From Octopus bimaculoides (taxonomy: Eukaryota): a stretch of DNA of 48,505 nt. Within the stretch, counting starts at the first letter, position 1. Every line of letters begins with the position of its first letter. A program made the position numbers and the translations under genes. The stretch spans positions 5,182,176-5,230,680 of the forward strand of contig NC_068988.1 in the NCBI RefSeq assembly GCF_001194135.2, given 5' to 3'. Positions 1 through 48,505 of this stretch are shown here, piece by piece. The notes below the pieces were generated by a model that worked only from the letters and a program-made list of their open reading frames with translations, made no database searches and was not told the DNA's origin.

Positions 1-10959: not shown

Positions 10960-12080
10960 TTTGAAAAATTGTCACGCTGCTTCTTAAATCCTGGATAGAT
11001 TTGATACGTGTTTTATTCACACTCCAGTGGAACCCTACCATCAACGAAACACTGGTCTTCTACCCTTTTCTGTCCTCTACTCTCACACCTACACCTTTCA
11101 TTCAAGCATCCTCCCATTTAAAAAGAAACTCCTCTGAAAATTCTAATTTCTACTCTCACTTCATAGCCACCATACCACCTCTCTTATCCTCTAACAGAGA
11201 TGACAATTCCTATAACCATTCAGTTAGTATTTCACTATCTCTCATCCATGCCCAACAAATGCGCTGCCTGCATATATCACACCTCCCTGTACAGCATTAA
11301 GAGGGACCAAACCCCAATCCTTCTACTTCATTATCCAAAACTTCAGCTGCACATTCAATGTACTCTATTGCATTTGTTGTTGTTCGCACTTCGTCGCTTA
11401 CGACGTCGAGGGTTCCAGTTGATCTGATCAACGGAAAAGCCTGCTCGTGAAATTAACATGCAAGTGGCTGAGCACTCCACAGACACGTGTACCCTTAACG
11501 TAGTTCTCGGGGATATTCAGCGTGACACAGTGTGATAAGGCTGACCCTTTGAATTACAGGCACAACAGAAACAGGAAATAAGAGTGAGAGAAAGTTGTGG
11601 TGAAAGAGTACAGCAGGGTTCGCCACCATCTCCTGCCGGAGCCTCGTGAAGCTTTAGGTGTTTTCGCTCAATAAACACTCACAACGCCCGGTCTGGGAAT
11701 CGAAACCGCGATCCTATGACCGCGAGTCCGCTGCCCTAACCACTGGGCCATTGCGTCTCCACTCTATTGCATTTAAACCCTACAGAACCCTCTGCCTCGG
11801 TGAACGAGGTCGCCACCAAGAGAATCACTCCCGCAAACACGATCGTAACGTTATCCAACGAACTCTGAACAACCAGTTTACCCATCTTCTCAGTATATTT
11901 AGGCATTTCATTAGCCCTCTTTCGGCATTTCCGTCCAAAACGGGCCATCACACTCCAACAGACACAAACAACACCACATATTCACCATGTTCGCGAGATT
12001 TGAACAAACGACTCGCTTTCTCTTCTATCTCACGCCACCAACACAACCACTTATATTCATGGACATCCAAACTATAATAA
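10960..12080 (+). mobile_element. Probable Penelope-like pre-RT ORF remnant, interrupted by a SINE C
   Basis: Loose motifs SRC(F)LNPG, SRDLNKRLAF, SWTS and YLEYL occur in the order expected for PLE N-terminal regions. Weak similarity. Confidence 0.35.
11376..11760 (-). mobile_element. tRNA-derived SINE family C, full length, 14-bp TSD
   Basis: Head GGAGACGCAATGGCCCAGTGGTTAGGGC (A box) and GGTTTCGATTCCC (B box); (CAA)n-type tail; exact TSD ACTCTATTGCATTT at 11362-11375 and 11761-11774. Confidence 0.92.
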
Positions 12081-12283
12081 TTATCTAGAGTATCTAAAGA
12101 AAAATATTTTATTTATCTTTTATTTATCATTTCATTTTTCCACTTTTACCATTTTTGTTGCGACTATAGAATGTCTTTCGAAGAATATATTTACTATTAT
12201 TTAGATTTTGTTATTTTTTTAAATTTCTCTCATTTTTACTAAAATTGAATGAGTATGTGTCTATACGCGTGTGTGTGTATGGA

Positions 12284-12335
<52 letters not shown>

Positions 12336-12483
12336 AGCGAGAGAGAGAGAGAAAGAGAGAGTGTGTGTATCTGTGTGTACGCACAGGAGAGCATATATGA
12401 ACATCAGGTACCCATTTATATACGTCACCTCAAGCACATATGTGTGCCTGAGGCCCCTACAAAGCATATGTACACCTATGCAT

Positions 12484-12524
<41 letters not shown>

Positions 12525-12689
12525 TTACTGCCAGACACAATCTCATTGCAGCTATACCTAAGGAATAAATCCCCTTCTCTATCTATCTATCTTTCTATCT
12601 CCTGTCTATATATCTAACGTTACATCAAACATTTCGTCTTTCTTTTTCCCGCTCAATAACCATTTTTCCTTTCATCCTCCTCCTCCTCT

Positions 12690-12732
<43 letters not shown>

Positions 12733-13416
12733 CCATCTCAATCTTTATTTACCTGTAACCAGTCTCCTCCTCCTCCCCCCTCCTTCTCCTCCTTTTCCCA
12801 TCTCACCAATGTCTATTCCTCACCACCTTTCCTTCCATTCTTTCCTTGTCGCTTCAGTTCTTTCACTCCCCCCACACACTTCAGCCATTTATTTTATGTA
12901 TGTGTGTGTGGATATGTGGATATGTGGATATGTTATGTATGTGCATAAAAACACACAAGGAGAGATGCGAATTTCTTAATTTGTTGTTGTTGTTGTTGTT
13001 GTTGTTCTTCTTCTTCTTCTTCTTCTTCTTCTTCTTGTCGTTCTTGTTCAGCCACTGTTCAACGCTGGTTAAACAAACCTCTTCAACCGTGACCATTTCG
13101 ACTTTTTTTTACAATTACCCGCAACAATTTTATGCAATGTGTCCTTCCTCTTTTCCAGATGGTAGGGTGTGCGTTGAGGGAGGTTTAGATTCTATTTCTA
13201 GCAAGATGAAAGATCGCACCGACGTTCGCTTGAAGAGAGAAGGGAACACAGAGAGCGAAAGAAGGAAGAGACAAGTAGAGAGGGTGAGAAAGAGAGAGAG
13301 AAAGTCAAAAGAGACACGACAGAGAGAGGTTATTTCGCACAAGTCTTTCACAAGCTTGTTGCACTCTACGTGTGACATAAATAGATATATGTTTATATAT
13401 ATATTTACATGCACGC

Positions 13417-13466
<50 letters not shown>

Positions 13467-13721
13467 ACTTGTGTGTTTATCTAGGTATGTGTGTGTGTGT
13501 TCGTCCTTCTAAATTTCTCTCCTAGATTCAGTTTTCTCTCTTTTAACCCCACACTGCTTATAGCTCCTCTTCTCTTACATTTATATTATTCTTCACCGTC
13601 CATACACCTCGCTTTTTTTTCTTTTCTTTTCCATCTTTCTCATCATTTTATCTCTTCCTACAATCTAAATTACCCTCTGGTTCATATCAATAACTTCATT
13701 TCTCTTTTTTTTTTTCATTTA

Positions 13722-13817
13722 CATTTATTATCATTATTATTATTATTATTTTTATCATTATTATTATTATTATTATTATTATCATTACTATTACTATTAT
13801 TATTATTATCATTATTA

Positions 13818-13860
<43 letters not shown>

Positions 13861-13907
13861 CATTATTATTATTATTATTATGATTATTATTATCATTATT
13901 ATTATTA
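13722..13907. repeat. (ATT/ATC)n compound triplet array
   Basis: Directly visible. Confidence 0.97.
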
Positions 13908-14076
13908 TCTTCTTAGTTTTTCCCTATTTGATTTGTCTTAACAATCCTACGTATATTTTCGAGACAAATGTAAAACTAAGACATCTTTCCCATCGCCGAA
14001 CGTCATTAGTCTTTCTCACAATTCCCCTTCCCTACCTCCGCAGCCACCACCAACCACACATGCAGGTTTTCCCTTC

Positions 14077-14122
<46 letters not shown>

Positions 14123-14676
14123 NNNNNNNNNNNNNNNNNNNNNNNNNNNNNNNNNNNNNNNNNNNNNNNNNNNNNNNNNNNNNNNNNNNNNNNNNNNNNN
14201 NNNNNNNNNNNNNNNNNNNNNNNNNNNNNNNNNNNNNNNNNNNNNNNNNNNNNNNNNNNNNNNNNNNNNNNNNNNNNNNNNNNNNNNNNNNNNNNNNNNN
14301 NNNNNNNNNNNNNNNNNNNNNNNNNNNNNNNNNNNNNNNNNNNNNNNNNNNNNNNNNNNNNNNNNNNNNNNNNNNNNATATATATATCCGCGTACACGCA
14401 CGCATGCACATATATAAGAAACTATATTTAATACTTACGTATACATTATGTATGTGTGTGTATGTGCACGTGTGGATGTATATGTGGGTGTATGCGTGTA
14501 CGTATGTGTGTGTGTGTGTGTGTGTGTGTGAATGAACGTATGAATGATACATGTGTGTGAGTCACTCAGGAACCTAGAGTTTCGTTCAAATGCACTAATA
14601 TACACATAGACATGCGTGTAAGTGTGTACAAAGCCGTATATAAGTGCGCGCGGGCGTATGAGAGAGAGAGAGAGAG

Positions 14677-14758
<82 letters not shown>

Positions 14759-14829
14759 TGAATTCATGCAAAGTTTTCTCCTCTTCTCTACAATAAACTC
14801 ATACTCTTCCCCTTTTTTTCAGTGATTCC

Positions 14830-15235
14830 GAGGAAGAGAGGGTCATTGCTCGATGCATCCATGAAGAATTACGACCTGGTCGAGGTCTCTGATTTTGTCG
14901 AGATATTTGTTCTGGACACAGTTTTGTAAACGGACGATGGCATGGTAACTTTAATGAACAGCCATCTCATGGATGAATTCAGGAAGAACTTTATAAACAT
15001 CTCCGAAAATTTCAGTTTAATTTACTGGATTTTACTCAAAATCTCACACGCAAGCAAATAGTATCCTTGTAGAAAACCGAACTCGGATACTGCTTGCTTC
15101 CATTGGAACTCCAACCACCACCCAGCTGTTATTAGAAACCTATCCACAGGTATCAGCAGAAGAATCGCCAGTTTATTAACGCAAAGATACATCTTCGACA
15201 GAGTTATGCCTTCTTACAACAAGGTCTTAATTTAC
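14830..15235 (+). mobile_element. Penelope-like RT and thumb fragment (pseudogenic)
   Basis: LDASMKNYDLVEVSDFVEIFVLDT (the FDVxMGSYDGAEVxELVG motif), L*TDDGM (YRDDG), YPCRKPNSD, SNHHPAVIRNLSTGISRRIASL...YNKVL. Confidence 0.8.
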
Positions 15236-15274
15236 TAATATATTAGTGTAAAAGGAGAACCTATCAACACTTAG

Positions 15275-15350
15275 AGAAAAACAATCTTCTGTTCAATCTA
15301 GATGAATCCACTGATATGTCTAGAAGCATCGTGGCTCTAGTTAGTCAGAG
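15275..15350 (+). mobile_element. hAT (Charlie/Buster/SPIN-like) transposase micro-fragment
   Basis: SVQ[+1 nt]LDESTDMS matches the first catalytic-Asp motif FSxQLDESTDxS. Very short. Confidence 0.35.
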
Positions 15351-15699
15351 TTTCCTAAGAACCCATGACTATTAGAAATGGTTTAATGCACATAATGTTT
15401 AACTTAACGACTCGTGCTGAGAGAATATAGCCTCCACATTGCATGTAACAACGAAAACAAACACGCACCCACCCAGATTCCATCCAATGTTCTATTGAAC
15501 TGACCAATGGCGGCCCCAAATATTCCCTTCCAGAATCCATCTCTAAATTCTCCGTACTCTGTCTCCGTACATCTAAAGATGTAGTCTCTCATCTGTACGT
15601 ACGAAACTTTGAATTACGTGCACTGGGTCAATTTGTTAAATACCTACACTCCAGCTACTTATGTTGATTGCTTTCGTTCGTTCAGCCAATTGTTTTGAG

Positions 15700-15773
<74 letters not shown>

Positions 15774-16562
15774 TTGTATTTGTGCAGGTATAGCTGTAGC
15801 ACTCTCGCCTGACCGGGTCTATAAATACCCAAACGAAAACAATCACATGAACCAACTGTAGTTTGAATAACTTCCTTTAAAAAAATTGGGAAATTTTAAG
15901 TCGCTAGAGAATGCTGGCATCCAAGTAATTCGGAAAATGGTTCAGGCTTTGAAATACGGGTGAAAAAAACATTCCAACACAAGCTAATATCAAATATTTA
16001 CTCTTAAATTTTTTCCCGAGAGGACGCCATTTATTTATTATTTATTTATTTATTTTATAAGAATATTGTACAAATTAAATGAATTCATATTCTAAATGAA
16101 TTAATATTCTAATCATTTACATTTTCAAGTATTTATTGCAATGTTTTTGTTCTTGGGGGAGGGGGTCAGTCAAGTAGTGCATGACCTTCGTGTAAACGAA
16201 TGTCCAGTTACCTACATGCCAACGAGTATACAGACGTACTTTCATTTTTTTATATATCTTATCATAAAATACATATTAAGATTATCATAAAATGAAAGAG
16301 GATTCCATTGTTCGTTTCCAAAGTGCAATCAGTTATCGCCAAGCTAACATGGCAGTCCAAGAAAATAGAAGGATTTGATTTTTTCAAAATTTTATCAAAA
16401 TAATCACAATCTACGCCCTTGAAAACGCATAACGGCAAAATTTCATTAAAAAGATGTATTTCACAGAGATTTGTGAGGAAACAAAGTCATGGAGAGCACA
16501 AAACTGTAATTATAACAAAGCTTTTAATACGCACATGTAATTATATTTATATGCATATATAA

Positions 16563-16970
16563 ATGTAAGATCTGCGTGAGCCGTCGTTATTACTCCACGT
16601 CCACTGTGGAACAAACGGCTCATCCAGGCTGTAACGGTGTACTAGATTAAAGCTCTCTAGTAAACCCTTGAGGCCAGGGTTTCCCTGCCTATCAGTCGAG
16701 CCAACATTATCCACCCGTGCATCGAGGATATGGTTAAAGTCGCCTAACAGAACTATCGTTTTTGACGTCACTAGAAAGTGCTCCAGGTCTCGATATAAAC
16801 CAGACTGCTAACGCTCGTTAGGAGCGTAGACAGCTACCAACCTGAAGGACTGTTTACTCACGTGGGTCACATCTAGGACAACCAGCCTACCTTCTGGGTC
16901 CAGAAAGACTGTACTTACCTGTACGTCCAAGTTCTTCCTGAATCAGACCGCCACGCCCCCTCCTTGTCGT
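16563..16970 (-). mobile_element. Tx1/L1 APE endonuclease fragment
   Basis: GVAV...LDPEGRLVVLDV...FRLVAVYAP, IVLLGDFNHILD and QWTWSNNDGSRRSY (ORF track 16547-16771). Confidence 0.85.
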
Positions 16971-17340
16971 TCACAACAGTTCACAATTTTTCACAATAAA
17001 TTTTCAAATAGAGAATTAACAGATATTTTCCACCCCGAAGGGCGTTAATTACTGTTTGTCAAACGACAACAGTTCAAATCCAGTCAAGATTTTTCGCAAT
17101 AACACAAATAAACAAGGAACAGACAGAAACGAACTCACATAACATAGGGTAGCAAAGATGACGATACCGACGTATCGCAGGAGAAAAAGGCGTGGCTTGC
17201 TAACTGAATTTTTTATTACAGTAATATATATCAAATACAGAAGGCATATAACAGTACAATACAAACAAAAAAAATGTTACTATGAGTTCGAATGAGCCTT
17301 ACATTTTAAAAATTTGATGATAAAATATTAATATATATAA

Positions 17341-17395
<55 letters not shown>

Positions 17396-17409
17396 GTTGA
17401 CCATTTTCT

Positions 17410-17930
17410 TAAAGAGGAGATGCACCCGGCAGCCTGAAAGGCCCAGCGGCTATACCTTCTTTTTCCAATGTTGATTAAGTATGGTTACTAGCACCCACCT
17501 TTCTCATCACGTTTCTCGAACACACTTCGCGACAGCATTCTCCTCCCCAGCCTTATCTTGCTCTTCAGATGGTATTTGAAGTAAAGTAGCAAACCAGGGC
17601 CAGAGATGAAGGATCCCGTCACGAATCCTTGCATTCTCGTCCTCCATACACACTCTGTACAGAAAAAACATACCACACCTCCCTTTGAGAGTCCAGTTGG
17701 CGGTACAACCTTTATTATAGATTCAGCCGATAACTGTACTCTTCCTAGATGCGAAAACACGTGTGCAAAATTGTGGAGAGCTAACAATATCCTTATCTCT
17801 ATCTCTAACGAATACCCTAACTATGTAAGATCTGCGTGAGCCGTCGTTATTACTCCACGTCCACTGTGAAACGAACGGCTCATGCAGTCTGTAACGGTCC
17901 ACTTGAGGCCAGGATTTCCCTTCCTATCTT
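17410..17930 (-). mobile_element. Tx1/L1 internally deleted remnant (end of endonuclease fused to ORF2 C-terminus)
   Basis: QWTWSNNDGSRRSYIVRVFVRDRDKDIVSSPQF is joined at ~17768 to LGRVQLSAESIIKV...VWRTRMQG...YFKYHLKSKIR (ORF track 17488-17787). Confidence 0.7.
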
Positions 17931-17989
17931 GGTAGCACTATGACCCTCCCCTCAGCCTCGTCCCCTCCCGTTGCCGCTTCTGCTGCCTC

Positions 17990-18545
17990 CGAACCTGACT
18001 TTTGGTATCGTTCCTGTATTTTTGTGTTTGTGTGTTCGCCCATGCTGCCGCCATCCTGGTAGTTGTTGTTGTTATTGTTGTTGTTGTTGCTGTCGTTGCT
18101 ACTGCTATTGCGCATCACTCTCACCAAGTCTGCTATAAGAATATTGAACTTGGCCTTGTCCGCAATAGCTGTGTTCTTGTGGAGCAGGTAGCCAAGGCCA
18201 TGGGCTTGACATAATGGGAGTGGAGGATCTAGACCTTACTGTGCTTGGTTTCCAGCCAGAGTTCCGTGTCTAAAACTGGTAGCCTATAGTTGGGGTGCTT
18301 GTTAGGGTAGTCAATCGTTAGTTTAATACTCTGGTGGATGGAGTTAGCTATTTGTTGGATGCTCTCCATGTGAGCTTCTATATCATCAACGTTGTCTTGT
18401 AGGGTAGCTTTGGTTACTATGTTGATATCATCCACATAGCAGGAGTACATGGTTAGGGTTATGGAGTTCTCTGCTAATTTCCCTTTGAGTCTCCTACCCC
18501 ACCATACCATAAATAGGTTAGCCACATCGCTAGTTATACTGACAT
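17990..18545 (-). mobile_element. Penelope-like RT and thumb fragment, second lineage
   Basis: VSITSDVANLFM...YVDDINIV...DYPNKHPNYRLPVLDTELW (ORF track 18229-18627), then ILHSHYVKPMA and KFNILIADLVRVMRNS, then QERYQKSG. Confidence 0.8.
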
Positions 18546-18782
18546 ATATATATATATATATATGTATATGTATGTATCTCTCTCTTTCTCTCTCCCTCTG
18601 TATACATACATACATACATACATACATACATANNNNNNNNNNNNNNNNNNNNNNNNNNNNNNNNNNNNNNNNNNNNNNNNNNNNNNNNNNNNNNNNNNNN
18701 NNNNNNNNNNNNNNNNNNNNNNNNNNNNNNNNNNNNNNNNNNNNNNNNNNNNNNNNNNNNNNNNNNNNNGTACAGGAGATAT

Positions 18783-18833
18783 AGAGATAGAATGGGGCAT
18801 GCCAACGCTAGGCCGAAACAGCTGTAAGTCTCT
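18783..18833 (+). ncRNA. Decayed hammerhead relic (core mutated), probable PLE pseudo-LTR
   Basis: GGC/GCC helix II base, GAAA, palindrome ACAGCTGT, GUA site and helix I AGAGAT / AGTCTCT with one bulge. The CUGANGA position reads AGAATGG. Confidence 0.45.
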
Positions 18834-19019
18834 GCCCCTTCTCCAGTTGCTGAATGTCCTTTATATTTGAAATCGTAATTGTTAATATGACATAGTATGT
18901 CATAGGTGTCTATATATTGTGTTTTTTGTCAATTTAGTTATAAAATAAACAGATTAATCAACGGAATACATTGTCTGCAAGTCGATGAGTACCTCATATT
19001 CCCCTTCATTTTCTTATTG

Positions 19020-19020
<1 letters not shown>

Positions 19021-19098
<78 letters not shown>
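19021..19098. repeat. (TA)n; also ~595-641, ~4674-4707 and ~17345-17388
   Basis: Directly visible. Confidence 0.98.
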
Positions 19099-19101
<3 letters not shown>

Positions 19102-19638
19102 TATAAATCAACAACGTTTAACATGATATTAGAAGTTTAAATACTGCTTTGTTGAGAGGAACAACATGTGTATGTCCGTTTGTCTGTGAGTAAATGTTTG
19201 TGCGTATGTGCGTACGCGCGCATGTGTGTGTATAGAAAAAAGAGTCTTTCTATATGAACCACTGTAAGCACCCTATCCACTCGATGACCACCCCTGCCAA
19301 GTGTGACGGGTGAAAATGATAAACAACATGGCCGGATGTGTTGAAAAGGCAAATGCCAAAAGTTCAGTGACTCACGCTGTTATTGGTTGACCTCGAGCAG
19401 ATTCACGACATTCCATCCGTGACCAATTCATCTGTTTGAAATGAGATTATATAGTGTGTTGTTTCTCTATTTGATATTTCGCTGCTATTTCTAGCAAGTT
19501 GATCGACCAGCCTGTTTGTTTATGATTCTCTTTAGACAAGACTTGTTTGCATTAACAGGCGCACACGCTCAAACACACACGCGCACGCACACACATTCAT
19601 ATGCACAAATCCACATTCACAGGTACAAATTCACGTTG

Positions 19639-19681
<43 letters not shown>

Positions 19682-20064
19682 TACACCAATATTCGAGCGC
19701 GCACGCACACACACGCACATTTACTCACAGCCACACGAACGCTCTCCACTCATCTATTTCTATCACCATCTCTCACTCTCTCTCGCTCTCCTTCTCCCTC
19801 GCATTCTCTCTCTCCCTCTCCCACTCTCTCTTTCTCTCTCGCATACACATGCGCGCGCGAACGTACACTCACGCCTGCGCACACGCACGCGCGCACACGC
19901 ACGCGCACACACGCACAAACACACGCACACTCTCACACCAAATACATTTTTCCTAACCAAACACACAAACACAATTTTCTTCGATCTCCATTCTGTCGTG
20001 TTTGATCATATCCATCTCCTTCTCCTTCGTGTTCTCTCTTTCTCACTCTCTCTCTCTTTCTCAA

Positions 20065-20102
<38 letters not shown>

Positions 20103-20229
20103 CCTCTCTCTCTCTTTCTTTCGCTCCCCTTCTCGCTTTCTATCTATCTATCTATCTCATTCCCCTGATTTTCTCGCTCTTCCTCTCCCCTATATTCTCC
20201 TTTTCTTTCTCTCACACACTCACGTCATC

Positions 20230-20305
<76 letters not shown>

Positions 20306-20334
20306 CACTTCTGGTAGGATGGTTCTTACTTCTC

Positions 20335-20470
20335 CGTGTCTGTGTGGTTAGAAGTTTGCTTCCCAACTACGTGATTCTGGGTTCAGTCCCACTGTGTGGC
20401 ACACTGGGAGGGTGTATTTTATAGCCGACCAAAACCTTGTGAGTGGATTTGGTAGACAGAAATTAAAAGT
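20335..20470 (+). mobile_element. SINE family A, 5' portion only
   Basis: GTGTCTGTGTGGTTAGAAG...GGGTTCAGTCCC...GTGAGTGGATTTGGTAGACAGAAA; stops at the position of the internal microsatellite. Confidence 0.8.
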
Positions 20471-21160
20471 ACGTTGCTCGGTTGTTCGGTGGGGATGGCG
20501 AGTCCGACATGGTAGTGGATATCAGTCCATACCTCGACGGCTTGAACGCCCGACATTGAGCGCCTCGAAAAGCAGACAACTTCAGCCGAAATTCGGGATG
20601 CTCTTGTCGGCTACACGAGGCGCAAGTCACTCGGGTTGGATGGTTTGCTCTACGAGCTTTACGTAAAAATGCCAGACTTGTTCTCCGATCTCCTCGAAGC
20701 GCTCTTCTGCAACTGGCAACAGTTCTGTGAGCCAGGACGTAATGACGCTGATAAGGAAAGACGAAAACAAGAGGGACACATTAGATAACTTCAGGCCCAT
20801 AACTCTGCTCAACACAGAGTTTAAGATTTTGGCCAAGGTGTTAGCGAAGAGGTTGGCGCTTGTCGTCGAGGATTTGGTTGGGGAGGCGTAAACCTGCGCA
20901 ATCCCGACCAGACCCATCCACGACAACCTCCACCTCATGCGATACATCATAAGCAGGGTAGGGTGTAAACCTAGCTACCGTGGGGCTCTGATGAACTTAG
21001 ATCAATTGAAAGCATTCGATAGGGTTGACCATCGGTACCTGGAGGCTGTCCTCAAGGCAGCTAGATCTCCCGATTGGTCCATCAAGGGTGCCCTCTCTCC
21101 TCCCTTCTGTACATATTGACATTTGAGCCTTTAGTGCAGAAGCCGGAGCTACTGCAGGAC
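20471..21160 (+). mobile_element. Tx1/L1 reverse transcriptase fragment (pseudogenic)
   Basis: KSLGLDGLLYELY, NFRPITLLNTEFKILAKVLAKRL, IHDNLHLMR, LDQLKAFDRVDHRYL, then after a deletion a frameshifted GCPLSP...LYILTFEPL. Confidence 0.9.
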
Positions 21161-21290
21161 ATCTCGCTCTAACTGACACGCAGAAGGACTGTAATTCATT
21201 CAACGAAAAAAAAAACATTTTCCAATAATTCTGAGAAGAGGAGTCCGATTTCCCACCCACTCCTTTTTTTCTCGAACCAAAATAAGCGGT

Positions 21291-22125
21291 TTGCGGCATA
21301 TAAAGAAGCCTCTCCATGGACAGTATCTACTTCGAAGCCGAAATGCTTATGTAGACCAAGCAACAACCCATCAGTGGCTTAGAAGTTCAGGCCTGGAATC
21401 TGAAACTGAAAGTTTCATCTTGTCGGCACAAGTTCAAATCCTGCTTACCGAAAACTACCAGGCTAACGTTCTTCACAACGGTTCTGACCCTAAATGCAGA
21501 TTCTGCGATACACTTGATGAAGCACTAAACTGTCTCGTCTCGGGATGTCCTGTGCTGACACCAAACGAATACAAAAATCACCACGATAGGGTAGGACAGT
21601 ATTTACATTGGAAAATATGTAAACACTACAAAATCAGCAACCCTGCTTATTGCTGTGAACATCATCCTGAGCCAGTCGTTGAAGGTAAAAATGTCAGTAT
21701 CCTCTGGGATTTTCCAGTCAATACCAACAGAACGATCCAGGCTAATCGACCAGACAAAGTCATTAAAGACAGGGAAGAAAATACTTGTAGACTAATAGAT
21801 GTAAGTGTTCCCACGGATGAAAATATATCCGTAAAGGAATTTGACAAATTAAATAAATATAAGGGCCTGGAAATTGAAATACAAAATATGTGGCATCTTA
21901 AAGCGAGAACTGTTCCTATTATTGTGGGTGCCCCAGTTATGATAAGAAAGACCCTATCAATTTCAATGTCTGTGTTGTATTACATGAAGATATCTCACTA
22001 CTGACCCTGCCACTTCCCTTCCCCAAGCTTTCAGTCATACTGTAACATCTCTTATCCTTCACTCGCCCTAGGACGCTGGGTATGTCTCGGCAAGTGATTG
22101 TAACAAACATGCAGATTAAAAGGAA

Positions 22126-22126
<1 letters not shown>
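21291..22126 (+). mobile_element. R4/Dong-clade non-LTR retrotransposon, 5'-truncated (zinc knuckle, restriction-like endonuclease, 3' UTR)
   Basis: ORF 21291-22004: KPLHGQY, CRFC...CLVSGC (His replaced by Cys), HDRVGQYLHWKIC, ILWDF, NRPD, LIDVSVP, KLNKY, VPIIVGA. The UTR contains CCCTAGG...CTGGG...CTCGG. Confidence 0.88.
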
Positions 22127-22180
<54 letters not shown>

Positions 22181-22207
22181 CGATGATGATGATGACGATG
22201 ATGATGA
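22127..22207 (+). repeat. (TGA)n array at the 3' end of the Dong-like element
   Basis: Directly visible. Confidence 0.97.
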
Positions 22208-22959
22208 GCGTGCTTTACGTGTGTTACTAGGGTGAAAGAAAAGAGATAAACTAAAAATGAAATAAAATCGTCTTCCGAAAAATACTTGAAGTGAAGGGAG
22301 ACCGAAGATGGGAAAAGAGAGAAGAGACATAAGCTGACAGACAGACAGACAGGAAGCAGAATAGGGAAAGGTGGGAGGTAAAGAAGGGTAGTAAGGAGTT
22401 TGTAGATGAGAATAAATCAGAATGTATAAAAATTAAACATAAAATTAAGGCATTTTCTTACATTTACAACTGGACAGCATTAAACTGGAGGCCATCATCT
22501 TTAAGCGAAACAGGGGTCTTTTTCTTGGTTCTTGTTTCTTGTTATTATTGCTATTTTTTTGTTTTGTTGTTTAATGCTAGCAACGTTCAGATTCTTAGCT
22601 GACATCTTGATATTTGAAATACTTCTTCACTATTTACATACCATGATATTTAATTTTCCTCCAATATTTGTTTCGTTTTTTATTGTATTTTATTCGTTTT
22701 TAATATTTTTGCAGAGTCAACCACAAAACCGCATTTCAGTTTCCGAGTTCTTTTGATGCTTAACATTTCATTATGGCAATTGACATCTCTCAATCGCAAC
22801 CTTATCCTCGTCATGTTTTCAGCTGACGGAATATTTTTTTCCCAGTTCCTCTACGTCTTTACCTGCAGATACAGAACATTCTGGAAAAATGTGGTTGCCT
22901 ATTGTACGCAGAAAATTCATCGGAATGTTCGATCATCAATAAAGTGATAGTATTAATAT

Positions 22960-23500
22960 TCATTTCTAATATAACATAAAACCTCAAACTTAGAGGAATT
23001 TATACTCAGACCATTGTACTCCAGTACTTGATTGGTATGTGTTGTGTCGACGCCCCCAGGCGAAGAAGTAGGATCTCCAAGACATATAAAGGTAGTCTGG
23101 CCGTGGTAGAGTGTTGAGTAGCAGTCGAGTAGCAGTTGTGTAGCGGTTGAGTAGAGATCATCCGAAGATGCTATTAGAAACCTCGTCGCCACTGTTATGT
23201 CTCAATGCTACACAGTGGTTGTGTGAGCTGCGAATCCTCGTTGTCACTGTTATGTCTCAACGCTACTGCTATCTAGCACTTTCGGATGATCTCTACTCAA
23301 CCGCTACACATCTGCTACTCGACTGCTACTCAATACTCTACCACGGCCAGACTACCTCTATTTATATGTCTTGGGAGATTCTACTTCTTCGCCTGGGAGC
23401 GTCGACACAACAGTATGTTATCTTTAACAAACTTGGAAAAATGAAAGGCAAAGTTAATTTCATCGGGAGATGAAATCGAAGCATAACAGTCATAAAAAAG
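22960..23500 (-). mobile_element. Decayed SINE family B, split by the foldback element
   Basis: Rejoining 23039 to 23418 gives CTCCAGTACTTGATTGGTATGTTATCTTT...ATGAAAGGCAAAGTT, collinear with the B copy at 35467-35680. Confidence 0.65.
23040..23412. mobile_element. Non-autonomous foldback DNA transposon, Ginger-like
   Basis: Termini TGTTGTGTCGAC...GTCGACACAACA; inverted arms 23040-23173 and 23274-23412; TSD GTATG at 23035-23039 and 23413-23417. Confidence 0.85.
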
Positions 23501-23689
23501 ACAAGCCTTTTGTTTGACACTCTAACGATTCTCCGACCCAGCCATATTGATAGTATTAACGTCGTAAGCTGATACAAAAGCACAAGCATATAGGAGCTCA
23601 GACAGTTAATTCTATGACTATTTAGTTTATCCACTTTGGAAAGATTTCTTGTGTAGACACAAGTCCAGAAATTTGGCGGGAAATGGACA

Positions 23690-24111
23690 ATCGATGATAT
23701 TGATCTCAATACTTGATTGGTATTTTTTTATCGATTTCGGAAGAATGAAAGTTAAGGTTGACCTTGACAGGATTTGAACTGAGAAAGTAAAGAGCTGAAA
23801 CGAATAACGCAACATATTTTGCTTAAGGTTCCAAGGAATCGCTCAACTTGCGACGAATTTGAACTCAAAACGTAGAACTAAAGACTTTTCTTGTCCACAG
23901 TTGAGGTTTCTTCCTTTTGACGACAGAGACCGTTGATTTGGAGGAATGACGCTGTTGATGAAAGACGACATAGACTATTAATAGTATTTTATCGACCACC
24001 GATATATGAAAAAGAAAATCTATTCGCGGGATTTGAACCAAGAACGTAAAGGGATATAACCAAAATGGTGAAAGGTGTTTGGCATGGTGCTCAGTTGATT
24101 CTGCCGTCTAC
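23690..24111 (-). mobile_element. Two further decayed SINE B copies (~23690-23836 and ~23975-24111)
   Basis: TATTTTTTTATCGA...ATGAAAGTTAAGGTTGACC...GATTTGAACT and TATTTTATCGACC...GGATTTGAAC...GATTCTGCC. Confidence 0.6.
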
Positions 24112-24199
24112 TGCAAGGATATACTTAATAAGAATAACTTCTTACACTAGTGCAAAACCACCAAGATGTTAAAGAATGATATAATGGTGATGGAATAAT

Positions 24200-24265
24200 A
24201 GTAGCGGTAGCAACAGTAGTCGCAGTCGAAGCAGCAGCAGCAGCAGCAGCAGCAGCGGCAGCAGC

Positions 24266-24307
<42 letters not shown>

Positions 24308-24320
24308 TGCTGTTGTCGTA
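24200..24320. repeat. Compound (GTA/GCA/GTG)n triplet arrays; also ~29985-30185, ~30960-31075, ~31150-31255 and ~36890-37010 (opposite strand)
   Basis: Directly visible. Confidence 0.95.
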
Positions 24321-25352
24321 GTGGTGGGGTGCTAATTTTTACCAGTGATGGTCGATCGTCTTCAATTCTGTGTGAATAAAGAAATAACTGAGAATGAGTC
24401 CGAGCCACGAATGATTTTCATTCATTCTTTCTTCATTAATTCATATTGTTCAGCCCAATTTTTCGCTTATTGACCCCTACTCCATCAATTTGTTTCTTAA
24501 TTTGAACCCTCTGCATCTTTTAGGTCGTTGTTTAACAAGAACTATCTTTCACTGTATTGCACTTAGCATAACTACATACCAACCACCAGGCAGAACCTTC
24601 TTCAACAAATATGCCGGGCCGTTTCCAGTGTACAAACTTGGTCAAAGTAAACAGAGGTTGGTCAATTTTAGTGTCCAGAATTTGTACTGGATTCAGAAAT
24701 ATGATATTCTGTTGTGATATTTATATTGTGCTTCACCATTTCAGGAATCCCAAACTTCTAATAAAAAAACAGATGAAGAAATACTAATTTCTAAGTATAG
24801 CTTACCTCAAACAAGCACTTAGATTACATAAGTTGCGATTCAGTATCAGACAAACAGGGAATCAGATCAGAATTGAAAAGAAAAAATGCAAAATCGAATT
24901 CTTTTCTGAAATGTGGTTTCTGATTGAATATAACTTTAACCAATTTAATCTTCTTACGACTCACGGAGGCTAGAGAAAAACCCTGTTTTCTATAGATTTC
25001 AACCATCATGTATTTAGTTGTTTTCCATGCATATTTATAAAAATATCCGGAGGGTTTTTAGCTCAACATTAATAGATAAACCCTAAAGGAGTCTTATGAC
25101 AAATATAGTGATTTTATCCGCCATGTAAATATAACAGTAAGCAACTCTTGACGGTTAGTGCGAAGAAGCTACATTTATGCCTGCAATAAGGTATTATATG
25201 TACATATATATATTCATACGTGTGTATATGTATGTGTGCGTGTGTGCGTTCGCACATGTGTGTATTTTGGTATGTATTTCTCTATTAACGTACGCTTGAG
25301 TATAGGAGAGAGAGAGAGAGACAGAGAGAGACAGAAATTGCTGTAGAAAAAG

Positions 25353-25392
<40 letters not shown>

Positions 25393-25544
25393 ATCGAATA
25401 AGAAGGGGGGTTGATGTAGAGTGTGTGTGAAGTTGAATAATAAGAGCAGCAGCGGCGGCAGAAGCAGTAGTAGCAAATAATGTATACGTAGAGATGATGT
25501 AAAGGTAGAAATAAAGAAAGACAAAGAAATTTCTAACCAAAAAA

Positions 25545-25957
25545 AAACAGGAATAGGAAATGAAAGCTTTGGAAGTAGAAGGTGTGGGTTGAAAGCAGGG
25601 GAGAGGTAATTGCGGTGAGAGAGAAAGAATGAATAAGAGAGAAGGAAAGAAAGAGAGAGGGAGTTGGGAGGGGGGGAATAATTTTAAGAGAGAAACTAGG
25701 AAAGAAAATAAGTGCGACAATAAATTAGTGAAAGTGGAAGAGGGTGAAAGGATGAGAGAGAGAGAGAGAGATGAAGGGATAGAGAAAATGTGAAAGAGGG
25801 GCGAGGAGAGAGGAGTGATGGGGAGGTTGGGGAGGCGAAAGAAGACAGCAGAAGAAGAAAGAAACAAAGCTGGAGTTAGTAGAACGGAGAGAGAAGTGAA
25901 GGTAAGGGATTGTAGAAAGACAGAATGAGAGTGGGGGAGAGAGAGAGAAGAGAGTGG

Positions 25958-25992
<35 letters not shown>

Positions 25993-26020
25993 CGAGAGAG
26001 AGAGAGAGAGAGAGAAGAGA
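25545..26020 (+). repeat. Purine-rich (GA) low-complexity tract
   Basis: Strong purine bias on the + strand; reciprocal CT-rich tracts at ~7810-8060, ~12580-12870 and ~20000-20310. Confidence 0.85.
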
Positions 26021-26989
26021 TGTAATGTTTGGTTGAAGGATTCCCGCAGAAGAAGACGGGCGAAAAGAGTTCGGTTATTTCCGATATCTGTGAAATGGAA
26101 GTGATCACTTAGCTCTCGGCACGTACATACATACAAACATATAAGAGTGTGTGAGGTTGGATGGTAAGACCAACAACAGCAACAACAACAGCAGCAGCAG
26201 CAGCAGAAGTAGCAGTAATAAGTGAAGTGTGCGTAGATAAATGGAATACAGGAATAAATGAAGAATGAAAGAATAAGAAAAATGTACCTAAACAATAAGA
26301 CTAGTGAAACAAATAGTATCATACACGTTCTTAATGTAATATATATTTACATATACATATACACATGCTCAAATGTACATACAAACGCACGCATATGTCT
26401 GTGTGTTTGTGTGTATGTGTGTCTGTATAGGTGTGTGTGTGTGTGCATGTGTTTGTACGCATGTATGTGTATGCGTGTGTGCATATAAATATATATATAT
26501 GTGTGTGTGTGTATACACACACACAAATGCATGTATGTTCAAAAGAAAAATGACTCAATACACTGTGTAGAGTATATCTATATTAGTAAACAAAGAACTG
26601 TTGCCTCGGGCAGCCATTAATAGGAGTTTCATAGACACAAAATAACGTGTTTGGTCGATCTCACATTCACCATGAATAGCGTTTTAACCAGTTTTAAGTT
26701 GAAAAGTAAATCCTTGCTGGTCATTGTCAATGTGTTGTTTCGTTATTGCAATACCATTTCAGAACACACACACACATATGTATTACTTAAAACAGTTTGA
26801 TTGTGTGTGCGTCGCGAGCGCGCGGCTGTATGTGGTCTATCGTATTACAGTTCTTGCAAAAAAGCTGCTTGGTCACTCGAACTCAACTTCTAGAACGAGC
26901 AAAAATGTATCAGTTGCGTTTTTGTGTCATTTGCATCGATTAAGAAATGGACTTCTATAGTGTCAATGGCAACGCATTGAAATCTCCAG

Positions 26990-27370
26990 AGATAGCAAGG
27001 AACCGAGGCACACCGCGTCAAACTTCTCTGGATAGTGAACCTGGGATGTACCACCGATATGACTGTAGTCATCACCCAGGAGAGTTTCAGCCGAGAAAGG
27101 AGCTAAACAATGAGATACCATCTCTCCAAAGCTCTCCACTGCATATCTTGAAATTGTCACATTCAACAGCTACTATAACGACTTCTATTCTTCTACACTA
27201 ACATGCTGTACGTTACCTACTTCTAAGTTAGCCAATACACTTGTCTCTCCTTTCTTGAAATCCCTGTTGTGACTCAATTCAAAAACACTGTACCGAACAC
27301 ATTTCACAAACATTCCACTCCAGTGATGCTACTCTCTGGAATTCATTACCTTCTTGTGTTTTCCCTCCAG
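26990..27370 (+). mobile_element. CR1/Jockey-group LINE 3' remnant
   Basis: LWNSLPSCVFPP near 27335-27370 is the typical terminal motif. Weak CSH and LQS motifs lie upstream. Confidence 0.4.
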
Positions 27371-27818
27371 GTAAGAGTAATATCGTCCTCATCGATTTAA
27401 CTGGTTTGTAGGGGGTCTAAAAAGTCAGAGATGCAGCCACACACCTTCCGACAAACCATAAAAAAACTATCCCACATGTAGAGATATAAATCCAAACTCC
27501 AGGGAAGGATACAACCGGAGGAGACACAACTCTACAAGGAAATCACAAATTTCATAACCACGACTTCATAAAATTCCACACAAACACAGAGGACAATAGA
27601 AACACACACGTACGCACACATACACCTACACAACACACATACACGCGCGCGCGCGCGCAGTTTCTCTATACAATTGTTCTTGCTTAACCCAGAAAAAAAG
27701 AACATAAAAGAGAAAACACGGTTACAATGTCAGTAGCTTCACAAACTCGCTCCCCCTCTTTCTCCCTCTTTGTCTTTCACTCCTCCATCTTCGTTTTTCC
27801 CACTCACTCTCTCCCTTC

Positions 27819-27868
<50 letters not shown>

Positions 27869-28100
27869 ACTCTCCTAAAACCTGCCACCGCCACTGTTGG
27901 TGATAAGTGTAGAGGAACAAAGTGGTCTGCAAGTGCTGCGGTCCTCAGTAGAACCAGCTGGAGACAGAAAGAAGCTGGACAGTAGAATGGTAAGGCATTG
28001 TGCCTATAGTAGAAAGGTGAGTAACCAGACTATAAACATTGCACACTAATCATTGCACGTGTGGTTAGAAGCAGAGTATGTGTGCGCATGTGTATATATC

Positions 28101-28443
28101 TTTGCGACAACGAGGGTTCCAGTTGATCCAATCAACGGAACAGCCTGCTCGTGAAATTAACGTGCAAGTGGCTGAGCACTCCACAGACACGTGTACCCTT
28201 AATGTAGCCCTCGGGGAGATACAGCGTGACACAGAGTGTGACAAGGTTGGCCCCTTTGAAATACAGGTAAAAACAGGAAGAGTGAAAGTAGTGATGAAAG
28301 AGTACAGCAGGGTTCGCCACCACCCCTTGTCGGAGCTTAGGTGTTTTCGCTCAATAAACTCTCACAACGCCCTGTCTGGAAATCGAAACCGCGACCCTGC
28401 GACCGCGAGTCCGCTGCCCAAACCACTGGGCCATTGCGCCTCC
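28101..28443 (-). mobile_element. SINE family C
   Basis: Collinear with 11376-11760; head GGAGGCGCAATGGCCCAGTGG. Confidence 0.92.
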
Positions 28444-28499
28444 ACACGCGCACACTTAAATTAGATCCTTAGATCTTACGCTTACATATCATTACATAT

Positions 28500-28541
<42 letters not shown>

Positions 28542-28614
28542 TGATAAGAGCTAACGTTCAAAACTTTCGGCACTATATAAAAGATATAATTCAATGTTTT
28601 ATTTATATATATAG

Positions 28615-28647
<33 letters not shown>

Positions 28648-28699
28648 ATTATTATGTTATATCATTATTTTTTCTTGTTTTTTTTTTGTTTTTTTTTTT

Positions 28700-29053
28700 A
28701 CTTTTTGCAGTCATTAGATCGCGGCCATACTGGGTCACCACCTTGAAAAATGTTTTGTCAGATGACTCGACCCCAGTACATTTTCTGTTTTTCTTTTAAG
28801 CCTGGTATGTAGTCTGTCAGTCTGTGTTGCCAAACTGCTAAGTTACAAGGACGTAAACACACCAACACCGGTTGACAAGCAGTTTGGGGAACAAGCACGG
28901 ATACGAAGGCACATACACATATATACACGAGGAACTTCCTTCAGTTTCTGTCTACCAAATCCACTCGCAAGGCTTTGGGTCAGCCGGAGACTAGAATAGA
29001 AGATACTTGCCCAAGGTGCCACATGGTGGGGCTGAACCTGGAACCACACAGCC
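28700..29053 (-). mobile_element. SINE family A with deletion in the head
   Basis: A tail, body and TTGGGCAAGT present; the head reads GGCTGTGTGGTTCCAGGTTCAG and lacks the segment between TGTGG and TTCC. Confidence 0.85.
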
Positions 29054-29056
29054 GGG

Positions 29057-29204
29057 GCAGGCGTGGGCTGTGAGAGGCTTTGTTAGATGGAAACTGAAAG
29101 AAGCCTGTTGTGTGTGTGTGACAGAGAGACAGAGAGAGACAGACAGAGAGACAGAGAGAGAGACAGACAGAGAGCGAGAGACAGAGAGACAGAGAGAGAG
29201 AGAC

Positions 29205-29239
<35 letters not shown>

Positions 29240-29271
29240 GAGAGACAGACAGAGAGAGACAGAGAGAGAGA

Positions 29272-29356
<85 letters not shown>

Positions 29357-29545
29357 CGTGCCTTTTGCGTCTGTTTGTCCCCCACCACCGCTTGACAACC
29401 AGTCTTGGTATGTAGACGTACCCGTAACGAAGACCGATAGAATAAGTACCCGGATTTTACAAAAAAGGAAAAGGACTGCAATCGATTCATTCGAGTAAAA
29501 CTTCTTCAAGGCGGTGCTACAGCATGGCCGCAGTCTGAAAAAAGT
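29057..29545 (+). mobile_element. SINE family A with head deletion and expanded internal microsatellite
   Basis: GCAGGCGTGGGCTGTG joins directly to AGAGGCTTTGTTAGATGGAAACTGAAAGAAGCC; about 250 nt of GACA/GA/GT repeats; GGCGGTGCTACAGCATGGCCGCAG tail. Confidence 0.85.
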
Positions 29546-30047
29546 TTCAAAAAAAAAAGGGAAAAAGGATATGGAGCGCACCTGGCTGTCTGCCTCCGCA
29601 TCGTCAGGTCTGGTCGACCAACGCCGACTTCGGATGAGACAATAACAACGCACCCGTGCGCGCGCGCGCACACACACACACACACGAATACGTACAAACG
29701 CACATACATATGCATACACGCTTACACGCATGCACGCCTACATACGCATTCGACCATGCATTGAGGAACAAAGAAACCCAATTATACGCTTATTCAAACG
29801 CACACCCACACATGACACGCTCATATAAACAGAAACTACCCACCCCATACATACACATATACGCGCGCACACACACACACACGCACGCACGCACACGCAC
29901 ACACACACACACAAGTGCACTAATACACACACACCCATCACTTGCGAAAACGCTGCTGACAATGGCAGAGGTTATGACGTAATAGCAGCGATATCAGAAG
30001 TCGCAGCAGCAGCAGCAGTAGCAGCTGGGGTAGCAGCAGCAGCAGTG

Positions 30048-30086
<39 letters not shown>

Positions 30087-30127
30087 ATGGTGGTGGTGGT
30101 GGTGGTAGTAGTAGTAATAGTAGTAGT

Positions 30128-30174
<47 letters not shown>

Positions 30175-30361
30175 TAGTAGTAGTAACTAACAACTGTGGT
30201 TGTTAACAGTAATTTCTCAGAAGACCAACAAATTTGTGGAGGTGGTGGGGGGAGTTAATCGATTACAAACCAATTCGATTATCAGCAACAACATCAACGA
30301 TCTGGTAGAAATAGCAGCTAAATATTCATCGTTGTAGCGTAGGATAAAGTTCTTTCTGTAA

Positions 30362-30670
30362 TGAGTTCAAATCCCGCCGAGGTCTAGTTTGACTTTCATC
30401 CTTTCAGGGTCGAGCTGGCAGAGTGGTTAGCACGCCGGGCGAAATGCTTAGCGGTATTTCGTCTGCCGCTACGTTCTGAGTTCAAATTCCGCCGAGGTCG
30501 ACTTTGCCTTTCATCCTTCGGGGTCGATAAATTAAGTACCAGTTGCGTACTGGGATCGATCTAATCGACTGCCCTCCTCCCCAAAAAATTCGGGCCTTGT
30601 GCCTGGAGTAGAAAAGGATCCGATAAAATACAACAAACGGTCGGGCCTTGTGTCTCAGAAGTTTTATAGA
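30362..30670 (+). mobile_element. Well-preserved SINE B (30411-30620) nested in an older SINE B
   Basis: The old copy reads ...CTTTCAGGGTCGA | ...CGATAAAATA. The inner copy has an exact A box TGGCAGAGTGG and a full body and tail. Confidence 0.85.
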
Positions 30671-30975
30671 AACAGAAACAGCGAGAACAACATTGATAGC
30701 AATAAAAACAACAGGAGAGCTTCTGAGAGGTGGAAGAAGAGCTGTTGTGATGTTCATGCCTTTCTCTCAGAACATTAAAGTTTGTCCTTTCGACGAGGCT
30801 ACCCATGCTCTCTCAAAACCCCAGATTAAGAGTCACAGGAAAGGAATGAACACCACCAACACGCAACTCCCGAATCAAGTCCGGTGGGAGAAAAAATTTA
30901 ATTCGGTTTACAGTTGACTGCTGGGAAAAATAAAACTAGGTGAGACATTCTCTTTGTGTAAGTAGTAGTAGTAGT

Positions 30976-31035
<60 letters not shown>

Positions 31036-31175
31036 CAGCAGCAGCAGCAGCAGCAGCAGCAATAGCAGTAACAACTGAGTGAATACAGTTACAGTATCTA
31101 GTTATAGCAGTAGCAGTTGATTTTTTTGTGTGATTATAACGGGAAAGCAGAGACGATACAGCTTCAGTCCTATGA

Positions 31176-31244
<69 letters not shown>

Positions 31245-31321
31245 CAGTAGTAGTAGTGATATCAAGTGTAATAATTAACAAATTGGTAAATTTGATTATT
31301 TTATCGGCTGTTAATTATGCT

Positions 31322-31545
31322 TTGGCAGAATCGTTAGAGCGTCGAGGAAAATTAATCTGCAGTTTAAGCTCTTTACGTTTTCAGTTTTCAGTTCAAATAT
31401 CACCAGGGTCGACTTTGCCGTTCATAAATATCGGGATCGATAAAATAAATAAAAAAAAGCAATCCGATCAAATCCTAAGGTTGGCACAAGCCACAGTTTC
31501 CTTTCCCTCAAAACTTTTGCCCTTGTGCCTATGCTAGAAATTTAT
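31322..31545 (+). mobile_element. SINE family B, decayed
   Basis: TTGGCAGAATCGTTAG...GTTCAAAT...GTCGACTTTGCC...ATCGATAAAATA...CCTTGTGCCTATGCTAGAAA. Confidence 0.75.
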
Positions 31546-32100
31546 GATCATCCAGACTATTACTTACTACCATGAACTAAACTGCAGCAGTAGTAGTAGT
31601 AGTAGTAGCGCAGCTGATTCGAAGAACTACTTTATTGACCAGATTTATGAAGTCGAGCCAGAATATGAATGTTGGTAAGGCCTCTGTGTCGGGTTGTGGT
31701 AAGTCAGATAACAGAAGGAGTGGGAGGAAAGTGTTAGTAGAAGGCAGGGGTGTTGGTGAGAGAGGTAACTGATAAACACTCAAAGGAAATGTTTACCCTC
31801 AGCTTCTCTTCTTGTATCACAACTTTTTAGATAAGAAGGAAGGGCTTGTGATTCAGCGAGTTTGAGTATGGCTGTACTTATTTTTGGTGGTGAGCGATAT
31901 CGGAGTTCACACCCACACTTTCGTATAATCCTATCTCACCAAACGAGTTTCAGGATTAGAGAGATATGCACCACATTCTGCCAGAGACTCGGTTCCACAA
32001 CCTTTCCCCGTGATAAAAAGGAAATGATTGTCTTATAGAAAAAGGGGTCAGGGATAGAAAGGTATTAGTCTACGTTTATAGACCCCCAAATATACTATTC

Positions 32101-32437
32101 TCTCTTTATTCTCTCTTTACTCGTTTCAGTCATTTGACTGCGGCCATGCTGGAGCACCGCCTTTAGTCGAGCAAATCGACCCCAGGACTTATTCTTTGTA
32201 AACCTAGTACTTATTCTATCGGCCTCTTTTTGCCGAACCGCTAAGTTACAGGGACATAAACACACCAGCATCAAGCGATGTTGGGGGGGGGGACAAACAC
32301 AGACACACAAACAAACACACACATATACATATATATATATACATATATACGACGGGCTTCTTTCAGTTTCCGTCTACCAAATCCACCCACAAGGCTTTGG
32401 TCGGCCCGAGGCTATAGTAGAAGACACTTGCCCATGG
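32101..32437 (-). mobile_element. SINE family A, little diverged; head lies in the gap
   Basis: Near-consensus tail and body up to CTTGCCCATGG at the gap edge. Confidence 0.92.
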
Positions 32438-32889
32438 NNNNNNNNNNNNNNNNNNNNNNNNNNNNNNNNNNNNNNNNNNNNNNNNNNNNNNNNNNNNNNN
32501 NNNNNNNNNNNNNNNNNNNNNNNNNNNNNNNNNNNNNNNNNNNNNNNNNNNNNNNNNNNNNNNNNNNNNNNNNNNNNNNNNNNNNNNNNNNNNNNNNNNN
32601 NNNNNNNNNNNNNNNNNNNNNNNNNNNNNNNNNNNNNNNNNNNNNNNNNNNNNNNNNNNNNNNNNNNNNNNNNNNNNNNNNNNNNNNNNNNNNNNNNNNN
32701 NNNNNNNNNNNNNNNNNNNNNNNNNNNNNNNNNNNNNNNNNNNNNNNNNNNNNNNNNNNNNNNNNNNNNNNNNNNNNNNNNNNNNNNNNNNNNNNNNNNN
32801 NNNNNNNNNNNNNNNNNNNNNNNNNNNNNNNNNNNNNNNNNNNNNNNNNNNNNNNNNNNNNNNNNNNNNNNNNNNNNNNNNNNNNNNNN

Positions 32890-32923
<34 letters not shown>

Positions 32924-33129
32924 AATGTATGTGTCTGTGTTTGTCCCCCCAACATCGCTTGACAACCGATGCTGGTGTGTTTACGTCCCCTTAACTTAGC
33001 GGTTCGGCAAAACAGACCGATAGAATAAGTACTAGGCTTACAAAGAATAAGTCCCGGGGTCGATTTGCTCGACTAAAGGCGGTGCTCCAGTATGGCCACA
33101 GTCAAATGACTGAAACAAGTAAAAGAGTA
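32890..33129 (+). mobile_element. SINE family A, little diverged, 3' half
   Basis: TTTGTCCCCCCAACATCGCTTGACAACCG...GTCAAATGACTGAAACAAGTAAAAGAG. Confidence 0.92.
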
Positions 33130-33959
33130 TTCCAGATTTTCATAAATACTAATTGAGAAAGGAGCTCGGAGTTTTGTAACCACAGATGAGTGTAAACGTC
33201 TAGAAATGCTGGGATTTTCCAAGAAATAATAAAACAAACTCATTTGTATGTTATAGAGTGGATTAGTAAAATCCTCCAGGAATTCTCCTTTTGAGATTCC
33301 TGGAATGAATGCAATCGCATATGCTTTAGATACACATATAAACAGTAAGGAAATACATGTTCTTATGTACAAAAGTGACATGCATACGAATTACGTGAGT
33401 GCGAGATTCGTCAATTTTTTAATGAGCGGTTTGAATTATAGGAAAGGAAACCTTAAATCTCAAAGAAACTAAATTTTCACACACACACACACGCACACGC
33501 ACTCCCACACATACACACAGACATACATGCATACATACTTATCGTTATTCTTCTATTAGTCTCATTCATTAAACGGTGGTTATGTTTAGGCACCGCCTAA
33601 ATCAGAGATTATTAGTTGATCACAATGACCCCAATATTTGTTACTGACAACTACTTATTGTTTCGTTTCATAATTACCAATTAACGTAATGATATTTTTA
33701 CATATCTTCTTTTAATCAGCAGAGCAGTGTCAAACACGTGGCTACGTTTCTCCTGTGTTTTCGTGTATGTTTGTATTTATGTATGTATGTATGTATTTAT
33801 GTATGTATGTGCGTGTGTATATATGGGAGTCTATGTATATATATATGTGCGTATAGCAGAGCGATACAGTGTGTGTTTGTATGTGAAAGGGAGAAACAGA
33901 ATATATACATGTATGTACCCACTAGCTATTCTCTTAGAAAGAAGGATCTGTGTGTGTGC

Positions 33960-34013
<54 letters not shown>

Positions 34014-34219
34014 AATTCAGAATAACGAGGCTAAGACATAAAAGAAATTCACAAGCAAGCATAACAAATATGTATTCTCATTATCAGCTACCAAACGAAT
34101 ATCAGGGTGGTTTCGACACCTGGGCAGGACCATTCAATCCGGCGGCGTCAACAGCGTTCACAACATAAACGCTGCCTGAGAATCAACTGTAATCAGCAGA
34201 AGCAAAACATTAACAGAGC

Positions 34220-34700
34220 ATGTCCATTACATCAACATCTGCCAATTGCCACAAGCAACAACATCAAAACAGACAATTAGTATTAACTTACGCTTACAAA
34301 ATATGTAACCTATAAAACAAAACACTTCCTCCCAGAAAGTACATTGTAATCCTAAAATTATAATACAAACGAAGAAGTGAACTAAACACTTTAAGGAAAA
34401 ACTATTCAACCACCGATACTCGACTCGATAACACCAACCCAAGAATTAGCAAACCAAGGACTTTAAATATATAGACTCTACAACGAACGTAGACTACTCG
34501 ACAGTTTCTCAATCTATGTCACATGACAAACATGATACCACACCAAAATCAAGCCTAATAAAAACTAGCGTGGATCTTTTAACCAACGTCCTTGAATAAT
34601 ATATAAGGGAAAAGACAAGTATAGATCAATATCTATAAAATATGTTCAATATTATAAAATAAGTCAACCGAATAGATTGCTAATTAAAAGTATAAAATAA
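34220..34700 (+). mobile_element. Possible Penelope-like GIY-YIG region, heavily decayed
   Basis: CPL, then FKEKLFNHRYS, which resembles the FKxRxxNHxxSF helix of PLE GIY-YIG domains. The GIY-YIG hairpin itself is not readable. Confidence 0.35.
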
Positions 34701-35466
34701 TTGTGAAAAGAATAATAATTTAAAATAAAAATGGAATTAGAATCAAATTAAATTTTTAATTATTTATAAAACATAATCAATAAAGGCAAGGCAAAAACTA
34801 CCTAACTAAAACAAGTAACTAATAAAATGTCCTAACAGCAGACAAACTAAATAATCCATTATTAATGAAACGGCCAACGTGTTTGTTACTTGAGAATAAC
34901 TGATGATGAAATATATGAGTGAATGAGCACGGAAGCGAAAATCAACTTAAGGAAAATTGTAGTCGAATTCTAAAGGCAGAGTTAAATGTAAAGTTTCAAT
35001 GAAACTGAAAAACATTAAAAAATAAACGTTACTCTGGATTCCCTTATACTGATCATCAGGCAGAAATGAACTCTTGAAATATTGCAAAGGTTTTTAATTC
35101 TTCTGTGAGAATCAGAAGGCAAATAAGCATTTAAAGTTTATTGAGCAGGTGATTATCACATTTTAAACTCGATGGAAACTGCCGAGTGAATCGAGCGAAC
35201 TTTGACATAAATAATGTAAATATAATAAAGCAGAACGAACGGGCGACGGAAAGCAGACATAATAAGCTCTGCTGCCAGGTAATATCAGGTGTAAACCAAT
35301 GTAGACTGAGAGGAATAAAATGAATGAGTATAGCTGTTCTAGACGATGAATGTAGACGAGAGAGTAAAAGAGAGTTTTTTCTCAGAAAAGGGAGAGAGGA
35401 AGCAGAAAAGGGAGAGTGATTAAGAAAGGTAGGGAGACGAGAAAGGTTCTAGATCATTGAAATATG

Positions 35467-35680
35467 GATTTCAAATTTTAGCACAAGGCCAGTAATTTCG
35501 GGGTAGGGATCAATCGATTACATCAACTCCAGTGCTCAACTGGTACCTATTTTATCGACCCCGAAATGATAAAATGCAAAGTTGACCTTCGCGGAATTTG
35601 AACTCAGAGCGCAGACATGGATGAAATACCGCTAAGCGTTTTGCCCAGAGTGCTAACGATTCTGCCAGCTCGCCGCCTTG
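35467..35680 (-). mobile_element. SINE family B, full length, 16-bp TSD
   Basis: TSD AGATCATTGAAATATG (35451-35466) / AGATCTTTGAAATATG (35681-35696); head AAGGCGGCGAGCTGGCAGAATCGTTAGCAC. Confidence 0.92.
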
Positions 35681-36404
35681 AGATCTTTGAAATATGAAGT
35701 AAATTTGAAACGCAATTATATTTCGATTTCTTGGTTAAAAAACAAACGCTAGAGAGAGTGATATGTATTTTAGGAGTATAAAAGAGATAAGTATATAATA
35801 ATGTGGATGTATACGAGCAGCATGGGAAAAGTGTAGAGAAGTTACATAGAGAGATCTGATGTGGTGGACGAAAAACAGTATAATTGTATATTTTTATTGG
35901 ATGTCATAAAAATAAACGAATACATAGACACAAAAACTGCTCGAAATTAACAGACAAAGCATGATTTGAACTGGTGGGAATGCACATAAGAAAATGCATA
36001 AAAACGAAGAATTCAGAAGACTCAACACGGAAACAACAATCTTAAAAAGCAATCTTTTGTAAAATTCATATGCGTGGTTTATATCATGAGCGATGGGGAA
36101 GCGATGTAAAAGTTATGTGAAAGTCATGCAAAAATTATTAATCGAAACTATTAATCGAAAATTATTAATAGAAACATATGACGGCCAAAAAGGATTGATA
36201 AAACGGAGAAAGTAGAAGAAAATTTCAAATAATATACTGAAAATAACAATTGAGGGGGAGATAGAGGGATAAAAATGAATGTTACTCATTGGTGGGAAGA
36301 GGTTTCAAAACCGAATATTTCGAAGAATATCTGCAACAGTTCAATAATTCAAACCGATTTGTCCTGAAACAAGATTAGTTTTTGCTTCAAACTTATACCG
36401 GTAT

Positions 36405-36650
36405 AATTGTACTTCGCTTCAAGATGAGAATGAACGTAGTGCTCAAATCTCTGGAAATTCCAGGTGTCGAGGTGCAACACACCAAGCAGCTCAGGGAGGC
36501 GAATTCTGGTTTCACCATAAATATAGCTCTGCTATCGCCATCATAGTAAGAGCTCCACTTGGAAAGGGTGTCAAACAAGGAGACACCATCTCTCCAAAGC
36601 TCTTCGCTGTTTGTCCAGAAATGGTCATCAGAGAGTGGGAGCAAATAACA
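36405..36650 (+). mobile_element. RTE-clade RT fragment
   Basis: MNVVLKSLEIPGVE...GKGVKQGDTISPKLFAVCPEMVIR; GVKQGDTISPKLF is an RTE-type RT motif. Confidence 0.8.
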
Positions 36651-36656
36651 TCAACT

Positions 36657-36695
<39 letters not shown>

Positions 36696-36930
36696 GTAAA
36701 AGAATAAAAGATTATATGTTCGTAGCTGCGTGTGTCTCTTAATATGCACGCGCATGGATGCGTCTGTGTTCGCTTTCCATAGAATATTTTATTATTCCTG
36801 TGGTTCGATGTTTGTGGAGCTATTTGATTCTAATGTATTTCTTGCCTAATAGTGAAAAAAAGAAACTGTTATTATTAAAAGAAATAACTATTACCACTGT
36901 TACTACTACTACTACTACTACTAGCACTGT

Positions 36931-36977
<47 letters not shown>

Positions 36978-37473
36978 ATGCCACTGCTGCCGCTGCCACT
37001 GCTGCTGCTATTGTCAGTATTAGTATTTACAATTATTGAGGCTACATTGTTTTCTTCCTCATCGCTTTAATTTTCAGTCATTTTATTATTATAATTTCTC
37101 AATTTTGCAGCTGCGTTCTCTCTGAAATAAAAAGAAACCGGTTTGTAATTTGTGTAGCCCTTTGTTTTCAATCTAACACATTGCTATTAGAGTAAAAAAA
37201 ATTTAGTTCCTTGTTTCTTTCTTTTTTTTTTTTTTCGACGACAACATTTTCTCCTCTTCTCTATGTTTTACTCTTTGCTTTTTTATTTTCATCGCCTTTT
37301 GTCTTCATATTCTCAGAATATATTTTACGCAATCAGGTCTTTCTGCCAGTCAAAAATAACTGCAGAATTATTCCCATTTCTATCGATTTGACAAATTTAG
37401 CCTATTTATCATTCTTGCATTGTTAAAGAAAGAAACAACCTGCAAGCTAACCAGGAATAACCAGTCATTCTAA

Positions 37474-37634
37474 CGCCCAGGGTGGCTGTGTGGTGAGAAG
37501 CTTGCTTCCAAACCACAAGGTTTGGGGTTTAGTCCCGTTGCGTAGCATCTTGGGCAAGTATCTTCTACTATAGCCTCGGACCGACCAAAGCCTTGTGAGT
37601 GGATTTGGTAGACGGAAACTGAAAGAAGCCCGTC

Positions 37635-37719
<85 letters not shown>

Positions 37720-37927
37720 TGCTTGTCTCCCCACAATCGCTTGACAACCGATGTTGGTGTGTTTACGTCCCCGTAACTTAGCGATTCAGCAAAAGAAAAC
37801 TATAAAATAAGTACTTAGCTTACATTGGATAAGTCTAGGGGGTCGATTTCTTCAAATATAAAAAGGAGGTGCTCCAGTATGGCCACAGTTAAAAATGACT
37901 GAAACAAGTAAAAGAATAAAAGAATAA
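37474..37927 (+). mobile_element. SINE family A, full length
   Basis: GGTGGCTGTGTGG head, TTGGGCAAGTA, internal (GT)n and an (AAAAGAAT)-type tail. Confidence 0.92.
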
Positions 37928-38548
37928 TACAAATAGCAGTAATATATTAAAGTTTCATGGAATATATTTTTCTCTGTTTGTCTGTCTTTCACTCTTTGTT
38001 TCCTTCCCTCTTTAACGCATACGTACACACAAATACATACACACACACACACTCATACACATACTAAGCAATGTTATTCGACTTAAGGGCTCGGTGAAAT
38101 GAGGCCACGAAGCGATTTTGATTCTGCTTAAATATAAAAATTCGAACCTTTCCTTCTTTAAAGCGAAGTTCAAGGAAGCAAGAGTGGTCCATATATTCCT
38201 TTCACGGTCTCCGATACCATTGAAGTACAGTGACGATACAAACATAGCTACATCATCATTCATGGACTAGTGGAGTATAAAGGTGCAGCTAATATTAAAA
38301 GCATCAGCGCCATTTTTTTCTCCCATTGCTCTACATTTAAACAAAGATTTCTATGACTATCCAAAATATAAAGGAGCCAGTAATATTATTGTCGCTCGAG
38401 TTGCCAGTGTTTAACCCAAGACATATCCTGATTAATCATACGTATGATCAAAAATTTTCTAGCTGTGACAATTTAGTGTTTTTCTATAGAAAATGCACCC
38501 CATAACACGTTATACAATATTTTATTCACTAAACTGATAGGGACACAG

Positions 38549-38587
<39 letters not shown>

Positions 38588-38595
38588 CACACATT

Positions 38596-38988
38596 CAGGT
38601 GTAGTTGTGTAGTAAGAAATTTGCTTCCCAACCACATGGTTCCGGAGTCAGTGCGACTGCGTGACTATTATAGCCACAGGCCGACCAAAGCCTTTTGAGT
38701 AAATTTGGTAAACGGAAACTGAAAGAAGCCCGTCGTATGTGTTTGTGTGTATGTACAAGAGAGAGGGAGTATTTTTGTGTCAATGTTTGTCCTCCACCAC
38801 CACTTAGCAACCGGTATGTTTCCGTTGGTGTGTTTACGTTCCTGTAACTTAGTGGTCCGGCAAAGAGACCGATAGAATACGTACCAGGCTTAAAGAAAGT
38901 GAAAAAAAATTAGTACTGAGATCGATTCGTTTGATTGAAAATTCTTCAAGGTATGGCCGCAATCTAATGAATGAAAAGATAAAAGATA
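38596..38988 (+). mobile_element. SINE family A, diverged
   Basis: Collinear with the 37474 copy, with deletions. Confidence 0.8.
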
Positions 38989-41135
38989 TATATAGAAACT
39001 AATTACCCGCTCCCTCCCAATCGCAGTTTGGCCATGGTTGGAATGAGGCTTGAACTGATGGCTTAAGCTTTCTTTAGAGCTCTTGAAATTATGTTTACCT
39101 TCCAGTCCCAAGCTGCTGCGCAACAGTAGCATTGAGCTGCTTATGAGAATATCGATAAGACTGTGTCAGGCACAAATCATTTGCATATTGGGGCAAGCTT
39201 GACGGCTGAACAAAGGCTTCAATGTGACAGCTATCAGAGAAAATTTATTATCTGTCACACTGGATACAAAGAGCAATACAGGAGATATTTTACTGTAATT
39301 AGAAAAAGAACGAATACGGATTAGTCACACTGCATTAGTTCGCTGGGTGGCGTTTCTGAGTGTACAGCTTGGTGCAATTTCAATCCAAATAGCACTAGAT
39401 AATAGAAATAAATATATTTAGCTTGTTCCTTGATCCAGTAAACACATACCATTAATCATTGCTAAAACACTGTTCAGGGAACAAAGATTAAAATATGATA
39501 CAAACGAAACTAGTTAGATAATTAACTGGAAAAATTTACATGTTCAATTAGATGGCATAACGTTTAAATGTTGGTCTTTTGTTAGCAATGTTAAAAAAGG
39601 ACACAACATAAAATATGTAAAATTAGACACAGAGAACATGACGCAGTTGTTCATTTTTATGTTATTTAAATTACAATATTAAATGTCAGTCAGGTGGTGG
39701 TAGAATTGTTTGCACTATAAAACATGCTATAGCACAAAGTAATTGAGAATGAGAAAGAGTTTATAAATAGGAGAATATTTCAGTGTTTATTACCATTTAT
39801 ACTTTTGGGTCATAATCTTGTTGAAAACGCCCTCCTACTTACCATACACCAGAAAAAGAAAATAGAAACAATCCACTATATCAACTGCAAGCTCTGTGAA
39901 GGTTATATGACCCAACTGTTAGTTAGTCTCGTTTCTGGCCATTGTTTTCAAGTTAAACTAACTAATGGTATAGAGATTCGATGAATGAGGGCTTTTACAA
40001 AACAATACTCAATTCACACTGCCCCTAGCATCAACCTGATGTTCACAGTGAGCCATTTTTTTCCTAGTATCCGTACATTATTATTTCAATTTAGATTCCA
40101 TTACCGATATTCCACTCTTTATTTTATTTCTTTATCTTTTTGTTTCATTTATCTTTTACTAATACAAAAGGTTTCCTTTTTTTATATTATTTTCAATTCG
40201 GAAGTTGTTTATATTATAAGGAAATGTACTCTCACATAATCACTAATGATCTTAACTCCTTTTGGCTAATTCTCGCTGATCATATAACAATGAAAATCAT
40301 TTAGAGTTCCAATATTCTAGCGAAATGATGCCATACTGAATATGTTTTACTTGCTTCTTCACCAACTGAACTTACAGCACAAATACATCGCTCACTGCTG
40401 TAATAAGATTGAATGAACAATGCCAGTTGCCCTGTAACAGTTTCCACTCTGCAACACACATATTTTGGTTCTTGTGGCAATGTAACATAATTCTCCTTTC
40501 TCATCACTGTCTCTCTTTTTCTTTACACTCTCTCTTTATCTCTTATTCTTATTACAACTATCTTTTCCAACCGCTTTCCTCAGCGTTCCTTTCTGACTGC
40601 GTATATTTCTTTCTTTCTCCCGCTATTTCTTTACAGTTTTAATTAACTTTATATTAAATTGAGAAAATACTGTAGCTTCTCTTTAACATAATTGTGAGCT
40701 TACAATATCGAAAGAAGATATCAAGTCTATCAATTAAAAGATGTCATTTTTAATCTCACTGCTTAGGTATCTATCAATATCCAGAACAGAAACATCAAAT
40801 CCTCTGGTGAAGATTCGGCAATTGGTGTGCAAGGAAAAATGAAAATATTTGAAAAACATGTTTATCGAATGAAAAAAACATAAGTGACGCTAAATAAGAT
40901 ACAATTAAACTGAAATCTTCCCCTTCCGTTGATGGATACAAAGTGAGCGAGTTATAACCTAAGCAAACAATTTTACCACAAGACATTGTTGTGAGTTACG
41001 CCATATTCGTATTGTCGTTTTTTAATCCAGACAACTTTTACACTCGTCGTCTAACGCCATCTCATCTTCTCTGTTTCTTTTTTAGCGCCATGTATCCACC
41101 ATCGTCCATTTTTAGGAACGGATGTGTGTATATAC

Positions 41136-41195
<60 letters not shown>

Positions 41196-41519
41196 NNNNN
41201 NNNNNNNNNNNNNNNNNNNNNNNNNNNNNNNNNNNNNNNNNNNNNNNNNNNNNNNNNNNNNNNNNNNNNNNNNNNNNNNNNNNNNNNNNNNNNNNNNNNN
41301 NNNNNNNNNNNNNNNNNNNNNNNNNNNNNNNNNNNNNNNNNNNNNNNNNNNNNNNNNNNNNNNNNNNNNNNNNNNNNNNNNNNNNNNNNNNNNNNNNNNN
41401 NNNNNNNNNNNNNNNNNNNNNNNNNNNNNNNNNNNNNNNNNNNNNNNNNNNNNNNNNNNNNNNNNNNNNNNNNNNNNNNNNNNNNNNNNNNNNNNNNNNN
41501 NNNNNNNNNNNNNNNNNNN

Positions 41520-41577
<58 letters not shown>

Positions 41578-44500
41578 GTATGTTTGTACATAAATCGCAC
41601 AGAGAGGCAGAGAAATAAATGCAACCATCAAATAGACACTAACCACGTGATATAAACTGAGGCAATTTATCAATGCACTAAGAAATTTTTGAGAGGAGGA
41701 TATAGGTCGGACCTTTTCGTGTATCATGAGTTCCTGTTTGTGAGAGTAAAGAAAAACGACAGTATCATTGCATGACTGGCCTACCCTGACGAGAGAATAA
41801 TTGAGGTTATTTTGATCACCGGAATTAAGGAATGATATCTTAATGGAGTGGTAATATAGATGCGTAGTATATTGAGACTAGCTGTAGCAATTGTTGGGTG
41901 ATACAGAAAAACAATGAATACTAAACGATGGGATCAGGAGAAAGACTTCGTCATACAACTTAGATTTAGTTTAGTTTAAGCTAATAGCTCTTGCTTAATT
42001 CCGGAAAGATAGGATAGCAACATGGCTGCAATTCCTGCTTGAAAACGTTTTACTTCACTTACAATTTTAATACCTAAATGTATTCATTTATGGCTTTGAG
42101 TCTGTAGATTAATCCTTAGCATGTATTAATATCTTCCAAAGAGATAAATTTTGTCTCACAATATTTAAATCACTGTAATGTTAAAATGTCAGAAACTCTA
42201 GCGAACCGCACGGAACTTTTTATATCTATGTTAGTGCTACTATATTAATACAGGGAGCAGTAAAAAGCTCACTGGAAATAAGTACCTGGCGAGGAAAAAA
42301 CGATATTAAACAATGTTTAATGTTTGTTTTTGTTTTGTTTTGTTTTTTCCATAGCTTCGCCTTTCTATATTATGAGTATAAATTCTGTCGGTTCTATTTT
42401 TGCTTTCATTCAACTATAATGTCCATACAAGAAGTATTGATAATATATTCAATAAGATATCAGATTTTTCTTCCCGAAACTGACATTCAAACTTTAAACC
42501 ATTTCAGTTTAATTTATATTCCTTAATTCTTGGGAAAGGCATCAGGTAATTTTGTTAGCCGTCGGGTTACAACGCTCGATCTACAGCCGCTTTGATCTGG
42601 ATTCCGAAAGATGGTATCTTTAGTCAGTTCCTACCTGGGGTGAACTTGGAATCGAAAAATGGAAACCTACAATGTCCGTATTTTTTAATTCATCTGTCTT
42701 TTTATTTGTGGTCATTTTGCATAAATTCAAGTTAGAGAATAAAACAACAGGCCAAGCAGACCGAAATTCAGATCAGCTGCTGTGATCATAACATTTAACT
42801 CTCAGCAACAAAGAGTTTACTTCATCCTAAATATCTAATTAAGATTACTCTTAGCTCTAAATATTTAATTAAGACTGTTATCATTTCCTGCTGCAATCGG
42901 AAGCGGTTGTGTAAAACTGAGGAGTGATGTTTCATTATTTTGCAATACCGAATTCAAGCAACAGGTGACCACTTCATTGTATTTTTATCTGGAATCCCTA
43001 TATTAAGTAATGAGACAAGGATTCTAAAGTTGTACATGTGGAAATAATGCCATCATTACAATCACCATAACAATATTTTTATTAAATTGTGTAATAAAAA
43101 CATTACTATTTCTGAAGTCGCAACATCTTACAATAACCGGATATTCCTTTAATAAGTAAAATATCCAGCATCAGAGAATAGATATACATACATGTATTGT
43201 AGTCAGTAGTTTTCTTTGCTGCATGTTTGTGGAATAAAATCGTAAAAGGAAGATACACGTGAAGTAGCTATTCTGATAAATAGATATGGTTAATGTTACT
43301 GATTTATCTCTCATAACTTATATTAGAATCAAATACAGCCTGTAAACTTATCTAGTTTTCTGCTAAAGGAAAGATATTTTCAATATTTATAAATCGGCTG
43401 ATACGTAAGCTAGGTTAAGTAAGTTTCCATCGAGATTATATTTAGAATAATCTAGTATCCACAAGAAGTCGTATCGGATTTTCTTTGCAGATTGTCCAGT
43501 TAGTACTAATGAATGCAGAGTCAGAAAAGTGTACATGGAAGATTATTCGAAGATCCCTAACGGATACACATAGACATATATAGCAACATTTTCAGAAACA
43601 ATAGTTTGTAAACATTAATGTAGAAGGATCAATGGCCTACCTGTGCGTTATTTCATTCTCCACTAATATAATTCACGATTTGTTCAGAAAGTGGGTGTAT
43701 TGCCACCGATTTACATCCATAAATCTTCCGACACACAACGGAAATTGTATATGCATTGTAACCACTTAAAATTGAATTTGCATTAACTTGTAAGTTATAT
43801 AAATATGAATTAGTTAAACTAGCTTAGATACACTGAGGATCCAAAGTTAGATCGCCGGACAAGGAAATTCCACGACACGGTGTTGCTTGTTGCTGGTTGA
43901 AACAATTTCACTTAGTTTATATTGCAGATGTCTTTGGAAAGAGTATCAACACTTACCTTCCCTCAAAAGTATTTATATCTAGTCAAAAAGAAATTGTTTA
44001 AAACTAGTTGTTTTGGGGTTAAAGAGAACGGGGAAAATGTATAAGATGAAGAAGGAGGTATATTATAAAAATGAATCCCCGTCATGAAGGCAACTACATT
44101 ATTTTGCACTTTATTCTGTCACCTTCTGCCAATATGGAGCTCGCCTTCTTCGTTTTCTACTCTGGTTTGTCAGCTTTCTATTCGACTGCAGCACTCTTAG
44201 AGAATACACCAATTTCTGTATCTCCCGACTATTTCTCTCGTTTCTTCAAGGACTATTCTTAGCTCATCAAACTCTACCATATCTTCTATTTTACAGCGTT
44301 GCTCATATGCACCGTTCTCTCTTGTTGATTTGTTTTATTTTGATCATAAAAGACTGTTTTCCCTTTCTCTACCTCAGTTCCGAAGACTGAACGATATATA
44401 TTTTTTTTCTGTATCTTTTAGTCTCGTCTCGACTGCATCAACATAGCAATCATAATTGATGGTTGCTGACGCTGCCAGATGTAGTAACCTCGTTTTAAGG

Positions 44501-44653
44501 CGATGATACAACAAATATCTCATTACAGACATCGGATTGGAGGGATTTTTCATTTGTTCCTTATGTTGTTTTTCTCCTGTGTTCCTAATTTCTCAAATGT
44601 GTGTGTATTTGTGTACGTGTGCATTTGTGTATGTGTATTTGCGTATGTGTGCA

Positions 44654-44684
<31 letters not shown>

Positions 44685-45376
44685 CTGTCTGTCTGTCTGT
44701 TTGTGTATGTGCGTAGTTATGTCTTACAATTTTTTTACTTTGCCCTATGTTATTGTTATATAAAGTAGAACGCTCCATATTTGCGATGGAACTTATAAGA
44801 TTATATGTAGAGTTAAACGTGCAAGTACAGTGAAGACACCATGAAATACCATGATCTCATTGTACAGATATTAATATAAATATACGTGATGAGGGGTTGG
44901 GTGGCATACAAACATATTTATCGATAGAAAGTTTTCCGAAATTATACATATCATTTATATTGTAACAGGCTAAAAATGTGTTTTCTTGTTTCTTAAAATT
45001 AATGAAACCCAACAAAGCGAAACAGAACGACCAAGACAAATATATGTAAACTTACAACATATCTCGAAGGTTAAATTTATGTGAATCAACATTCTAAAAG
45101 TTTTCTACTTCCAAAATAGACGGCAGATAACTCTATATCGTTGAGATCTCGAAATCTGCTGTTTCATACGGAAATTTATTTAAATATTTGTAAATTATAA
45201 ATTATGTTGCTTTCAGTGTATATTTCTGTTTAACTGTACGCATGTTTTAAAAACTTTTCTTCAATTATGGAGCAGATTCGTGTCATTACAGTTCACATAA
45301 CAGTAATATATACCACTGTATATACACACACACACAAACACACACATCACATCACACGTACATATATACACAAACA

Positions 45377-45413
<37 letters not shown>

Positions 45414-45767
45414 AATATGTAGGTAGGTAGGTAGGTAGGTATTACAGGATTTAATTCAATACTTAGGTCCTTCTTAATGACGTAGAGGACTTCTATCATG
45501 ATATTTCATTTACAATTATTCTCCGAGAGATGTGTCTAGGCATATGTTGTGCTTATTTTAGGTCGCTCTGTTCTCTCGCCTTTCGTTAATTTTACTAAAA
45601 ACACATTGCATCGTGCTAAATAAATACGATATTATAACATCTTTTCTTCTCATGAATGTACCTGTATCACATGAAATGTTAATGCTCATACGGATGTTTG
45701 TTTTAATTTCTATACATATTATGTTGTTTCCAGCATATTTTCGTATTCATTCTACGCATATCAGTGG

Positions 45768-45818
<51 letters not shown>

Positions 45819-46385
45819 AAGCTGAAATGTCACTCAGTACGTTTCAGTAGAAGGCCATATTTGATATTTTTACCGGGAAAATATTTGATAGAGACTCCGA
45901 AATACATATAAATTGACGACATTGAGTTCAAATCGTCTTTTGAGCACTGACCATGTAAGAACTGACCAATCGTGTCACGAATCCGTGAGACCAATTCCAT
46001 CATCACCTTCCATCTACACAAAAGGGTAGGCAAGTGTAAATCACAACTTAATGGTTTTACTAAATGTTGTTTGGTTCGTGTAAAACACTTCGACGAGGTA
46101 AATTGATGTAATGGAACGAATTGTAGAACATCGATCTGTATTTATTAAGTTGAGTGTCACACTTGGCAATTTTCTCTCGGCGTTTAGGACCAAAGAAAAC
46201 AAAACAAGGTCACAATGGTCAGGTTTCTGCTATCGATTAAATTCCGATTTAATTATATCAGGGAACGCCATTGGCTTATTATTTCAGATGTAGTTTTGCC
46301 ATACCGTTGCACACAAGTAATCTATATAGCATCTCGTTTGTGTGTGTGTGTGTGTGTCTGTGTGTGTGTGTGTGTGTCTCTGTGT

Positions 46386-46461
<76 letters not shown>

Positions 46462-47904
46462 TGGGAAAACTAGTGGAAATCGACTAATGAATGTTCCTGA
46501 CTCTACCATTTCACTTATTGATATTTGAAAGAAAGACATTTATGGATTGCAGAATGTGTTGTCCAACTTTGTCAATTCTAAAAATCTCCAATCAATATTT
46601 ATCGACCAATAAGGCTATCCTATTTCCAGTCTTCAATCATTAATACCAAGATAACACACGAATCTGTACACTATACCTTTCGCTATACTTGTCAGTCTTA
46701 ATATTTCTCCTTATGTTTTTCCCTCTCCATCTTTCCCTATCTCTACTGTAAGTTTCTTCTACGATTACTTTCTTAAATAATTGCACCTATTGATCATTAA
46801 TTTAAATTAGAGAAAAAGAGATCATTAACATGAAATTAATTTTTAAAATTAATATATACAAAATACGAACGTATCTATTTATAAACTATTTATTAAACAA
46901 ATCATCGATAAATATATGAAAGCTAAATACACTTTCTTTTTAATTTTAGAATAAAAATTGTCATGAAGACTAAATATATTCTTATAAATTACTCACAAAT
47001 TTTATACGGGGCAGTTCAATAAAATATTGAAATATACAGTGAAATATAGATGCAGAATTCATTAAATGCTTGTTGCACCTATAAACAAGAATGGTATTGC
47101 CAGATTCCTGAAATTAATCATATTATTTCAAATTGTAAAACATTTTTCCACCAACTATACAAAAATTGTCATAAATGTTTGATTACGTTAATTTCAGATA
47201 AACTCCTATTGAATGAAGCTGAGATAACAAGTATAAAATAACAGACCCTGTCAACGTCTAAAGACGTTTTGGTTAGTGGAATCAACAGGAGTTAAATTAG
47301 ACATGATTCAACCACAATTGAACATTTGAACTTGAGTAGTCGACGGTTGGCACTTGTAACAATGCATTCTTCATATTGCAAATAGAAGCGTTCGAACGTG
47401 TTTGTTTGCTTCATTGCCATTAAAGGATTAAATGATAATTACCTGTACTGTAGCACGAGCGGATCCAGTAGGCATTGCTTTATTCAGGCAATAAATCAAA
47501 AAAATACTTTTACATGTGTGTGATACGTTGAATTTGGATTAGTCAGCACTAACCGGGGAATTGTTTCAACTCAGAAAACAGAAGCTCCTCACATATGAAG
47601 CGGTGTGCGTATAACGATCGAATATATCCGCGCGAATGCATTGACATTACTTTTACCAATCCTTGGCGTAGGAAAAGCAAAAAAAGACAAAAGCCAAAAA
47701 AAAAAGATTAACTGAAATGAGAAAATGGACCAAAACTTTATTACGAATTATCCGTTCAGCAAGCACTGAATTCTGTAGAAGCTTTCAAAGTTAAATAAAT
47801 TTCCATTAAATAACAATTTAACAGGATTCTTTCAATGCCCCCCCCCAAAAAAAAAGCAGAAATAGTACACTATTCTTGCACTTCCAATGTGTTCTTCGTT
47901 ACAG

Positions 47905-47953
47905 GCCTGGAACACGACGCGTATGCAAGAATTGTGTACGACTCGTTCAAGAA
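47905..47953 (+). CDS. Candidate 49-nt internal exon of an unidentified gene
   Basis: TTCTTCGTTACAG| acceptor, |GTATGT donor, GC/CpG-richer than its flanks and open in all three frames (e.g. LEHDAYARIVYDSFK, AWNTTRMQELCTTRSR, PGTRRVCKNCVRLVQE). No protein recognised. Confidence 0.3.
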
Positions 47954-48180
47954 GTATGTATTTTGTGTGTGTATGTGTGTGTATGTGTGTGTATGTGTGT
48001 GTGCATGTGTGTGTACATATGTATACATAAACACATACATATATGTGTATGTGTGTGTTAAAATACTGAGAAAATGCTAAATGCATTATTTTTTATATGT
48101 GTATATATGTAGTTTTTAATAAACTAAATCTAAATTTTTAACACGAGGTAATTTGTTTTATTCTATGCACTGATATATAT

Positions 48181-48505
48181 ATAACAGGCGGCAAAGACAA
48201 GTTCCTATACTTGAAAGACCTAGTAACATGCAATCAAGCAATATGCATGGTGCTTACCGAAACGCATCTAACACCTAATATAGCAGATGCGGAGATAAAT
48301 ATACCAGAGTATGCCGTACTCCGAACAGACAGAAGGGATAGAAGTCATGGGGGAGTTGCAATGTACATCCGAGAAGATGTCACACCCCTACTACTACTAT
48401 CACACTCAAACTCTGTATGTGATACTTTAATAGTACACATAAAACAAATTGATGTAGTTGTATGCTCAACATACCGTCCACCAAATACCGCAAAGCAGGA
48501 AGGTA
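48181..48505 (+). mobile_element. CR1/Jockey-group LINE APE endonuclease, uninterrupted frame running off the window
   Basis: KDKFLYLKDLV...LTETHL...IPEYAVLRTDRRDRSHGGVAMYIRED...STYRPPN, with no stop or frameshift up to the window edge. Confidence 0.88.

What the first reader, a model, noticed from the sequence alone, without database searches (positions are those of the whole stretch)
23035..23417. Ginger-like foldback element: TGT...ACA ends, ~135-bp arms, 5-bp TSD
The 373-bp element has near-identical arms (about six substitutions and two small indels by eye) and a provable empty site, because the host SINE B rejoins across one GTATG. TGT...ACA termini with 4-5 bp TSDs and long inverted arms are established for Ginger1/Ginger2-TDD transposons, whose transposases are related to LTR integrases. 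The arms contain an 11-bp tandem (GAGTAGCAGTY-like, four units). The spacer holds two 31-bp direct repeats (23181-23211 and 23236-23266, three C/T differences), which are candidate transposase-binding sites. If transcribed it would form a long hairpin, a likely ADAR or small-RNA substrate.
Basis: partly seen in the sequence, partly recalled or inferred. Interest (0 to 1): 0.7.

Follow-up and report, generated by a model that had tools for sequence, protein, structure and literature searches.

The report
Small hairpin transposon inside a SINE
This is a real but ordinary 373-bp non-coding "jumping gene" remnant (a MITE) that landed inside an older repeat; its ends resemble those of Ginger2-type transposons, but that family assignment could not be proven.

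Summary
Window 23040-23412 is a 373-bp foldback element with TGTTGTG...CACAACA ends. Its arms are 134 and 139 nt and differ by 6 substitutions and 2 indels. There is a 100-nt spacer with a 35-nt direct repeat, an 11-bp tandem array in each arm, and a GTATG duplication on both sides. Removing the element and one GTATG best restores the host SINE-like repeat. It encodes nothing and is the only copy in the window, so it is a non-autonomous cut-and-paste transposon (MITE). The Ginger reading is only partly supported. Ginger1 is excluded because its TSD is CCGG. I recovered five integrase-bearing Ginger2 elements from public contigs. All have TGTYR ends (one has the identical heptamer TGTTGTG) and 96-349-bp TIRs with internal subrepeats, like this element. 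All five make 4-bp TSDs, mostly TATA, not 5 bp. Similarity to them stops after 7-8 bases. No other copy and no autonomous partner could be reached, because the host genome is not in the searchable collections. Verdict: an ordinary MITE, probably Ginger2/TDD-like, of low interest.

The parts
23035..23039 (.). Left copy of the target-site duplication, GTATG
   Evidence: Direct reading. One copy best restores the host repeat.
23040..23173 (.). Left terminal inverted repeat (arm), 134 nt, starting TGTTGTGTCGAC
   Evidence: Arm alignment, inverted-repeat pairs I1, I2 and I5, terminus search.
23113..23154 (.). 11-bp tandem array in the left arm (GTTGAGTAGCA, GTCGAGTAGCA, GTTGTGTAGCG, GTTGAGTAGAG). 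The units match terminal positions 2-12 at 6-8 of 11 bases.
   Evidence: TRF period 11, 3.8 copies, score 63. Unit-versus-terminus comparison.
23174..23273 (.). Non-palindromic spacer (the loop of the hairpin)
   Evidence: 100 nt between the arms. Fold shown.
23177..23211 (+). Spacer direct repeat, copy 1 (35 nt)
   Evidence: Family D2.
23232..23266 (+). Spacer direct repeat, copy 2 (35 nt, 89% identical to copy 1)
   Evidence: Family D2.
23274..23412 (.). Right terminal inverted repeat (arm), 139 nt, ending GTCGACACAACA
23293..23333 (.). Mirror copy of the 11-bp tandem array in the right arm
   Evidence: TRF period 11, 3.7 copies.
23413..23417 (.). Right copy of the target-site duplication, GTATG
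   Evidence: Direct reading.
22962..23034 (+). Host SINE-like repeat, the part left of the insertion
   Evidence: Aligns with copies at 23640-23830, 30340-30660(-), 6380-6580(-) and 35440-35660.
23418..23513 (+). Host SINE-like repeat, the part right of the insertion
   Evidence: Same alignments.

Best explanation
A 373-bp non-autonomous cut-and-paste DNA transposon (a foldback-type MITE) inserted into an older, already diverged copy of a SINE-like repeat and duplicated 5 bp of target, GTATG. It has no coding capacity, so a transposase supplied in trans by an autonomous relative must have moved it (inferred). That enzyme would recognise the TGTTG... ends. It probably also recognises the subterminal 11-bp repeats, which resemble the terminal sequence (inferred). 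The best candidate is a Ginger2/TDD-type transposase, a DDE enzyme related to retroviral integrase. Such enzymes join TGT...ACA ends to target phosphates staggered by 4-5 bp, and gap repair then leaves the short duplication. The element looks old and inert: the arms are 4.7% diverged. Any RNA hairpin role would be a by-product of being transcribed, not its function.
For: Shown: the inverted arms, the TSD and the restored host repeat. There is no protein-family or homologue signal for its ORFs. Termini TGTTG...CAACA fit the published Ginger/Gypsy pattern TGTNR, and the arm length lies within the published 50-180 bp for Ginger2 TIRs (PMC2836005). Five elements that I delimited around Ginger2-type H2C2+rve genes were used as references: L004, L005, L008, L009 and L010. 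All five start TGT(T/C)R. L005 starts with the identical heptamer TGTTGTG and ends CACAACA. All five have 96-349-bp TIRs with internal direct subrepeats that repeat the motif next to the terminus. The MITE's four 11-bp units are likewise the best matches in the arm to terminal positions 2-12. The target has a TAT core, GTATGT, one mismatch from the published Ginger2 target RTATAY. A 5-bp TSD is documented for TDD-4 and TDD-5, and '4 or 5 bp' is quoted for Ginger2. Ginger2 is annotated in an octopus genome (526 kb in O. vulgaris; PMC13282606 supplement), which is relevant if the host is an octopus, as its SINE suggests to me from memory.
Against: There is only one insertion, so the family's TSD length is unknown. 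All five reference Ginger2 elements and the published metazoan Ginger2 give 4-bp TSDs, mostly TATA, not 5 bp. Sequence similarity to the references ends after 7-8 of the first 11 bases, and blastn of the MITE against all fetched loci finds nothing. No autonomous partner, no other copy and no integrase remnant in the window was found. Three terminal bases plus a TSD length is a weak key for classification.
Confidence: 0.55

Rival explanations
1. It is a MITE, but of another or a still undescribed superfamily. The TGT...ACA ends and the 5-bp duplication would then be coincidental resemblances to Ginger2/TDD.
For: The TSD length disagrees with all five reference Ginger2 elements and with published metazoan Ginger2. 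Only 8 of the first 11 terminal bases match the best reference, so the Repbase filing rule is not met. Unclassified TIR families are common in octopus repeat libraries (123 families, 12.4 Mb).
Against: In the published TSD tables read here, 4-6-bp TSDs together with TG...CA-type ends go with the integrase-related groups. From my own knowledge, Transib has the 5-bp TSD but needs CACWRTG ends, which are absent here, and hAT, Mutator, P and Merlin make 7-10-bp TSDs. The TIR architecture matches the Ginger2 references.
Confidence: 0.33
2. It derives from LTR-retrotransposon ends or was mobilised by an LTR-retrotransposon integrase. Such integrases also use TGT...ACA ends and make 4-6-bp duplications.
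For: The end motif and TSD length are typical of Gypsy/Copia/BEL integration.
Against: LTRs are direct repeats, not inverted ones. The arms here are 134-139-nt inverted repeats. The inner ends of the arms do not end in CA. No RT, RNase H or integrase coding sequence adjoins the element, and no primer-binding site or polypurine tract is evident in the 100-nt spacer.
Confidence: 0.05
3. It is not a transposon but a local palindromic duplication or an assembly artefact.
For: It is a single copy in 48.5 kb. The assembly is a draft with six N gaps.
Against: The arms differ by 6 substitutions and 2 indels, whereas artefactual palindromes are perfect. The borders are precise, the 5-bp direct repeat is exact, and the host repeat is restored after excision.
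Confidence: 0.03
4. It has been exapted as a hairpin-RNA gene (an endo-siRNA or miRNA-like precursor, or an ADAR substrate) and is retained for that role.
For: The predicted hairpin is very stable, -271.5 kcal/mol with z = -28.
Against: Every long-TIR MITE folds this way. There is no Rfam match in the window. The arm differences are not compensatory. No expression data are available.
Confidence: 0.04

Closest known systems
Ginger2/TDD DNA transposons and their MITEs (Bao, Kapitonov & Jurka 2010; Ginger2_NA MITEs of Bombyx and Rhodnius, Zhang et al. 2013)
   Same: TGTNR...YNACA ends: TGTTG here, TGTTACGG in the insect MITEs, and TGTTGTG in reference element L005. Long TIRs with subterminal repeats. 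A short TSD in a TAT-containing target. Non-coding derivatives of 0.3-0.7 kb are documented.
   Different: The TSD here is 5 bp (GTATG). Metazoan Ginger2 and all five references give 4 bp (TATA-like); 5 bp is known only for Dictyostelium TDD-4/5. No sequence similarity beyond the first 7-8 bases. No autonomous partner identified.
Ginger1 DNA transposons
   Same: TGTNR ends and 40-270-bp TIRs.
   Different: Ginger1 TSDs are 4 bp and highly specific (CCGG, or CCGT/ACGG). GTATG does not fit.
Transib DNA transposons
   Same: 5-bp TSD (from my own knowledge of the family).
   Different: Transib ends are CACWRTG...CAYWGTG. This element starts TGTTGTG, so the defining end motif is absent.
Foldback (FB-like) elements and long-TIR MITEs in general
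   Same: The arms make up 73% of the element, carry short tandem subrepeats, have no coding capacity, and can form a perfect-looking hairpin.
   Different: Drosophila FB makes 9-bp TSDs and has kb-scale arms (from my own knowledge). 'Foldback' describes a shape, not a transposase family.

Membership tests
Ginger2/TDD superfamily | Termini 5'-TGTNR ... YNACA-3' (PMC2836005) | tested here: met
   TGTTG...CAACA. Five integrase-bearing references show TGT(T/C)R.
Ginger2/TDD superfamily | TSD of 4 bp (metazoan, RTATAY target) or 5 bp (TDD-4/5) | tested here: inconclusive
   One insertion with 5 bp, GTATG. The length fits TDD-4/5 and the quoted '4 or 5 bp', but 5 of 5 references have 4 bp (GTTT once; TATA four times, one of them of ambiguous length inside a (TA)n run).
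Ginger2/TDD superfamily | TIRs of about 50-180 bp | tested here: met
   Arms of 134 and 139 nt. References have 96-349 nt with internal subrepeats.
Ginger2/TDD superfamily | An autonomous relative with the same ends encoding an H2C2 zinc finger plus DDE integrase-like transposase | not testable with these tools
   No remnant in the window (tblastn with seven published Ginger2 cores plus TDD-4, best E 0.06). A Ginger2 profile search returned 1105 proteins, but none could be tied to this element.
Ginger2/TDD superfamily | Repbase rule for non-autonomous elements: same TSD length and terminal positions 1-11 matching a classified element with at most 1 mismatch (PMC4455052) | tested here: inconclusive
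   Against the five references available, the best is L005, with 8 of 11 bases and a TSD of 4 versus 5, so the rule is not met with them. The Repbase library itself could not be searched.
Ginger1 superfamily | 4-bp TSD of CCGG or CCGT/ACGG | tested here: not met
   The TSD is GTATG. Criterion.
MITE (non-autonomous TIR transposon) | Small size, TIRs, TSD, no coding capacity | tested here: met
   373 bp, TIRs and TSD. ORFs have no homologues or domains.
MITE (non-autonomous TIR transposon) | Multiple dispersed copies in the genome | not testable with these tools
   One copy in the window. Nothing in the metagenome or viral collections. One hit in prokaryote genomes, judged a chance match.
Transib | CACWRTG terminal heptamer with a 5-bp TSD | tested here: not met
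   The ends are TGTTGTG/CACAACA. The criterion is from my own knowledge.
LTR retrotransposon or solo LTR | Direct long terminal repeats, or a single LTR bounded by TG...CA | tested here: not met
   The repeats are inverted and the inner arm ends are not CA.

The most novel reading that the evidence does not exclude
This element represents a metazoan (probably cephalopod) lineage of Ginger2/TDD-type transposons whose transposase makes 5-bp rather than 4-bp target duplications. So far that is documented only for the Dictyostelium TDD-4/5 elements. Its long hairpin copies would feed the ADAR or small-RNA pathways of the host.
Probability: 0.15. Interest if true: 0.3.

Novelty: new member of a known kind. 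Interest (0 to 1): 0.15.

Why it matters
It matters little on its own. MITEs nested in SINEs are routine in repeat-rich invertebrate genomes, and Ginger2 is already annotated in molluscs, including octopus. Two modest points remain. If the whole family makes 5-bp duplications, it would extend the TDD-type stagger to animals. And nested insertions like this one give relative ages for repeat families. The hairpin could be an RNA-editing or siRNA substrate, but that is true of any long-TIR MITE.

Tried and rejected
1. I translated the arm ORF (23147-23470) and searched the 5.8-billion-protein collection, hoping to reach other copies through called ORFs. There was no candidate.
2. Exact-pattern scans with the terminal 23-mer and an internal 21-mer found nothing in metagenome contigs (cap exhausted) or in viral contigs.
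3. A genome-contig scan gave one hit, in a Patescibacteria MAG. Only the 21-nt pattern matches and about one chance hit is expected, so I rejected it.
4. I tried to identify the organism through the RT-like ORF at 21291-22004. The best hits are only 60-67% identical (shrimp, hydrozoan and starfish names), and the exact look-up is not on record. The host is therefore unidentified by tools.
5. Rfam and tRNA scans of the window found nothing.
6. Full-text searches for the terminal 12-mer and for two SINE strings found no paper.
7. Other elements in the window sharing the terminal 12-mer: matches are at chance level.
8. Ginger2 loci L001, L002, L006 and L007 gave no clean TIRs and were not used as references.
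9. A 4-bp TSD reading (TATG) was considered. It needs an unpaired extra G at the right end. A 3-bp reading (TAT) needs G...G ends. Both are less parsimonious than 5 bp.

Full report
**Observation.**
The sequence is exactly as described. Window 23040-23412 (373 bp) begins TGTTGTGTCGAC and ends GTCGACACAACA. The left arm (23040-23173, 134 nt) and the reverse complement of the right arm (23274-23412, 139 nt) align with 6 substitutions and two indels of 1 and 4 bp. Five substitutions are transitions and one is a transversion, giving K2P 0.047. TRF finds an 11-bp tandem array of 3.8 units at 23113-23154 and its mirror at 23293-23333. The 100-nt spacer contains a 35-nt direct repeat at 23177-23211 and 23232-23266 with 89% identity. 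GTATG lies immediately outside both ends. The 30-nt terminus occurs only at the two ends, where 0 matches are expected by chance. blastn of the element against the window finds no other copy. As RNA the element folds into a near-perfect hairpin of -271.5 kcal/mol, z = -28.

**Empty site.**
The flanks belong to a SINE-like interspersed repeat. Four other copies lie in the window, at 23640-23830, 30340-30660(-), 6380-6580(-) and 35440-35660. The joined flanks align straight across the junction. I rebuilt the site with zero, one or two copies of GTATG, or with the element left in. The one-copy version scores best against all four paralogues: summed score 216, against 199, 196 and 161. The host copy is only about 65-75% identical to the others, so this is good support rather than base-level proof. 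The element starts with T and the right flank continues with T, so a 6-bp duplication with asymmetric ends is formally possible. Five bp is the reading that keeps the ends symmetric.

**What it is.**
It has terminal inverted repeats, a target-site duplication, a restorable host sequence and a small size. Its ORFs have no homologues and no domains. Together these make it a non-autonomous cut-and-paste DNA transposon, a foldback-type MITE. It inserted after the host repeat had already diverged. The 4.7% divergence between the arms suggests it is not recent, assuming the arms were identical at insertion.

**Which transposase?**
Published criteria are as follows.
- Ginger1: TGTNR ends, 40-270-bp TIRs, 4-bp CCGG or CCGT TSD.
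- Metazoan Ginger2: TGTNR ends, 50-180-bp TIRs, 4-bp TSD in the AT-rich target RTATAY.
- Dictyostelium TDD-4/5: 5-bp TSD (PMC2836005).
- A later review gives '4 or 5 bp for Ginger2', 6 bp for Polinton and 3-6 bp for LTR elements (PMC10045372).
- GingerRoot/IS3EU has TA..TA ends and 6-bp TSDs.
- Insect Ginger2 MITEs start TGTTACGGTAAAAGTA and have TATA-like 4-bp TSDs (PMC3845634).

Ginger1 is therefore excluded by the TSD sequence. Ginger2/TDD remains the best rule-based fit.

**In-session reference set.**
I took seven Ginger2 integrase cores from the supplement of Bao et al. and built a profile from them (A1). I searched the protein collection with it. It returned 1105 proteins at E <= 1e-10, many named 'KRAB-A domain-containing protein 2-like'. 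I fetched nine loci around hits on long contigs. Five contain a clean TIR-bounded element enclosing the H2C2/rve gene.

| Locus | Coordinates | Size | TIR | Ends | TSD |
|---|---|---|---|---|---|
| L004 | 8909-12703 | 3795 bp | 116 bp | TGTTACG | GTTT |
| L005 | 8898-11305 | 2408 bp | ~96 bp | TGTTGTG...CACAACA | TATA |
| L008 | 7468-9952 | 2485 bp | ~110 bp | TGTTGCA | TATA |
| L009 | 7382-10451 | 3070 bp | ~349 bp | TGTTAGC | TATA, inside (TA)n, so length ambiguous |
| L010 | 6017-9746 | 3730 bp | ~210 bp | TGTCGTA...TACAACA | TATA |

All five TIRs contain internal direct subrepeats that repeat the motif next to the terminus.

The window element shares several of these features.
- It has the same end pattern, and its heptamer is identical to that of L005.
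- It has the same TIR length class and the same architecture.
- Its four 11-bp units are the best matches in the arm to terminal positions 2-12, at 6-8 of 11 bases.

It also differs in three ways.
- Its TSD is 5 bp, whereas all five references have 4 bp.
- Only 8 of its first 11 bases match the best reference.
- blastn finds no further similarity.

Repbase files a non-autonomous element in a superfamily when the TSD length is the same and positions 1-11 match with at most 1 mismatch (PMC4455052). With the references at hand this rule is not met. The full Repbase library was not available.

**What could not be done.**
No other copy and no autonomous partner was reachable.
- The arm ORF has no relatives in the protein collection.
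- Two metagenome scans and one viral scan were empty.
- The single prokaryote-genome hit is a chance 21-mer.
- The window has no Ginger2-like coding remnant.

The tools did not identify the host. The RT-like ORF at 21291-22004 has only 60-67% identical relatives. From memory, the long SINE with an internal microsatellite at 32100-32437 and 32890-33125 is the abundant Octopus SINE, so the host is probably an octopus. This is not verified. If it is right, Ginger2 is already annotated in that genus: 526 kb in one family in O. vulgaris, beside 123 unclassified TIR families (PMC13282606 supplement).

**Mechanism (shown versus inferred).**
Shown: the insertion, the 5-bp duplication, the TIR structure and the lack of coding capacity. 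Inferred: mobilisation in trans by an integrase-like DDE transposase that binds the TGTTG ends and the subterminal repeats, a strand transfer staggered by 5 bp, and gap repair that produces GTATG twice. Binding of transposase to the spacer repeats, and processing of the hairpin by ADAR or Dicer, are conjectures that cannot be tested here.

**Verdict.**
The feature is real and accurately described, but it is an ordinary MITE. The 'Ginger-like' label is the best available guess. I put about 0.55 on a Ginger2/TDD-type transposase and more than 0.9 on a TIR transposon of some kind. The label is not established, and the 5-bp TSD is its main discrepancy. Interest is low.

Noticed in passing
window 32116-32230 and 33009-33123 (wider: 32100-32437 / 32890-33125): Two copies of a long SINE with an internal (TA)n/(CA)n microsatellite lie in inverted orientation around the N gap at 32438-32889 (115-nt arms, 94% complementary). 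This could be two real insertions or a scaffolding artefact. From memory the sequence is the abundant Octopus SINE, which suggests the host.
   Followed up: partly
window 21291-22004 (+): An intact 237-aa ORF resembles the C-terminal part of a non-LTR retrotransposon protein. The best relatives are only 60-67% identical and come from very different animals (Penaeus, Clytia and Asterias are named), so this LINE lineage is widely scattered.
   Followed up: partly
window 18229-18627 (-): A 132-aa ORF gives a weak reverse-transcriptase (RVT_1) match (E 0.022, below the Pfam cut-off). It abuts the N gap at 18633-18769.
   Followed up: no
window N runs 1442-2305, 8437-8698, 14123-14377, 18633-18769, 32438-32889, 41196-41519: There are six assembly gaps. 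Those I looked at (1442-2305, 8437-8698, 14123-14377, 32438-32889, 41196-41519) are bordered by dinucleotide microsatellites (TA, CA, GA). The draft assembly seems to break inside simple repeats.
   Followed up: no
L001 10001-11056 and 13487-17750: A Ginger2-type integrase gene (65% identical to the Littorina Ginger2 core) is followed by two ORFs with Peptidase_C48 (Ulp1) domains. Bao et al. report that combination for Ginger1. No TIRs were found within the fetched stretch.
   Followed up: no
L009 1094-2911: Next to the Ginger2 element there is a 605-aa product with precomputed Pfam hits to ADP-ribosyltransferase (ART / ADPrib_exo_Tox) and TPR repeats, on an unidentified ENA contig.
   Followed up: no
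L005, L008, L010 flanks: The Ginger2 insertions sit in palindromic targets (for example CATG-TATA-CATG in L008), so inverted-repeat finders overrun the true ends by 4-9 bases. This can mislead TIR calling.
   Followed up: partly
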